A stretch of 64,000 bases of DNA, taken from positions 1,123 through 65,122 of the forward strand of contig CAVSWN010000012.1 of NCBI GenBank assembly GCA_963731545.1, written 5' to 3'. The translations under genes were made by a program, and so were the position numbers. The notes under the pieces are model-generated. The model was not told where the DNA came from. It did no database searches and saw only the letters and a program-made list of their open reading frames with translations. This DNA comes from an uncultured Acidobacteriota bacterium. Its GTDB lineage: Bacteria; Acidobacteriota; Vicinamibacteria; Vicinamibacterales; CAVVIG01. Positions 1 through 64,000 of this stretch are shown piece by piece. Positions within the stretch are counted from its first letter, which is position 1. Each line of letters opens with the position of its first letter.

Positions 1-21
1 AGCGATAAAGGAGAAAACACC

Positions 22-2095
22 ATGACCCGCTCCCACCTGATTCGCTTGCTTCTCGGCGCCTTCCTCGGCGGCTACGTTGCGTTCGCGCCCGCGCTCGCTC
101 AGACGCCGCGCCCGATGGGCATCGTCGATCTGTTCAGCGTGCCGCGGCTGGGCGAACCCCAGCTCTCGCCCGATGGCCGCGAGGCCGTGTTCGTCAGGGC
201 GACGCGGACTGGAAGAGCGGCAAGCGCGTCTCCCACATCTGGCGCGCTGGCCTGGGCGGCGGCAGCCGGTCCAGCTCACCAACGGGCCCGACGGCGAGAC
301 CGGCCCGCGCTGGTCGCCCGACGGGAAGACGATCGCTTCATCGCCAAGCGCGGCGGCGACGAGATGGCGCAGATCTATCTGCTGCCGGTCGACGGCGGCG
401 AAGCGCGGCCGCTGACGGCGCACGCCACCGCGGTCTCGCGACATCGCGTGGTCGCCCGACGGCCGCGCCCTCTACTTCACGCGCCCGAGGCGCAAGACCG
501 CCGAGGAGAAGGCGCGCGAGAAGGCCAAGGACGACGTCTACGCGTACGACGAGAACTACAAGCACACGCACCTGTGGAAGGTCGGCGTCGCCGACGAAGA
601 CCGAGACGCGCGATGACCGCGCGGCGACTACTCGATCACGGCCTACGAGCTGTCGGACGACGGGCGGCGGATCGCCCTTCACCGCGCGCCGACGCCGCTG
701 CTCGGCGACGCGGCGCGACGGCGAGGTGTGGGTGATGGACGCCGACGGCATCGGCGCCGTGCAGGTGACGAAGAACAGCGGTCCCCGAGAGCGGCGCCAG
801 CCTGTCGCCCGACGGCTCGCAGGTGCTGTTCCTGTCGGGCTCGAACGCGGCTTCGAGACCTACTACAACGGCCGGCCTGTTCGTCGTGCCGGCCGCCGGC
901 GGCGCGGCGCGCGTCGTCGGTCGGCGAGAACGAACCGTAGACGTCGACGCGCGCGTGGTCGAAGGACGGCCGGTCGATCTACTTCCTCGCCAACCTGGGC
1001 GTGCACGAGGAGCTGTTCGTCGATCCCGGCCGCCGGCGGGACGCCGCAAGGCAGCTGACGACGGCAAGCACGCCATCGGCGCGCTGTCGACCAGTCGCGG
1101 CGACCGCTTCGCCTTCACGATCAGACGATCCGACCAACGCCGGCGACGTGTGTGACGATGAGCGCACCGCGCGCGCCGGCGCAGGTGACGCCACGTCTTC
1201 GACTACCTCGCGCGCGACTTCAAGCTCGGCCGCCAGGAGGCGATTCAGTGGAAGGGCGCCGACGGCGTGACCGTGGAAGGCATGCTCGACTACCCGGTCG
1301 ACTACCAGCCCGGCCAGCGGTATCCGCTGGTCGTGCATGACGCACGGCGGGCCGCAGGCGTCCGACAAGTTCAGCTTCGGCCGCTGCGGCAACGAGATGC
1401 AGGTGCTGGCCGGCAAGGGCTACGTGGTGCTGCAGCCGAACTATCGCGGCAGCACCGGCTACGGCGACCCGTTCCTGCGCGACATGGTCGGCCACTACTT
1501 CCAGAACGCCCACCTCGACGTGATGACGGGCGTCGACGAGGTGATTCGCCGCGGCATCGCCGACCCCGACCGCATGGTGAAGATGGGCTGGAGCGGCGGC
1601 GGGCACATGACGAACAAGATCATCACCTTCACCGACCGCTTCAAGGCGGCGGCGTCCGGGGCCGGCGCCGCGAACTGGATCTCGATGTACGCGCAGAGCG
1701 ACGTCGCGCTTCTATCGGACGCCGTGGTTCGGCGGCACGCCGTGGCAGAAGAACGCGCCGATCGAGGTCTACTGGAACAACTCGCCGCTGAAGGACGTCG
1801 CCAACGTGAAGACGCCGACGATTTTCTTCGTCGGCGAACGAGGATCCGCGCGTGCCGATGCCGCAGTCGGTCGAGATGTACCGGGCGCTGAAGAGCCAAC
1901 GGCGTGCCGACGCACCTCTACGTCGCGCCGCGCGAGCCGCACGGCTGGGCCGAGCTGCGGCACCAGCTGTTCAAGATGAACACGGAGATCGAGTGGTTCG
2001 AGAAGTACGCGACCAAGCGTCCCTACCCGTGGGAGAAAGCGCCCGAGGAGAACAAGAGCGGCTCCCAGCCGTCAACGCCAGACTCTCAGCGCTGA
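22..2095 (+). CDS. S9 family peptidase (prolyl oligopeptidase/acylaminoacyl peptidase) with PD40 beta-propeller; several frameshifts
   Basis: Signal peptide; PQLSPDG and PRWSPDG repeats; HGGP, PNYRGSTGYG and nucleophile motif GWSGGG; C-terminal PREPHG. Spread over several frames. Confidence 0.9.
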
Positions 2096-2167
2096 CCTCT
2101 TGAGGCAGAGCGGTGAAACTGCTGATTGCGTGCGCCGCAGCCGCCGTGAGCCTAACGGAGCAACAGC

Positions 2168-2938
2168 ATGACAAGTTCGCTGAGGGGCCGGTCGGTTATC
2201 GTGACCGGCGCATCAAAAGGCATTGGCAAAGGCATTGCCCGCGTGTTCGCCAACGCCGGCGCCAAGGTTGTCATCGTGGCGCGCAATCTCGATCAGGCCG
2301 CCGCTGCAGCAAAAGAAATCGGCCATGGCGCTTTCGGCCTCTCCGGAGACGTCGGCAAATTGAGTGACATGGAAGCCGTGGCGAAGGCGGCTGCGGATCG
2401 CAATGGCGGGATCGACGTGTTGTGCGCCAACGCGGGTATCTTTCCTCAAGCGAAGCTGGAAGAAATGTCCAGCGATCAATGGGATGAGGTCATCACCACA
2501 AACCTCAAAGGCTGCTTCCATTCGGTCAAGGCCTGCATCCCCTTTCTGAAGCAATCCGATCAAGGACGAATGGTCCTTACGTCCTCGATCACCGGACCAG
2601 TTACGGGCTTTCCGGGCTGGTCGCATTATGGCGCTTCCAAATCCGGTCAGCTCGGTTTCATGCACACGGCGTGCATCGAGCTTGCCAAATATGGCATCAC
2701 CGTGAACGCGGTGATGCCCGGAAACATCATCACGGAGGGACTCGCCGCCCTTGGCGAGGACTATCTCAAGACAATGGCCGCGTCCATTCCATTGAAGCGG
2801 CTTGGCACCGTTGAAGACATCGGGCACGCGGCGTTGTTCCTCGCCTCCAAGGAAGCTGGATTTATTACGGGGCAGACAATCATCGTGGACGGTGGGCAGA
2901 TTCTGCCGGAATCGCTCGACGCCCTGGCTCAAGCCTGA
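2168..2938 (+). CDS. Short-chain dehydrogenase/reductase, FabG-like
   Basis: TGASKGIG, ANAG and YGASK catalytic motif; intact 256 aa ORF. Confidence 0.92.
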   Translation: MTSSLRGRSVIVTGASKGIGKGIARVFANAGAKVVIVARNLDQAAAAAKEIGHGAFGLSGDVGKLSDMEAVAKAAADRNGGIDVLCANAGIFPQAKLEEMSSDQWDEVITTNLKGCFHSVKACIPFLKQSDQGRMVLTSSITGPVTGFPGWSHYGASKSGQLGFMHTACIELAKYGITVNAVMPGNIITEGLAALGEDYLKTMAASIPLKRLGTVEDIGHAALFLASKEAGFITGQTIIVDGGQILPESLDALAQA

Positions 2939-2948
2939 TTGGAAAGGA

Positions 2949-4247
2949 TTACCTGCTCGCCTCGCCTTCCGCGTCCATCACGAGCGGAGGCGGCTCGTAC
3001 CCGATGAGATACTCGAACTGCCGGCGGAACTCCTCGAGCGGAATGCCCACGGTGGCGGCGAGCTTCGCGAGCTCGTGCGGATCCTCGAAATCGTCGCGGC
3101 GCAAGCGGATCATGTAGCGGCGCGCGATGGCGTAGCGGGTGGAATGCGTGTCGACGAGCCGTATTCGCGCCCGGCCCGTCTCGCTGTCGATCAGTGACAC
3201 GAACGGGATGGGCACGAAGTGGCCACCTTGCATCGAGATCATCGCCGCATTCCCGCCGGCCAGGAGGTATTTGGCCGCGCAATAGCCCAGGTCGCGCGTG
3301 TACTCCATGTCATAGGGGATGGGATCGGCGCACCTGAGCTCGTAGCCGATGTTCTTGGCCACGAGCGTCGCCTTCATGCCCAGTTCCTTCAGCCGGGCGG
3401 CCACTTGTGCCTTGAGGATCTCGCCGATGTTCACCTCGGCGATGCGGATGTTCCCGTGCGCGTCACGCTCGACTTCGTGCAGCGAGGACAGGTCCTTCGG
3501 CTCGACATCAAGCACGACGCCTTCAGCAATCATCGCGACGCCATCGCGCCGTCCATAACTCAGACGCTTGATGATGGCGCCGACGAGCGTGTCGACGATC
3601 GTTTTCAGTCGCAGCGGCTTCGGGAACTCCTCGGGAATCAGCGTTAGCGTCGCGCCGGCTGCTTTGCCGATCCCGAGCGCGAGATGGCCGGCTTTGCGTC
3701 CCATCGTGATCACGAAATACCAGCGCGACGTGGTCTTCGCGTCTACCATGAGATTCTTGACGATCTCGGCGCCGTGGTGCCGAGCGGTCTGGAACCCGAA
3801 CGTGTCGACCGTGGGGGGCAGATCGAGATCGTTGTCGATCGTCTTCGGCACGTGCACCACGTGGATGCGGCCGCCGGCGCGTTCTTCGACCTTCATCGCC
3901 GAGTATGCCGTGTCGTCACCGCCAATCGTGAGCAGTCCGGTCACATCGAGTCGTAGCAGCGAGATCACGACGTTTTCAAGATGCTTCGGATCGGAGGTCG
4001 GATTCGCGCGCGATATCCCGATGTGCGAGCCGCCGCGAAAGTGGATGCGGCTGACCGCGTCGATCGTCAGGGGCGTGACGTGTTCGATGTCACCGTGCAT
4101 CAGCCCCTCGAATCCGTCGCGCACGCCAACCACATCCATGCCTTCAAGCACGGCGCGGATGGTCGCGGCGCCGATCACGCTGTTGATGCCGGGTGCGGGT
4201 CCGCCGCCGACAAGGATGGCGAGTTTCTTGTGACGGCTCACGCGCAC
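2949..4247 (-). CDS. pfp: Pyrophosphate-dependent 6-phosphofructokinase
   Basis: GGGPAPG, GGDDT (Asp typical of PPi-PFK), PKTIDNDL, MGRKAGHL and GYELR motifs. Confidence 0.92.
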   Translation of the reverse strand: MRVSRHKKLAILVGGGPAPGINSVIGAATIRAVLEGMDVVGVRDGFEGLMHGDIEHVTPLTIDAVSRIHFRGGSHIGISRANPTSDPKHLENVVISLLRLDVTGLLTIGGDDTAYSAMKVEERAGGRIHVVHVPKTIDNDLDLPPTVDTFGFQTARHHGAEIVKNLMVDAKTTSRWYFVITMGRKAGHLALGIGKAAGATLTLIPEEFPKPLRLKTIVDTLVGAIIKRLSYGRRDGVAMIAEGVVLDVEPKDLSSLHEVERDAHGNIRIAEVNIGEILKAQVAARLKELGMKATLVAKNIGYELRCADPIPYDMEYTRDLGYCAAKYLLAGGNAAMISMQGGHFVPIPFVSLIDSETGRARIRLVDTHSTRYAIARRYMIRLRRDDFEDPHELAKLAATVGIPLEEFRRQFEYLIGYEPPPLVMDAEGEASR

Positions 4248-4504
4248 CAGCCTTGATGGTCAGCGAGGCACGCTGGAGGAGCCTGGTCCTCGCTGAGCGA
4301 CAAGGAGAATGGAGACGTTCACGGTGAACACCACCGGCTGCCCGTCTGGGCGAGCGCGCGATACTCGCGCACCCGCTGTCGGTCGCTGGGCGTCGCGGTG
4401 GTCAGGACGATCTGGTTCAGAACGTCGAGCGACCGTCGCAACATTTTCATGAATGACCGATCAAATTATCGCAAAGAACCGTCGAGCGGTCCCGTGAAAA
4501 ACGC

Positions 4505-4750
4505 ATTCAGTCATTGTCGAACATTCCGGTTGCATCGTCGTCGGGCGGATTCGTCTATCGTTTCAGCCCGAGGTTCGGGACCGTCGAGCGCGCGAGCGAT
4601 AGCTTTGGTCCGTTTTTCAGCGAGCGTGCGTTGCGAAACGGCCGCGGTCATCTCTCGGTGGGCTACGCGTATCAAATCGCCAGCTTCAAGACGCTGGTCG
4701 ATCGCGCAAGTGACCGCCCGCTGACACACGTCCCTCATCGCTCGTGGTGA
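4505..4750 (+). pseudogene. Fragment resembling the N-terminal part of acidobacterial outer-membrane/transporter-like hypothetical proteins
   Basis: Protein-like peptide LSNIPVASSSGGFVYRFSPRFGTVERASDSFGPFFSERAL with no signal peptide and no continuation. Family recognised from memory only. Confidence 0.4.
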
Positions 4751-4905
4751 GGACGAGCGGACCGAGAGGGTCAGACGCGGTAGATCAGGCTGTCAGGCGG
4801 GAACGCGGACGGACAGCAGGTGGGTGTGGCCGCAGCCAGGCCGCGGCCGGAAACTACAGGCGGGAACTCGGTAGTACGAAGCCTCAGCGCGCTTCGCGAT
4901 GAGGC

Positions 4906-6270
4906 TCACGGCGACGCAAGAACGAAAGCTCGTCCTGCCACGACTCCTGGGTGGCGCGAGAGGCGGCGCCGACTTCCTGCTCTTCGGGCAGGGAAGTTCT
5001 GCATCTCTGGCACCGGTGCATCCAGCAATCGAATCGGTGCATCGAACGACGCCGGCGGGAGATCTCGGGACACGGGCGGAACCGGCACGCGTGTCTCGGT
5101 AGACGAGACCGAGGTGACGGCCGCGCGCAACGCCGGCAATCGCCTTTCTTCCAGCACGCGCGCTCCCTCGGCTGACTCGTCGGCTCGGGCCATCGCAACG
5201 ACCCTGATGCTCGTAAGGTCGTCGTCGCTCATCATCGTTATCGACGGCGCGGTGTAGACGATCGTGTCGCCGGATCGACAGGTGTGCGAGATGTGTTTCG
5301 CCAGGTCCTGCTGGGCTTGCGCGTGCAAGGTGTTCCCCGGCTGATCGAGCAGGAACACGAGGCGCTCGCCGTACGTTTGCTTGAGGTGCCACATCCAGAC
5401 GGCAAACGAGAGATAGCCGACAATGCCGGCTCCCTGCTGTTCGAGACCCAGCGTGTAGCCGAGGCGGGCGTCTCGGACGCGCGTGCGAAAGACGTATCCG
5501 CCGCCGGCCGGAGAGCGATCGCCGGCGCGCGCCGCCTCGCAGCGGAACTCGACCCGCAGCTGATTGCCGTCTCCCCAGTGGCGGAACACCTCTTGGGTGA
5601 CGCACTCGGAGGCGGCCTCCAACTCGGCAATCAGTTCCTCCGAATGATCGATGTGCTGCATCACCTCGGGATCCAAACCGGCAAGCTTGAGGAGCGCCAG
5701 GAAGACCCTGTTGGAGATCGTCGACCGCTCTTCCGCGCGGAGGGCCATGAACGTATCCAGGGCCACGTCGCCCGGCACCTTGGGATACTCCGTCACGTAG
5801 ACGAACTTCGGCAGCCGATCCTTCAGCTTGTCCACGATGATCGTCTGCAGATCGCCGTTCGCAAAGCGCTCACGTTGAACGACCGCTCCTTCGTCGAGGT
5901 CGACAACCCACTTCAGCTGGTTGTCGTAGCCCTTGCTGATCTGGATCGTCAGACTGTCGGCCGCAGGCATGCCGATGATGGGCGCCAGCAGATCCCGGTC
6001 GGCGCGATCCAGCTCCCACGTCGTCGAGACGACGGTCGCGGGCTTCGTCGCGTGCTGCGACCGGTAGGCGGCGTACTTTTTCCGCGGGTAGTCGAACTGG
6101 CTGAATGCCTCGTCGCTCGACGACACGGGATTGAGCTTGTAGAGGGCTTCGAGGATGGTGCTCTTGCCGGCGCCATTCTCCCCGACCAGACCGGTGACGC
6201 GATCGATCGAGAACTCGCCCGAGTCTTCAATCGATCTGAATGAGGTGATTCGCGCGGACTTGAGAATCAT
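4906..6270 (-). CDS. OLD-family-like ABC/AAA ATPase with degenerate motifs and no Toprim domain
   Basis: N-terminus MILKSARITSFRSIEDSGEF, Walker A GENGAGKS, DYPR. Walker B LLDQPG (E to Q) and H-loop YTAPS (H lost). ATG overlaps the upstream GT stop (ATGA) with a GAGGAG RBS. Confidence 0.75.
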   Translation of the reverse strand: MILKSARITSFRSIEDSGEFSIDRVTGLVGENGAGKSTILEALYKLNPVSSSDEAFSQFDYPRKKYAAYRSQHATKPATVVSTTWELDRADRDLLAPIIGMPAADSLTIQISKGYDNQLKWVVDLDEGAVVQRERFANGDLQTIIVDKLKDRLPKFVYVTEYPKVPGDVALDTFMALRAEERSTISNRVFLALLKLAGLDPEVMQHIDHSEELIAELEAASECVTQEVFRHWGDGNQLRVEFRCEAARAGDRSPAGGGYVFRTRVRDARLGYTLGLEQQGAGIVGYLSFAVWMWHLKQTYGERLVFLLDQPGNTLHAQAQQDLAKHISHTCRSGDTIVYTAPSITMMSDDDLTSIRVVAMARADESAEGARVLEERRLPALRAAVTSVSSTETRVPVPPVSRDLPPASFDAPIRLLDAPVPEMQNFPARRAGSRRRLSRHPGVVAGRAFVLASP

Positions 6271-7514
6271 GAGGATACTCCTCGCCATTCGTGCAATGGG
6301 ACAACTTTAGGCGTCGTCGCACTTGCGGCGACGCGCTCGAACTGGGGAACCGTGGCAGCAACAGACAATCGGGACGTCGCATAAGACCGGCCGTTCGCGC
6401 CAAGCTCCGCGGCCAGTTCGGGGTTGTCGGCCAGGCGCTCGACGACGCGTTGAAGTTCCTCGGGATGCCCGGGCGCGCTCACCATCCCGCAGGCGCTGTC
6501 GCGGATGACCTCGATGGCGTCGCTCCACGGCGGGACGACCGCGATCATCGGCTTGCCGGCGGCCATGATGGTCGCCATCTTTCCGGGAATGGCGGGCGAC
6601 TTCAGCGCCGCCGAGAGCGACACGAGGCACACGTCCGATCCGCGCAGCGCCTCGAGGTAGTCGTCGTTCGCGACCGGACCGCAGAACCGCACGTTGGGCA
6701 GATCCTGCGCGAGCGCCTTCCACTTCTGCGCGTAGACGCCGTCGCCCATCAACACGAACATGACGTCCTGGCGCGACTGCATGCGCCGCGCGCACTCGAC
6801 GATGGTGCCGAGCTCCTGCGCCACGCCCATCAGGCCCGCATACAGGACGACGAACTTGTCGCCGAGTGCTTCCGCGCGGCGAAACGCATTGTCCCGCGGG
6901 CCCGGTGTGAACCGTTCCGTGTTGACCATGTTCGGAACGTAGTGCAGCTTCGCTGCGGGAATTCCATTCTGCTCTTCGAGGATGCGGCGGCTTCTCGGCG
7001 CGGCGACGACGATCTGCGACGCGTGGCGGTACGCGACCGCCTCCATCCACCGGGCGATGCCGATGAGGAGTCGATTCTTCAGCAGACCCAGCTCCACCAC
7101 CGTCGCCGGATAGAGGTCGTGCAGATTCAGAACGTAGGGAACGCCGCGCCACCACCGCGTCAACGCGGCGGTCATGGCCATGGGCAGCGGCGGAGAGTAG
7201 ACGACCACCACGTCGGGTCGTTTCACCATCCAGCTTCGAAGGGTCAGCGCCGCGCTCGTCGCGAGGTGATCGAGCGGCCGCAGAAAGAGCGCCCGATTCA
7301 AGAAGCCGAGACCGCCGACGCGAATCACCCGCACACCATGCAACGTCTCGGTTTTCGGCGCAGTGATCCCTCCAGGGACATATCGGCTTGGCATTCGCGT
7401 CACAACAGTGACCTCGTGCCCGTCCGCTACCAGGGCCTCCGCAAGCTCTTGAGAGAGGTAGGCGGCCGCCCTGGCCTCTGGCGCGTACCGGTCGGTGAGA
7501 AACAGGAGATGCAT
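6267..7514 (-). CDS. Glycosyltransferase family 4, WbuB/WcaI-like
   Basis: YAPE, SPPL, HDLYP, LYAGLMGVAQ and IPGK...MAAGKP motifs; RBS AGGAGG before the ATG at 7514. Confidence 0.9.
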   Translation of the reverse strand: MHLLFLTDRYAPEARAAAYLSQELAEALVADGHEVTVVTRMPSRYVPGGITAPKTETLHGVRVIRVGGLGFLNRALFLRPLDHLATSAALTLRSWMVKRPDVVVVYSPPLPMAMTAALTRWWRGVPYVLNLHDLYPATVVELGLLKNRLLIGIARWMEAVAYRHASQIVVAAPRSRRILEEQNGIPAAKLHYVPNMVNTERFTPGPRDNAFRRAEALGDKFVVLYAGLMGVAQELGTIVECARRMQSRQDVMFVLMGDGVYAQKWKALAQDLPNVRFCGPVANDDYLEALRGSDVCLVSLSAALKSPAIPGKMATIMAAGKPMIAVVPPWSDAIEVIRDSACGMVSAPGHPEELQRVVERLADNPELAAELGANGRSYATSRLSVAATVPQFERVAASATTPKVVPLHEWRGVSS

Positions 7515-7519
7515 GCGCG

Positions 7520-9052
7520 TTACCCTCCTATGAAGGAGCATCCGAAGCCAAACGGGCCGCGGCGAGTCGAACCCACGGTGCACGTGATGAAGACGATCGC
7601 GCCGACCGCGCCAGTCAGGATCAGGCGGCCGACGTGCCACGCGAACGCGCCGGACGCTGCTCCACCCATGATCTGGCGCGTCCCGACCATCCCCGCCAGC
7701 ACCGCGACGCCGGTGAGAAGAGCGATGCCCGCCGCTCGCGCCAGCGCCGGCCGGTCGAGGACTCGGTACCGGACGCCCAACACCCGCAGGAGCGTCGCCG
7801 ACAGGAACGCGTGCGAGCAGACCGTCGCCACTGCGATCGCGGCGATCCCGTAGCGCGGCACCAGCAGCCAGGTCAGTCCGAGATGCAGCGCCACCGTCGG
7901 CAGCACGAGGAGCTGAGGCGTCACGGTATTCCCCATCGCGTAGAAGATCCGCGACAGCACGGTGGGGCCAGGCAGGGCGAGCAGGCCGATTCCGAACAGC
8001 TGCAACAGCGCACCCGTTCGCGCCGCCGGCGCGCCGGCGAAGCCGCCATGGCCGAACAGCAGTGAGGCGATGTCGTGGGCCGAGGCGACAACGGCTGCTG
8101 ACACCGCGGCCGTGACGATCATCACCGTTCGCAGCAGCAGCGAAATACCGTCGCGCAGCTCGCGTCCGCCATCATCGGCGGCGGCCGATCGCGAAACGCT
8201 GGGAAAGGAGGCCTCGGTGAGGCTTCCGCCGACGACGCCGGCCAGCATGGTCGCGACCGCTGCCGCGTAGTTGAACTGCGTGATGCTGCCCACGTCGAGG
8301 CCCGACGCAAAACGCAGGCTGATCAGGTGATTCACCTGGAAGGCCAGCGTGCCGCCGATCATCGGCAGCATGCGCCGGAACATCTCGCGAATCGCCGGAT
8401 GACGCAGCTCGATCGGGCCGGCGAGCGGCACGAGCCGCGCCGCGGTGACGCCGAGGAGCGTCACCTGGAGGGCATAGCCGACGACGAGGCCGCCGACCAC
8501 CGCGCGGATGCCGAAGGTCGATCCGAGCGCGACGGTCGCCACGATTGCCGCGACCGAGCGGGCCGGCAGCAGCACGGCGGGCAGCCAGAAGTTGTTGTGG
8601 ATCTGGACCAGGCTCGTGGCCAGCCCGGCCAGGCACACGAGCACGCCGGCGGCGGCGAGAAACGGCAGCAGGCTGCCGGTGAGTCTGACGAGCTCTTCAT
8701 GGCCGCCGCCGACGATGATCCGCGAGACGGGTGCGGCGAAGGCGACAGCGACGATCGCCAGGACGATGAGCACGGCCGTCGCGAGCGCCAGCACCGTGCG
8801 CGCGACGGTCCGGGCTTCAGCCGGATCGGATCCGGCGAGCCGGGTGAACGTCGGAACGAAGGTCGTGGTCAGGATCCATGTGAGAGGAATCGTGAAGACG
8901 TCCGCGGCAACGAGCGCGGCCAGCAGCGCATCGGTTTGCACCGTGGCGCCAAAGCGATGCGCCACGACCGAGCGAAGGGCCAGACCGGCCAGACCTGCGA
9001 CGAGCGCGCCGGCCGCGACCAGCGAGCCGTCACGCGCCAGACGGCGAAACAT
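7520..9052 (-). CDS. MurJ/MviN-like MOP flippase
   Basis: Many TM segments; AHRFGA..TDA, TFVPTF, FASGLDVGSITQFNYA and RIFYAMGNT motifs typical of the MviN family. Confidence 0.85.
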   Translation of the reverse strand: MFRRLARDGSLVAAGALVAGLAGLALRSVVAHRFGATVQTDALLAALVAADVFTIPLTWILTTTFVPTFTRLAGSDPAEARTVARTVLALATAVLIVLAIVAVAFAAPVSRIIVGGGHEELVRLTGSLLPFLAAAGVLVCLAGLATSLVQIHNNFWLPAVLLPARSVAAIVATVALGSTFGIRAVVGGLVVGYALQVTLLGVTAARLVPLAGPIELRHPAIREMFRRMLPMIGGTLAFQVNHLISLRFASGLDVGSITQFNYAAAVATMLAGVVGGSLTEASFPSVSRSAAADDGGRELRDGISLLLRTVMIVTAAVSAAVVASAHDIASLLFGHGGFAGAPAARTGALLQLFGIGLLALPGPTVLSRIFYAMGNTVTPQLLVLPTVALHLGLTWLLVPRYGIAAIAVATVCSHAFLSATLLRVLGVRYRVLDRPALARAAGIALLTGVAVLAGMVGTRQIMGGAASGAFAWHVGRLILTGAVGAIVFITCTVGSTRRGPFGFGCSFIGG

Positions 9053-10063
9053 CACGAGGCGTTGGCCTCCAGCCAGGAAATCCCGGCGCTTTCTCGCGTC
9101 AGCGTCCAGGCGAGATCGCAGCCGGCGATTTTCTCGGCGATCACGGCCAGCGCATACGGGTCGTGCGTCAAGCGGGAGACGATCGACGCCGCCTTCTTCG
9201 GTATCGACAGATGCGCGGTTGCCATAGAGAATGGCGTGCAGGGCCTGGCGCGTGGCGAGCTTGGAGAAATAGCCTTCCTCCTCCTCGCGCGCCTCGATCC
9301 AGGCCAGGAACTCGGCCCACTTCTCGTCGCTCAGATTTCGGCTTGGATCCGACAGGCCAGCCCGGCGCCGCAGATGGCAGATCGTCGCGGCGACGCCCAT
9401 CACGGCCTGCGCGCGCCGATTCTGATGACAGATGGAGGTCGGATGGAGCCGTGTCTTGACCAGCGGTTCCGGCAGGCAACCCAGCCGGCCGCTCGCGCCA
9501 AGACGCAGCCAGAGATCCCAATCCTCCGACAGGAACATCCTCGGGCGATAGCCACCGAGGTTGCGTGCGCGTCCGGTGTTGTAGAAGGCGGCGGAATGGG
9601 CAAAAAACCGATGCAGGTGCTCGAGGTTCCGGAACAGCCTCGAGTGCCGCGACGGAAAACGCTGGACCTTGAGCGGCCGCCCGTCGATGTCGATTTCAAT
9701 CGAACTGCTCCCGACCAGCACGACGTCTCTGTGGCGGTTGACGAAATCGAGCTGCGCGTGCAGCCGTTCGGGCATCGCGACGTCATCGGCATCCAGCCGG
9801 GCAATCCATTCCCCGCGCGCCCGTTGCAACCCGACGTTGAGAGAATCCGTGAGGCCGGTGTTTTCCTTCGCAATCAGGACAATCCGGCTGTCGCGGGCCG
9901 CATAGCGTTTCAGAATCTCGAGCGTCCCGTCAGTCGACCCGTCGTCGATGAGCAGGTATTCGAAGTCGCGGTGGTACTGGCCGAGGATGCTCTCGATCGA
10001 TTCGGCAAGGTACGGCGCCGCGTTGTAGCACGACGTCAGTACCGAAATGGCGGGTTGGCGCAT
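9052..10063 (-). CDS. Glycosyltransferase family 2; frameshift near the 3' end
   Basis: ISVLTSCYNA, IDDGSTD, RLDADD and EDWDLWLR motifs. The alternative frame ends TGA overlapping the flippase ATG. Confidence 0.88.
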
Positions 10064-11205
10064 CAGCGGGCGGTGTGCTGTCCGAGGGGCATCGATTCGC
10101 GCTCGACCGGCAGCGAAGCCGATTTGCGGGCGACGACGACCCCGGAGTCTCGATACACGGCTTCCAGCTGTCCGGTCTGCTCGAAGTACTGCCAGAACTC
10201 TTCTTCGGGGACGTAGCGCTGATACGCATGGTCCCCGTACATGTCGAACGTATTGGTCCACGCGGTCTTGAAATCGGGCATCAATGCGGAATGCAGCGCG
10301 ATTCCGCTCATCCGCGCCAGCCGGCCGACGATCGGCGCGTACGCGAGTGCGGCCATGTTGCCCGTGACCAGCAGCAAGGGGAAACGATCCAGTCGGCAGA
10401 GACGGCGACGGAGCCACTCCACGAACGCGAGCTTGGCGCGGCCGACCAGCCGCGTCGATCGCGTGTAATGCGTCGCGAGGATCAACCCCGACGGCCGCAC
10501 CATTCGGCTCAGTTCTTCGACCGCGCGGGCCGAGTCGCACGTGAACGGGATGACGCCCTCGCAATACGCCACGTCGAACTGATCGGGGCCAAGCGGGAGG
10601 GCGGTGAGATCGCCCTGCACGCCGACCCAGTTGGGGTTCAGCCGCAGCTTCCGCGCCACGACGTCAATGGCGTTGGACAAGTCGACGGACACCACGTCGG
10701 CTTGATTCGACAGCAGCCATCGCGATTGGTCGCCGCTCCCGGCGCCCGCGTCCAGCACGACCTTGCCCGCAAACGAACTGGGCTCCAGACGGAACCGGTC
10801 GGCGACACGCCAGCGCAAGTCGGTTTCCGAGCGAGTCGCGCTGTTCCAGGTCCACTGGAAGCCGAAGCTGTCGACGGTCGCCTCCGATTGAAACGAGTTG
10901 CCGGACGACGTGGATCGCTGCGGCGGCGGCGTCAAACCCAGCGGCGCAAGCCACTCCGCATGCCGCGCCGCGAGCTCCGGCGTCAACCGCGCGACACAAT
11001 CGACGATGGGATAGCCGACATTCGTGTTGGGAATCGCCAACGCTCCGCAGATCGGCACGCCGGCGGGGTTGCGAGCGGTGATCCTCGGCTGGAGCGGCAG
11101 TCCGCTCAGCGGATCGCGCCAGTGGAGCCGATCGAACAGCACATCGCCGTGCGTTGCCGCCGGTCGCGAGACGAAAGTGCGCGGAGGTGAATGCGGGACG
11201 GTCAC
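10063..11205 (-). CDS. Class I SAM-dependent methyltransferase with Trm112-like N-terminus
   Basis: VLDAGAGSG motif I, SFGFQW and FDVAYCEGV. Confidence 0.85.
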   Translation of the reverse strand: MTVPHSPPRTFVSRPAATHGDVLFDRLHWRDPLSGLPLQPRITARNPAGVPICGALAIPNTNVGYPIVDCVARLTPELAARHAEWLAPLGLTPPPQRSTSSGNSFQSEATVDSFGFQWTWNSATRSETDLRWRVADRFRLEPSSFAGKVVLDAGAGSGDQSRWLLSNQADVVSVDLSNAIDVVARKLRLNPNWVGVQGDLTALPLGPDQFDVAYCEGVIPFTCDSARAVEELSRMVRPSGLILATHYTRSTRLVGRAKLAFVEWLRRRLCRLDRFPLLLVTGNMAALAYAPIVGRLARMSGIALHSALMPDFKTAWTNTFDMYGDHAYQRYVPEEEFWQYFEQTGQLEAVYRDSGVVVARKSASLPVERESMPLGQHTAR

Positions 11206-12282
11206 GATATCCTCATCCTCGGCCGACGTACATCAAGTCGAAGTCGCTGTCGAGCGACTCCCACGACTCGTCGCCCTGATCGAGAAATGCCTGGGCCTGC
11301 CGATCGTTGGCGTGCGATGCGAACGTCAGGCGCTTCACCGACGGGAGCCACCAGCGCGCCACCCGGGCGATGTGCGGGTTGGAGCGTGACGTACACGATT
11401 TGATGGATGTCGCGGCCCAACGCCCACCGCACGATGCTCGCCAGGAACGGTGAGAGCGTCTCTTGCCGCATCTCGCCGTCGAGGCTCAAGAGGTGCAGGC
11501 GGCGGCACGGGCCGTCGACCACCCTGGCCAGGGCGCGGCATCGATCGCCCGTCCGACGGGGCTGGCTCGATCAACGCATACTCGCCGGCGTGTGGATGAT
11601 CGGTGATCCGCCATTTCAGGAAGTCGCACGATCGCTGGACGTGCAATGTCGATCCGAATTCGCGTCGCGTGAAGTCGTCGAGGTCAGCGGCCGGCGACAC
11701 CACCGGTTCCTCCTGCGACGTCGTCCGCGCCCGGCTCACGATGCGCGCGATCGACCCGAGCGCCGCAGCCAGCGCCTTTCGCCGGCCGGTTCTCCAGTCG
11801 GGATGTCGCTCGGGCCGCAGGTCCAACCTGAGCGCAACGGTCTGCTGCTGGATCGTCCACCCGCATTTCTCCAGCAACGACATCGAACGCGAGTTCCCGA
11901 AGCCCAGTTGCACCGGGCAGCTTGGCATCGCCGCCCGCGCCAGGGCGGTTCCGATTTCCCGTCCCTGGTGCTCGGGCAACACGGCAAGATCGACGAACCA
12001 CACCGCTGAGCACTCGTGACGGCCGCGGCGCAGCGTGACGGGGATCAGTCCCAGATGGCCGACGACCTCGTTCCGGTTCGTCGCGACGAGCGGCGACCAT
12101 TCCGGGCGGTCGCGGTCGATCCGGTAGAGCCAGCGCCAGTGCCGGTTGAGAAAGGATGCCCTCGCCGGAAACATGCGCTCGTAAAAGCGCTCCAGGTGCT
12201 CGGTCGGGACGCGCGTCGCACGTTCGATGCGGATCTTGCTGCTCGGCTGGGTGACGGCGGCGACCTCGTATCCGAGCATCAT
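11202..12282 (-). CDS. GNAT family N-acetyltransferase; frameshifted
   Basis: WRWLY, VDLAVLPEHQGREIG (acetyl-CoA loop) and FLKWR. Confidence 0.75.
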
Positions 12283-13301
12283 GAGGCGACCAGGTGCCGG
12301 CGCGCGCAGTCGGCTGCGGCGGACAGCGTCGAAGGCACCAGCACGCGGCCCAGTCGTTCGGCGAGGCGGCCGACCTGTTCCACGTTGGTGACCAGTCGAT
12401 CGCGCATGGTTGGCGACAGCAGATCATCGGCGTGGAAATAGGTGCTGATGAAGCTGGCGTGGGATGAACCGTTGACGCTCTCTTCCAGCGCCTGCCCGAA
12501 CGACGTGGGGCGCGCGGTCAGGAGCACACCCTGGTACCCCGAGCTCGTCCAGTCCGTCAGGTCCGGCGTCTGGCTCCGCAGCCCTCGCAGCCGGCGGAGG
12601 CAATAACGGGACCCGTGGAGCGTCGGACCCAGTCTTCGAACCAGCGACGGCATCTCGAGAATTCCGACGGCCTCGTCGGGGGTCGCCGCCGGCAACCGGT
12701 AATCTTCCCTGGAGGGCAGGTAGGGCGTTCGCGGCGCGCCGCGCCAGTCGAAATACCACGTGCCGCTTTGAACCGTGCCCGGCACCGCTGACGCATCAAC
12801 CGCCAGCCGCTCGCGGGCGAGCAGCCGCAGCAGACCATTCGACTGATACGCCCAGCCGATGCGAACCGCGCGGATCTCTGCACAGCGGCGCAGTGCCGCG
12901 AGACAGCTGCCGACGATTTCGAGGTCGTCATCCTGCCCGAGGTATTCCACCCAACGGCCTTCACGATCGCCCCACCGATACAGGTGCGGATGCCATCCGA
13001 CTTCGCCGCCGAGCTTCATTTCGGCGTCCCAGATCGGTTCGAATCGTTTGAAGCAGAACGCCGGATCGCCATAGACCGTACGAATCTGCCGATCCGCGCG
13101 CAGCAGCCACGTGATCGGCAGCTGCCCGTAGGTGTCGGTGAACGGGCTCTCGCGGAGCCGGTCGCGCAGCGCCGGTATGCCGGTCGAAATGCCCCGCCAA
13201 TTCGCATTCCATGATCCGGCTGGCGGTGACGGCGTCTTCGGGTTGGCGTCGGGATCGGAGTCGCAGGAAATACAAAGATAGATTCGCTGTCTGCGCGTCA
13301 T
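12279..13301 (-). CDS. Polysaccharide deacetylase-like (WalW-like) protein
   Basis: CISCDSD, PITWLLRAD, EVGWHPH and YFHA metal-ligand-like motifs; ATGA overlap with the upstream GT. Confidence 0.65.
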   Translation of the reverse strand: MTRRQRIYLCISCDSDPDANPKTPSPPAGSWNANWRGISTGIPALRDRLRESPFTDTYGQLPITWLLRADRQIRTVYGDPAFCFKRFEPIWDAEMKLGGEVGWHPHLYRWGDREGRWVEYLGQDDDLEIVGSCLAALRRCAEIRAVRIGWAYQSNGLLRLLARERLAVDASAVPGTVQSGTWYFDWRGAPRTPYLPSREDYRLPAATPDEAVGILEMPSLVRRLGPTLHGSRYCLRRLRGLRSQTPDLTDWTSSGYQGVLLTARPTSFGQALEESVNGSSHASFISTYFHADDLLSPTMRDRLVTNVEQVGRLAERLGRVLVPSTLSAAADCARRHLVAS

Positions 13302-14436
13302 GCGATACGGGCCACTTCGGTCAGATAGGAGAACGTGTCGTGAGCGCAGCGCTCCCACGAGTACTCGCGAGCGCGCTCGTAGGCCGACCAAGCGTGCCGC
13401 TCCCGACGGTCGGGATCGTGCAGCCACTCGTCGAGGGTTCGAGCCATCTCCGCCGGGCGTTCCGGGTCGTCGAAATACGTGCCGGTGTCGCCCAGGATTT
13501 CCGGCATCGGTCCCCGCGCCGAACAGACGATCGGCAGACCCGCGGCCATCCCTTCGAGCAGGATGTTCGGCATGTTCTCGCAGCTCGATGCGAAGACCAG
13601 GCCGTCGGCGCCGTGGTAGTGCGACGCCAGCTCGGAGGAATGGACGTGCCCGTTGTAGCGAATGAACGCTCCGTCCGGGTCGGCCTGGCGCATGGCCTTT
13701 CGCAGTCGCAACAGCGCCGGCGGATACGCCGGCCCGATGAGATCGAGTGCGACCGGCAGGCCTTGCTGCCGCAGCCGGCCCACGGCATCAACCACGTGCC
13801 ACTGATGTTTGTAGACGTCGACGTTCGAGACGTACAGAAGCTTGAACGGTCGACTGAAGGAATACGCGCCGAGCGGCTGCTGTCGGCGCGGCGCCAGACG
13901 AAAGCGTTCGCTGACACCGTGCGGAATAATCGGCTGCCGCCCGTCGAGGCCGATCGTGCGCGCGACGACCGCGCGGGCGTAACCCGACAGGAACACCAGG
14001 CCGCTCGCCCGGCGAAACGTCGCGGCTTGCAGCGTCGCGGAGAATCAGCATCTTGACGCGCATCGAGGAGAAGCCGTAGCGATCGCGCTCCGGCTTTTCG
14101 AACGGCAGAAGATTTCGCGACATCGTCACGAACGGCCGGAACGTGCCGGCATACGAGCCGCCCGGCACGAACAGCGCATCGCACGACGCGCGCGCCAGCT
14201 TCGAGAGCGTGAGCGACTGCCAGCGGATGCGCGCCCAGAGCGGGCCGTCGAGGATCGGGTCGTGCGCCAGACTCGAGCCAGGGCCTCGCCGGCAGCTCCG
14301 CGAGCGTGCGCGCGCCGGCCCAGATCACCACGCGCGTCACGCCGTGACGCTCGGGGCGCGCCGCGCCGAGCAATTCGCGGAGATGGGTCACTCCGCCGCC
14401 CAGACGGAGATTCGACGCGTCGATGCCTACTCGCAT
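13298..14436 (-). CDS. Glycosyltransferase family 4; frameshifted
   Basis: MRVGIDAS..GGG, YKHQ and SCENMPNILLEGMAAG, across three frames. Confidence 0.88.
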
Positions 14437-14441
14437 GGCCG

Positions 14442-16349
14442 TCAAATCGTCACGCGATTTCGCTCTGACCACTCGCTGAGCACGACGAGGGCCCAGACGC
14501 GCGACCAGGTGATGCCGGCCTGCCGATCGAGAAACGTTTTCCAGATTTGCGCGGCCACGGAGGGGTCGAGCCCGAGATTGGCGAACCGCGACTCGTTGCG
14601 GAACGCCTCGTCGGCAAACGGGCGCAGGTGGACGCGCAGCCACCGTTCCCACGGGAAGGTGAAACCTTGCTTCGGGCGCGCAAAGATCTCGGTGGGAATC
14701 AACCCCTCGAGAGCCTTCAACAGCAGCGGCTTCGGCAGGTGGCGATCCAGCTTCAAGTCTCCGGGCACGGCGGCGACGGCTTCGACGACGCGGCGATCCA
14801 GGAACGGCACGCGGAGCTCGAGCGAGCGGGCCATGCTCATCACGTCGCCGTCGCGCAGCAGCATGTTGGCGAGAAACGTGCGGCTCTCGAGCAGCGATAC
14901 CTGGTTCACCGGATCGAGTCCGTCGACGTCGGCATGAAGCGATTCATGGAGGCCGTGCGGCAGCCCGTGGACCATCCCATCACCGCCGGCCGGAAACAGC
15001 GCGCGGCGGACGTGAGGCAGATACAGCTGACGCAGGAGCAGATACGTCGTCAGCGCATCGGTTCCGCTGGAGAGGCATTGTCCGAGCTTGGAGACACGGC
15101 TGCTGCGCTTCTGGGTTTCGAGCGGCCGCGTCAGCGCGCGCATCATCCACGACGGCATCGGCAGCCGTTTCCGCCACGCCTGAGCGGCGGCGACCCGCCG
15201 GAACGTCGGGTAGCCGGCGAAGAGCTCGTCGCCGCCCTGGCCGGAGAGCACGACGGTCACGCCGGCCCGCCGAACGGCGCTCGCGATGACGAACACATTC
15301 GTCCCGTCGACGCTCGGTTGATCGAGCGCTTCCACCGCGTCGGGCAGCATCTGCAGCAAGCCCTGTTCGGAGACGCAGATTTCTTCGTGGTTGGTCTGAC
15401 ACTGCCGGGCCATCGCGCGCGAATACGGCGCCTCGGAAAACTCGCGCTCCTGAAAGGTCACCGAGAAGGTGCGCAGGGAGCTTTCCTGCTGGCTCGCCAG
15501 CGCGAGCACCGCGCTCGAGTCGATGCCGCCGCTCAAGAGCACGCCCGTCGGCACGTCACTGATCAGGTGCTGGCCGGCCACGCGTTCCAGCAGATTGCGA
15601 AGCGCCGGGCCGTCGATGGCAGGCTGCTGAGCGGCGCTGTCCATCCTGGCGTACGGCGCATGCCAGTACGGATGAGGGCCGTCGAGCTCACCTCCCGCGC
15701 GAACACGCAGGTACGTGCCTGGCAGCAGGCTGGACACTCCCGCGATGATCGTGTTCGGCGCTTGAACCGCGCCGTAGCTGAGATAACTCTCCAGGCCGAC
15801 CGGATCCATCCGCCTCGGAACGAGCCCGGTCCCGAGCAGGCTCCGAAGCTCCGACGCGAACAGGAAGCGCCCGTCCGAATCGGAATGGTAGTAAAGCGGC
15901 TTGATGCCCATCGGATCGACCGCGAGGAACAACTCGTCGGCGGCGCGGTCGAAGATCGCGAACGCAAACATGCCGCAGAGATCGTCCAGAATCCGGCGTC
16001 CGCGAAGGCCGTACCCCTTCAACAGGACTTCCGTGTCGCTCTGGGACGTCCAGCCGCTCTCGGGCTGCCCGAGCGTCTTGCGCAGCTCGCGAAAGTTGTA
16101 GATTTCGCCGTTGTACACAATCCAGTTGCCGGTGCCCTGGTCGTACATCGGCTGGCGCGCCTTCTCGGACATGTCGATGATGGCGAGGCGGCGATGCACG
16201 AGCATCAGCCGGCGGTCCGGCCTCGACACGTCGAGAATTTGCTGCCCTTCCTCGTCAGGACCGCGATGCCGCATCGAGCGCCCGAGCGCGTCGCCGAGCG
16301 CGGACAGTCCTTCGAGTGGAGGGCCGAGGTAGCCTGCGATTCCGCACAT
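14442..16349 (-). CDS. asnB: Asparagine synthase-like amidotransferase (glutamine-hydrolysing)
   Basis: MCGIAG start, HRGPD, YNGEIYNF, LLSGGIDSS, SGQGGDELFAGY and RPKQGF. Confidence 0.95.
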   Translation of the reverse strand: MCGIAGYLGPPLEGLSALGDALGRSMRHRGPDEEGQQILDVSRPDRRLMLVHRRLAIIDMSEKARQPMYDQGTGNWIVYNGEIYNFRELRKTLGQPESGWTSQSDTEVLLKGYGLRGRRILDDLCGMFAFAIFDRAADELFLAVDPMGIKPLYYHSDSDGRFLFASELRSLLGTGLVPRRMDPVGLESYLSYGAVQAPNTIIAGVSSLLPGTYLRVRAGGELDGPHPYWHAPYARMDSAAQQPAIDGPALRNLLERVAGQHLISDVPTGVLLSGGIDSSAVLALASQQESSLRTFSVTFQEREFSEAPYSRAMARQCQTNHEEICVSEQGLLQMLPDAVEALDQPSVDGTNVFVIASAVRRAGVTVVLSGQGGDELFAGYPTFRRVAAAQAWRKRLPMPSWMMRALTRPLETQKRSSRVSKLGQCLSSGTDALTTYLLLRQLYLPHVRRALFPAGGDGMVHGLPHGLHESLHADVDGLDPVNQVSLLESRTFLANMLLRDGDVMSMARSLELRVPFLDRRVVEAVAAVPGDLKLDRHLPKPLLLKALEGLIPTEIFARPKQGFTFPWERWLRVHLRPFADEAFRNESRFANLGLDPSVAAQIWKTFLDRQAGITWSRVWALVVLSEWSERNRVTI

Positions 16350-16416
16350 GGTTTGGAGAAACCTTCGCCTGGGGGTGATTCGGGTTGTCGTGCTGGTCGG
16401 GAGCGGTGAGGAGATG

Positions 16417-17505
16417 CTATTGCGGTCGCTGAAACCCGAGCACGATCTTCGCGACCGTGGTGGCGACGTTGGTCTCCAGATACTCGCTCGGCGGCGTCCA
16501 GGCGCGGTCCGTGCCCAGCACCAGTTCGACGGCCCGAAGGATGGTCTGCGGATCGGCGCCCGCGAGAATGTTGCTGCCGGCGTCGAGGGTTTCGGGACGC
16601 TCGGTGACATCGCGAATGGTGACGTTGGGCACTTCCGCGATGCAGCACTCCTCCTGCACCGTGCCGCTGTCCGTCAAGACGCAGCGTGCATGACGTTCGA
16701 GCTTGACGAAATCGAAAAAGCCCAGCGCGTCCACCATGCGGACGCGAGAGGACGCGACGCGCAGACCGTTGCGCGAGATCTTGTCCGCCGTCCGCGGGTG
16801 AAGGCTGACGATGAGCGGCGCGGCGAAGGTGTCGGCGACGAGCGACAGGCCCTGCAGCAGCAACGCCAGGCGCGCCGGATCATCGACGTTCTCGGACCGG
16901 TGCAGCGTGGCGAGGAAATAGTCGCCGCGGATCACGCCCAGGCGTTCCAGGATGTCGCGGGCTTCGATCTGCTCCTCATGCGCCTTGAGCACGGAATAAA
17001 TCGGGTTGCCCACGACGAAGATGCGTGGGAGGTCGATGCCTTCACGCAGCAGGTTCTCCTTGCTGCGGTGCGTGTAGGGCATGAGGATGTCGCTGCAGTG
17101 ATCGATGACGCGGCGGTTGATCTCTTCGGGCACCCGGTTGTCGAAACATCGGTTGCCGGCTTCCATGTGGTACACGCCGATGCCCATGCGGGCCGCGACG
17201 AGCGCCGCCAACCCGCTGTTGGTGTCGCCCAGGATGAGCAGGCGATGGGGCTTGACCTCGTCGAAGACTTGCGCGGCGCGCTGGACGATCTGGCTCATCT
17301 GCTCGCCAAAGCACGTGGCCTGCACGCCCAGATGCGTATCGGGCGCCCGGAGGCCAAGGTCCTCGAAGAAGATGTCGCTCAACGCAGGGTCGTAGTTCTG
17401 CCCGGTGTGGATCAGCGTGTGCTCGCAGTGACGATCCAGCAGCGGAATGATCTGGCTGAGGCGGATGATTTCCGGCCGGGTGCCGAATACCGTGGCCACT
17501 TTCAT
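16417..17505 (-). CDS. UDP-N-acetyl-sugar 2-epimerase, FnlC/WbjD/QnlB-type (WecB family)
   Basis: GTRPEIIRLS, HTGQNYD, LGDTNS, HMEAGNRCFD..PEEINR and TDSGTVQEE. Confidence 0.92.
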   Translation of the reverse strand: MKVATVFGTRPEIIRLSQIIPLLDRHCEHTLIHTGQNYDPALSDIFFEDLGLRAPDTHLGVQATCFGEQMSQIVQRAAQVFDEVKPHRLLILGDTNSGLAALVAARMGIGVYHMEAGNRCFDNRVPEEINRRVIDHCSDILMPYTHRSKENLLREGIDLPRIFVVGNPIYSVLKAHEEQIEARDILERLGVIRGDYFLATLHRSENVDDPARLALLLQGLSLVADTFAAPLIVSLHPRTADKISRNGLRVASSRVRMVDALGFFDFVKLERHARCVLTDSGTVQEECCIAEVPNVTIRDVTERPETLDAGSNILAGADPQTILRAVELVLGTDRAWTPPSEYLETNVATTVAKIVLGFQRPQ

Positions 17506-18545
17506 GCGACGGCCTCTTGATACGGGTGCTCGATGTACGGTGCGAGCATCTCCCGCAGCATCTTGGTGTCTGCAGTCACGCGCGCCGACGAGTACTCTTC
17601 GGGTCAACGCGGGCTCGATCGGATCGCGCTGCAGTTCGGGCAGCAGCGGGCAGATCACGTAATACCCGTCCCGCTCGATCGTGCGGTGACACTCTTCTTC
17701 CGACACCAGAATCTCGTGAATCTTCTCTCCGGGCCGAATTCCACTGTACACAATCGGGATGGCGGAACCGTTGATCATCGCAAGCGCCACGTCGGTTACG
17801 CGGGCCGCCGTGACCCGAGGCACGTAGGTCTCGCCCGGCCGGGCCCCGGTCATCGCGGCAAACACCGTATCGACGGCGCGATCCAGGCTCAGGAGGAAGC
17901 GCGTCATCTCCTTCACCGTCACGGTGACGGGCCCTCCCTCCCGGATTTGCTCGAGAAAGAAGCGGGACGACCGACCCGCGCGACGCCAGCACGTTGCCAT
18001 AGCGCACGCAGACGAACCGTGTCTGCGTGGCGCTCATATTCATCTCGATGAGGATTCGCTCCTGCAGGGCCTTGGTCATGCCCATCACGTTGATCGGCTT
18101 GCAGGCTTTGTCGGTCGAGATGCCGACGACGGTTTCGACCGACGTCTGATTCTCGCGAACGGCGCGCACGAGGTTCTGCGCGCCCAGGATGTTGGTCTGC
18201 ACGGCTTGATAGGGGAAGTACTCGCACGTCGGCACCTGCTTCAACGCCGCCGCGTGCACGATGACATCCGCGTCCTGTACCGCCCGCAGCACGGATGGAT
18301 AGTCGCGCATGTCGCCGATGCAGAACGAGAGCAGGGCCCGCGACGATTCGATAGATCACCTCGTCGGTGGCCGCCCGCCGCTTGAAGTAGGACAGCCGCA
18401 TGACGTGCTGCTTCGCCTCGTCGCGCGAGAAGATGCAGACCTTGGCCGGGCGCCCCATCTCGCCGGTCAGGATGCGATCGACGATGCGTCGCCCGAGGGA
18501 TCCGGTGCCGCCGGTAATCAGGACGCGTTTGCCATCGAGGAACAT
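17502..18545 (-). CDS. fnlA: UDP-GlcNAc 4,6-dehydratase/5-epimerase, FnlA/WbjB/CapE-type; frameshifted
   Basis: ITGGTGSLG, FSRDEAKQ, HAAALKQVP.CE, STDKA..PIN.MG.TK, RYGNVLASRGSV and RPGEKIHE. Confidence 0.88.
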
Positions 18546-19423
18546 GATTGTCGCCTCCGGAAGTCGTAGGGCGCTGCATCCACGAGCATCTCGCGGATCA
18601 TGTGCTCCCACGGAGAAGGTGTGAAACCCACGGCGGCGCGGAACCGGCTGGAGTCCAGGCTCAGGTCCACGCTCACCTCGAAGTCCGGCTTGATGGAAAT
18701 GTCAGCCGGCAGGAGGTCGCGCACCATGGTGAGAAGCGCGTACTTCGTAATCGGGTCCGACGAGACGTGATAGAGCCCCTCCAGGCTGGCGTGGTGCTCG
18801 ACCACGTCGGCGACGATCCTCGCCAGCGTGATCGTGGGCATGCCGGAATAGATCGCGCGAACGAACCCGCGGACCTGGCCGGCGCGTTGACTCAGGAACC
18901 ACTCCAGCAGGCCGGTCGTTCCGGAGAGCTGGCGGCCGATGATGGAGGTGCGCAGCGTCAAACAGCCCGGTTCGTCCACCTCGCCCACCGCTTTGGTGCG
19001 GCCGTAGAGATCCGTCGCATCGGTCGGATCGCTCTCGGTGTACATCCCCTTGCGTCCGGAAAACACGCAGTCGGTACTGATGTGAATCAGGCGCGCGTGC
19101 GCGGCGCGGCACACGCCGGCCAGACGGTGGGGGAAGAGCGAGTTGACGGTCAGCGACGCGATCGCATCTCTCGCCGCCGGCCGCTGCTTGACGATCCCGA
19201 TGGCGTTGATGACCGCGTCGGGCTGCACGGCGTCGATGGCTCGAACGACGGTGTCGAAGTCCATCGCGTCGACCCGGTCGACGAGCCGTTCCGGATCGAA
19301 GAAGGCCGCCGGCGCATCCGCCTCGGCGTTGCGCACGGTGACCCATGTATCGAAGCGCGGGTTGAAGACCTGCCAGAGCTTGTGCCCCAGCATTCCCGTT
19401 CCGCCCAAAATGAGTACGCGCAT
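18518..19423 (-). CDS. RmlD-like NAD(P)-dependent sugar-nucleotide reductase (QnlA/WbvR-like)
   Basis: GGTGMLG, INAIGIVK, HISTDCVFSG, YGRTK and RTSIIG. Confidence 0.85.
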   Translation of the reverse strand: MRVLILGGTGMLGHKLWQVFNPRFDTWVTVRNAEADAPAAFFDPERLVDRVDAMDFDTVVRAIDAVQPDAVINAIGIVKQRPAARDAIASLTVNSLFPHRLAGVCRAAHARLIHISTDCVFSGRKGMYTESDPTDATDLYGRTKAVGEVDEPGCLTLRTSIIGRQLSGTTGLLEWFLSQRAGQVRGFVRAIYSGMPTITLARIVADVVEHHASLEGLYHVSSDPITKYALLTMVRDLLPADISIKPDFEVSVDLSLDSSRFRAAVGFTPSPWEHMIREMLVDAAPYDFRRRQSCSSMANAS

Positions 19424-19431
19424 GATGACGT

Positions 19432-20871
19432 CTATCGCGCGAGCGGTTCGAACTCGGCGCGGCTCGCCCACCGCGCGGTACGGCCACTGGACGTTGCCGC
19501 CGCAAGCCGTCTCGCGATCAACAGGCGCAGGCAGAATGAGGAGACACAGCGCGATCACGCGCATCAGCTGCATGATCGCGGTCTCCGGCGTGGTGTAGAG
19601 CGTCAGCAACGTCGGCAGTGCGATGGCCGACAGGCCGACTCCGCGCGCAATGACACCGGGCGAGAGCAAGAGCGTGTTGAGCGTGTAGAGGTAGAGCGCG
19701 TTGGTCACCGCGAGCACGATCAGACCCGCATACCCAAGCTGCCAGATCGCGATCGCTGCCGGCGACACGTTCACGTTTCCGCTGTCGGGCGCCATGCCCA
19801 CCGCAACCGCGACGAGGCGTGAGGGATGGCCGGCGTAGGTGCCGTCGATACTGCCCGGCACAGGTTTGGACTCGACGAAACGCCTGGGAACCAGCGACAG
19901 CACCGCGCCCTCGTACGGCAGCCACCCCGCGGCGCCGACGCCGAGCCGCTCGATCAGCAGCGCTCCCGTCGAGAAGCTGTCGAATTTCGTGACGATCTCG
20001 CCGAGCAGCGACTGCCCCAGCGCGACGGGCGACCGGTTGGTCTGAACGAGCTCGACGGCGCCGGACACGATGTCCCCGCCCGTCATCGACGACTCGGCGC
20101 TGCGGTACTCGCCAATCACGAGGACGGCGAGGCCGCCGACCGCGAGCGTGGCGCAGCCGGCGGCGGCAAGACGCGCGGCGAATCGCTGGACCGGCCAGCG
20201 CATCGCTGCGCCGTACAGGAGCAGGAGAATCAGCGGCAGCAACGCCGCGATGCGGCTGCCTTCGACCAAGCCCCTGGAGGGTGATGAGCCCGACCCAGAC
20301 CATCACGGCACTTCGCACCAGGCGGCCGCTCATGCTCGACGGCCAGCGCGTCATCAATGCGGCGAACGCGAAGCCGGTCAGCAGCACGTGTCCGAAGCTC
20401 AGGAGCCCGATGTCGCGAAACGCGGCGGTCTCGCCACCCGTCACCGCAAACGCATTCCGCTCGCCATAGGTGCTGCCGAGCGTGTCGCCGTACCCGATCA
20501 GCGGTGTACCAGTCGAGCGCCATCCCGAGCAGCACCAGGACCAGCGCCGTTTTGGCGCCGACGCCGACGCGCGCCATGGCGCTGCGCGTGAACGGGGCGA
20601 AATACGGCTTGGACCAGAGCAACGCCGTCAGGCTCACCGCCATGGTGATCGCGTCCAGGGTGGCCACTCGCGCGAACGCGTCGAGGTCGACGATCGCGAG
20701 GCGGGTCAGGCCGTTCCACATCGGCACCGAGATGAACACCGGCACGACGTGCCACATCAGGACGAAGCAGGCGATCGAAGCCGACAGCACGAAGGACACA
20801 TCCCGGCTGCGCAGGAGCCGGAACACGACCCACATCAGGACGATCTCGGACAGGATGGCGATGAGACCCAT
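19432..20871 (-). CDS. Multi-pass membrane protein, candidate Wzy polymerase; frameshifted
   Basis: Roughly ten or more hydrophobic segments, a periplasmic loop with VPRRF..KP, and position within the polysaccharide locus. Confidence 0.55.
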
Positions 20872-20884
20872 GGAATCCGCCTGA

Positions 20885-21671
20885 TCAGGCGGGCAGCTTT
20901 CGCAGAACTCCGAAGATGTTGGCTCGCAGGCCAGCGAGCAGCGCGGAACTGTTGACGAGGCGTTCGTACGCCATCATCGGGTAGAACAGCAGCGCGTGGC
21001 TGCGTCCGTACCAGGGTTCCGCTTCGACCGTCGGCAGCGCGACCGTCGCGAGTCCCGCCGACCGCGCGAGCTGCTCGATCGTGCGCCTGGTGTTGGCGCG
21101 ATAGAAAGTCGGATACGGATCGTGCGCGTCGACGAGCGCACGCATCCGATTCGCCAGGGCGTCGTGGACCGCGTGCGGGACGCATCGCGACGCGAGCACG
21201 ATGTAGTGCCAGATGTTGGGGGTGCGGAAACAATACACGCCACCGGGCTTCAGCACCCGGCTGACCTCCGCAAAATGCTGCGCCGGGTGGGCAACATGCT
21301 CCAGCACGTAGTTCGAGACGCAGGCGTCGTACGACTCCGCCTCGAAGGGAAACGCGTGTCCCGTCGAACACATGCGTGGACGTGAGGTGGGAATTCATTC
21401 GCACCTCGTCCGACACGTCCAGGCCGGCGACGCGTCCGATCGTGGCGAGACACGCGGACGTGGCGTTTGAGGGGCCGGCGCCGATCTCCAGAATCGCCGC
21501 GCCCTCCGCAATCGACTCGCGGCAGAGCCGGTGAAACAGCGCCGTGCCATCGATGAAGTCGGGACGGCCATAGTCGTACTTGGCGAACAAGCGGTCGATG
21601 CGCGCATCCGGCCGCGTCGCTGGCGCGAACGGAGCCGCGACACCGTCACGCCGTGCGATGCCTTGATCCAC
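20885..21671 (-). CDS. Class I SAM-dependent methyltransferase; frameshifted
   Basis: LEIGAG, FPF...YD, VLEHV, RVLKPGG and TPN; GGAGG RBS before the GTG at 21671. Confidence 0.85.
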
Positions 21672-23070
21672 TTGCCTCCATGACGATCCCGGTGTCGCGG
21701 CCGCCGCCGAGCGCAATCGCGCACAAGACGGTGAAGAGCACGGCGTTGCCAGGGATCTGCAAACTGAAGTCGACGGTTTCCTGCAGTCCAATCGCTGCCA
21801 GACCGGTGACCGCGCCCACGCGAAGCCAGTACATGGTGGGATCGGGATAGGGATCGCGAAACCGCTGCCACACCGCACGCGCAAACAGGCCGATGGTCAC
21901 GAGCACCGGAATCGCCAGCAGCAGCCCTCCCTCGGACAGGAGCTGCAGATAGTCGTTGTGCGCCTGGAGGTACCGGCTCATGGCGTCGTGCCGCTGGTAG
22001 AAGAACATCGCGACGCCGAACGTGTTCAACCCGGTTCCGGTGATCGGAAAGTCCTTGATGACGCCGAGCGTGTCCTGCCACACACCGAAACGGTTCCCAA
22101 GATTGGAGCCCTGGATGGCCGAGAAGCGATCGAACACCGCGGATGCCCCGGTCCATCCGATGCTGAGGACGGCGAGCAGCAGCAGATAGGCGGTCGCGGC
22201 GATTCGATGGGATGGGACGACGTGCTTCCTCAACATGACCCATCCCAGAATGGCCGCCGCCAGCGCGAACCCGGTCATCCCCGATCGCGACATCGTCAGG
22301 AACATCGACAACGTCATGAAGACACTCGCCGCGCCGATGAGAATCGCCTGGTTCGCTTTCGGCGACGCAAGCCACACCAGCCGATCGCGCCAGCCCGGGC
22401 CCACGTTCCTCGTGGCGCGCCGCAGCCGGGCGCACAGGCAGCCAATCGCGAGCGGAATCGCCATCAGCATCCAGCCGGCAAAATGGTTGTAGTTGACGAA
22501 CGGCCCGAACGGGCTGCTCGACGTAACGCGGCTGCCAGAAGCCGTAAATCTTTCCGTTGAAGCTGGCGCGCTGCATCATCCCGGCAAAGGCCAGGACGAC
22601 GCCGATCACGATGACGCCGTGGACGATGGTGAGGAGATCCTGGCGCGAGAGGATTCTGACGGACCCGACGAGCAGCAGGCTGAGGCTGAGAAAAAAGGCC
22701 AGCGCCACAAATGTCAGGCGCGGCGCAATCGACACCGGGTGAGGCGGCGAACGTGGCGTCCGCGACGCCCTGCGCGTACGCGAAGCTGTAGCTGCGCAGG
22801 AGCGTATCCGTCGCCGGGCTGATTCGCTGCAACATCGCCTGCGGCAGCGGCAGCGAGCTGAAGCGACACAACCAGCGCCGTCGCGAGCAGCCCGAGGATC
22901 ACCGGCCAACCGACTGATGCCTGAACACGGCTCCGGCGGGCCAGCAGTCCGACCAGGCCCAGCATGGCGCTCACCACCAGCAGCGGCACGTAGGCCCAGT
23001 CATAGACTGCGCCGAACGCGAGTGCGCCCCAACCGAGGACGGCCACGACGAGCTTGGGAAATCGGAACAT
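21646..23070 (-). CDS. O-antigen ligase family (Wzy_C) protein; frameshifted
   Basis: GPFVNYNHFAG, SRSG, GTGLNTF and AHNDYLQ motifs; many TM segments. Confidence 0.88.
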
Positions 23071-23088
23071 CGATATCGGAGTGGAGGG

Positions 23089-24255
23089 CTAGCCGATGGC
23101 GAGAGCCGAGAGAATCGCGTGCCGAAACGATCGGTTCTTCAGCAGCGCCATGGCGGCACTGCGGTGCCAGTTGAAGTTCGCTTCCCGGCGCAGCAGCGCG
23201 ATCAGATCGTTGGACTGCGCGACGTCGAAGAGGGCGTCGATGGCCGGATCGTTCAGCCGGCCGGCGATGGCGCGGAACGCCAGGCCCGCGCGAATCTCCG
23301 GTCCGAGGCGCTTCCGCCAGCGCTTTTCGTACACGCGCAGACTGGACTCGTCCAGCGCATCGCGCCGCAAGGCGCCGTCGAGGGTTTCGCCGGCCATCTG
23401 ACCGCTCAACACCCCGTAATAGATGCCTCCGCCGGTTGTCGGCTTGGCGAGGCCGGCGGCATCGCCGACGGCCAGCAGCCGCGGCGCGTAGGTTTTTCGC
23501 ACCGGGGCGAGCGGCAGGATTTTCAGATGCGGCGCCGGCAGGCTGTCGGGGTCGAGGCCCGCCGCTTCGGCGAGTCGTCGTGCGAAGCGGACGAAGCAGC
23601 TGCGCGCGCCGTCGGCGCACATCAGGCCGATCCGCGCGTGCCACGAGTCGCCTCTCTGCAACGGCACCAGCCAGCCGAAGCCGCGCGGTGCGGCATGCTG
23701 GCCAAAGCTCACTTCCACATCGTCGCGACGTGGAAACGGCACTTCGACCTGCGCGGTCTGCATGAACATCTTGGGCGTCCCCAGCCCGAGCTCGCGATGA
23801 AAGCGGTAGCGCGCTCCACAGGCCAGCACGCACGCCCGTGCGCGAAGCGCCGTGGTCTCCCCGCGCACGTTCACGGAGACGCCGCCGGTGCCGATCGCCA
23901 ATCCCTCCACCGTGCTCCCCGTGCGCAGTTCAGCGCCGGCGCGCATCGCGCGATCCGCCAGCGCGCGGTCGAACGCCGGCCGGTCGATGACCGCCGCGCG
24001 CGTGTGATCCGCGTCGGCGTGCAGCGACCGTCCGCTGGCGGACCAGAACCGCGCCGACCCGGTGGTGCCGAGAATGGTTGCACGCGGCAGGTCCAGCTCG
24101 TCGAACGCTTCCGCGCCGATGAGACCCGTGCAGTGCACCGGATATCCGACAGCCGCGTGCTCTTCGAGCACCATGACGTCGTGCCCGCACTCGGCGAGCA
24201 CCCGGGCCGTAGTGAGTCCTGCCGGACCCGCGCCGATGACTACGACGTCGCGCAC
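23089..24255 (-). CDS. FAD-dependent oxidoreductase, geranylgeranyl reductase family
   Basis: VIGAGPAG, C.G, DR..FDR.LA and VGDAAGLAKPTTGGGI. Confidence 0.85.
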   Translation of the reverse strand: MRDVVVIGAGPAGLTTARVLAECGHDVMVLEEHAAVGYPVHCTGLIGAEAFDELDLPRATILGTTGSARFWSASGRSLHADADHTRAAVIDRPAFDRALADRAMRAGAELRTGSTVEGLAIGTGGVSVNVRGETTALRARACVLACGARYRFHRELGLGTPKMFMQTAQVEVPFPRRDDVEVSFGQHAAPRGFGWLVPLQRGDSWHARIGLMCADGARSCFVRFARRLAEAAGLDPDSLPAPHLKILPLAPVRKTYAPRLLAVGDAAGLAKPTTGGGIYYGVLSGQMAGETLDGALRRDALDESSLRVYEKRWRKRLGPEIRAGLAFRAIAGRLNDPAIDALFDVAQSNDLIALLRREANFNWHRSAAMALLKNRSFRHAILSALAIG

Positions 24256-24996
24256 ACGTCCCCCTGTCCGGTTTTGGCTTTTCTCCACGCGCCCGCCCGC
24301 CGGGATCGTGTGAATCGCTCGTCGTGGGCGCTCTCCCAGGTTCCGTGGAAAGAAATCCAGAACGACACGAGAATCAGGCGAAGGTCGAGCCACATCGATT
24401 GCCTGGAGATATAGATCCGGTCGTAGCGGAACTTGTTGCGACGGGGGATGTCGCGGGCCGCGTAGATCTGCGCGATGCCGGTGAGACCCGGGCGCACCGC
24501 GCACCGCTCGACGAATCCGGGCACCGCTTCGAGCGGAACGAACTCGCCGTCACCGCTGGTTTCGATCTCCCCGGGCCGAAGCGCGCGCGGGCCGACGAAG
24601 CTCATGTCGCCGCGGAAAATGTTCCAGAGCTGCGGGAGCTCGTCCATCGCCGTCGCGCGCATCGCGCGGCCGACGCGGGTGACGCGCGAATCGTGACGCT
24701 GGGCCTGGACGGCGCCAACGCCGTCTTCGGCGTTGACCACCATCGATCGGAACTTCAGCACGTTGAACACCCGTCCGTCGCGGCCGACACGCTCCTGCCG
24801 GTAGAACACGGGCCCACCGTCCTCGAGCTTGATGGCTGCGGCGAAGAGTCCCCACAGCGGGGCTGATCCGAGCAAGCCGACGCCGGACAGCAGGCCGTCG
24901 AACGCCCGCTTGATCGACTCCGGCGCTCGGCGATTCGCCAGCGGCCGCAGCCGGGGCGACGCGCGGCCGGTTCAACGAAATGGAGAGTGTTGTCAT
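24240..24996 (-). CDS. Priming sugar transferase (Bac_transf); frameshift near the 5' end
   Basis: KRAFD, GPVFYRQERVG, KFRSM, DELPQL.N...GDMSFVGPR and RPGLTG.AQ. Confidence 0.9.
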
Positions 24997-25040
24997 GGCG
25001 GAATCCTCGTCGGGGAGCGATGTGCGTCAGCCGGGGAAGG

Positions 25041-27384
25041 TCATTGAACGGGCAGCGCCTGACTGCTCGCGGCTGCCTGATACGACTTGTAGTCGCGGCG
25101 GTAGTAGGTGGAATAGTAGTAAGAGTCTTTCTCGATGTTGACGCGGTTCAGGATCACGCCGAACAGCTTGCCCTTCGCCGTCGCCGTCAGACTGTCGATG
25201 GCCGCGCGAGCGACGTGACGGCTGGTCATCTCGCAGCCGACCACGAAGACGACGCCCGAGGCGGTGTGCGCGATGACCGAGGCGTCGGCCACCGCCATCA
25301 CCGGCGGCGTGTCGAGGATGACCCAGTCGAAATAGTCGCGGAGCGACGCCAGAAACGATTTGAACCGCGGTGAGCCGAACAGGTCGGCCGGTCGCGGCGG
25401 CGCCGGACCTGCGGTAATCAGCCAGAGGCCGGGAATGAAGCTCTCGCGGATCACCTGGCTCGCCTCGACGTTGGTGACCATGAGATTCGAGAGACCAGGC
25501 TCGAGGTCCTGGTCGAACAGATCGTGGAGGCGCGGACGCCGCAGGTCGGCGTCAATCAACAGCACGCGCAGACCCGCCTGCGCCAGCGTGATCGCCAGGT
25601 TGCTGGACAGCAGCGTCTTGCCTTCGCGCGGCGCCGAGCTCGTGACGACGAGGGACTTCGATCCCTCCTCGGCAGATGAGAAGAGGACGCCGGTTCGCAC
25701 GTTCATGAAGGCTTCGGTGAAACCCGGCGACACGTTGGCCGAGCTGAGCAGCGGTGTGCCGACGGCCGCTTCCTTCCGCGACAGCGCGGGGACCATGCCG
25801 AGCAGCGGCAGGTGCAGCATGCGTTCTGACCTCGGACGGCGATTTGATCCGGTCGTCGAGGTACTCCATCGTGAACGCCAGCCCGATCGACAGGATGGCG
25901 CCGCCGAAGACGGCGAGGAGGATCGCCATCGACTTGTTGGGCCTGGACGGCCGCCGCGGGATCTCCGCGGCGTCGACGACGCGAATGTTGCTGGTTTTCA
26001 GTTCGCCGCCAATGCCGGTTTCCTTGGCGCGCTGCAGCAGGCTCTCGTAGACCTGACGGTTCGTCTCGCGCTCGCGGCGGATCACGCCGTACTCGATGCC
26101 CTTGCGACTGAGCTGCAGCACCTCGGCCTTCTGCGCATCGAGCGACCCGGTGAGCGCCTTTTCCTGCGCCGCGGCCGCGAGGTAATCGTTCTCGATGGCA
26201 GTCGACGACCTTGGCAATCTCGGCCTGCAGCCTCGCCTCGGTGCCCTGCGATCGTCGAGCGCATCTTGAGGATGTCGGGATGCTTGTCGCCGAGGTTTTC
26301 CGCGAGCTGCACCAGCTGGCTCTGGCGCTCGGCGAGGTCGCCCTTCAGCTGCTGAATGAACGTGTTCGAGAGGATGGCGGGAATCGAGTCGCGGACCGCG
26401 GGATCGCCCTGGATCGAGCGCACGCGATTGTGGAGCGCCTCTTTCTGCATCCGCTCCGCGCGCGCTTTGGTGACCGCGGCGTTCAAGTCCGCGAGCCGCT
26501 GCACCACGATGTTCTCGCGGTCCTCGAGGGCCACGGCGTCGCCCCTTTCGCGGTATTGCTGGAGCGCCAGCTCGCTCGCTTCCACCTTCGCCCGCTGCTC
26601 GGTCAGCTGCTGGCCGAGCCAGTCGCTGGCTTCCTTCGACGCCATGAACTTCACCGACATGGTCGAGTCGATGTACGCCCGAACCACGGCATTGACCACC
26701 TGCGCCGCCCGCGAGGGATTGGTCGACACGAACCGCACGTCGACCAGGCGGCTGTTGCGAATCGGGGTGATGACGAGGCGTTTGAGAAACGCATCGATGG
26801 TCCGCGATTGGGCCGCCGTCTCGCCCGGCTCCAATCCGACGGCCGCGGCCGCCGATTGTTCGGCGGCCGCGCCTCCCAATCCCCAGGAAGTCGGTCACGG
26901 CCTTCACCGACCGCTCGAAGCGATCGCCGCTCAGCCGCCGGCCCCACGAGAACACCACTCGCTTCCATTCCGACTCGTCGTCGTTCGCAAACTCGTCGAG
27001 GGTCCAGAGGCCGAGCGCGTCGATCGTCTTGTGCGCGAGCGATCGGCTCTGGAGAATCTTGTACTGCGTCTGGTAATAGTCCGTGGTCGTCTTGTCCTGT
27101 TCGATGACCTGCTTGAATGCCACGACGTTCGGCGTCTCGGATTCGATGAGGAGCTGAGCGCGGGCTTCGTAGACGAGCCGTCGCCGTGAAGACGTAGGCC
27201 GTGACGGCGCCCACGACCAGTAGAAAGACGGTCAGGGCAATCCAGCGCCGCTTGTAGAGGACGCGGACATAGTCGAGCAGGTGCGTCCCTTCGGACTGAT
27301 CGTATGCGGCCGGATCGACGGAGCCTGGCGCGGCTGTCTCTTCCGGTTGCGACGCGTGAGGATTCGGGCAGTGTTGCCTGTCAT
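25041..27384 (-). CDS. wzc: Polysaccharide co-polymerase/tyrosine autokinase; frameshifted
   Basis: TQYKILQSR, coiled-coil region, PSRP-TM, Walker A SAPREGKT, IDADLRRP, LDTPP and C-terminal Tyr cluster SYYYSTYY. Confidence 0.92.
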
Positions 27385-28213
27385 CACAGGAACCTCTCCG
27401 GAACGATGATGGTGTCGAAGGGCTGCACGAGATCGGTCAGCTTGATCCCAATCTCCTTGCGTTTCCCGTCCACATTGCGAACGACTTTGATGCGACGCCG
27501 TGGACCCGCGATCGGTCACGCCGCCGGCCAGTGACAGCGCCTGAAGGACGGTCGTGCCCTTCTTGATCGGATAGCCGCCGGGGTTTCTGACATGGCCGAA
27601 GACGTAGATGACTTCCGAGGTCGGCACGAAAACCGTGTCGCCGTCGCGGAGCGCGACATTCGTCGCCAGGGCTCCGGCCGCCAGCTCGCGGAGATCGATC
27701 TTCAGCACCTCGGCGGCTTCATCCTGATCCGGCAGGATCGGCGCGCTGTTCCCGGCGATGCTCGATCGCAGGATGACGACCTCGCCGCTGGCGTTCGTCG
27801 TCGTGTATCCGGCGCGGGCCAGGACTTCGATGAGCGTCATGTCCCCGGTGATGGGATAGGTGCCTGGCGTGTGCACCTCGCCCATGACGAAGACGCGTTG
27901 ACTGCGATACTGCTCGACGGCCACGCTGATTTGAGGGTTCTTGAGAAAGCCGTCGGACAGACGCTTCTTCAACTCCTCTTCGACCTGCCGCAGCAGCAGG
28001 CCCCCCACCTTCACGCGTCCGACGAGCGGGAAGGTGAACGTGCCGTCGGCTTCCACCGTGAACTTTCCGGACAGGGAGGCTTGCTCGAAGACCGTGATCG
28101 CGAGCACGTCCTCCGGTCCGACGACGTAGTTGCTGCGCTGCGCGGCGAGCGGCGCCGCCAACAGACACGATGTGAGCCACAGCCAAGAGCCACAGCCAGT
28201 ATTTAGAACGCAT
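27384..28213 (-). CDS. wza: Polysaccharide export protein (Poly_export + SLBB); frameshifted
   Basis: YVVGPEDVL.I.V, DGTFTFPLVG, V.GEV..PG.Y and LRDGDTVFVP. Confidence 0.9.
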
Positions 28214-29412
28214 AAGTCACCGAGGCGCCCGCATGGGTGCCGTTGAAGGCGCGATCCGATGCCGGCGACCGCCGGCGTATGTGGTCGACGACAAAGGCGA
28301 GGCGCGTTCCGCCGCTCGTGCGGCGGCCGATCTCCGCGCCGTAAACAACCACTGAATCGGTTCGCGTTGCCTGGGGAGCAGTTGTCGCGACGGTGCCGCG
28401 ATAGTCGAGCCATTGACGGCCCAGTCGGACCTGCGTGTCCCACCGGCCGCGGAGGCTCTGGGTCACCGACGCGGTGATCGCATTGAGCACGTAATAGGAC
28501 TGCTGAATCTCGAATGAGTAGCCGACGTCCCGTTCGACGCGGGCGCCGAACCGCGTGAGCTCGCGGAACCGGTAGCCGAGATCCACGGACGCGACGGGCC
28601 CGGTGAAATCACCGATCGCCGGGTCGTAGAAATCCAGCTTGCGATAGCCGATGTGCGCCTTGCCGCTCAACTGCGCGAGCGGGTCGAACTCGAGGCCGGA
28701 TGTCATCCGCACGCTCTCGGCGTCGCGGATCGGCAGAAACTGGAAGTGCTCGCGCCCCGAGTCGCCGGACAGGACGAACGTCGTGATGGGTGTGACCTTG
28801 TAGCTCAGCGACGCGGTCACGGACTCCTGCGTGCGATTCAGCGTCTGGCTGAGGAACGTTCCGTGGAACAGCGCCGCGCCGTCGAAGTCGAGCTGCGCCG
28901 TCTGCCAGGAGAAGCCGATCCGCGTCCTGGGCCCGAGGTCGCTGTCGGTGCCGATTTGTCGCGTCCGTCGTCTTGCGTCGCACCCGGGCGTCGATTTCGT
29001 AGCCCTGGCGTTCCCGCGAACGGACGAACGACCCCATCACATACGGCGTGAACCACCGCAGCGGGTAGGCGACGCGGGCTTGCGCATCGGTATTGAAGGA
29101 ACGCTCGCTGGCATAGTGGCTGAAATACGCGTAGTCGACCGCAGCCGTCGCGGTCGTGCGCGTCCGGGCGATGCGCGACCAGGCATCGACGCGGGGACCA
29201 GCGACGGTCACGAAGTCTCGTTTCGGATTGACGATCTCGTTGAACACGTTGGTATCGATTCCGATCGTCTTGAGCACGACGGTGGGAGTCAGGGCCACCG
29301 GACCAATCCGGAGGCGGGCCGTGCTGAACGCGTCAGGCTGTTCCTGTGCGCGGGCCGCCGTCGCCCACAGCAGCAGGAACGCCACGACCCACGCATGCCT
29401 CGAAGGAGTCAC
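28203..29412 (-). CDS. Outer-membrane beta-barrel protein associated with polysaccharide export; frameshifted
   Basis: Signal peptide, DTNVF, amphipathic strands, C-terminal YAF, adjacent to wza. Confidence 0.8.
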
Positions 29413-29436
29413 GCAATCGCTCTCGCATGCGAACGT

Positions 29437-29925
29437 TTATTGCGCGCCGGAGATGACCGAGCCGGCGGTCAGGGCCGACACCAGCCCGGCCACGGCGGCG
29501 ACGCCGAGCAGCCAGTAGCCCACCGGCACTTTGTTTCCACACTCGATTTCGAGCTTGCGCATTTCGAACGTCGTCGGCGTGAGGACGAACGGACCCTCCG
29601 TGCACACGACCTCCGACTTCTTCACGTGGACGAGCTGCAGCAGGTAGTTGCCCGGCACGTTCAGCGCGCTCAACGAGAATCCGCCTTCTTCGGTCAGCGG
29701 CGTGCGCGTCACGACGCCTGACCGATCCAGATCGACGACCCAGACGGCGTAGTCGGGGAACGGCTTCTTGGCTTCCTTCTTCGCGGTCCCCTCGAGGACG
29801 CCAGTCGACTTGCCCGGCGTCGGCTGGTTGCTGCCCGCTGGCATGGAACGGCACGGCGATCATGCCGGCGAGGAGAACGGCCGTCATAAGCGGCGGATGC
29901 GGCGGATGGTGGCGTGGCTAGACAT
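29437..29925 (-). CDS. Secreted hypothetical protein with C-terminal hydrophobic anchor; frameshifted, start uncertain
   Basis: Signal-like AVLLAGMIAVP, small beta domain with two Cys, tail VPVGYWLLGVAAVAGLVSAL. Confidence 0.55.
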
Positions 29926-29945
29926 CTCTGAGCCCTCCATAGGCG

Positions 29946-30984
29946 TCATGCGTGTTTCCGCCGGACCAGATTGAGCCGGCGGACTTTTCGATACAGATTC
30001 GTGCGTTGCAGACCCAGCGCGCGGGCGGCCTCGTCCATGCGCCCGTGGAACTGCTGCAGGATCGCCGCGATGTAGTGGCGCTCGAACTGCGCGCGCGCAT
30101 CCCGCAGCGTCGTCGGCGATCCCGACAGCGTCAGGCTGTGTTCGAGGTGCACGTGAGCGAGGACGTCTTCCAGCCGAATCGAGGGTTCGGAACCCGAGAG
30201 CACCAGCCGCTCGAGCAGATCCCGGAGCTCGCTCACGTTCCCTGGCCACGGCAGCGCCGTCAGCAGCGTGACGGCCGGCTGCGTCGCCACGCGCGGCGGC
30301 GTCCCGGTCTTGCGTCCGATCTCTTTCAAGAAGTGATTGACGAGGAGCGGCACGTCCTCGCGCCGCTGCCGCAGCGACGGCACGTGGATGCGGACGGCGG
30401 ACAGCTGGTCGAGCAAGTCGATGCGGAGCCGTCCGTCCTTCAGCAGCGTCTCCGGCGACGGTCCGACGGATGCGATCGGCCGGAAGTCGACGCGGGCCAC
30501 GATTTTTTCGTCGGCGATCCGCGCTTCCTTGTCGCGCAGCAGGCGGCTCAGTCTCGACTGAACACGCGCCGGCATTTCGGCGATGTTCTCCAGGAAGAGC
30601 GTGCCGCCGTGGGCGCGGTAGGCGCAGCCCGATCGCGCGATTCGATCGTCGGCCATGGCGTTCGGCCTGGGTGTCGGTTTGCGGCGCGGCCACCGCGCCG
30701 AACAGCTCCTGCTCGATGTCGTCGGGCGTGCGACCTGCGCAGTCGAGCACGACGAAGGGACTCTGAGACGCGCTGCACGCGTGGATCGCCCGCGCGATCA
30801 ACGCGCGACCGGTGCCGTCCTCACCGCAGACCAGCACGCCGCAGCGTCGCGACGCCGCGCGCTTGATCAGCGCGACGACCCGGTGCATGGCTTGCGACAC
30901 ACCGAACACCGCACATGACGGATCCTCGGGAACGAAGAGGAGCGGCGGCGCCGCGAGGAACGAATCCGCGGAGATCGTCATCAT
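29946..30984 (-). CDS. Degenerate NtrC-like AAA+/Fis-HTH transcriptional regulator; frameshifted
   Basis: GEDGTGR..IARAIH, PFVVLDC, GGTLFLEN, WPGNVSEL and AARALGLQRTNLYRK; no GAFTGA and no REC domain. Confidence 0.85.
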
Positions 30985-31050
30985 GGCGCATGCGTGCATC
31001 GGCCTCAGGGCTGTACGTCGCGGCGGTTTCGTGTCTCGTAGGCACGGTCG

Positions 31051-31632
31051 CTATTTTTCGAGTTTGGTTGGGGCGCCGTCGGGACCGTAGACGAGCCGGC
31101 GGTCGGGTACACCTTTGCCTGAGAGGTCGAACCCGATCGTCGACAGCGTGCCGTTCACGTAGGTCTCCCACTTGTCGACCCGGGCATCGCCGTTGGTGTC
31201 TTCTTCGGCTCTCACGCGGACGCCTTTCTCGTAGAACTCGCGGCGAGAGATGTTGCCGTCTCGTCGCGTCGACATCTCGATGCGATCGACGACCGCGGTC
31301 GACCAGGGAAGGGCTTGGGGCGCCACCGCCGCGGCGGCCACGCGCACGGGCTGTCCGTCCGCGACGTAGTACTCCCAGCGATCCACTCGGCCATCGCCGT
31401 TCTCGTCAGCCTCGGCGCGAACGAGTCGTTCGCCTTCCAGGTAGGCGCGCACGTCCACTTTGCCGTCGTTGTCGAGGTCGTAGGTCAGTTGTTGAAGGCG
31501 AGAGGTCTCTGGACTGTAGGTCGCGCGCATCCGGCCGCCGAGCGCCTCGATCTCGTTCTCGGGCGGGGACGCGCATCCGAGAAAACTGGCGCCGGCAAGA
31601 CAAACCGCCGCCGCCCAGACTGTCACGCCCAC
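31051..31632 (-). CDS. Lipoprotein with repeated Dx(N/D)xDGxxD motifs
   Basis: Lipobox FLGC; DLDNDGKVD, DENGDGRVDRWEYY and DTNGDARVDKWETY. Confidence 0.75.
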   Translation of the reverse strand: MGVTVWAAAVCLAGASFLGCASPPENEIEALGGRMRATYSPETSRLQQLTYDLDNDGKVDVRAYLEGERLVRAEADENGDGRVDRWEYYVADGQPVRVAAAAVAPQALPWSTAVVDRIEMSTRRDGNISRREFYEKGVRVRAEEDTNGDARVDKWETYVNGTLSTIGFDLSGKGVPDRRLVYGPDGAPTKLEK

Positions 31633-31700
31633 GTCTCTACAGCTCCGCCCTCTGACTTACATGTATGCATTCGATCCCGATCGACCCTTTCAAGCCGCGC

Positions 31701-31740
31701 GCTGTATCACATCGCGCAGTCGTGCGCCGTGTGATACGGC
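31701..31740. promoter_or_regulatory. Inverted repeat upstream of the polysaccharide locus
   Basis: GCTGTATCACAT-CGCGCA-GTCG-TGCGCC-GTGTGATACGGC stem. Confidence 0.4.
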
Positions 31741-31862
31741 TATGTTCACGATAGGGCTACCGGAGCGAACGCGAAATAGTTGAGAGACTGGTTCTACGTG
31801 TGGCGAGCGACTCGATTTGTTGTGGGAGGAGAGTGAAGGGGGGAACGTAGTGAGATCCTGAC

Positions 31863-32505
31863 TTACGGCACCAGGCCCATCTCCAGCGCATAGCGAATCA
31901 GTTCCGCGGTGGTTTTGAAGCTCAGTTTTTCGAGGACGCGAGCGCGATACGTACTTACAGCATTGACACTCAGCGAGAGCTCCCTCGCGATGTCGCCGAC
32001 GCTCTTCCCGGACGCAAGCATCGTCATCACGGAATACTCGCGAGCCGACAGTCGCTCGTGTGGCGGCCTGTCCGATCGTGCCATCGAGCTGCTCCGCCAA
32101 CCGCTCCGCCATCGTTTCGCTGACGTACGTCCCGCCGCCGATGATCTTCCGGACCGCGTTCACGAGCTCCGTGGGCGCCGCGCCTTTGCACAAGTAGCCG
32201 GACCCTCCGGCCTTCAGGACGCGGTGGCCGAACTGGTTCTCGGGGTGCACGCTGAGCACGAGGATCGGAAGGCTCGGATGGTTCGCCTTCAGCGTTTTCA
32301 AGACTTCGAAGCCGCCAGGTCCAGGCATGCTGAGATCGAGGATCACGATGTCCCAGTCATCCTGACCGGCGAGCTCCAACACCTCTCGCGCGTTGCACGC
32401 TTCCTCCGTTCGCAAAACCTCGACGTCTCGAGCCAGAATCTGTCGCAAGCCAGCCCGAACCACTGGATGGTCGTCCGCGATGAGGATCTTCAGACCTTTG
32501 CTCAT
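31863..32505 (-). CDS. NarL/LuxR family response regulator; frameshifted
   Basis: IADDHP, ILDLSMPG, GYLCK, LSARE and IARELSLS...STYR. Confidence 0.9.
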
Positions 32506-32690
32506 TACTGCATCAGCGGTGTTCGCCGTGCGTCAGGACGCCGACATCGCGGAAAGAGGGAGTCAAGGATTCGTGCAACAACGCTATGAATGGCCGAGGA
32601 CAGCAAGGAAGCGAGTATACGGGTCGCAACGGCGTCAGCGGAATAGGCGAAAGGCTGAGGTTTCAGTCGAACGATCACTACAAGTGCGCG

Positions 32691-33324
32691 CTATTCTACC
32701 AGCCCTTTCTCGATCGCGTACCGAATCAACTCGGCGGCGCGCTTCACCTGCAGCGTCCGGAAGATCCGGGTTCGGTAGGTGGCCACCGTCTTCGCGCTCA
32801 GAGATAGTTCGGCAGCGATTTCACGAATCGTCTTGCCACGGGCCATCATGGTCATGACGAGGTACTCGCGGTCCGACAGACCCTCGTGCGCCGACCGCTC
32901 CGGGGCCGCGCCCAGGCGCGTCGCGAGCTTTTCGGCGAGAGCAGGACTCACGTACTTGCGGCCTTCGACGACCCTGCGAATCGCCTTGACGAGCTCCTCG
33001 GGAACGCTCTCCTTGGTGAGGTAGCCCGAGGCCCCGGCCTTGAGAACCCGCTCGGCGAATTGATCTTCCGGGTGGACGCTCGAGAATCAGGACCGGCAGC
33101 GTCGGATGTTCGTGCTTCAAGTCCTTCAGGATTTCCAACCCGCCGCGACCCGGCATCGACAGATCCAGCACGACGACGTCCCACGGTTGCCGGCGCGCCA
33201 GATCGAGGGTCTCGGCCGGCGTTTGGGCGTCGCCGACGCGACCGATGTCGGCCTCGGCGGAGAGAATCTGCTTCAGACCGGACAGGACGATGGGGTGATC
33301 ATCCGCGATCAGGACTCGCAGCAT
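32691..33324 (-). CDS. NarL/LuxR family response regulator; frameshifted
   Basis: IADDHP, VLDLSMPG, LSDRE and IAAELSLSAKTVATYR. Confidence 0.9.
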
Positions 33325-33334
33325 CGGCTGAGGT

Positions 33335-35030
33335 TCACGTGCGCTCGCGAACACTCGTCCTCGATTCGAGCATCGACTCCGCGGGAACCGGCACTTTGAC
33401 GACGACCGTCGTCCCGCCGGTCGACACGGCGTCGATGCACACGGTTCCACCGATCTGGAGTGCACGCTCGTGCATCCCCACGAGCCCAAGCGAGCGTGGA
33501 TCCGACGCCTGGTGCGGCTGAATGCCGCGGCCATTGTCGGTGACAGCGAGAGTCAGGGTTCCGTTCTCCTGACGCACGCATCACTTCGATCGCCGTCGCC
33601 TCGGCATGGCGCGCGACATTGGTCAACGTTTCCTGGAGAATGCGGAACATGATCACGGCGTGCTTCGCGTCCAGTGGGATCTCTTCGGCGTTGGAGTCGA
33701 AGCGATAGCTGATACCGGTTCGCGAGCGGAGCGTCTCCAACTGCCATTCGATGGCCGGCCGCAGACCCAATTCATCGAGCACCGCCGGGCGCAGGTCGGC
33801 CGCCAGCGCGCGAACCGTGCCCATCGTCATGTCCACGAGACTGATCATCGAGTCGGTCTTCTCGGCCACGCCCGCCAGAGTCGGCTGATCGCCGGAGAGC
33901 TGGCGGGCGAGCGCGAAGATCTCGAATTTCAGGCCGGTCAGCGTTTGTCCCAACTCGTCGTGGATTTCCCGGGAGATTCGGAGCCGCTCTTCTTCCCGCA
34001 CCTCGTCGAGCCGTCGCAGCAGCGCGCGGAGCTGCATGCGCGATCGCTCCACCTGCTCTTCAGCGGCCTTGCGATCGGTGATGTCGAACGCCGTTGCGAC
34101 CGCGACACGCTCGCCCTCGAACTGGATCGACGCCACGCTCACGTTGGCCCACCGCTCGCGCCGGTCCTTGGTCAGAATCTTCACTTCGAAATTCGGCGCG
34201 AGGCGCTCACCGCGCTGGCGCGCGCGGATTCGATTCTGGATGAGCGGTCGAAAATCCGGATGGGCGATGCCCCAGGCCTCCATCGCGAGCAGTTCGCTTC
34301 GGGAGTAGCCCGTGACGCGTTCCATGGCGGAGTTGACGTAGCGGAGGCGGCTGCCGTCCGTGATGAGAATCGCGGCCGACATGGATTCGGCGAGGTTGCG
34401 GAATTCCTCCTCCGCGTGACCGTTGCCTCTCTCCAGGTGCGCGCGTTCGTTCGCCTCGAGGCGCCATTCCAGCTCTCTCAGGGCGAGAGCGGCAAAGTCC
34501 TTGAGCACGCAGATCTCGTCGCCGGTCCAGACGCGCGGCTGCCGGTCGATGACGCAAAAGGATCCAAGCACCTGTCCGGTGGATGTGGTCAGCGGCATCC
34601 CGGCGTACGCGGTGATCCCGAGCGCGCTCAGCGATTTGTTCTCCATCGCCGCGCCCCGTGTGCGGACGTCGGCAATCACGACAGCGGATCCTGACTCGAC
34701 GACGCGGTCGCAGATCGTGTGGGTCAGCGGCGCCTGCTGAGACGATGCCCACGATTCAGGCAACCCGTACGAGCCCGCGAAGAACAGCCGATGCTCGTCG
34801 ACGAGCGACACCAGCGCAACCGGAACCGCCATCGTGTGCGCCGCCATCCGCGTCATGCGCTCGAACACTTCCTGGGCCGGCACATTGAGCAGACCGGTCT
34901 GCTTGAGCATGGCGAGACGGGCGACGCTGCCAAGACGCCTCGAGGCGTCCCGCGTGTATGACGCAGAGCGGGCGAAGCGGCCCGAGTCCGCCGCCATGCG
35001 CTCGAAGTCTCTTCTTGTCGAATCCACCAA
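33335..35030 (-). CDS. Cytoplasmic GAF-PAS-HisKA_3 sensor histidine kinase; frameshift near the 3' end
   Basis: GAF (AYAGMPL..GSFCVID), PAS (HPDF), EIHDELGQ, QETLTNVARHA, DNGRG and GLVGMHER. Confidence 0.9.
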
Positions 35031-35411
35031 ATCGCACGGTTGAGTCCAAACTGTCGTTCACCGACTGACCAACAGAACGCCGCAACGCTCGTGTCGGATA
35101 CGTCACTTCAGTCCTCGACGGACGCTGGAGTTACTCGTTGTTGCACACACGATCGCGGCCGCATGCGACTCTTCTCCAAACCAGTTATGACTGTCTGAAA
35201 CAATGACGCCATCCGTCAACCAGCTTTTCGAATGTTCAGCTGGCGATCGATAGATACGAAATTCAGTGAATTGGTGTGCGCGGCCAGAATGCTGGCCAGC
35301 CGAGTCAACCGCCTAGCCGAGCGACGACTAATTCTGTAAGTCGTGTCTCAAAATGAAGATCGAAACGTGTAGTCGAATCACGCGGGTGTCGGAGTGAGGA
35401 ATTGCCTGCGA

Positions 35412-36147
35412 TCAATTTTCGATTCGATAGCTGACGATCCGGAATTGCGCCTGTCCGCCCTGCACGTTGACGCCGTGGCCGAAATAGCAGCCGCCGCCGA
35501 AGGTGAGCCCGATGCGGCTGACATTCTTCACGGCTCGCTCGAATCCTGACTGCGCCGCCGCGTCGGCATTTCCCATCTTCCCGAACAGGCTCAACCACGA
35601 GTCGGGCGTGAGCCGGACTGCAAGCGTCGTCGCCCCAGGAGCGAGATCGAAGGCGATCGGATACGACCACCAGCGATCGAATTCGCCGTTCCCGTTGCCG
35701 TTGGACCAGAAGAACGGCCGCGCCGCCGCGCGGCGTGCGCACAAGTTGGCCGGGTCGGTCAGATGATTGAAAAACACCGGCCCCGTCGTCGTCACCTGAA
35801 GCGTGATGTAGACGCTGCCGGCGATCTCTTGTGGCGAACGAGTGGCGTACAGGTAGTTGATCGATCCGGTGGACGGAAAATCGAACACGAGTTCTCCGGC
35901 CATCGTCGTTTCGCAGCGCGATCTTCGGGTTGCTGCTCGTGTCCCAGCCACTCGCTCGGAGCGAAAGCCCGGAAACCGGGTCCGCGATGGCATGCTCCGT
36001 CGTCGCGGTCGATGGCTCTGTCGGTGTCAGCTCCGCACACCCGACGAGAGGCAGCGTCGCGAGAAAGACGAAGCCGATCCACAGGGTCGAATAGTGCGAC
36101 GACGTGGGGGAACGCTTCGGAGTGCGGGGTCGAGAAATCGTGGGCAG
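35412..36147 (-). CDS. Hypothetical lipoprotein; frameshifted, start uncertain
   Basis: Lipobox-like LPLVGC in the upstream frame, joined to a globular domain (RWWS, GLTFGGGCYFGHGV). Confidence 0.5.
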
Positions 36148-36406
36148 CTGAGCGACTCTGGCGATGGACTATACAGTGTGTTTAAGTGCTCTAAGTATAG
36201 GAAAATAGAGTCCTTACGATGACAATTTGGTCATTTGGACGCTATCTGGATACAAGAAAAGCCCAGTATTGATACAACCAACGACCTGCGATCCCGGCTG
36301 TAGGAGAGAGAGCCCGCTACTGTGTAGTAGAGAGTCCCGCGAGGGAGGATACATCGATCCAGCGGATTTGATACAGAAAAAACAGCCGAGGTGTCCCGTC
36401 GGCCGA

Positions 36407-37721
36407 TCAAGTCGCGATCGTCGTGCCCTCTGGCGACGTGAGGCCGGGGCATCGGCTGAACCGCCCCACCTCTCCCAGAATCTGATCCGGCATCCCGCCG
36501 AGACGCCGCAGCGAGAACAAGAGCGGAATGGCCAGCGCCGTGATCACGCCACCGACGACATATCCGCTGCCGAGCGACGTCCGCGCCGACAGCCAACCGA
36601 TGCCGGCCTGGCCCGCCATGCTGCCGCCGCTCGACACGAGGGAGGCGAACGACAGGACGGTTGCGCGCTGCGCCGGCGGGACGACGAGGTGCAAGTACCC
36701 CTGTCGGACCGGCTGGAACACGCCGTAGCTGATCATGCCGACGATGTAGAACGACACGGCGAGCCAGAACGAATGAGCGAGACCCACACCTACGGCTGCG
36801 ACGGAGAAGCCGATCGCGGCCGCGATCAGCAGCGTCGAACGGTGACCGCAGTACTTCGTCAGCCGATGGACCAGCCAGTTGCCGGCCATCATCGATACGG
36901 CGATCGCCGCGGCGATCGAGCCGGTGATCCACGCGGCGTCTGAACCCAGCAACCCGAGGAAGTAGGGCTGCCATGCGTGGTAGCCCCACTCGAAGAAGAT
37001 CGCCTGCATGGCGCCGGCGAGGATCGCGAGCCGCGCCCCGGGCGAGCGCCACCCGAACCGCACGCTCTCCTCGGCGGTCCTGTGCCATCGCCTTCGGGAG
37101 ATCGCGCCGGGCCATCGTCCGCGTGCTGAAACCCACGTCGTGCATCGTGACGAATCCGACCAGGAACGCAATCAACAGGAGCAGGCACCGGATCACGTAC
37201 GGAATCGCCAGATTCACGCTGCCGAGAAACCCGCCGGCAATGGATCCCACGAGCATGGCGGCCGACGACACGAACTGTCCCCGCGCCAGCACGCGATCGA
37301 CGGGTTCGGTGTGCCCCGCCGCCTTGAGCGCATCGACGAGCCACGCTTCCGTCGCGCCGGAATAGAACGTGTACCCGAGCCCCAACAGGATCGAGGCCAG
37401 GCAAAACGCCAGCAGCCCGCCGCCGGCGAGCGGAATGGCGACGTAGGCGAGCGTCCCGACGAACAGCACGGCGACGCTCAACAGAAACGACAGCCGCCGC
37501 CCGCCGGTATCGGCGAGGACCCCGGTCGGGACTTCGAAGATCGCCATCGCGCCGGTGAACACGGCATTGGCGAGAAACACCTGCATCAGCGACAGGCCGG
37601 CGCCGAGGAGAAACAGCGTGTTGATGCCCCAGATGAGCGATGCCGCGAGCGTGTAGACGCCGCTGATGACGAAGTACGCGCGAATGATGCGGTCTGTGGA
37701 AAGCGGCGCGGCGTCAGCCAT
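36407..37721 (-). CDS. MFS transporter; frameshifted
   Basis: FEVPTGVLAD..GRR, FYSGATEAW and about 12 TM segments. Confidence 0.88.
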
Positions 37722-37725
37722 CAGG

Positions 37726-39133
37726 CTACGCGGGGCGGGCGGGAACGGCGTCGGTCGCGATGGGCAGCGTCACGCGGAACTCCGTGTGCCCGGGCTCCGA
37801 GTCGACCTCGATGTCGCCGTTGTTGCGGCGGACGAGCTGCCGCGCGATGTCGAGACCGAGCCCGGTGCCCTGTCCGACCGGCTTGCTCGTGATGAACGGA
37901 TCGAAGATGCGTTCGCGGATCGCCGGCGCGATCCCCGATCCGTTGTCCACGACGCGCACGACGATCCGGTTCATCTGTCGATCCGCCGACACGGTCACGC
38001 GCCCCGACTCCGGCACCGCGTCGAGCGCGTTGTCGATCAGGTTGGTCCAGATTTGGTTCAGATCGCCGCCCATCGCCAGCACCGGCGGAAGATTCGGCTC
38101 CGCCCGCAGGTCGACGCCCACGGACTTCTTCCTGGCCTTGTGCAGGAGCAGGGCGACCGCGTCGCTCAAGCTCGCGCTGACGTCGACCGGCTCGGCCACC
38201 TGCGCGCGGTCCATGTAGGTGAACCGCTTGATCGCGCCCACGAGGTTGTGAATGCGTGTCGCCGCCCGTTCGACGTCCGCGGCCAGCGCGCGGGTGGTGC
38301 AGCCGGTGGCGACCCAGCGCAGCGCCGTGTTGAGCGTCTCGCCGTCGAGCATCGACGCCAGCGTGTCGAGCTTTTCGAGCGTCACGGCGGTGTCGGCCAG
38401 CGACGCGGCGGCGGCCGGATCGGCGCCGTGCGCCTCGAGCCAGTCTTCGAACGCGGCTTCCCGATCGGCATGTTCGAGGGGCGTCAACGCGGCCGGCCGC
38501 GCCATGACGCACGCATACCGCGCGCGATCGACCGCCTCGAGCTGCTCCTCATTCAGACGCGCCGCGCCCAGCGCTCGCGCGGCCGCTTCGACCTCGGCCA
38601 GTCCGGCGCCGAGCAGTTTGGCGCTTCGCGCCGCCGCCGACGCCGGGTTGTTCAACTCGTGCGCCAGTCCGGCGGCCATCCGGCCGAGCGACAGCATCTT
38701 TTCGTCCTGCAGCTCGCTCGACCGGAACTGCCGCGCGCGATCGAGCATCACGTGCACGAGCCGGGTCGTGACGACCGGGCAATCGCGAATCAGCTCCGGA
38801 AAGTGTCGCGAGTGCACGATCGAGCGCGTCGCCGGCTTCGTCGATCACCATGTCGCCCGGCGACTTGGTCATCCGCGAAAAGGGAAGAAAGCCGGTGACG
38901 TCGCCGCCGCCCCATTCCATGACTTTGTGCGGGCCGGCCCCGTGGTCGACGTAGATGGCGAAATGCCCGGAAAACAGCACGGACAGGCTCTCGAACATCT
39001 CCGGCACGCTGATCAGGAGATCGCCGGGCTCCATGTGGTGGACGCGGCCGCGCGCGGCGAGCCATTCGAGCTCGGCGCGGGGCGCGCCGGCGAGCGTGCG
39101 GTGGTCGGCGAGGCGAGCAACGAGATCCGTCAT
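37726..39133 (-). CDS. cNMP-binding-domain histidine kinase; frameshifted
   Basis: N-terminal cNMP-like domain, LAHELNNP, NLIDNALDA, DNGSG, FDPFITSK and GTGLGL. Confidence 0.88.
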
Positions 39134-39187
39134 GGACAGGACCTCACGCTACCAAGAGCGTGGCGATTCCGCAATAATTCAGAGCGT

Positions 39188-39979
39188 ATGAAGATCATCG
39201 CGATTGTCTTCCTCGCGATCACGGCCGCGGCGTGCTCGCGCACCGTGGATCGGCGGCCATTCCCCGCGGGCACGCTCGTCGATCTGTCTCACGACTACAG
39301 CGACCAGACCGTGTTCTGGCCGACAGCGGAATCCTTCAAACTCGAAAAAGTTGCCGACGGGATGACGCCGCAGGGCTACTACTACGCCGCCAACAACTTC
39401 GCCACCTCCGAACACGGCGGCACACACCTCGACGCGCCGGTGCATTTCGCGAAAGGCCATCGAACGGTCGATCAGATCCCGCTCGATCAACTCGTGGGCG
39501 ACGCGATCGTCGTGGACGTCACGGCCGCGTGCGCGTCGCAGCCGGACTATCAGGTCACGACGAACGACTTCGCCGAGTGGGAACGGGCGAACGGCCGGAT
39601 TCCCGACGGCGCGATCGTGCTGCTGCGCACCGGCTACGCGCGCTTCTGGCCCGACGCGGCGAAGTATCTCGGCACCGCCGAGCGCGGCGACGCCGCGGTG
39701 GCCAAGCTCCACTTCCCCGGCCTGCATCCTGACGCGGCGAAATGGCTGACGGAGTCGCGCCGGATCAAGGCCATTGGCCTGGACACGGCGAGCATCGATT
39801 ACGGGCAATCAACGCTGTACGAGTCGCACCGGATCCTGTACGAGCACGACATTCCGGCGTTCGAGAATCTCGCGACGCTCGAGCGTCTGCCCGCCAAAGG
39901 CGCGATCGTCGTGGCGCTGCCGATGAAGATCAAAGGCGGGAGCGGCGCGCCGCTGCGCGCCATGGCGATCGTGCCGTAG
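39188..39979 (+). CDS. Cyclase family metal-dependent hydrolase (kynurenine formamidase-like), lipoprotein
   Basis: Lipobox AAAC; EHGGTHLDAP.HF, HFPG, GLDTASID, ENL and GSGAPLR. Confidence 0.9.
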   Translation: MKIIAIVFLAITAAACSRTVDRRPFPAGTLVDLSHDYSDQTVFWPTAESFKLEKVADGMTPQGYYYAANNFATSEHGGTHLDAPVHFAKGHRTVDQIPLDQLVGDAIVVDVTAACASQPDYQVTTNDFAEWERANGRIPDGAIVLLRTGYARFWPDAAKYLGTAERGDAAVAKLHFPGLHPDAAKWLTESRRIKAIGLDTASIDYGQSTLYESHRILYEHDIPAFENLATLERLPAKGAIVVALPMKIKGGSGAPLRAMAIVP

Positions 39980-40051
39980 CGGGGCCGACACATGGGTCGG
40001 CCACGCAACGGTCGCACAGCCTGCTAGGGGCTGGTCCTGCGTGTCCGGCCT
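39980..40051. repeat. Degenerate REP-like doublet, same family as 61964-62025
   Basis: GGGGCCGACACATGGGTCGGCC ... TAGGGGCTGGTCCTGCGTGTCCGGCC between convergent genes. Confidence 0.55.
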
Positions 40052-40058
40052 CAGGAAT

Positions 40059-41404
40059 CTAAGGATTCTTGACCAGCCGGAAGGTCGCGTAGACGTACGG
40101 ATAGCGCGAGCGGAACCAGTTGCGGAACGACGGGCGCAGCAATTCGCGCGCGGTCGCCGGCGACGCGCCTTTGATCACGAAGTGCTCGCCGTCGAAGAAA
40201 TCCGCCGAGTACTCCGGATACGACGCCATCGCGCGAAAGCCCGCAAACGGCGCGAACGGCGTGCTGGTCCACTCCCAGCCGTTGCCGACGAGATCGTCCA
40301 CGCCCCAGGCACTCCGGCCGGCCGGATGGCTGCCCGCCGGCTCTGGATCCCAGCTCGAAAAGTCGAACACGCCGTGGCTCGCGGCCGGCTCGTGCGTCGC
40401 CCCAGGGATGGCGGCGTTCGCGACCGTCAGGCGTGCCGTACGCCGCGCGTTGAAATTCCGCTTCGGTCGGCAGGCGCGCACCGCGCCAGCGCGCGAACGC
40501 GTCGGCGTCAGCCTGGCTGACGTACACCGGCCACGACAGCGGCAGCCGAACGAGGTCGAACATCCCGCGCCAGTACCAGGCTCCTCCACATGTTCCCAGA
40601 AGAGCGGATGGCGATGCGCTCCTGCTGAAGCCAGGCCCAATCGTCGGGTAGCCGCCACCAGTCGGCTCGAGTAGCCGCCGGCATCCACGAACTCCAGGAA
40701 CTCCGCGTTCGTGACGTTGTGACGCGCGATCGAAAACGCCGTCGACATCGGCGGCGCTCGCGGGGAATTCGTTGTCCCAGCCGAACGGAATCGATCGCGA
40801 TCCACGCCGAGCGTCGCGCGTCCGGCCGGGACGTCAATCCATTCGTCGCGCGGCACCGGTCCTTCGACGCGCGGCCGGTAGCCCGCTGGTCGCCGCTTCC
40901 GATCGAACGCGAGCCGATGCCACATGTACAGGAGCGTTTCCTGATGCATCGCTTCGTGCTCGAGAATCGCGAACGCCGCTTCCGCGCGGTCGAGCAGCGG
41001 ATGACCAGGACGATCGAGTTCGTCTGACGTCAGCGCCGCAAGAACCCGCGCGTCGGCTTCGTCGGCGAACGCATGCACCTCGGCGCGCGTCGGCCAGTGA
41101 GGTCGCGCGTCGTCCGCGTCGATGCGTCGGCCTCCGACGGATCGATGCCGCGCGCAAACAACCGCTCGAGCGGCTCGTCGATGCTCGGCCGTCCGAGCGC
41201 GCGCTTGATCAGCGTGTTGAAACTGAACGCCGGCAGGTGCCCCTCGTAGAACACGATGGGATGCCGGAGCGCGATCGGTTGCGAGTAGTAGGTCTCCTCG
41301 GTCAGCAGATCGAAGAGCGCGCGGGACCGCTGTCTGTTGCGGCGGTACCAGTCCGCGAACACTGCCTGATCCACGCCCGATGAGGTAGCCGCGCGCGACG
41401 CCAT
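40059..41404 (-). CDS. Non-heme iron sulfoxide synthase-like protein (DinB_2 + FGE-sulfatase; OvoA/EgtB family); frameshifted
   Basis: RHPIVFYEGH, EHEAMHQE (His triad), RLPTEAE, GNGWEWT and FRNWF. Confidence 0.82.
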
Positions 41405-41429
41405 GGCGACGAACGGCCAGTGATACATC

Positions 41430-44059
41430 TCAATCCGCGCGCAGCACCTTGAGCACGTCCGTGCGGGCCGCGCGCCACGCCGGCAAGCCGCACGCGGCAG
41501 TCGCGATCGCGACAATCACCAGCGCCGCTCCCGCGTAGGTCGGCGGATCGAGCGGCGCAATACCGTAGAGCATTCCTCGCACGAGCCGGCTCATCGCGAG
41601 CGCCATCACGAGCCCCACACTCACGCCGGCCACCGCAATCTTGACGCCGTCGGTGAGAATCGCGCGGACGACGTCGCGCGGACGAGCGCCGAGCGCGATG
41701 CGGATGCCGATCTCCTTCAGCCGCTCGTTCGTCGCGTAGGTCATCACCCCGTAGGCGCCGATCGTCGCGAGCATGAGCGACGCGATCGCGAAGAAGCCCA
41801 CCAGCTGGAGATTGAACGATCGCGCGCTGACCGTCGATTGCAGCACCTGATCCAGCGTGACGACCGACGTCACGGCAATCGACCCGTTCACGCCAGTGAT
41901 CGTGCGCTTGATCGACGGGAGCATCTGCGACGCGTCGCGGTTCGTGTGGGCCACGAACGTGATGCTGCCGGTCGGCGACTGGGCGTGCGGGATATAGAGC
42001 GAAGGAGCCGCCGGCTTCGCGAGCTCGCGCCGCACGTCGGCGACGACGCCGACGATTTCGCGCTCGACGGGTGCGGCCATGAAGCGGACGACGATCCGCT
42101 GGCCGATGGCCGATCGATCGGGCCAGTATTGCCGCGCCAGGCGTTCGTTGACGATCGCGACCGGCTTGGCGCGCGTATCGTCGGACCACTCGAAGCGCCG
42201 GCCGCCCTGAACGGCGATGCCCAACGACTCGAGGTACCCGGGCGTGATGATGGACGCCTGCGCGCTGACCGGCTGCGCCGTCGTCGCCGGCTGACCCGGA
42301 ATGGAGAAGGTGGCGATCTCCGCGCCGATGCGTTCGGCCAGCGGCAGCGACGACCCGGCGCCGGCCAGTTCCACGCCGGGGACTTCGGCCAGCCGATCGA
42401 CCACCTGCTTGATGAAGGATCCACGGCGCGCCGCGTCGGGATACTCCTGCCACGCGTGCAGCGTCGCGACGGCGACGTTCTCCACGCGAAAGCCCCGCTC
42501 CTCGGACAACAGCGTGACCAGGGATCGCACGAACAAGCCGGCGGTCACGAGCAGAATCATCGCGACGGCAAGCTCCGCGGCGACGAACGTGTGCTGAACC
42601 GATCGGCTGCCCGTGGTGGCGGTGCGAATCCTCGACGAGAGCCTGAGCGCCAGCCGCGTATCGCCCGCCCTCGACAAGGCGACGAGGCAGACGGCAATCG
42701 CCGTGGCCACAGCGAGACCGCAACCGACGGCGACGGTCTGCCAGCCGACGATCATCTGCTCGGCGCGTGGCAGCGTGGACGGCACGACCGTTCTCAACAG
42801 ACTGGTGCTCCACCGTGCGAGGAGAAAGGCGGTGACGGCGCCGAACGAGGCGAGCAGCAGACTCTCGGTCAATATCTGCCGGCGGACGCGTCCGGCGCCG
42901 GCGCCGAGCGCGACCCGGACGCCGAATTCGTGGTCGCGCCGCAGCAGCCGCACCAGCAGCAGGTTGCTGACGTTGACGCAGGCGACGAGGAGCAGCAGCC
43001 CGACGCCGACGAGAAAGACCATCAGGATCGGACGAGCGTTGCCGACCATCGATTCCTTGAGCGGGACCGCGCTGATGCCCATGGCCGCGTTCTCGCGCGG
43101 ATACTCCTTCCGCAGCTGCTGCGCCACGGTATCGAGCCGTGCCTGCGCCGCCGCCACGGTCACACCCGGCTTCACGCGAGCGACGACGCGGTAGTAGCTC
43201 GACGCACGGCGGGCGAGCTCCTCGGCGCTGAAGACCTTGGGACCCCAGACATCGCGGCCGCGCGGAAAATTGAACGCCGGCGGCATGACGCCGACGATCG
43301 TGTACGGCTCCTTGTCCATCACGACCGACCGGCCGATCACGCCGGGATCGCCGCCGAACTCGCGCGTCCAGATGCCGTAGCCGAGGACCAGCACGTTGTC
43401 GCGGTCCGCCGTGAACTCCTCGCGCGTGAAGGTGCGGCCCAGAAACGGGCGGGTGCCGAGAATCTCGAAGAACCCTTCGGTCACCAGCCAGGTCGGCACG
43501 CGCTCGGGACCATCGGGTTTTGAGTACGTCCGGCTCCACGGTTCAACGGCCGCGATCGCGAGCGCATCGGACGTGCGCTCGCGCCAGTCCACGAAGTTGG
43601 CCGGCGCGACATCGTCGCGCTCCGTGGGCCGCGCGATGTTGTGCTGGCGCAGCTCGACGAGCTCGTCCTGATTCGGATACGGCAACGGCCGCAGCAGCAC
43701 GGCCTCGATCGCGCTGAAGATCGTCATGTTGGCGCCGATGCCGAGGCCGAGCGTGAGGATGACGACCAGGGCGAAGCCGGGCTCGCGCACGAGCGACCGG
43801 AGCGCGTAGCGGAGATCCGCGCCGAGGTCGTCCCACAACTGGACGCCGATGCTGCGGCGCACGTCGTCCTTGTGCACTTCCACGCCGCCGAAGTCGCGCA
43901 GCGCCGTGCGTCGCGCTTCGTCGTGCGGCACGCCTCGAGCCACGCGCGCTTCGATCTCGCGATCGAGATGGTCGCGCAGCTCGGCGTTCAGGTCGTTTCC
44001 AGTCGCGAACGGCGCGCGATGCCGCGCCAGCGGCTACGAAACTCGGCGAACAGACGCAT
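41430..44059 (-). CDS. ABC transporter permease, acidobacterial duplicated orphan permease (ADOP; MacB_PCD/FtsX x2)
   Basis: DLRYALRSL..PGF, LGLGIGAN, LLLVACVNVSNL, EFGVRVALGA, EIGIRIALGA and C-terminal LRAD. Confidence 0.92.
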
Positions 44060-44077
44060 ATGTGTGACCCCGATCGG

Positions 44078-44407
44078 CTAGCCGGATTGCATGACGCGCT
44101 GCACGGCGCCCATGAAGCGTTCCCAGTCCGCCTGCTCACGGGCGAGCTCCGCGCGCCCGGCGCGGGTGAGCCGGTAGTACTTCGACCGGCGATTGTTGTC
44201 GGACGCGGCCCACTCGGAGTCGATCAGCCCGCGCCGCTCCAGCCGATGCAGCGCCGGATACAGCGAGCCCTGGTTCACCTGCAGGACGTCCTTCGAGATC
44301 TGCATGATGCGCTGCGCGATGCCCCAGCCGTGGAGCGGCTGCAGCGCCACCGCCTTCAGAATCAGCATGTCGAGGGTCCCCTGCCGCAGATCGGTGCCGT
44401 CGTGCAC
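44078..44407 (-). CDS. padR: PadR family transcriptional regulator, acidobacterial type
   Basis: QGTLDMLIL, LHGWGI, GSLYPALHRLE and YYRLTRAG. Confidence 0.93.
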   Translation of the reverse strand: MHDGTDLRQGTLDMLILKAVALQPLHGWGIAQRIMQISKDVLQVNQGSLYPALHRLERRGLIDSEWAASDNNRRSKYYRLTRAGRAELAREQADWERFMGAVQRVMQSG

Positions 44408-44412
44408 GGTTG

Positions 44413-44469
44413 CTCCTGTCGAAGATTGAGGGATGAGGCTACTGCGGATTCTTGTCGATGGTCAAGAGG
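44413..44469 (-). promoter_or_regulatory. Putative sigma70 promoter and duplicated operator-like boxes for padR
   Basis: Minus strand TTGACC (44460-44465), 18 bp spacer, TAGCCT (44436-44441). Two similar boxes CTCCTGTCGAAGATTGAGGG and TTCTTGTCGATGGTCAAGAGG. Confidence 0.5.
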
Positions 44470-45264
44470 TGACGGAGGGAACGGTAACGGAGGCGACGGA
44501 GACAACGGTATTACACAGAGAAACGAAGGAACGGAGAATTGAACAGAGAAGACAAAATAATGTCTTCTCCGTTCAAACCTCTGTTCCTTCGTTCCTCTGT
44601 GTAATTACCGTTCCCTCCGTCCGCTCCGTTACCTCGGCGCGGGGGTTGACCAACCTCCTCACACCATCCATCAGCCTCGGCACATTGAAGTTGATCAACA
44701 GTCCAACCGGACAGCGCGTCAAATGCAGGTACGTCAGGAGCTGGGCCTCGAATACCGGCAGCACCGTGGCTACGGATTTCACTTCGACGACAACCGAGTC
44801 TTCGACGATGAGATCGAGCCGATATGAGGCGTCCAGGGCGATGCCCTTGTAGACGACCGGGATCGGATGCTGCGTCACGAATTTCAACTTGCGCGCACCC
44901 AGCTCAAAGCGCAGACACGGCAGATATGTCGATTCAAGGAGCCCGGGTCCGAGCACGCGATGAACTTCGATCGCGGCGCCGAGAATTCCATGAGTGAGAT
45001 CGTTGAAGGCCGAAAGGTCGATGTGCATGCGCCGGCGTCGTGCAAGGAGCAAGCCGCGAGAAAATCCCAGCTTTCTTTAGATCCGGGTCGCAAAAGAGCG
45101 CAGTTTCTGCGATTGCTAGCGAGGCCTTGATGCGAGTTTTTCAATCGAAGGAACCTAGACAGAAAAAGAGAATGAGGTCTTCTCCGTTCAAACCTCCGTT
45201 CCTTCGTTCCTCCTTGTGATACCGTTCCCTCCGTCCCCTCCGTTTCCGTTTCCTCCGTCTCCTC
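44466..45264. mobile_element. Candidate GxxExxY element bounded by 88-bp imperfect terminal inverted repeats
   Basis: 44466-44553 aligns without gaps to the reverse complement of 45177-45264 (13 mismatches by hand count). A third copy lies at 44562-44635. Confidence 0.65.
44573..45028 (-). CDS. GxxExxY protein (PD-(D/E)XK nuclease-like)
   Basis: LGPGLLESTY signature, RLDLIVE, VEVKSV, AQLLTYL and GLLINF. Confidence 0.92.
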   Translation of the reverse strand: MHIDLSAFNDLTHGILGAAIEVHRVLGPGLLESTYLPCLRFELGARKLKFVTQHPIPVVYKGIALDASYRLDLIVEDSVVVEVKSVATVLPVFEAQLLTYLHLTRCPVGLLINFNVPRLMDGVRRLVNPRAEVTERTEGTVITQRNEGTEV

Positions 45265-45294
45265 CGTGCGCGCTATAATACCTACACTGCAGGC

Positions 45295-45618
45295 ATGATT
45301 CGCCTCGGCGCCTTCGAACACCTCCTCCTCCTCGCCCTCATCCGCCTGGGCGACGACACCTATGGCGTGCCGATCCGCGACGAGATCGAGGCGCGGACGG
45401 GCCGGCTCGTCTCGCCCGGCGCGATCTACACCGCGCTCGATCGCCTCGAGCGCCGCGGCCTCGTCCGCTCCCAGCTCGGGGACCCGACACCCGCGCGCGG
45501 CGGCAAGCGCAAGCGCTGCTATCGGTTGACGACGAAAGGCAGCGCGGCGCTGCGGGATGCGCAGAACGCGATGACCCACATGACGCACGGCATCAAGCCG
45601 AAGCTGCAGACGCAATGA
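45295..45618 (+). CDS. padR: PadR family transcriptional regulator
   Basis: LGAFEHLLLLAL, YGVPI, GAIYTALDRLE..G and RGGKRKR; TATAAT at 45274-45279 upstream. Confidence 0.9.
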   Translation: MIRLGAFEHLLLLALIRLGDDTYGVPIRDEIEARTGRLVSPGAIYTALDRLERRGLVRSQLGDPTPARGGKRKRCYRLTTKGSAALRDAQNAMTHMTHGIKPKLQTQ

Positions 45619-48312
45619 CGCGCCTGCGCGCGGAAGCGTCAGCGAAGGCGCGCCACCGCGCCTCCCAGGGCGTCTACTCCGCCTGCTGCTCCCGCCGGAG
45701 GTTCGCGAAGTCATCGCCGGCGATCTCGAGGAAACCTGGGCGCAGCATCCCTCGCGCAGCCGGTATTGGCGGATGACCATCGCCTCGCTGGCCGCCTGGT
45801 GGCGGCATCGCCTGCGCGGCGAGCACGACCGCTCGAATACGGATCGCCGCGCGCCCAATGGAGACGGCCTCATGCAGCAGCTTCTGCAAGACCTCGCGTA
45901 CGGACTCCGGCTGATGCGCCGCGCACCCGCGTTCACGGCGGCTATTGTGCTGACGCTGGCCGTCGGCATCGGCGCCAACGCGGCCACGTTCAGCATCGTG
46001 GACATCCTCGCGCTGACACCGCTCACCTACAAAGACCCCGAGCGTGTCGCCTTCGTCTTCGGGTGGAATCTTGAACGTCAGCAGCGGCGCTTCAACCTGC
46101 CGCTCGCCGATGCGCTCGATATCGGCAGGGACACCCGATCGCTGGCCATGGTCGCTGGCTATCAGTACTGGAGCGCGAATCTGACCGGCGCCGCCGATCC
46201 CGAGCGTGTGCAGGCGTACCGCGTGACGGCCAACACATTCGCGCTGCTCGGCGTCGAGGCGGAACATGGCCGCACGATTGCCGCGGCCGACGGCCTCCCC
46301 GCCGCCCCGGACGTTGTCGTCCTCAGCCATGGCCTGTGGCAGCGGCGGTTCGGCGGATCGCCGGCGAGCGTGGGCGCAGACGGTCACGCTCGACGGGCGC
46401 GCGCACACCATCGTCGGCGTGATGCCGCGCCGGTTCGAGTTCCCCGTGTTCAACTTCAAAGGCGAAGCCTGGACGCCGTTCAAGATCGACGAAGCGGCGG
46501 GCATCACGCGCGAGTCGTCGCCGTCGGTCGTGGCGATCGCTCGGCTGCGGCCCGACGCCAGCTACCGCACGGCGCAAGCGGAGCTCGACACCGTGATGCG
46601 GCGGCTGGAAACGGACTACCCGCGCAGCAATCGCGGTCTGGGCGCGCGGATCCTCGAGATGCGCCGGCTCGGCGACGAGTACGGCACGGGATCGATCTCG
46701 ATCGTCCTGCTGTTCGCGGTCGGCTTCGTGCTGCTGCTCGCGTGCGCCAACGTCGCCAACCTGCTCCTGTCGCGGGCGGTCTCGCGCGAACGGGAAATCG
46801 GCGTTCGCGCCGCCATCGGCGCCGGCCGCGGCCGCCTGGTCAGACAACTGCTCACCGAGAGCGCGCTCCTCTCGGCCGCGGGGTCGATTGCGGGGCTCGC
46901 GGTCGCGGCGATCGTGCTGCAGTGGATCCGCGCCTCGCTGCCGGAGCTGCTGCTGGTCTCGCAACCGAACGTGCTCGACCTGGGCGTCGACCGCCGCACG
47001 CTCGTCTACACCGCCGGATTGGCCACGATGAGCGCACTGCTGTTCGGCGGATTACCGGCGCTGCGCACCGCCAGGATCGATCTGCTCACGTCATTGAAGG
47101 CCGGCAGTCACGGCACCGCGTCGCCGCGTCACCAACGCGCTCGCTCGGCGTTGATGGTCGCAGAGGTGGCGATATCGGTCGTGCTCCTCGTCGGCGCCGG
47201 GCTGCTCGTTCGCGGCGCCGGACGCCTACGGCACGTGGACACAGGTTTCAATCCGGACTCGGTTCTGACGATGACGATCGCGTTGCCCGAGTATCGATAC
47301 GGCGACGCCGATGCGCGGCGTACGTTCTTCACGTCGGCGCTGAGCAACGTGCAGCATATTCCAGGCGTGCGCGCCGCCGGGTTCGTCAACGTCCTGCCGC
47401 TCAGTACCTACGACGGGGGCACGCGCTACACGCTGTCCGGCCGCGGCCGTCGAGGCAGGGCGTGAACCCACGGCCGCCTTCCGCATCGTCACGGCGGACT
47501 ACTTCAACGCTCTCGAAATCCCCGTGCGCGCCGGTCGCGGCTTCGATTCGCGAGACGCGGCAACGGCGCAGCCGGTCGCGATCGTGAACCAGACATTCGT
47601 GCGCCGCGTGTTCGGCGGCGCCGATCCCATCGGCCAGCAGTTCCGTCTTGGTCGTGTGACATCCACCAGTCCGATGCGGACGATCGTCGGCGTCGTCGGC
47701 GACGTGCTCCACTCCGAGCTGACCGGCCGGCCCGAGCCGGAGATCTACGTGCCCTTCGCGCAGGCTCCGGCGTCGACGATGTTCCTCGCCGCGCGGACGG
47801 CCGGCGATCCCGACAGGTTTGTAGACGCTGTCCGCGGGTCGCTGGCGAAGGTCGACCCAGGACAGCCGGTCTATCACGTGAAGTCGATGAAATCGCTGGT
47901 GGACGCGGCGATGCTGCCCAACACAACGGCGACGGCGATCATGACGCTGTTCGCGATGCTCGCTCTCGTGCTCGCCAGCGTGGGGATCTACGGCGTCACG
48001 TCGTACGCCGTCACCCAACAGACGCGGGAATTCGGCGTCCGGCTCGCGCTCGGCGCGACGCCGCTCGACGTGCTGGGGATCGTGATCCGCCGCGGGCTGA
48101 CGCTGATCGCGATCGGTATGGTCATCGGGAGCGTGTTGGCCATCGGCGCCGGGCAGGCGCTCGCAGCGTTGCTGCCGAGCGTGCGCGCAGCGGACGCGCT
48201 GCCGTACCTGGCCGTGGCCGCGATCCTCTTCGCCGTCGGCGCGGCGGCATGCTACGTGCCCGCCCGCCGCGCCATGCGGCTTGATCCGGTGGAGATCCTG
48301 AGGGCGGACTAG
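45615..48312 (+). CDS. ADOP-type ABC transporter permease; frameshifted
   Basis: IAGDLEE N-terminus, [41 protein letters not shown] and LRAD end; ATGA overlap with padR. Confidence 0.9.
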
Positions 48313-48323
48313 CTGAAGCCGAC

Positions 48324-48452
48324 ATTTCAGAATTCGTGTCAGAGGATTTCGGAGTTCAGATTGATTTGCCGATTCAAGCACTGAATCGGTCAAATCGGCC
48401 AATCTGAATTCAATCTGAAATCTGAACTCTGAAGTTCTCTGAAGTCTGAAAT
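48324..48452. repeat. AT-rich palindromic element made of TTCAGA/TCTGAA units
   Basis: Left arm with TTCAGA-like units, core hairpin GATTTGCCGATTCA-AGCAC-TGAATCGGTCAAATC, right arm with six TCTGAA; between convergent genes. Confidence 0.7.
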
Positions 48453-48456
48453 ATCT

Positions 48457-48876
48457 CTACGACGCTCCGACGCGCATCGTCATCGTGAGGCGATTGCGGT
48501 CGTGGTCCCGGCGATAGTCGATCGTTTCGGTGAGGGCCTTGACGATGTGGATGCCGAGTCCCCCGACGGGGCGTTCGGTAATGGGCAGATCGAGATCGGG
48601 CGGTTTCGCGTCGAGGGGATTGAACGCGATCCCGTCGTCGGCGATGTCGATGGTCAGCACGCCGCCGTCGAGCGCGAGCGAGACGCCGATCGCGTCCGCG
48701 CCGTCGCTGGCTTGGCCGTACTTGATGACGTTGGACACGATTTCGTCGAGCACCAGGTTGACGTTCATCACCACGTCGTCCGAAAGGTGATGGTCGGCGC
48801 CAAAGCGCTCCACGAGATCGGCGAGGCGCACGAGCTCCTGGCGTTCGTTACGGAGCGCGATGGACAGGGACGCCAC
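48457..48876 (-). CDS. RsbW/SpoIIAB-like anti-sigma factor Ser kinase (HATPase_c_2)
   Basis: LVLDEIVSNVIKYG, DDGIAFNP and RPVGGLGIHIV. Confidence 0.9.
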   Translation of the reverse strand: MASLSIALRNERQELVRLADLVERFGADHHLSDDVVMNVNLVLDEIVSNVIKYGQASDGADAIGVSLALDGGVLTIDIADDGIAFNPLDAKPPDLDLPITERPVGGLGIHIVKALTETIDYRRDHDRNRLTMTMRVGAS

Positions 48877-48893
48877 GATTCAACGATACCCAG

Positions 48894-49713
48894 CTACACA
48901 TACAGCCGCCGCAGCATGTCGGCCGCCGATTCGTCGAGCTGCTCGGCGCGGCGGACGTCCTCGAACCGGTTCGAGCAGATCGTCGGCGCGCAGCCGCTGC
49001 TTCTCGGCGCCGCGGAAGTCGTGGATGACCGCGCCGCGGTGCATCATCACCAGCCGGTCGCCGAGGTTGCGCCGCCTGCTGCATCGAGTGCGTCACCATC
49101 AGCGTCGTCAGCTGGTCGCGCGCGACGATCTCCTCGCTCAGCTGGATGACCTGATCGGCGCTCTTGGGATCGAGCGCGGCGGTGTGCTCGTCGAGCAGCA
49201 GCAGCTTCGGCTTCAGCCACGACGCCATCAGCAGCGTCAGCGCCTGGCGCTGGCCGCCCGAGAGGCTGCCGATCGGGTTGTCGAGCCGATCCTCGAGCCG
49301 CATGTTCAAGCTTGCGCACGCGGTCGCGGAACTCGTCGCGCATCGACCGCGTCGAGCGCCCAGCCAAGCCCGCGCGGCTTGCCGCGCCGCGCCGCCAGCG
49401 CGAGGTTCTCGGCGATCGACATCGACGGCGCGGTGCCGCTGAACGGATTCTGGAACACGCGGCCGATGAGCGACGCGCGCCGGTGCTCGGGCCACGCGGT
49501 GATGTCGGCGCCGTCGAGGCGAATCGTGCCCGCGGTCGACGAGGAACGCCGCCGGCGACGGCGTTGAGCAGCGTCGACTTGCCCGAGCCGTTCGTGCCGA
49601 TGACGATGACGAACGAGCCTTCGTCGATGGTCAGGTCGACGCCGTGCAGCGCGCGCACCTCGTTCGGCGTGCCGGGGTTGAAGGTCTTGAAGACCTGCTG
49701 CGAGTTCGAGCAT
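48894..49713 (-). CDS. ABC transporter ATP-binding protein (COG1101-like); frameshifted
   Basis: GTNGSGKS, RVFQNP, LSGGQRQAL, LLDEHTAALDP and VTH. Confidence 0.9.
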
Positions 49714-49715
49714 GG

Positions 49716-50667
49716 CTACGCGTCCTGCGCTGGCGACGGCGCCGGCTGCCGCTTGCAACCTGCCGCACGAACGACGGGCAGCACGAGCGCGACGAACACG
49801 AAGACCGCGGTGATCAGCTTCAGGTCGTTCGGGTCGAGCCCGCCGCGCAGCGCGATCGCCACGAGCAGGCGGAACAGGACCGAGCCCATCGACCGCGCCG
49901 GTGATCACGAACCCGAGCTCGCGGACGCCGACGAGCGCCTCGCCGATGATGATGCTCGCCAGGCCCCAGACGACCATGCCGATGCCCATCTGCACGTCGG
50001 CAAATCCCTGGTACTGCGCGAGCAGCGCCGCCCGACAGCGCGATGAGGCCGTTCGACAGCGCCAGGCCGAGGACGATCATGTTGTCCACGTTGACGCCGA
50101 GCGCGCGGATCATCTGCGCGTTGTCGCCGGCGGCCTGCATGGCGGTGCCGAGGTTGGTGCGGAAGAACAGATAGAGCAGCGCGCCGACCGCGACCGCCGC
50201 GACGAGCAGCGACAGCACGAGCACGCCGGCGTCGCGCGTGCTGACCTCCCAGCCGACGATGTGCAGCCGCTCGGCGCCGAACGACCGCTGCGCGGCGCTG
50301 TCCGCCATCGACGCGAGCGTCCGCTCCGACATGAGCGGCACGTTGCTCTTGCCCATGATGTGCAGGTTGACCGAGTAGAGCGCGGTCATCACGAGGATGC
50401 CGGAGAGCAGGCCGTTGATCCTGAAGCGCGTGTGCAGGACGCCGGTCGTCGTGCCCGCCAGCGCGCCCGCGCCGAATGCGGCCAGCGGTCGCGAGGCCGG
50501 GGTGCACGCTGGCGACGAGCAGCACGGCGGCGACCGCGCCGCCGAGCGTGATCGATCCGTCGGCGGTGATGTCCGGGAACGCGAAGATCCGGAAGCTGAT
50601 GAAGACGCCGAGCGCGAGCAGCGAGAGGATCAGCCCGATCGTGAAGCGCGCCAATGAGCAGGAGCAT
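49716..50667 (-). CDS. ABC transporter permease (COG4120-like); frameshifted
   Basis: FPDITADGS..LG, TALYSVNL.IMG, GLALSNGL, MGIGM.V.GLAS.IIGE and DLKLITA. Confidence 0.88.
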
Positions 50668-50680
50668 GTCAGATCTCCCG

Positions 50681-51918
50681 TCACTGCGCCGCGATCGGCC
50701 CGATCCAGCACGCGCCGCGGACGAACTCGCTCTCGCCGGCGCCCGTCGCGCCGCGATCGTCGCTGCAGCAGGTGCAGGACGCCCAGCAGCTGATCCGGTT
50801 CGAACAGCCGCGTGACGGTTTCCGTGAGATCGATGAATCCCTTTTGAATCGGGCGGAACCGGAACGCGGCCGCGTGCAGATGGCCCTGGAAGTCCGCGCC
50901 GATGGGCCGCAGCTGCGCGCCGTCGCCGTCGCGCGAGCGCATCGGCCACGACGCCTGCGGCGAGCGACACGCTCGGGGTGAACGCGCGCTCCGCGGTGAA
51001 GGACAGCCGTCCGCGCACCGATGGGTGCGCGAAGAAGTCGCCGCTCGCGAGCGGCTGCGTCGGCGAGCGCCGCAGCGCCGCGCCCACGAGCCCGGCCGTT
51101 TCGGCCACGATCACGATGCCGATCATGTCGGTGTCGGCGACGTGCAGGCACGCCCTCGCCAGCTGCGAGGGCGTGACGCCAGCGCCCTGGTGCACCGGCT
51201 CGAACCGCACGAGGTGCGAAAACGCGCCGTCGCAGGCGAGGCCATACAGCACGCGGATCGCCGATCCCAGCGCGCCCTTGGCGATCAGATAGTCGGCGAC
51301 GTTGGTGCCGTCCGCCGGCTGGTAGGCGGTGGCGCCGGCCACCGAAATCAACTCACCGAAGCGCGTGCGGCAGTCGGCGAAGTGGTCGCCGAACGCGCCG
51401 ACGCCGATCGCGAACGCCGGCGTGGTGCCCTCGAGGCTCAGACACTGTTCCTCGGTGAACGCCGCGCGGAGCAGCGGCTCGGGCGTCCCGAGCGGCCGCC
51501 ACGCCAGGGACGCGTGCGCGTCGAGCTGGAATACCTCCAGCGAGAGCTCGTCGGTCTCGAACAATCGGGGGAGATGAAGCGGCGGCGAAATGATTTTGGT
51601 GGTCGCCACCACCGAGACGTCGCCGATGAGGACTTCGGCGAGGCGCGTGATGCGCAGGACCGTCGCGACCGCGGGCGAGGGCGACACAACCCGGAAGCCG
51701 CCGCTGATCCGTCCCAGCTGCTGATGATGCTTGACGAGCACGCCGATCCCGGCCGAGCTCAGGAAGCTGACCTTCGAGCAGTCGAGCGCGATCCGATGAT
51801 GCCCTTCCGCGATCGCTTCGCGAATCGCGGCGTCGAGGTGATCGGCCCAATAGCCGTCGACGCGGCCGTCGACCTTCATGAGCAGCACATCGCCGGTGGT
51901 CGACCGCGTGACCTCCAT
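50681..51918 (-). CDS. STAS (anti-sigma factor antagonist) domain fused to a ~300 aa domain of unknown function; frameshifted
   Basis: GRVD, LDCSKVSFLSSAGIGVL (phospho-Ser motif) and VLRITRL; long uncharacterised C-terminus. Confidence 0.8.
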
Positions 51919-51919
51919 G

Positions 51920-53927
51920 CTACTCGTCGATCACCTTGTTGGCTTTCGCCACCACGGCGGGCGGCGTCGTCAGACCCGGCGGCGCGCGCCGCGGCCTGGT
52001 TGACGATCACGTGCGTGCTGCTGACGGAGGCGAACGGGATCGAGGCCGGCGACTCGCCGCGCATCACGCGGGCGGCGAGCGCGGCGGCCTGGCGTCCGCT
52101 CTCGTAGTAGTCGCGCGCGAGCGTCAGCACCGCGTGCTTGGCCTGGCTGCTCTGGAACGCGAACATCGGCACCTTCGACCGCTGCGCCACCTGCGCGATG
52201 TTGGGGAACGCGGCGACCGTCAGGTTCCCCGGGATCTGACAGATCGCGTCGACGTGCGCCGAGACGAGCGACAGCGCCGCGTCGGCGACCTCGCTGGTGG
52301 AGTTGGCCGCGACCGCCTTGATCTCGAAGCCGTTGGCGCGCGCCGCTTTCTCGAGCAGGTCCTTCTGGGAGACCATGTTCACTTCGGCCGGCGTGTAGAC
52401 GGTGCCGAGCACCCGCGCGTTCGGCATGTACGCAGCGAATCATCGGCAGCATCTGATCGTAGGCGCCGAGCAGGTAGACGCCGGTCACGTTCGGCGCGTG
52501 ATCCTGATCGCTCGTCCCCGCGCCGGCGACGAACGGATCGGCGACGTAGTTGAAGACGACCGGGAGACGCTTGGCGCGCTGCAGCGCGGCCTGCAGCGTC
52601 GGCGTCGAAAAGGTGATCAGCAGGTCCGAGTCGGCGAGCGCGGCGTCGACGAGCGCCGCTGACCGTCGCCATGTCGCCCTGCGCGTTCCTGACGGTGTAC
52701 TTGTAGTCGCGGCCGTCCACGAGCCCCGACTCCTTCAGGCCGTCGAGCACGCCCTGCTCGCCTTCCTCGACTTCCGCCACGCGATTGAGCTCGATCAAAC
52801 TGAGGCGCCACGTTTTCGACAGCGGCTTCCGATCCGCGGCCTGGTTCGCCGGAGGAGCCGCCGGCACCGCCTTCTTGTGCACGCCCGTCTCGTCCACCAC
52901 GACGCTGGCGCGGGCCAGCGCTTCGTCCGGCACGCGCCACGGCTCCCTCAGTCCCTTGAGCACGGTCGTGTTGACCGAGAGGAAGGCCGGTACGAGATCG
53001 AGAACGTCGCGCACGGGAATCTTGGCGATGTCCGCGCCTTCGAGGATGTCGGCCGCGAGCAGGCCGCCCTGGCGCCCCACTTGATAGAAGTCGGGGCCGG
53101 CGTCGAACAGGGTGCCGCGGTCGGGCGCGCCAGGCAGGATCGTGAACACCGGCACGCTGGACCGCTTCGCGATGGCGATCACCTGATCGATTCCGGCGAT
53201 GACCGTGTTGTCGCCGCCAACCCAGATCGCCTGCGCGCCGCGCGCGATGAGCGAGTTGACCGCGTCGCCCACGGCCGACGTGGTGTCCGCGTTGGCCTCG
53301 AGCAGCGTCAGACCCGTTTCCTTGGCGATCTTGCGTCCGCGCTCGACGAAGATCAGCGAGTTGGTTTCCGACGGATTCCAGGCGGTGCCGATGCGCTCGA
53401 GCCCCGGCAGCATCTGCTTCGCGAGCGCGAACGCCGTTTCCACGGGCGGAAAGCTGCCCTGCCCGACCATGTACGGCGGATGCTTCAGCGGATTGGCGCG
53501 GTCGAGGCCGACGCCCGACGCGAACGGATCGGCCACGAGCGTGAAGAGATGTTTGACCTTGCCCTCGCGGTTGTTGTTCGCCACCGCCTGCATCGACGGC
53601 GTGCTCGACGTGATGACGAGATCGAAGCCGCCGGCAGTCACCTGCCGCGCAATGGCCACGCCGGTCGGCATGTCGCCCTGCGCGTTGAACCGTTCGATCG
53701 TCAGGTTGTCGCCGTCGCGATAGCCGCGCGACGCCAGCCCGTCGATGGTGCCGCGAATGCCCTCGTCCAGGACCGTCGTGTTCGCGTGCTGAAGAATCGC
53801 GATGCGCTGGACTTTCCGGGACGCCGACGCCTCCAGAGCGGTGCTCGCGATCGGCGAGCAGCAGAATCGCGGATGCGGCTGCGATCAGCAGCACGCCGAG
53901 GGCAAGACGTTTGATGGCGTACAGCAA
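51920..53927 (-). CDS. ABC substrate-binding protein with two tandem ABC_sub_bind (COG2984-like) domains; frameshifted
   Basis: Duplicated motifs NAQGD, STP.(M/L)QA, VADPF..G, WNPSE.NS / YTPAE.N and (F/Y)Y..GRQ. Confidence 0.85.
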
Positions 53928-53985
53928 AGCCGTGTGGAAGGCGAGAGCCGCTCGAATCTTGTGACGGGATGCGGGCGGGTGTCAA

Positions 53986-54360
53986 CTATGTCTGGGGGAT
54001 CCGGGAGAGGTGTGTCACGACACAGGTCCATTGCGCCCTGTTGCCGGACAAAAACACACGTCACCCGTTCCACCTCGCGGAATCGCCGTCCCTGGTAGGT
54101 CCCTCCCGATACTCCGCGCGACGTGACCACGGCTGCGTCGCCGTACACGCGGACGTGGAAGTCGTCGGACTCCATCACGTCGTGAGTGACCGTCCCGGAC
54201 GACACCAACCCCAGAAACGTCGCCTTGTCGATGATGCCGCCGTCGGAGCCGATGATCGTCCAGTCGTCCGACATGAACCGGCCGATGGCCGCGGCGTCAT
54301 TGCTGACCATCGCCCGGTCCCAGGCGTTGCCACGTCAATCAAGTCGTTTGTTTCGCTCAT
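53986..54360 (-). CDS. NTF2-like DUF4440 protein; frameshifted
   Basis: MVSNDA..I..FMSDDW, VRVYGDAAVV and T.VFVR. Confidence 0.8.
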
Positions 54361-54385
54361 GGAGAATGTCGCGACGGACTCAAAT

Positions 54386-54802
54386 CTAAGTCTGCTTCAG
54401 TTCCGGCTGTACGAATGACCAGTGGCTGTGGATGATCTTCCACGTGCCGCCAATCCGGCTGTAGACCTCGGTGGCATTCCAGCGAGCCAGGACACTTTCC
54501 GGAGCATCCGGCAGTTTTCCGTAGTTCACAAGGTTGAACGTCAAGAGCGCGACATCCCCATGGCCCTGAACCTTCGGGTCGATCATGTCGTACCGTGGAT
54601 CCGTGAACGGGGGCTTCATGTCCTTCATCGGCGCCACCCGAACCTGCAGCGCCTCCAGGCCATCGACCCGCGTTTCCGTAAACGGATCGAAATACGTCAC
54701 CTCTGGCGCCATGATGTCGAGGTAACCCTGAGGGTCCAAGGTAATCCAGCGGTCGAGCGCAGCACGCTCCAAGGCGACGAGTTCTTCGAGCAAGCGATCC
54801 AT
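54386..54802 (-). CDS. NTF2-like (SnoaL/DUF4440) protein
   Basis: LERAALDRW, VTYFDP and WNATEVY....WKIIHSHWS. Confidence 0.82.
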   Translation of the reverse strand: MDRLLEELVALERAALDRWITLDPQGYLDIMAPEVTYFDPFTETRVDGLEALQVRVAPMKDMKPPFTDPRYDMIDPKVQGHGDVALLTFNLVNYGKLPDAPESVLARWNATEVYSRIGGTWKIIHSHWSFVQPELKQT

Positions 54803-54818
54803 GGAAACCTCCTCCCTC

Positions 54819-55299
54819 TTAGGGCTTGACCGCGATCATCTGCAGTTCGATCCGCGCTTTGTCATTGAGCGCCGCCACCTGCACCGTCGCCCGCGCCGGC
54901 GGATCGGTCGGGAACGTCTGACGGTACACCGCGTTGAATGTTGCGAAGTCGTCGAAGCTCGCGATGTAGGCCGTGACCGACGTCACGTGCGTAAAATCCA
55001 TGCCCGCCGTCCTCGAGCACTTCGCGAATATTTGCGAGCACCTGGCGCGTCTCGGGTTCGATCCCGCCTGGCACGAGCGCGCTCGTGACCGGATCGCGGC
55101 CGAGATGGCCCGACACGTACAACGTGTTGCCGACGAGGATGCCCGGGCTGAACGGCAGCCCCGTGTTCGGCGCCCGCTCAGGGCGAATCACTCGACGCGC
55201 GCTCGGCGGTTGTTGGGCCGCATCGCCAGGCAGTGCGGTAGTCGAGACGAAGCCGAGCAACAGCCCGGCTGTGGCGGCAAGGACAGCGTTCGTGCGCAT
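54819..55299 (-). CDS. RidA/YjgF/UK114 family protein with N-terminal signal-like extension; frameshifted
   Basis: PFSPG, LYVSG.LG, FN.VY, PPARATV and IE..MIA. Confidence 0.88.
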
Positions 55300-55359
55300 G
55301 TGATCCTCCAAATCGGGTATCTTCATCTGCGATAACGCGACGCCGGGGGTGAGTACATC

Positions 55360-56601
55360 ATGAAACGTCATATTGCCGCGCTTGCCGGAATCATCATCAT
55401 CGCGGGGCTGACTGGAACTGTCGGTGGGCAGAACGCCGGCGCCGATTGGCCGCAGTGGCGCGGCCCGAATCGCGACGGCACGCTGACCGCATTCACCGAG
55501 CCGCGATCCTGGCCCGAACAGCTCACGCAGAAATGGAAGATCGAGGTCGGCACCGGCTACGCCACCCCGATCATCGTCGGCAACCGCGTCTACGCGTTCT
55601 CGCGCCAGCAGGACAACGAAGTGCTGCGGGCGATCGACGTCGACACCGGAAAGATCGTCTGGGAGACGAGCTACCCGGCGTCGTTCAAGATGAACCCGGC
55701 GACGTCTCGGCACGGCCCCGGACCGAAATCGACGCCGACCTACGCGAACGGCCGGCTGTTCACGCTTGGCATCAGCGGCATCGTCACCGCCTTCGACGCC
55801 GCAACCGGCAAGCAGCTGTGGCAGAAACCTGCCGGGCCGGTCGAGCCGCTGTTTCACACGTCGCAGTCGGCGCTGGTCGATCGCGGTGTGGTGATCCTGC
55901 ACGTCGGCGGCCACAAAGACGGCGCGCTGACGGCGTTCGATCCGGCCACCGGCGCCGTGAAGTGGAGCTGGAACGGCGACGGTCCGGCCTACGGGTCGCC
56001 GATCATCGCGGAGATCGACGGCACGCGGCAGGTGATCGTGTTCTCACAGGACAACCTCGTCGGCGTGGATGCTTCGAACGGCCAGCTGCTGTGGCGCACG
56101 CCGTTCACGGCGCGCTCCATCACGAACTCGATCACGCCGCTCGTCTACGGCGGCCGCACGATCATCGTCTCGGGCCAGGGCAAGCCGCTGACGGCGTACA
56201 CGATTGCGAAGAAGGACGGCCAGTGGACCGCCGAGATGGCCTGGGAAAACCCGCAGCTGTCGATGTCGTTCAGCAACGCCGTGCTGGTCGGCGACGCCGT
56301 GTTCTCGATGTCGGCGATGAACAGCGGCCAGTTCTTCTGGGCCGACGCGAAGACCGGCAAGACGCTGTGGACGTCGCGCCCGCGTCAGGCCTCGAACGCG
56401 GCGATCGTCCGGAGCGGCAACCTGCTCTTCGTGCTGAAAGACGATGCCGAGCTGATGGTGGCGCGCAGCGCGCCGGGCGGATTCGAACCGCTGAAGACCT
56501 ACACCGTCGCCGACAGCGCCACCTGGCCCGCGCCGGCGTTTTCGGGCAATCGGATTCTGGTGAAGGACATCTCGACGATCGCGCTGTGGACGGTGAACTG
56601 A
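55360..56601 (+). CDS. PQQ-binding-like beta-propeller protein, secreted
   Basis: Signal peptide, DWPQWRGPNRDG and repeated A.D..TGK..W blades. Confidence 0.9.
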   Translation: MKRHIAALAGIIIIAGLTGTVGGQNAGADWPQWRGPNRDGTLTAFTEPRSWPEQLTQKWKIEVGTGYATPIIVGNRVYAFSRQQDNEVLRAIDVDTGKIVWETSYPASFKMNPATSRHGPGPKSTPTYANGRLFTLGISGIVTAFDAATGKQLWQKPAGPVEPLFHTSQSALVDRGVVILHVGGHKDGALTAFDPATGAVKWSWNGDGPAYGSPIIAEIDGTRQVIVFSQDNLVGVDASNGQLLWRTPFTARSITNSITPLVYGGRTIIVSGQGKPLTAYTIAKKDGQWTAEMAWENPQLSMSFSNAVLVGDAVFSMSAMNSGQFFWADAKTGKTLWTSRPRQASNAAIVRSGNLLFVLKDDAELMVARSAPGGFEPLKTYTVADSATWPAPAFSGNRILVKDISTIALWTVN

Positions 56602-56606
56602 GATCA

Positions 56607-56907
56607 GGGCGACGGAGGTTACGGAGGAACGGTATTCACACGGAGGAACGGAGCAACGGAGACGCAACGGAGAAGACAGCGTGACGCTACTGGTTCGACG
56701 GGCGTCGCGAAGCGACGCGCGCGGGGAAATGAAACGGCGGAAACGAACACCGCTAATCGCGCAGGTGCTCGTTTTCGCCGTTTCATTTCTCCCCGCTACT
56801 CGGCCGGCCATGCCGGCCGACCCGTCGAACCGGAGTCTTCTCCGTTCGTCCTCCGTTCCTCCGTTTCTCTGTGTGAATACCGTGCACTCCGTCATCTCCG
56901 TTATCTC
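56607..56907. mobile_element. Non-coding MITE/REPIN-like element with ACGGAG-unit inverted arms and a multi-hairpin core
   Basis: Arms 56607-56677 and 56835-56907 match the GxxExxY-flanking repeats; nested internal stems; GATCA on both sides (56602-56606, 56908-56912). Confidence 0.7.
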
Positions 56908-56909
56908 GA

Positions 56910-57479
56910 TCACGACGAGGCGAGGCGCTTGAACGCCTCGACGCGCCTCAGCAGCTCGTCGCACGTGGCGGCGAGCTGCGTGCGCTGTTCGACGTCGGCC
57001 GAGGCCGCGGCGGCCGGCGAAAAGCTCCGTAGCACATCGCGAACCTGCTCCGCCGCGATCTTGACCTCCTCCATCGCGATCGCGAACGCGGCATCGGCGG
57101 ACGCGCGCTGCTCCGATGCGAGCGCATCGTTCCTCACCTTCTGCAGCATCTTCTGCATGCGATCGCTGCCGGGATCGAGCTGAAAAATCAGATAGTGCTT
57201 GGGCGCCATGGTGACCGCCGTCACCTTGTAGTGGAACTCGTGCCCCACTTCGTCCACTTCCGCGCACGGCCCCCACTCGCGCAGCATCGGCTCGCCCTTG
57301 TTCCAGAAGAGGCCGGCCTCCTCGAGAATGTGGCCGAGGAACGGAAACGTGCCGTCGCCGGCGAGCCGCGCGAACCAACGGGGAAGCGGCGCCAGCGACC
57401 CGAAGGACCCATCGGCGCGCCGCTCGAACACGGCGATCCCGAGCCCGTTCATCAACGCTTTCAGCAGATCCTCGCTCAT
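56910..57479 (-). CDS. Hypothetical protein, last gene of the small-GTPase operon
   Basis: Intact 189 aa ORF; small alpha/beta N-terminal domain (FPFL..F/IL.EA..FW) followed by a helical tail. Confidence 0.7.
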   Translation of the reverse strand: MSEDLLKALMNGLGIAVFERRADGSFGSLAPLPRWFARLAGDGTFPFLGHILEEAGLFWNKGEPMLREWGPCAEVDEVGHEFHYKVTAVTMAPKHYLIFQLDPGSDRMQKMLQKVRNDALASEQRASADAAFAIAMEEVKIAAEQVRDVLRSFSPAAAASADVEQRTQLAATCDELLRRVEAFKRLASS

Positions 57480-57495
57480 GGGATTTGTCCGTGTG

Positions 57496-57987
57496 CTACT
57501 TGGCCACCATCGCCCGCGCCAGCGCCGAGAACGTCTCGTCCACGTGGATGCCGCTCTTGGCGCTCGTTTTCACGACGGGACATTTCAACTGATCGAGCGC
57601 GCTCTGATCGAGCTCCCAGGTGCTGTCGAGATCGGTCTTGTTGATCGCGAGCATCGCCGGAACCGGCTGACCGATCGCCCACTGCGCCTTCGCGTGCAGC
57701 ATGAGCGCGGTGTCGAGCGTCGTGCGGCGTGTCGCGTCCACGACCAGCAGGTAGCCGGAGGTGCCGCGCAGGTACGACATGTGGAGTTTCTGAAACTCGT
57801 CCTCGCCGTGAAGATCCCACACGATCAGATCGACCCTCTCATCGCCGAGGTCGACGCTCTTCTTCTCGATCTTCACGCCGACCGTCGTCAGGTACTTGTC
57901 GGAGAAGATGCTGTGGACGAAGCGGGACACGAGGCTGGTCTTGCCGACGCCGAACCCGCCGAGCATGCAAATTTTCTTCTGAATCAC
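57496..57987 (-). CDS. Ras-superfamily small GTPase, Rab-like
   Basis: G1 GGFGVGKTS, G2 YLTTVG, G3 WDLHG, G4 NKTD and G5 TSAK. Confidence 0.93.
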   Translation of the reverse strand: MIQKKICMLGGFGVGKTSLVSRFVHSIFSDKYLTTVGVKIEKKSVDLGDERVDLIVWDLHGEDEFQKLHMSYLRGTSGYLLVVDATRRTTLDTALMLHAKAQWAIGQPVPAMLAINKTDLDSTWELDQSALDQLKCPVVKTSAKSGIHVDETFSALARAMVAK

Positions 57988-59770
57988 GGGCGGCTGCTCC
58001 GTTGTCCTGAATCGTCCGAGATGCGTCACGCGAAACGACGCCCGGCGGTTGCGCTGCTTGTCGGCCTCGGTCGTGCCCGGCGTCAGCGGCGCGCGTGCTG
58101 CCGACGCCGGTCGCCGTGAACGCAATGGCCGTGAGCGCCGGCGACCGGATCTGGGAGAGCACGATATTCGCCCGCGCGTTGCTGAGCGGTCCGTTTTCGG
58201 AATCGCTGCCATCGGTGTCGGTGTGGCCGGTGATCGCCACCTCCGCCCGCCGGCCGCGCGCGCGAAGCACGTCGTTGAGGTCGAGCAGGAGCGCCGCGAC
58301 GCCGCTGACCTCGTCGCTCTGATCGGCGACGATCTGCGAGCGGCCTTTCGGAAACTGCACCGTCATCGCTTCCAGCCGTTCTTTCAGGCGCTCTTCCGGG
58401 CTCTGCCCGCTGTACGCGAACCGCCGCACGCCGGCGATCGCCGGCGCCAGCCGCTCGCTCTCCACGATCCACCGATCGGGCGCCGATCCCTGAGCGCCGA
58501 GCACGCCGTCACGATAGTCCAGCGTCACACCGGGCGGCGGGCGCAGCAAGTCGCGCGCTCGCGCGGTGACGAAATTCGGGTGGAGGCTTTGATACGGCTC
58601 CCAGCGGCTCTCGACGCCGTCCGCCGACAGCCCCGCGGCGCTCACGAGCGACGCTGGATCCCGTGCGAGCGTGTCGCGCAAGCCCGCGACGAAGAACTTC
58701 CCGCCGCGCCGTCCGCTCGACGCGATCATGATGCCGGGTTCGGCGCTCAGTCGATCGAGGTATGTGTTCCACCGCTGCCGCTCGCGGTAGCCGAGAAACG
58801 CCCACGCACCAGCCGCGAGCAGCACGACGAGGGCGGCGATCGCCCACTTTCGATACGACGCGCCCTCTTGACGCGAACGGAACTGCGTGACGAGGCAGGC
58901 TTCCATCTCGGGACGGGCGCGCTCGAACGGCGCGGAATCTCCCGTGAACGCCTGCAGCTCGACCCCGAGCTGAAAGTGGATGCGTTCGAGCGCATTCTGA
59001 AACGTCGACTGCAGCGAACGCGGCGCTGTGCCGCGCACCACGCCGGCCAGCAGTGCGTGCGGCCCCTGTTCGACGAGCACCGACAGCTCGCCCACGCGCA
59101 TCGCGTCGAGCGTGTCGCCGTCGCTGGTCTTGAACGAATCGCGCACGAAATCGCGGATCGCCGTGAGCATCGCCGACACCTGATCCGTGTCGCGCGAGGG
59201 ACGCGGCTCCGACCACACCTCCTGCAACAGCAGTCCCGTCTCGGCGTGGACGAGGAACACCTGGTCGACGCGGTACTCCAGCGTGTTCAGCAGGACTATT
59301 TCCGCGAACGGCTTGCCGGTGCGAAACGCGGTCCACCGCCACTGCAGCGCGCGCCACGAGAAGCTGTGCTCCACCGTTCGATTGAGCGACTCCATCATCG
59401 AGGCGAGCGTGTGCGCGATCGCCTTGCGGATGGCGGGGCCCATGACCGGGAACAACGCGTCCGCGAGCGGTCGCGGATCCTTGCGGACCGATGCCGTGAC
59501 CGCGACTTCGATGGAGGGGGCGAGCGCTTTGGTGAGCTGCGGATCGGTGGCGCGGAGCGCGATCGCGTCCGGCAGCACGCGGCTGACGTCGCGCGTCTGG
59601 ATCGACGGATCGCGCAAGTGCGCCTGGAGCGCCTTCAGCTCGCGCCGTTCGGGCCCGACGATCAGCGACCGGAGTTCGGAGAAGCTGTCGCCGTCGCCCA
59701 GGTCGTTGATGGCGCGGCCGTTGCCGTCGGGGACGCGCTCCCGCTCGCGCTCGGCGCCGGCATCAGGCAT
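57984..59770 (-). CDS. Membrane protein with large cytoplasmic N-terminus and C-terminal OmpA-like domain; frameshift near the 3' end
   Basis: LADALFPVMGPAIRK, VFLVH.ETGLLL, MLTAIRDFV.DSF, one TM segment, ITGHTD, LS..RA and NRRASF. Confidence 0.85.
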
Positions 59771-60386
59771 TGCCCTCGGCGTCCGGGATCGGGAAGTCGT
59801 TGGTGAGGCGCATCGCCATCTCGGTCAGCAGCGCCGCCAGCGTGGCCCGGTCGGCTTTGTCGCTCCGCAGCGTCTGCGCCTCGTTGGCGAGCGTGGCGAG
59901 CACTTCGTCCATCTTCTTGCGGATGTCGTCGCTGAGCCGCTGGTTCTGCTCGAGGATCTGCTGCCGCAGCTCGCGCTGGCTCTTGGCCAGCTGCTCGTCG
60001 ACCGTGGTGATGCGGCGGCCGAGCGACGCGGCCGAGTCTTTGATCTCGCGCGAGAGCGTCGCATCCGACTCGACGCGATCGTCGTGGTCGGCCTTGAGAT
60101 GCTCGGTCAGCGACTCCATTTCCTTCTTGGTGTAGTCCTCGAGCGCGCTCACCCGGTTCCAGACGTCGGCTTTCAGATCGCTGGTCTCTTTCAGGATGCG
60201 TTCCTCGAGCCGCGCGAAGCGCCGCTCGAATTCGCGCACCTGGTTGCCGAAGAGGATGTCGCGCACCTTGTCGATGCTGGCGGCGCCGCCGGCCTCAGGG
60301 GGAGCGGGCGTTCCCGCGCGGTCGCCTCCGTTGGCGCGGCTCGCCTCGTTCGCCGCGGCGCTGGGATCGTCTTTGGATGAAATCAT
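59763..60386 (-). CDS. Coiled-coil protein
   Basis: IDKVRDILFG, heptad-rich body, C-terminal KADR..LA.LL.EMA.RL. Confidence 0.82.
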   Translation of the reverse strand: MISSKDDPSAAANEASRANGGDRAGTPAPPEAGGAASIDKVRDILFGNQVREFERRFARLEERILKETSDLKADVWNRVSALEDYTKKEMESLTEHLKADHDDRVESDATLSREIKDSAASLGRRITTVDEQLAKSQRELRQQILEQNQRLSDDIRKKMDEVLATLANEAQTLRSDKADRATLAALLTEMAMRLTNDFPIPDAEGNA

Positions 60387-60492
60387 TTGCCGTTCCTCCG
60401 GGAGAAGCGAAGGCTAGCACGGGCCGGTGGGGCACGCAATTGAGACCGGTTAACATCCGTACGCTCCATACGTCTTCCTGATGAGGGATGGT

Positions 60493-61644
60493 ATGACTCG
60501 ACGGACGCTCACCTGTGCGGCCTGGCTGGCGTTTGCCTCGGCGCCTTGGGCGCAATCGCAGGGACCCATGTTCGTGGAGGCGCCTCCGGTCGCCGTCGGG
60601 CCCGGCTCGGGGCAGATCCTGTTGCTCGACCTCGATCGTGACGGCCGCCTGGACATGGTGACCCGCCACCTGCTGCAGCGGAGGCTCGGCGTCTTTCGCG
60701 GCGACGGCCGAGGTGGGTTCGCCGCCGCCTCGCCAATCGCGCTCGACTATCAGCCGGGCTGGATTGCAGCCGCCGACGTCAACGGCGATGCCATCGCCGA
60801 CCTCGTTTCCACGAAGAGCGAGCGCGACGATGTCGACGTCTTCCTCGGCGACGGAAGGGGCGGCTTTGCCCGCGCCGACGGATCGCCGTTTGCCGCGAGC
60901 CCCTCGCGCGAGTTCTTCACGCGAGGCCTCGAGCTCCTCGACGTCAACGCGGATTGGCGCCTGGACATCGTCACCACGAACGGCCGCGACAATACGTTCG
61001 GGAGCCTGCTCGGCAACGGCCGCGGCGGCTTTGCGCCGGGGCTCGTCGTCCGGCGCGGCTCAACCAACGAGCAACGGCACGTCTTCGCGTTCGGCGACGT
61101 GGACGGAGACGGCCACGCCGACGCCGTCGTTGCAACCCGCGTCAACGAGGAGAGCTCGGCGCCCGAACGCACCGCGATGCTTCGAGGGGATGGAAAAGGC
61201 GCGTTCACCGAAATGACGACGACTCTCACGCTGCCGCCGGGCGCCAACTCGATGACTTTCGCGGACGTGAACGGTGATGGCCGCGTCGACCTCGTGAGCA
61301 CTCACGCCAACGCGCGGCTGCTGAGCGTGTTGTTGAATGACGGCGCCGGCAGGTTCACCCCCGCGGCCAGTTCACCGCTCGACATCGGCGACGAGGCGTT
61401 CGGCGTCATCGTCGCGGACGCGAACGGCGACGGTCGACCTGACCTGCTCGCGGGAACCGCCGCCACCGCGACGGTGCTGCTCGGCGACGGCCGCGGGAAG
61501 TTCGCGCCGGCGCCAGGTTCCCCGTTCCGCACCGGTCCGGGCGCCTACAGAATTTCCGCGGGCGACATCAACGGCGACGGGAAACTCGATCTCGCGGCGC
61601 CGAGTTTCGAGGGGAATTCCGTCGCCATCCTGCTCGGGCGCTAA
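60493..61644 (+). CDS. FG-GAP/VCBS repeat secreted protein
   Basis: Seven D.N/D.DG..D-type repeats followed by G.G.G.F; signal peptide. Confidence 0.9.
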   Translation: MTRRTLTCAAWLAFASAPWAQSQGPMFVEAPPVAVGPGSGQILLLDLDRDGRLDMVTRHLLQRRLGVFRGDGRGGFAAASPIALDYQPGWIAAADVNGDAIADLVSTKSERDDVDVFLGDGRGGFARADGSPFAASPSREFFTRGLELLDVNADWRLDIVTTNGRDNTFGSLLGNGRGGFAPGLVVRRGSTNEQRHVFAFGDVDGDGHADAVVATRVNEESSAPERTAMLRGDGKGAFTEMTTTLTLPPGANSMTFADVNGDGRVDLVSTHANARLLSVLLNDGAGRFTPAASSPLDIGDEAFGVIVADANGDGRPDLLAGTAATATVLLGDGRGKFAPAPGSPFRTGPGAYRISAGDINGDGKLDLAAPSFEGNSVAILLGR

Positions 61645-61676
61645 CGTATCCGAAAATGGTGCGGTTTTTGTTCCGG

Positions 61677-61731
61677 TGTAGCGCGGGGCTTCAGCCCCGC
61701 GACCTCCGCGGCCTGAAAGGGCCGCGCTACA
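61677..61731. repeat. GTAG-type REP doublet
   Basis: TGTAGCGCGGGGCTTCAGCCCCGCG ... CGCGGCCTGAAAGGGCCGCGCTACA. Confidence 0.8.
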
Positions 61732-61802
61732 CAAACAAACCACAACTCACTCTGCATTCACCACTGCAAACTGCTCAGGCGTGGTGTCAAGAGCTCGCTC
61801 GG

Positions 61803-61818
61803 TGGCATGCGTCCTGCA
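61803..61818 (+). promoter_or_regulatory. Putative sigma54 promoter
   Basis: TGGCATGCGTCCTGCA = GG-N10-GC, 16 bp before the ATG at 61835. Confidence 0.5.
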
Positions 61819-61834
61819 CCACGATATGGGCAGT

Positions 61835-61957
61835 ATGAAGACTTTGAATGAACGACTGCTTCGAGAAGACGGCGCGGTAGGCTACATCTTCATGTGGCTG
61901 CTCGGCGTGCCGGCGTCGGTGCTCTTCGTGATCTTCCTGCTGCGCGGCTGCAACTAG
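61835..61957 (+). CDS. 40-aa single-TM small protein, not in the ORF track
   Basis: MKTLNERLLREDGAVGYIFMWLLGVPASVLFVIFLLRGCN*; GC3-rich codons in the TM part. Confidence 0.7.
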   Translation: MKTLNERLLREDGAVGYIFMWLLGVPASVLFVIFLLRGCN

Positions 61958-61963
61958 GATTTG

Positions 61964-62025
61964 CGGGCGGACACGTGGGTCGCCCCTACGAATCGCTGTA
62001 GGGGCGCGACCCATGCGTCGGCCCG
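61964..62025. repeat. GTAG-type REP doublet, second family
   Basis: CGGGCGGACACGTGGGTCGCCCCTAC ... GTAGGGGCGCGACCCATGCGTCGGCCCG. Confidence 0.78.
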
Positions 62026-62026
62026 A

Positions 62027-64000
62027 TCAATCGCCGCGCAGGGACGTGAGCGGATCGATGCGCGTGGCCCGCCTGGCCGGCAGATAGCTGCCGATCAACG
62101 CGGCCAGGACGAGCACCAGGTGACGGCCGCGAACGTCAGCGCGTCGGTCGGTTCCACTTCGAACACCAGCCCCCGCATCACGCGCGCCATGACCGCCGCG
62201 ACGCCGAGCCCGATCGTGGTCCCGGCCAGCGTCACGACGATGGCGTGGCGCAGGACCCAGGTCAGTATCATTCGCTCTGTGGCTCCCAACGCCATGCGAA
62301 TGCCGAGGTCGCGCGCACTCCTTGACACGAGATACGACATGACGCCGCTGATCCCGACGAGCGCGAGCACCAGCGCCGTCCCGGCGAACAGCGTCAGCAA
62401 CAGCGTGGCGAATCGCTGAACCGACATCGACCTCTGGACCAGTTCTTCGAGCGGCCGCACGTGGTAGACGGGAAGATTCGGATCCACGGTGTGAACGGCC
62501 TGTATCGCCGCCGGTGTCAGCGCGGCTGGATCCGTCCTCCCCTTCACGACCACGTAGAGCGACCGCCCCACGCCTTGTGATTGCGGAACGTAGAACGCAA
62601 TCCGGCTGTCGCTGTCGAGCGCGTACTGTTTCACGCGCCCGACGACGCCGACGATGGTGATCCAGGGTGTGGTCGCGCGCGCGTCGCCGTTGCGGATCCG
62701 CTTGCCGATCGGATCCGCGTTGGGCCAGAACTCCTCCGCCATGCGTTCGTCGATGATCGCCACCCTGGGCTTGTCGGGCGTGTCGGCCGGATCGAAGAAC
62801 CGCCCGCGCCGCAGCGCAATCCCCATCGCTTCGAAATAGCGTCCGCTCACGACCCGCTGATCGGCGTTGATGAATTTTTCTCCGGCCGGCGGCGTGCGCC
62901 CTTCGATCGTGATCGGTCCCCATGCGAAGAAGCCTGACAGCGGCAGCGACGTGACGCCGCCCGACGCGACGACGCCCGGCAGCCGATCGAGCTCGGTCCA
63001 CAGCCGCCGATAGGCATTCCGAACCGCCTCCGGGTCGGTGTATTCGCGGCCTGCCATCATCAACTCGAACGTCAACACACCCTGCCGATCGAACCCGGGA
63101 GCGACGTTCTGGAGTTTGGCAAAGCTCCTGATCAGCAATCCCGCGCCGACCAGCAGGACGAGCGACAGCGACAACTCGAGCACGACGAGCGCAAACCGGT
63201 GCGTCAGCCGTCGCGCGCCGAACCCGCCGGTCGTCGTGGAGCCGCGACTGGCCGTGCTCAGCGATCCCGCGACACCGACGCGGCCGGCGCCGAGCGCGGG
63301 CGCGAGTCCGAAGAGGATCGCGGTCGCAAGGGTGATGGCAGTCGTAAACGCGAGCACCACGCCGTCGATCGCGATGTCGGGAAGGCGCGGCAGATTCGCC
63401 GGCTGGAGCGCATGCAGACCTTGGACCGCCGCCGCCGCGATCAGCAGGCCGCCGAACGCGCCGAGCGCCGCCAGCGCCACGCTCTCGCTCAGCAACTGGA
63501 CGGCGATGCGGCCGCGGCTCGCGCCGAGTGCGATCCGTACCGCGAACTCGTTCTGTCGCTCGAGCGCTCGCGCGAGCATCAGGTTGGCGACGTTCGCGCA
63601 GGCAATCAACAGCACGCAGCCCACTGCGCCGAGGAGGATCCACAACGGCCGCCTCACCGAGCCCACCACCTGATCCAGCAGCGGCACCACGCCGAACGTC
63701 AGCCCGCCGTTCGGCGGGTAGACGTCGGCAGATCGGCGCGCAGCCTCGCGGTGATGACGTCCAGGTCTCCTGCGCCGCCTGCACGCTCACGCCGCGCCGC
63801 AGCTTCGCCAGAATGTTGTAATCCTCCGCCGTCCGCGTCGTCCGGGCCGCCGCGGAGAGCGGCAGCGGCAGAAAAATCTCGGCCGACTCGACGACGCCGA
63901 GCGTCGGCATCACTTCGCGCGGCAGGCTGAAACGCGGGACCCAGGACGCCGATGATTTGATAGGGCTGGTCGTTGAGCCGAATCGTGCGACCGATGACGG
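62027..64000 (-). CDS. ADOP-type ABC transporter permease; 5' end outside the window, frameshifted
   Basis: [41 protein letters not shown] and C-terminal LRGD. Confidence 0.9.

What the first reader, a model, noticed from the sequence alone, without database searches (positions are those of the whole stretch)
44466..45264. GxxExxY nuclease-like gene bracketed by 88-bp inverted repeats: candidate new class of autonomous repeat-mobilising element
Seen: 44466-44553 and 45177-45264 are ungapped inverted copies (75/88 identical by hand count). They are built of ACGGAG-like units with a central ACGGTA(T)T/CACA..GAG block and an inner end GAAC(G/A)GAGAAGAC. The only gene between them is a GxxExxY protein with an intact D...ExK core. 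Established: GxxExxY is a PD-(D/E)XK-fold family of unknown function, and RAYT transposases are flanked by the REPs they disseminate. Inference: the same architecture with a different nuclease, a GxxExxY-driven repeat system, supported by a gene-less relative 11 kb away. No TSD is evident here.
Basis: partly seen in the sequence, partly recalled or inferred. Interest (0 to 1): 0.85.

Follow-up and report, generated by a model that had tools for sequence, protein, structure and literature searches.

The report
Nuclease gene inside its own repeats
A small nuclease gene of unknown function sits between inverted arrays of a short repeated DNA word, gene-less copies of such arrays are scattered through the genome and differ between close relatives, and this layout is found in many phyla, so it looks like an undescribed repeat-and-enzyme partnership resembling the known REP/RAYT systems.

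Summary
44466-44553 and 45177-45264 are 88-nt inverted copies, 85% complementary (score 111; the maximum over 400 random genome positions is 38). They enclose one intact GxxExxY (TIGR04256/PF13366) PD-(D/E)XK gene.

The gene therefore lies between two direct copies of a palindromic element.

This is a family-wide rule. Flanking inverted arrays beat the 95% null in 87 of 100 loci within the phylum and in 63 of 74 loci across about 10 phyla. Each arm is typically exactly three 8-9-nt units (ttCAC-CACnGAG), and 68 of 71 have the same polarity. Unit type follows protein lineage rather than host genome.

Gene-less hairpins of these arm types are abundant and differ between same-genus genomes. They track gene presence: median 41 versus 1 arms per genome across 301 genomes. 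The genome's two RAYT genes carry other REPs.

Catalysis is not shown. Four genomes keep many arms but have no such gene. Four-helix-bundle and toxin-antitoxin genes are bracketed in the same style.

Best reading, at about 0.5: a REPIN/RAYT-like partnership driven by a different enzyme.

The parts
44466..44553 (+). Left outer arm (A). ACGGAG-type units, purine-rich strand on top.
   Evidence: I1: 88 nt, 85% complementary to 45177-45264.
44554..44560 (.). Tip loop of the left hairpin.
   Evidence: I2; fold.
44561..44640 (+). Inner arm (A'1). It complements A, and the two together form a ~150-nt hairpin. It is also a direct repeat of the right arm. The 3' tail of the ORF runs into it.
   Evidence: I2, I3, I4; D1, D2 spacing 614-615; -64.1 kcal/mol as DNA, z -12.4.
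44573..45028 (-). GxxExxY / PDDEXK_3 gene. The ATG is at 45028; the ORF listing starts it at the TTG at 45052. The family domain spans 44651-44998 and the stop is at 44573-44575.
   Evidence: TIGR04256 138.5 bits; PF13366 132.6 bits; invariant G19, E22, Y25, D62, E72, K74; AF2 pLDDT 92; Cas4/RecB-like fold; weak, E 0.012.
45029..45142 (-). 5' region of the gene. No sigma-70 consensus was found.
   Evidence: 0 promoter-like sites.
45143..45172 (+). Degenerate remnant of an inner copy of arm A, 73% identical to 44521-44550.
   Evidence: D3.
45177..45264 (+). Right outer arm (A'2), the inverted copy of A.
   Evidence: I1.
56612..56678 (+). Left arm of the gene-less relative.
56694..56829 (+). Structured ~136-nt core carried by the gene-less relative. 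A closing stem encloses three hairpins, one with a GCGAAGC loop motif.
   Evidence: 10 copies, 46 pairs, 94.3% paired, 26 pairs with compensatory change, 0 of 500 shuffles as high; no Rfam family.
56835..56908 (+). Right arm of the gene-less relative.

Best explanation
The locus belongs to a widespread, undescribed partnership between GxxExxY PD-(D/E)XK nucleases and palindromic repeats built from a lineage-specific 8-9-nt word.

Each gene is embedded between inverted arrays of its cognate word, typically three units per arm (outer ttCAC, then CACnGAG x3). The same arrays occur without the gene as tens to hundreds of hairpin-forming elements. Some are bare and some carry a structured ~140-nt core. 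These elements are gained, lost and replaced between close relatives.

Inferred mechanism: the protein recognises the unit arrays in a fixed orientation at the DNA level. Its nuclease activity then promotes spread, replacement or maintenance of the gene-less copies in trans, as RAYT does for REPINs. The gene itself stays low-copy and is often vertically inherited.

Shown: the architecture, the specificity, the abundance correlation and the insertion polymorphism.
Inferred: binding, cleavage and causality.
For: 1. Bracketing is the rule.
- 20 of 21 testable full-length loci in 31 relatives beat all 30 shuffles (L011 dropped for a short flank).
- 49 of 59 phylum loci exceed the 95% level of a 400-position null, and 35 of 59 exceed its maximum (L064 dropped).
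- 63 of 74 cross-phylum loci exceed the 95% level (6 dropped for short flanks).

2. The arms have a defined anatomy.
- 200 of 342 arms have >=3 spaced units, and 190 of those 200 have exactly 3.
- The period is 8 (215 cases) or 9 (142 cases).
- The outer dinucleotide AC is present at 90%.
- Polarity is the same in 68 of 71.

3. Unit type follows protein lineage, not genome.
- 9 changes on the tree against a shuffle mean of 31.2 and minimum of 24 (0 of 500 shuffles as low).
- Pairs at >=60% identity share the unit type in 89-100% of cases. Pairs below 40% share it in 8-11%, including paralogues within one genome.

4. This genome holds cognate gene-less copies.
- 3 copies carry this locus's arm type.
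- About 45 bare CACGAAR hairpins sit beside one CACGAAG-armed frameshifted GxxExxY.
- CACAGAG arms with a core sit beside a CACAGAG-armed pseudogene that also carries a core.

5. The elements are mobile.
- Two elements inside a conserved operon are absent from, or replaced in, same-genus and same-family genomes.
- G001 has a hairpin where G000 has a 7-nt spacer.
- Gene-bearing elements occupy different sites in G000 and G001.

6. Arm abundance tracks the gene.
- 106 gene-positive genomes have a median of 41 arms; 195 negatives have a median of 1.
- >=10 arms are found in 79 of 106 positives against 20 of 195 negatives.
- Of 21 taxonomic families containing both classes, the positives are higher in 17, lower in 2 and tied in 2.
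- CACGAAR arms number 270 in G001, 113 in G000 and 47 in G005, against <=11 in the 28 other relatives.

7. There is no sense-strand wobble bias in the arm pairing: 132 G:T against 143 A:C over 128 loci, p 0.55. This points to DNA-level rather than mRNA-level constraint.

8. The D...ExK catalytic residues are invariant.

9. The two RAYT genes of the genome are flanked by other REPs.
Against: - No biochemical or expression evidence exists.
- Of the 5 most arm-rich gene-negative genomes, 4 (G193, G102, G054, G305; 53-120 arms; two are 100% complete) have no TIGR04256 match even at E<=1e-3. The fifth, G134, has only fragments.
- 16 of 106 gene-positive genomes have fewer than 5 arms.
- Four-helix-bundle genes, which have no nuclease fold, are bracketed in the same style (23 of 29 loci above the 95% null). 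So are MazEF-like pairs and a Phd/PIN-like pair. The bracket is therefore not specific to a nuclease.
- Paralogues are old, and one lineage sits at accA/recJ in 7 genomes including this one. The gene is not itself proliferating.
- In this 55%-complete genome, the only CACGAA-armed gene found is frameshifted, yet about 45 such hairpins persist.
- The null for inverted-repeat scores came from this GC-rich genome only.
- Genomes in the tallies are related, so the p-values overstate.
Confidence: 0.5

Rival explanations
1. Cargo model. The inverted tandem-unit arrays are the ends of a general small-cassette system moved by some other machinery, such as a host recombination or replication-slippage process or an unidentified enzyme. 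GxxExxY is only one of several selfish or defensive passengers, alongside four-helix-bundle proteins and toxin-antitoxin pairs.
For: - The same bracketing surrounds TIGR02436 four-helix-bundle genes (23 of 29 loci above the 95% null; G000 examples).
- A MazEF-like pair lies between GTTCGTC hairpins, and a TA cassette sits next to GTTCGNG arrays in G001.
- Many hairpin families in G000 have no gene found.
- 4 genomes have 53-120 CAC-type arms and no GxxExxY gene.
- Elements nest inside each other.
Against: - Each protein family keeps its own class of unit. CAC..AG-type units flank GxxExxY in 71 of 87 IR-positive loci, and none was seen among the best arms printed for the 29 four-helix-bundle loci.
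- The CAC..AG word is conserved across about 10 phyla while the proteins have diverged to about 50% identity. That is not expected for neutral passengers.
- Among the 99 genomes with >=10 arms, 79 carry the gene.
Confidence: 0.22
2. RNA-level, IVS-like model. The arms exist to form a long stem in transcripts, as in 23S rRNA intervening sequences. RNase III then excises or insulates the insert, making it harmless inside operons. The unit structure is incidental.
For: - Four-helix-bundle proteins are the ORF type found inside 23S rRNA IVSs. Those are bordered by inverted repeats forming a 28-bp stem cut by RNase III (PMC4990558, passages read).
- Gene-less elements lie between genes of a conserved operon and so must be transcribed.
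- The core shows strong compensatory covariation.
Against: - There is no excess of G:U-compatible over A:C mismatches on the gene's sense strand (132 against 143).
- Polarity is fixed (68 of 71), the unit number is fixed at three (190 of 200) and the word is conserved across phyla. A stem alone requires none of these.
- No rRNA lies at this locus or at 20 four-helix-bundle loci.
Confidence: 0.1
3. Resident-function model. GxxExxY is a domesticated DNA-binding or nuclease protein, for example acting in defence, repair or nucleoid organisation. Its dispersed arrays are its chromosomal binding sites, and the gene's own flanks serve autoregulation. Turnover of the hairpins would then be a by-product.
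For: - One lineage has stayed at the accA/recJ site across 7 genomes in 6 genera.
- Copy number is low and paralogues are old.
- The catalytic residues are conserved.
- Arm abundance correlates with gene presence.
Against: - Some copies are pseudogenised while their hairpins persist.
- Element types are replaced quickly at one site between genomes that are 95% identical.
- Nested insertions look like selfish dynamics.
Confidence: 0.13

Closest known systems
REPIN-RAYT systems (REP doublets plus a single-copy REP-associated tyrosine transposase)
   Same: - The enzyme gene is flanked by its cognate palindromic repeats.
- Tens to hundreds of dispersed gene-less hairpin copies occur.
- The enzyme gene is low-copy and often vertically inherited.
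- Each paralogue has its own repeat family.
- No target duplication was seen.
The abstracts listed (10.1101/2022.05.22.493013; PMC3337134) state that REPINs are non-autonomous elements replicated by single-copy RAYTs and are mostly vertically inherited. This genome holds two classical examples.
   Different: - The enzyme has a ~125-aa PD-(D/E)XK fold, not an HUH Y1 transposase fold.
- The arms are three tandem 8-9-nt units rather than a single REP hairpin.
- The arms can carry a structured core.
- Activity has not been demonstrated.
23S rRNA intervening sequences carrying an S23p / four-helix-bundle ORF
   Same: A small ORF sits in the loop of a long stem made by terminal inverted repeats. The element is regarded as selfish, horizontally acquired and then vertically kept (PMC4990558, abstract and passages). 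The same four-helix-bundle family is array-bracketed in this genome.
   Different: - The element here is not in rRNA.
- The ORF belongs to a different family.
- The arms are made of tandem units with a conserved word.
- There is no sense-strand wobble bias.
MITEs with parent TIR transposons
   Same: Terminal inverted repeats occur with both gene-bearing and gene-less versions that share ends. There is insertion polymorphism and nesting.
   Different: - There is no known transposase family and no target-site duplication was seen.
- The gene-bearing copies do not multiply.
Cyanobacterial STRR (short tandemly repeated repetitive heptamers). This is recalled from memory and was not retrieved: one search listed only papers that mention the term.
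   Same: Tandem 7-nt words are dispersed in intergenic DNA.
   Different: I know of no reported link to an enzyme gene or to an inverted three-unit architecture. This comparison was not tested here.

Membership tests
GxxExxY protein (TIGR04256) / PDDEXK_3 (PF13366) | Profile score above the curated cut-off | tested here: met
   138.5 bits against a cut-off of 35; 132.6 bits against 22.
GxxExxY protein (TIGR04256) / PDDEXK_3 (PF13366) | GxxExxY motif and D...ExK catalytic core | tested here: met
   G19, E22, Y25, D62, E72 and K74 are invariant in 17 sequences.
GxxExxY protein (TIGR04256) / PDDEXK_3 (PF13366) | PD-(D/E)XK fold | tested here: met
   The AF2 model has pLDDT 92.1. The best PDB folds are Cas4 SSO0001, the AdnAB nuclease domain and lambda exonuclease, all weak (E 0.012-0.03, TM about 0.5). 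No sequence relative is in the PDB.
REPIN-RAYT system | The enzyme is an HUH Y1 (IS200-like) transposase | tested here: not met
   The gene is PD-(D/E)XK. The genome's PF01797 genes lie elsewhere with other REPs.
REPIN-RAYT system | The enzyme gene is flanked by its cognate repeat, and dispersed gene-less palindromic copies exist | tested here: met
REPIN-RAYT system | Repeats are present only with the enzyme; the gene is single-copy and vertically inherited | tested here: inconclusive
   The correlation is strong, but 4 arm-rich genomes lack the gene. One lineage is syntenic in 7 genomes including this one, while others differ in site between congeners.
REPIN-RAYT system | The enzyme mobilises the repeats | not testable with these tools
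   This needs biochemistry or genetics.
TIR transposon / MITE | Terminal inverted repeats with target-site duplication and a recognised transposase | tested here: not met
   The inverted repeats are present. No duplication was seen at 44466/45264 or at the polymorphic sites (inspection only). The protein matches no transposase family.
23S rRNA intervening sequence | Inserted in a 23S rRNA helix and excised from the RNA by RNase III | tested here: not met
   No Rfam family, including rRNA, matches anywhere in the window. Processing cannot be tested here. No RNA-type wobble bias was found.

The most novel reading that the evidence does not exclude
GxxExxY nucleases, and in parallel the four-helix-bundle '23S IVS' proteins, define a pan-prokaryotic class of array-bracketed mini-elements. 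Each protein lineage reads its own 8-9-nt word, arranged as three units per arm. It drives the spread and turnover of hundreds of cognate hairpins by a DNA mechanism unrelated to HUH, DDE or serine/tyrosine recombinases. The rRNA intervening sequences would then be special cases of this class that landed in rRNA.
Probability: 0.3. Interest if true: 0.92.

Novelty: new variant of a known kind. Interest (0 to 1): 0.8.

Why it matters
GxxExxY/PDDEXK_3 is a large protein family found in bacteria, archaea and viruses. Its function is listed as unknown (PMC3424549, passage read). My full-text searches found 3, 1 and 3 papers naming the family or its accessions, and none concerns function or flanking repeats.

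The family can now be given a concrete, testable substrate: a three-unit ttCAC-CACnGAG array whose word can be read off next to every gene. If the protein acts on these arrays, three things follow:
- REPIN/RAYT-type intragenomic replicators would have arisen at least twice, with unrelated enzymes.
- A major class of intergenic hairpins in Acidobacteriota and other phyla would be explained.
- The origin of rRNA intervening sequences might be explained too.

The word-specific small nucleases could also be useful as programmable-by-choice DNA binders. One culturable carrier, Geothrix fermentans DSM 14018 (locus L221), makes experiments feasible.

Tried and rejected
- Chance or low-complexity artefact: rejected by shuffles and by a 400-position genomic null.
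- Known RNA family: no Rfam hit at gathering threshold in the window. Only hairpin-type noise appeared at E<=10 on the gene-less copy. Twenty four-helix-bundle loci gave 0 hits.
- Link to RAYT: rejected.
- Sequence relatives in the PDB: none. The best hit had E 0.29 and was unrelated.
- Promoter scan: 0 sigma-70-like sites at 44350-45350, which is uninformative for this phylum.
- Test of whether bare hairpins avoid coding DNA: uninformative in this GC-rich genome. Open frames >=600 nt span 70 of 98 hairpins and 272 of 294 random segments.
- Recent duplicates that would mark the ends of a mobile unit: none among 25 paralogous loci in 5 genomes.
- Expression: no RNA holder listed.
- Read laying on 4 metagenome runs (contigs only). 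One contig covers PadR, the arm and the gene at about 95% identity. Joints at 44536->45194 with 30 other letters look like gene-less hairpin relatives in other organisms. The sides are only about 50 nt, so I draw nothing from this.
- Homodimer prediction (2 copies, alignment A1): 'no answer', score 0.01. This is evidence neither way.
- Clean empty-site/TSD reconstruction. The filled and empty alleles come from different species whose spacers have diverged, so exact insertion points could not be fixed.
- The G001 deletion of 44470-48167 has one breakpoint within about 4 nt of the arm edge. This is a single anecdote.
- Supplementary files of papers were not consulted.
- The curated description text of TIGR04256/TIGR02436 could not be seen. 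It might already mention flanking repeats.

Overlaps and caveats on the counts:
- At least L175 = L004, L202 = L036 and L221 = L047 are the same places fetched twice, so the cross-phylum set is not fully independent of the earlier sets. L202, L221 and L198 were left out. L175 was not.
- The tallies include unpublished genomes: G076 (gene-positive, 31 arms), G053 (4 arms) and G178 (1 arm). Removing them does not change any conclusion, and no sequence from them is shown.
Full report
**1. The observation**

The window is G000:C12:1123-65122, from a metagenome-assembled genome of 4.41 Mb in 37 contigs, 55% complete.

The repeat finder gives arms 44466-44553 and 45177-45264: 88 nt, 85% complementary. 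With my local-alignment scoring the pair scores 111. Shuffled flanks reached at most 22. Four hundred random positions of the same genome gave mean 21.6, 99th percentile 34 and maximum 38.

Between the arms lies one ORF on the minus strand (44573..45028, or 45052 from a TTG). It matches TIGR04256 'GxxExxY' at 138.5 bits and PF13366 PDDEXK_3 at 132.6 bits. G19, E22, Y25, D62, E72 and K74 are invariant among 17 relatives.

An AlphaFold model (pLDDT 92.1) resembles Cas4, the AdnAB nuclease domain and lambda exonuclease only weakly (best E 0.012, TM 0.52). No PDB chain is related by sequence.

The flanks are two divergent acidobacterial-type PadR genes with their ADOP-like permease genes. The closest named relatives are Vicinamibacterales/Acidobacteriota MAGs.

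**2.

- The left arm pairs with 44561-44633 into a ~150-nt hairpin (-64.1 kcal/mol as DNA, z -12.4).
- That inner arm and the right arm are direct repeats with 614-615-nt spacing.
- A decayed copy of the missing partner arm lies at 45143-45172.

So the gene lies between two direct copies of a palindromic element.

The closest homologue (66% amino-acid identity; L004, same genus) shows the same plan in full. It reads [arm-core-decayed arm'] gene [arm-core-arm'], with a 202-nt direct repeat at 92% identity.

The gene-less relative at 56612-56908 is arm-core-arm'.

**3. The rule across genomes**

TIGR04256 genes occur in 16 of 31 relatives. At E<=1e-20 they occur in 106 of 301 genomes sampled from the phylum.

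Flanking inverted repeats exceed chance at:

| Set | Result |
|---|---|
| Testable full-length loci in relatives | 20 of 21 beat all 30 shuffles |
| Phylum loci, one per genome | 49 of 59 above the 95% null; 35 of 59 above its maximum |
| All within-phylum loci together | 87 of 100 above the 95% null |
| Loci from about ten phyla and one Methanosarcinales archaeon | 63 of 74 above the 95% null; 49 of 74 above its maximum |

The arms are not arbitrary stems:
- 200 of 342 arms hold at least three regularly spaced units matching C[AG]CnnA[GTA].
- 190 of those 200 hold exactly three.
- The period is 8 (215 cases) or 9 (142 cases).
- The outer end reads A/T-rich, then T61 T61 C45 A90 C90, then C100 A72 C100 n G72 A100 G85.

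The purine-rich strand is the 5' arm in 68 of 71 loci.

The last three letters of the unit (GAG, AAG, GAT, AAA, AAT) change 9 times on the protein tree. The shuffle mean is 31.2 and the minimum 24. Pairs of proteins at >=60% identity share the type in 89-100% of cases. Pairs below 40% share it in 8-11%. This holds both between genomes and between paralogues of one genome.

**4. Gene-less copies and their dynamics**

In G000 I found 121 inverted pairs of short tandem arrays within 2.5 kb of each other, of which 98 have loops <=100 nt. They fall into word families:
- CACGAAR: 51 pairs, about 45 of them bare.
- TGCAGRAT: 14.
- GGCWGGAAR: 12.
- AATCGGGTAAT: 5.
- Several smaller families.

The cargo-bearing members are:
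- GxxExxY copies: this locus; C8, intact; C9, frameshifted, with CACGAAG arms; and C37, a pseudogene with CACAGAG arms plus a core.
- Four-helix-bundle genes (C13, C18, and a frameshifted one on C16).
- A MazEF-like pair.
- A ~140-nt core in seven or more elements.

The core's closing stem and three hairpins are supported by 26 of 46 pairs with compensatory change. Pairing is 94.3%, 0 of 500 shuffles reach this, and slid controls give <=8.

Evidence of mobility:
- In a conserved operon (L097), element 1 is present in G000 and G001. G002 has only a 10-nt spacer there, and G007, G003 and G004 have short spacers.
- At the element 2 site, G000 has CACAGAG arms plus a core. G001 has a bare (CGCAAAG)x3 hairpin, although its flanks are 95-96% identical. 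G002 has a bare (CGCAGAG)x3 hairpin, G003 has nested arrays, and G007 and G004 have nothing.
- G001 has a ~100-nt ATTGCAGG hairpin where G000 has 7 nt.

Gene-bearing elements also differ between congeners:
- G001 lacks 44470-48167, with the breakpoint at the arm edge.
- G000 lacks the L004 element at the orthologous C33 site.
- At the C9 site the two genomes hold alleles that blastn cannot align, with different arm subtypes, inside flanks that are 90-93% identical.

By contrast, the C8 lineage sits between accA and recJ in 7 genomes, including G000. Paralogues within five genomes share at most 73% DNA identity.

**5. Does arm abundance depend on the gene?**

I counted three consecutive CRCNRAK units per genome and compared the counts with gene presence. 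The results are:
- 106 positive genomes have a median of 41 arms; 195 negatives have a median of 1.
- The reversed-pattern control gives medians of 1 and 0.
- >=10 arms occur in 79 of 106 positives against 20 of 195 negatives.
- Within the 21 taxonomic families holding both classes, the positives are higher in 17, lower in 2 and tied in 2.

CACGAAR arms number 270 in G001 (which has an intact GCCACGAAA-armed gene, L029), 113 in G000, 47 in G005, 8 in G002 (no gene) and <=11 elsewhere. The control count is 0 everywhere.

Against dependence:
- G193, G102, G054 and G305 carry 53-120 arms and have no match even at E<=1e-3. G134 has only fragments.
- 16 positive genomes have fewer than 5 arms.
- The genomes are related and the null is crude, so I treat this as strong correlation and not proof.

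**6. RNA or DNA?**

If the arms were kept as a stem in the gene's mRNA, mismatches should favour G:U on the sense strand. Over 128 loci I counted 132 G:T-type and 143 A:C-type mismatches (p 0.55). Add the fixed polarity, the fixed unit number and a word conserved across phyla. Together these point to oriented, sequence-specific recognition of DNA rather than a mere RNA stem.

No RNA data were available.

**7. Known systems**

The genome has two Y1 transposase (RAYT-like) genes. Each is flanked by its own, different REP family: GGGACGGAGGT, with 59 copies, and a GGTCCGGC...GCCGGACG hairpin. The tandem-unit hairpins are therefore not RAYT's. The same 'enzyme gene inside its repeats' logic is nevertheless visible in this very genome.

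REPIN-RAYT systems are the closest analogue. The abstracts listed describe them as non-autonomous REPINs replicated by single-copy, mostly vertically inherited RAYTs. Their defining HUH enzyme is absent here.

23S rRNA IVSs share the 'ORF in a stem' design and the four-helix-bundle ORF (PMC4990558, passages read). This locus is not in rRNA, and neither are 20 four-helix-bundle loci.

Four-helix-bundle genes are bracketed by other, more varied words in 23 of 29 loci. No CAC..AG-type word was seen among the best arms printed for those loci. This shows two things: the bracket style is general, and each protein family keeps its own word class.

**8. Verdict**

The best-supported reading (about 0.5) is a REPIN/RAYT-like partnership in which a PD-(D/E)XK nuclease recognises three-unit arrays of a lineage-specific word.

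The main rival (about 0.22) is that the arrays are the ends of a general cassette system and the nuclease is a passenger.

In the full-text library searched, I found no paper on the function of the family or on these flanks. That library lacks most subscription journals and the family curators' notes.

Noticed in passing
window 56694-56829; also G000 loci L097:1490-1630, L097:3762-3897, L098:1126-1262, L099:1006-1143, L102:1338-1478, L100:867-1001, L116:465-593; G001 L004, L106: A ~140-nt structured core is carried between arms. A closing stem encloses a GCGAAGC-loop mini-hairpin, a long variable hairpin and a GGCCGGC hairpin. Covariation is strong (26 of 46 pairs compensatory, 0 of 500 shuffles as high). 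No Rfam family matches. It could be an RNA or a single-stranded-DNA structure.
   Followed up: partly
G000:C13:91609-92343 and G000:C18:69760-70341 (L103, L104); 29 loci L118-L147 in relatives: Four-helix-bundle genes (TIGR02436, the '23S rRNA IVS protein' family) are bracketed by inverted tandem arrays of other 7-8-nt words. 23 of 29 loci exceed the 95% null. Bare hairpins of the same words occur in the genome, for example about 13 of the TGCAGRAT type.
   Followed up: partly
G000:C16:47869-48640 (L111); G001:C5 about 850073-850959 (within L170/L171): Toxin-antitoxin cassettes sit between or next to GTTCGNN tandem-array hairpins: a MazEF-like pair in G000 and a Phd/PIN-like pair in G001. The G001 cassette is absent from the orthologous G000 site.
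   Followed up: partly
G000:C30:176012-176940 (L257) and G000:C34:21990-22900 (L256): Two classical RAYT-like Y1 transposase genes are each flanked by their own REP family. One family is GGGACGGAGGT arrays with 59 copies in the genome. The other is a GGTCCGGCTAAAGCCGGACGCCAC hairpin.
   Followed up: partly
window 44470-48167 compared with G001:C1:2441265-2441279: The same-genus genome G001 lacks the element, the right-hand PadR gene and most of the ADOP-like permease gene. Only the last ~150 nt of the permease remain. The left breakpoint lies within about 4 nt of the outer edge of the left arm.
   Followed up: partly
window 45773-48312: The ADOP-like permease gene to the right of the element reads in three different frames (ORFs 45773.., 46266..47465, 47524..48312). 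This suggests frameshifts or assembly errors.
   Followed up: no
L097 about 1400-1760 (G000:C19:72893-73230): Nested elements. A CACAGAG-armed element with a core sits in the loop of an outer CACGGAG-armed hairpin. This suggests insertion into the tips of existing hairpins.
   Followed up: no
L210 (Methanosarcinales archaeon MAG): A GxxExxY gene in an archaeal MAG is flanked by CGCAAAG arrays (score 42). The layout is therefore not confined to bacteria, provided the binning is correct.
   Followed up: no

What the first reader, a model, noticed from the sequence alone, without database searches (positions are those of the whole stretch)
56602..56912. Gene-less sibling element: same ACGGAG inverted arms enclosing a multi-branched hairpin core, flanked by GATCA
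Seen: arms 56607-56677 and 56835-56907 share ACGGTATTCACAC(G/A)GAG and AACGGAGAAGAC with the GxxExxY repeats. Inside, GGTTCGACGGG (56692-56702) pairs with CCCGTCGAACC (56821-56831) and closes a junction of three hairpins: GCGTCGC-GAA-GCGACGC (56702-56718), a ~31 bp stem 56721-56751/56764-56796, and TCGGCCGGC-CAT-GCCGGCCGA (56800-56820). A mini-hairpin AGCG-TGA-CGCT lies at 56678-56688. Nearly all 301 nt can pair. GATCA occurs on both sides, a possible target-site duplication. Established: d(GCGAAGC) is an exceptionally stable DNA mini-hairpin. Inference: a non-autonomous element mobilised as folded ssDNA, or a structured ncRNA cargo, served by the GxxExxY protein.
Basis: partly seen in the sequence, partly recalled or inferred. 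Interest (0 to 1): 0.85.

Follow-up and report, generated by a model that had tools for sequence, protein, structure and literature searches.

The report
Gene-less foldback repeat tied to GxxExxY genes
This 300-base stretch between two genes is one copy of a dispersed, strongly self-pairing DNA repeat of soil Acidobacteria that shares its ends with small nuclease-gene cassettes, which makes it a handle on how such selfish cassettes spread.

Summary
Window 56602-56912 fills the gap between two convergent genes. 86% of its bases pair, as RNA or DNA, on either strand (z -17 to -21). It is one of at least 13 copies in this 55%-complete genome. The core was found in 53 of 118 genomes of the family, in other families of the order (Vicinamibacterales by record titles), and not in the other orders sampled. 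The four-way-junction core is real: 42 of 53 pairs show compensatory changes. Pairing is 95% Watson-Crick with G-T equal to A-C, orientation relative to genes is random, and orthologous copies lose whole hairpins. This argues for a DNA-level selfish repeat and against an RNA gene.

These genes sit between arms of the same tandem-octamer type. The core lies within 300 nt of the gene in 6 of 30 loci. All 53 core-bearing genomes carry the gene.

The GATCA target-site duplication is not supported: 54 copies show no more flanking repeats than controls. No near-identical copies were found. Mobilisation by the nuclease is inferred, not shown.

No description of the family was found in Rfam or in the papers searched.

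The parts
56607..56677 (+). Left arm. G-rich tandem units (A)ACGGAG with 8-11 nt spacing plus a TATTCACAC segment. Pairs with the right arm.
   Evidence: (I2: 49 nt, 86% complementary). The same arm type is seen in 49 aligned copies, 78% Watson-Crick.
56678..56688 (+). Mini-hairpin AGCG-TGA-CGCT between the arm and P1. Present only in the close subfamily.
   Evidence: In the alignment AGCGTGA is seen in WIN and L012, L041-L044.
56692..56702 (+). P1 5' strand, GGTTCGACGGG (closing helix of the four-way junction).
   Evidence: Helix 1 has 10 pairs, 7 with changes on both sides, and 96.7% of cells paired.
56702..56718 (+). P2 hairpin GCGTCGC-GAA-GCGACGC with a C-GNA-G triloop (the mini-hairpin DNA motif).
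   Evidence: helix 2, 98.6% paired. Loop is GNA in 10 of 11 own-genome copies and in 6 of 9 copies from other families. Motif stability from PMC13037366 (passages).
56719..56798 (+). P3, the long hairpin of about 31 bp (56721-56751 / 56764-56796) with a 12-nt loop. It is the variable part of the family.
   Evidence: helices 3 and 4: 30 of 30 pairs with changes on both sides. Identity to the ortholog is 67-69% against 100% for P1-5' and P2.
56800..56820 (+). P4 hairpin TCGGCCGGC-CAT-GCCGGCCGA.
   Evidence: helix 5, 99.4% paired. Loops are TNC in 30 of 61 and GNA in 6 of 61 detectable hairpins. This copy has CAT.
56821..56831 (+). P1 3' strand, CCCGTCGAACC.
56835..56907 (+). Right arm. C-rich CTCCGT(T) units, complementary to the left arm.
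55360..56601 (+). Upstream neighbour, a PQQ_2/BamB-like beta-propeller gene. Its stop codon ends 1 nt before the element.
   Evidence: PF13360 E 1.2e-34. GC by codon position is 0.58/0.51/0.89.
56910..57479 (-). Downstream neighbour, a convergent 189-aa gene with no family match. Its stop codon overlaps the right GATCA.
   Evidence: no family. GC by codon position is 0.68/0.45/0.88.
44470..44640 (.). Arm-only hairpin of the sibling locus: arm A 44470-44555, an 8-nt loop, and arm A' 44560-44640.
   Evidence: C12:45637-45722, inner 18 nt.
44573..45052 (-). GxxExxY (PD-(D/E)XK) gene. Its 3' end runs into arm A'. The catalytic E32, D72, E82-x-K84 are kept.
   Evidence: invariant columns; model pLDDT 92.1.
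45175..45270 (.). Second, direct copy of arm A' beyond the gene's 5' side.

Best explanation
The element is a gene-less member of a family of foldback-type selfish DNA repeats of Vicinamibacterales. Two arms of tandem G-rich octamer-like units (ACGGAG and variants) enclose a module of four nested palindromes: P1 closing P2, P3 and P4.

Arms of the same type enclose GxxExxY (PD-(D/E)XK nuclease) genes, with or without the same core. So the gene-less copies are best read as non-autonomous relatives of those cassettes.

The constraint acts on DNA. Complementarity is kept in a strand-symmetric, Watson-Crick way, so either strand (as ssDNA or an extruded cruciform) can form the four-way junction. 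P1 and P2 also keep their sequence, and P2 carries the C-GNA-G mini-hairpin that is very stable in DNA.

Inferred mechanism: the conserved P1/P2 junction and the arm repeats are cis sites. They are recognised when the DNA is folded or single-stranded and processed by the GxxExxY nuclease supplied in trans. Copies would then spread or be homogenised by host recombination and repair (copy-and-paste or gene conversion), which leaves no target-site duplication.

Shown: the structure, copy number, taxonomic range, physical and genome-level association with the gene, and loss or gain between congeners. Inferred: folding in vivo, cleavage by GxxExxY, and the mode of spread.
For: Copy number and range:
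- At least 13 loci in the own genome.
- The core is in 53 of 118 family genomes and 25 of 43 genera.
- In a class-wide sample it is in 9 of 151 genomes (the window's own genome counted), spread over 5 families of the same order, and in none of the families of other orders sampled, e.g. 0/27, 0/39, 0/17.
- 74 loci match an exact 25-nt pattern, all but 2 short contigs titled Acidobacteriota or Vicinamibacterales. There are 0 in viral contigs.

Structure:
- 42 of 53 pairs have changes on both sides.
- 94% of cells are paired against 77.8% in shuffles (0 of 500 reach it) and 27-41% when partners are slid.

DNA-level signature:
- Core: 94.8% Watson-Crick, G-T 63 against A-C 56 in 75 copies.
- Arms: G-T 162 against A-C 171 in 49 copies.
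- Flanking-gene arrangements are ++ 13, -- 15, +- 13, -+ 7 (rough gene calls).
- Both strands fold almost equally as DNA.
- The P2 loop is GNA in 10 of 11 own copies. The corresponding RNA hairpin is far less stable than the DNA one (PMC13037366, passages).

Dispensable per locus:
- Orthologous copies in G040 lost P4 or P3.
- The own C30 copy lost half of P3.
- One site is filled in G040 and empty here, with flanks 96% and 93% identical.
- One site holds different subfamily members in opposite orientation, one of them with a decayed GxxExxY gene.

Gene link:
- All 4 of 4 own GxxExxY loci lie between such arms.
- By eye, most of 27 loci from other genomes show arms of the same octamer type. By alignment score only 9 of 27 exceed the 99th percentile of random controls.
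- A core lies within 300 nt of the gene in 6 of 30 loci. My estimate from the (capped) copy numbers is about 0.4 expected.
- Core-bearing genomes with the gene: 53 of 53. Core-free genomes with the gene: 39 of 65. Fisher p = 1.1e-8, not corrected for kinship.
- The catalytic E, D, ExK residues are invariant.
- The nuclease fold is nearest to Cas4 and lambda-exonuclease types (E 8.5e-4, TM 0.44).
Against: - No target-site duplication.
- No near-identical copies. The best within-genome identities over at least 200 nt are 81% (G000), 85% (G040) and 94% (G057), so recent transposition is not shown.
- The filled/empty site cannot be polarised. It may be a deletion, and the indel is not bounded by the arms.
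- 39 core-free genomes also have GxxExxY genes.
- The same tandem-octamer arm architecture, with other octamers, flanks both PF05635 genes of this genome. The arms are therefore not specific to the nuclease, and the nuclease may be cargo rather than engine.
- The fold match to known nucleases is weak (TM 0.44). It gives no hint of junction-resolving activity, and no relative of solved structure was found by sequence.
- Kin genomes are not independent, so the 53 of 53 overstates the support.
- P2's GNA loop is conserved on one strand far more than any loop on the other, so some strand preference exists despite the symmetric pair statistics.
- Contigs from RNA libraries carry arm hairpins and related cores, so transcription is not excluded.
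Confidence: 0.5

Rival explanations
1. Landing pad. The arm-plus-core palindromes are an older host repeat of some other role or none. GxxExxY genes are homing-type selfish genes that cut and invade them. On this reading the gene-less copies are empty targets, not derivatives.
For: Gene-bearing loci often look like an insertion into an element with a duplicated part. The window locus reads A-loop-A'-gene-A'. L150 reads A-core-(decayed A')-gene-core-A', and L165 has two cores in the same orientation. At one orthologous site G040 has the gene-less form and G000 the gene-bearing form. The gene's GC3 is 0.70 against 0.88-0.89 for host genes.
Against: GxxExxY genes have arms even in the 39 genomes without any core, so the arms travel with the gene. 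Simple A-gene-A' loci without duplication exist (C8, C9). The two occupants of the shared site belong to different subfamilies in opposite orientation, which is not a clean insertion.
Confidence: 0.2
2. Domesticated DNA or transcript punctuation. The repeat persists because the host uses it, for example as a cruciform or protein-binding site in chromosome organisation, or as a long double-stranded RNA stem cut by RNase III whichever strand is transcribed. This would resemble REP/BIME elements or rRNA intervening sequences.
For: The copies are strictly intergenic and often start within a few bases of a stop codon. P1 and P2 are identical between orthologs whose coding flanks differ by 4-9%. Copies are old and diverged rather than recent. 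RNA-library contigs contain arm hairpins, and one contig runs from the PQQ-like gene into the left arm. Intervening sequences bordered by inverted repeats are cut by RNase III (PMC4990558, passages).
Against: Whole hairpins are lost in orthologs without loss of the locus. Copies are absent at orthologous sites and absent from 65 of 118 family genomes. No U-tract follows the stem. The RNA-library evidence comes from contigs only and may be DNA carry-over.
Confidence: 0.12
3. A structured non-coding RNA gene or a cis-regulatory RNA.
For: Covariation is very strong. The RNA fold of the + strand is 18 kcal/mol better than that of the - strand for this copy. Related sequences occur in RNA libraries.
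Against: No Rfam family matches. There are 0 hits at gathering score, and at E up to 1 only long-hairpin miRNA models far below threshold. G-U is only 1.8% of core pairs and equals A-C. Orientation to neighbouring genes is random. The reverse strand scores almost as well with the model. Triloops of the GNA type are weak in RNA. Hairpins are deleted in orthologs.
Confidence: 0.08
4. A REP/REPIN-like element mobilised by the genome's RAYT (Y1 transposase). The RAYT gene's own flanking repeat, GGGGACGGAGGT, shares ACGGAGG with the arms.
For: A Y1_Tnp gene at G000:C30:176262-176609 (36.7 bits) is flanked by 5 and 11 inverted copies of GGGGACGGAGGT. The first unit of the window's left arm reads GGGCGACGGAGGTT.
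Against: At least 7 of 53 core-bearing genomes have no Y1_Tnp match: G001, G022, G023, G028, G059, G069 and G097. G059 is 92% complete with 24 model matches, and G069 is 98% complete with 13. The GGGG prefix is absent from other copies. The RAYT repeat arrays have a spacing of about 20 nt and no core.
Confidence: 0.04

Closest known systems
23S rRNA intervening sequences (IVS) carrying an S23p / four-helix-bundle ORF
   Same: Both are selfish elements bordered by terminal inverted repeats that form a long stem and enclose a small ORF or nothing (PMC4990558, abstract and passages). In this genome both PF05635 genes sit between tandem-octamer inverted arms like those of the GxxExxY genes.
   Different: This element lies between protein-coding genes, not in an rRNA helix. 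It carries a four-way-junction core instead of an ORF. RNase III excision was not tested. How IVS elements move is itself unknown.
[quoted passage not shown]
   Same: It is small, non-coding, multi-copy and intergenic, with inverted ends shared with a gene-bearing relative.
   Different: No target-site duplication. No near-identical copies. The partner gene is a PD-(D/E)XK nuclease, not a known transposase. The interior is a conserved, covarying set of nested palindromes. The ends are arrays of short tandem units.
REP / BIME / REPIN elements with RAYT transposases
   Same: Both are dispersed extragenic palindromes whose hairpin form matters, with old and diverged copies. A RAYT gene with its own repeat arrays exists in this genome.
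   Different: REPs are 20-40 nt single hairpins (PMC3733652, abstract seen in the listing). Here a roughly 300-nt nested structure is found, and at least 7 of 53 core-bearing genomes have no Y1_Tnp match.
Foldback (FB) transposons of eukaryotes (recalled, no call)
   Same: Long inverted ends are built of short tandem repeats, and the middle is variable, with or without coding sequence.
   Different: FB elements are eukaryotic and unrelated in sequence and enzymes. The resemblance is architectural only and rests on memory.
ssDNA hairpin sites with C-GNA-G mini-hairpins (phage G4-type priming sites, ssiA, phage N4 hairpin promoters)
   Same: P2 is a GC stem capped by GAA or GCA, closed by C-G. 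Such caps mark protein-recognised ssDNA hairpins (PMC13037366, sections 4.1-4.2 passages).
   Different: No replication or priming context is present. The element is chromosomal and multi-copy. No function was tested.

Membership tests
MITE | Terminal inverted repeats and small non-coding size | tested here: met
   Arms of about 70 nt; element of 311 nt, lying wholly in the gap between the two neighbouring genes.
MITE | Target-site duplication of fixed length | tested here: not met
   54 copies show a flank-repeat distribution equal to the control.
MITE | Autonomous partner with the same ends that encodes a transposase | tested here: inconclusive
   The same arms, and in some loci the same core, enclose GxxExxY nuclease genes. 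This family has no shown transposase activity. PMC3424549 lists the function of PF13366 as unknown.
MITE | Evidence of recent mobility (near-identical copies, insertion polymorphism) | tested here: inconclusive
   Best within-genome identity is 81-94%. One filled/empty site between congeners could not be polarised.
REP/REPIN-RAYT | Co-occurrence with a RAYT gene flanked by the same repeat | tested here: not met
   The RAYT gene is flanked by a different 12-mer array. At least 7 of 53 core-bearing genomes lack Y1_Tnp.
23S rRNA IVS | Inserted in a 23S rRNA helix | tested here: not met
   It lies between a PQQ_2-like gene and a 189-aa gene.
23S rRNA IVS | Terminal inverted repeats forming a long stem around a small ORF or nothing | tested here: met
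.
23S rRNA IVS | Excision from the transcript by RNase III | not testable with these tools
   Only contigs of RNA libraries were available.
Known structured RNA family (Rfam) | Match to a curated covariance model | tested here: not met
   0 hits at gathering score in the window. At E up to 1 only sub-threshold hairpin models match.
Structured RNA in general | Strand-specific pairing (G-U well above A-C) and constant orientation to transcription | tested here: not met
   G-T 63 against A-C 56 in the core and 162 against 171 in the arms. Orientation is ++ 13 and -- 15.
GxxExxY / PDDEXK_3 (the sibling's protein) | Profile match and catalytic E...D...ExK | tested here: met
   PF13366 at 132.6 bits and TIGR04256 at 138.5 bits. 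E32, D72 and E82 are invariant, and K84 is conserved in at least 90% of 79 sequences.

The most novel reading that the evidence does not exclude
Tandem-octamer foldback arms define a so far undescribed class of prokaryotic selfish cassettes that lack a transposase. The arms always have the G-rich arm at the 5' end on either strand. Their cargo is a GxxExxY nuclease gene, an S23p-type four-helix-bundle gene (as in rRNA intervening sequences), or, in Vicinamibacterales, a four-way-junction DNA module. That module would be the nuclease's structured substrate. The cassettes would spread by hairpin- or cruciform-dependent cleavage followed by host repair. This would explain both the very large GxxExxY family and the long-unexplained mobility of IVS elements.
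Probability: 0.25. Interest if true: 0.85.

Novelty: new variant of a known kind. Interest (0 to 1): 0.62.

Why it matters
GxxExxY proteins are a very large family. The search found 19,040 cluster representatives at E up to 0.001. A 2012 survey lists their function as unknown (PMC3424549), and five full-text searches found no functional study. How rRNA intervening sequences and their small ORFs move is also unsolved.

This locus family gives both problems a concrete handle:
- a conserved, strongly structured DNA module that travels inside the same arms as the nuclease gene;
- a clear genome-level dependence, with 53 of 53 core-bearing genomes carrying the gene;
- natural gene-bearing and gene-less forms at one orthologous site.

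A binding and cleavage test of one 150-aa protein on defined oligonucleotides becomes the obvious experiment. If the link is false, the element is still a new, well-defined palindromic repeat family. It is useful for annotating Vicinamibacterales genomes, where it can mimic ncRNA predictions and break assemblies.

Tried and rejected
- Target-site duplication: rejected.
- 'Fixed polarity' of the core relative to the arms: I first read ACRGAG always on the left as meaningful. It is trivial for any inverted repeat read on its own strand, so I dropped it. Only the 'G-rich arm first on both strands' observation remains non-trivial.
- Holliday-junction-resolvase idea for GxxExxY: the fold search gave Cas4, lambda-exonuclease and RecE-type matches only, and weak ones (best E 8.5e-4, TM 0.44). 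I found no support and make no claim.
- The first structure model, from 35 close homologs, was poor (pLDDT 58.7) and was not used. The second, from 79 sequences, reached 92.1.
- PDB sequence search: only XylR at E 0.1, which is noise.
- Empty site for the window's own locus: G039 (same genus) gave no match to window 55800-57700. G040 has the site filled. No empty allele was found, so a single GATCA could not be looked for.
- Sequencing runs: no run held half of the words; the best was 0.23. Four RNA-library runs, all contigs, were laid at 85% likeness. They show relatives' arm hairpins and cores and one contig bridging the upstream gene and the left arm. They give no starts, ends or strand. 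Stretches without cover mean nothing.
- 'Both strands carry one GNA hairpin': P4 loops are TNC in 30 of 61 copies found by pattern. In sets found without the pattern the figure is only 3 of 10 (own genome) and 2 of 10 (other families). It is a tendency, not a rule. The P2 count of 70 of 75 is biased by the search pattern, which demands GMA.
- Flanking-gene calls rest on a crude GC3/ORF rule. It miscalled the window's own right neighbour, so the orientation counts are approximate.
- Match counts per genome are capped (26 candidates scored, both strands) and are not copy numbers.
- Supplementary files of papers were not opened, and no claim depends on them.
Full report
WHAT IS THERE. Window 56602-56912 is the whole gap between two convergent genes. 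The upstream gene is a PQQ_2/BamB-like gene at 55360-56601 on the + strand (PF13360, E 1.2e-34). The downstream gene is a 189-aa gene without family match at 56910-57479 on the - strand. It shows a coding GC pattern of 0.68/0.45/0.88 by codon position.

The minimum-energy fold is the structure described. Two arms of about 70 nt pair with each other. Helix P1 closes a junction of three hairpins: P2 with a GAA triloop, a roughly 31-bp P3, and P4. In total 268 of 311 nt are paired. Folding is far beyond chance on both strands. As RNA the energies are -224.8 (z -20.7) and -206.5 (z -16.6). As DNA they are -131.3 (z -17.2) and -125.9 (z -16.9).

IT IS A REPEAT FAMILY. BLAST of the element against its own genome (a 4.41-Mb assembly, 55% complete) found further copies. 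I aligned 31 cores from this and related genomes (A2) and built a covariance model from them (R1). The model finds 13 good loci in the own genome. In the family, the core is in 53 of 118 genomes and 25 of 43 genera at E up to 1e-8. BLAST with the whole element had found 46 of 118.

A sample of the class gave matches in 9 of 151 genomes (the window's own genome counted). They lie in five families of the same order, and none lies in the families of other orders sampled. An exact 25-nt pattern across one genome per species returned 74 loci. Their record titles read Acidobacteriota or Vicinamibacterales, except for two 2-kb contigs binned elsewhere, which are probably mis-binned. There were none in viral contigs. 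Rfam has no match: 0 hits at gathering score in the window, and only sub-threshold hairpin models at E up to 1.

THE STRUCTURE IS SELECTED, BUT AS DNA. Of 53 consensus pairs, 42 show changes on both sides. Cells paired are 94.0% against 77.8% in shuffles (0 of 500 reach it) and 27-41% when partners are slid. Copies from other families keep the architecture with quite different sequences.

The pairing has none of the marks of an RNA:
- In 75 distinct cores, 94.8% of pairs are Watson-Crick, and G-T (63) equals A-C (56).
- In the arms of 49 copies pairing is looser (78%) and again symmetric, G-T 162 against A-C 171.
- The reverse strand scores nearly as well with the model.
- Orientation relative to neighbouring genes is random: ++ 13, -- 15, convergent 13, divergent 7. 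The gene calls behind these counts are rough.

P1 and P2 are conserved in sequence as well as in structure. The P2 loop is GNA in 10 of 11 own-genome copies and in 6 of 9 copies from other families. A GC stem capped by C-GNA-G is the 'mini-hairpin DNA'. It is extraordinarily stable as DNA and much weaker as RNA, and it is known at protein-recognised ssDNA hairpins (PMC13037366, passages). P4 loops tend to be the complement, TNC in 30 of 61 hairpins. This tendency is weak in the sets found without the pattern.

INDIVIDUAL COPIES ARE DISPENSABLE AND TURN OVER. I compared sites with the congeneric genome G040.
- The window's site is filled in both genomes. Flanks are 96% and 91% identical, yet the element is only 76% identical. 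By part, P1-5' is 11/11 identical, P2 17/17, the arms 79-84%, the P3 strands 67-69% with pairing kept, and the P3 loop 1/12. In G040, P4 and the P1 3' strand are largely deleted.
- At G000:C19:72985 the flanks are about 95% identical. The lower P3 stem is replaced on both strands by an unrelated but self-complementary sequence.
- At the C18 site G040 lost P3. At the C30 site the own copy lost half of P3 and part of an arm.
- One site (G000:C19:201415-201449) is empty here and filled in G040, with flanks 96% and 93% identical. The indel is not bounded by the arms and cannot be polarised.
- One site holds a gene-less element in G040. In G000 the same site holds a member of another subfamily in opposite orientation, with a decayed GxxExxY gene.

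Within genomes the most similar copies are 81% (G000), 85% (G040) and 94% (G057) identical over at least 200 nt. There is thus no sign of a recent burst.

NO TARGET-SITE DUPLICATION. In 54 copies, direct repeats across the outer arm ends (35 none, 12 of 4 nt, 6 of 5 nt, 1 of 6 nt) match the control made by pairing left and right flanks of different copies (32.9, 15.1, 4.6, 1.1). GATCA flanks only this copy and its ortholog. Here the left one follows the stop codon of the upstream gene and the right one overlaps the stop codon of the downstream gene. No empty allele of this site was found.

THE LINK TO GxxExxY GENES. The window's GxxExxY gene (44573-45052 on the - strand; PF13366 and TIGR04256) lies in the arrangement A-loop-A'-gene-A'. 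The other three GxxExxY loci of the genome also lie between inverted arms of tandem (N)CRRAG octamers. One of them reads arm - decayed gene - core - arm (G000:C37:317885-318550).

Across 27 loci from other genomes, most show arms of the same kind by eye. By alignment score, 9 of 27 exceed the 99th percentile of random controls. The core model hits within 300 nt of the gene in 6 of 30 loci, twice with a core on each side (L150, L165). From the capped copy numbers I estimate about 0.4 such loci by chance.

At genome level, 53 of 53 core-bearing genomes have the gene, against 39 of 65 core-free genomes. Fisher p is 1.1e-8 and is not corrected for kinship. By contrast, at least 7 of 53 core-bearing genomes have no Y1_Tnp match. 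The RAYT gene of this genome is flanked by a different repeat.

The protein keeps the PD-(D/E)XK residues E32, D72 and E82-x-K84. It is modelled with pLDDT 92.1. Its nearest solved folds are Cas4 (4ic1), lambda exonuclease and RecE, but only weakly (E 8.5e-4, TM 0.44).

A COMPLICATION. Both PF05635 genes of this genome (23S rRNA IVS protein, four-helix bundle) also sit between long inverted arms of tandem octamers, built from other octamers. The arm architecture is therefore shared by two unrelated small-gene families. The nuclease may be cargo rather than engine. The published analogue is the rRNA intervening sequence: a selfish element bordered by inverted repeats around an S23p ORF, excised from RNA by RNase III (PMC4990558, abstract and passages).

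MOST LIKELY READING. The element is a gene-less, foldback-type selfish DNA repeat that belongs to the GxxExxY cassette family. Its core is a DNA module that can form a four-way junction on either strand. The conserved P1/P2 junction and the arm repeats are the likely cis sites.

That the nuclease acts on them, and that spread or homogenisation goes through host repair without a target-site duplication, is inference. I give the whole statement 0.5. The rivals are a landing pad for homing-type GxxExxY genes (0.2), host-used DNA or transcript punctuation (0.12), a non-coding RNA (0.08), and a RAYT-dependent REP (0.04).

TRANSCRIPTION. No run held the locus itself; the best share of words was 0.23. 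Contigs of four RNA libraries, laid at 85% likeness, contain arm-only hairpins and related cores of relatives. One 245-nt contig runs from the upstream gene's 3' end into the left arm. This is compatible with read-through transcription. It shows neither strand nor ends, and it may be DNA carry-over.

NOVELTY. Full-text searches for GxxExxY, PDDEXK_3, TIGR04256/PF13366 and 23S rRNA-intervening sequence protein found no description of these arms, of the core, or of a function for the protein. Neither did searches for IVS with inverted repeats or for Acidobacteria with MITE or palindromic repeats. PMC3424549 lists the function of PF13366 as unknown (passage). Dispersed palindromic repeats are a known kind. 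Supplementary files were not consulted.

Noticed in passing
G000:C13:91583-92500 and G000:C18:69766-70330 (outside the window): Both PF05635 (23S rRNA IVS protein) genes of the genome lie between long inverted arms of tandem octamers. One arm is 119 nt of the GTGCGCAG/TGCTTAGT type and the other 37 nt of the GCAGGATT type. This is the same architecture as the GxxExxY cassettes, built from different octamers.
   Followed up: partly
L065:1490-2866 (G000:C30:176000-176950): A RAYT-like Y1_Tnp gene (36.7 bits) is flanked by 5 and 11 inverted copies of GGGGACGGAGGT at a spacing of about 20 nt. Arrays of the same 12-mer occur at five other places in the genome.
   Followed up: partly
window 56719-56798; L184 and L012 orthologs: The lower P3 stem is replaced on both strands, and stays paired, between orthologous copies whose flanks are 91-97% identical. 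P1 and P2 stay identical. No mechanism was tested.
   Followed up: partly
window 44470-45270: The GxxExxY locus reads arm A - 8-nt loop - arm A' - gene (minus strand) - about 120 nt of AT-richer spacer - second arm A'. The gene's GC3 is 0.70 against 0.88-0.89 for the genes beside the element.
   Followed up: partly
all arm pairs seen: On either strand the 5' arm is the G-rich one and the 3' arm the C-rich one. This holds for gene-less elements, GxxExxY cassettes and PF05635 cassettes. The opposite polarity was not seen.
   Followed up: no
L072, L101: The element occurs on contigs of about 2 kb binned into a Gemmatimonadales MAG and a Solirubrobacterales MAG. All other 72 loci are titled Acidobacteriota or Vicinamibacterales, so mis-binning is likely.
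   Followed up: no
proteins P0121-P0131 and others: Proteins of about 265-295 aa with two GxxExxY domains in tandem are among the best representatives. The family has 19,040 representatives at E up to 0.001.
   Followed up: no
window 41430-47587: Two PadR genes (44078-44407 on the - strand, 45295-45618 on the + strand) each sit next to a long permease-like ORF (41430-43943 on the - strand, 45773-47587 on the + strand). They diverge around the GxxExxY cassette. The permease ORFs were not scanned against families.
   Followed up: no
G000:C33:120926-121013, G000:C37:77871-77929, G000:C9:47006-47212: Arm-only hairpins of other octamer types (GCAAAG, ACGAAG) have short loops. One arm pair has a 161-nt interior that the core model does not hit.
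   Followed up: partly
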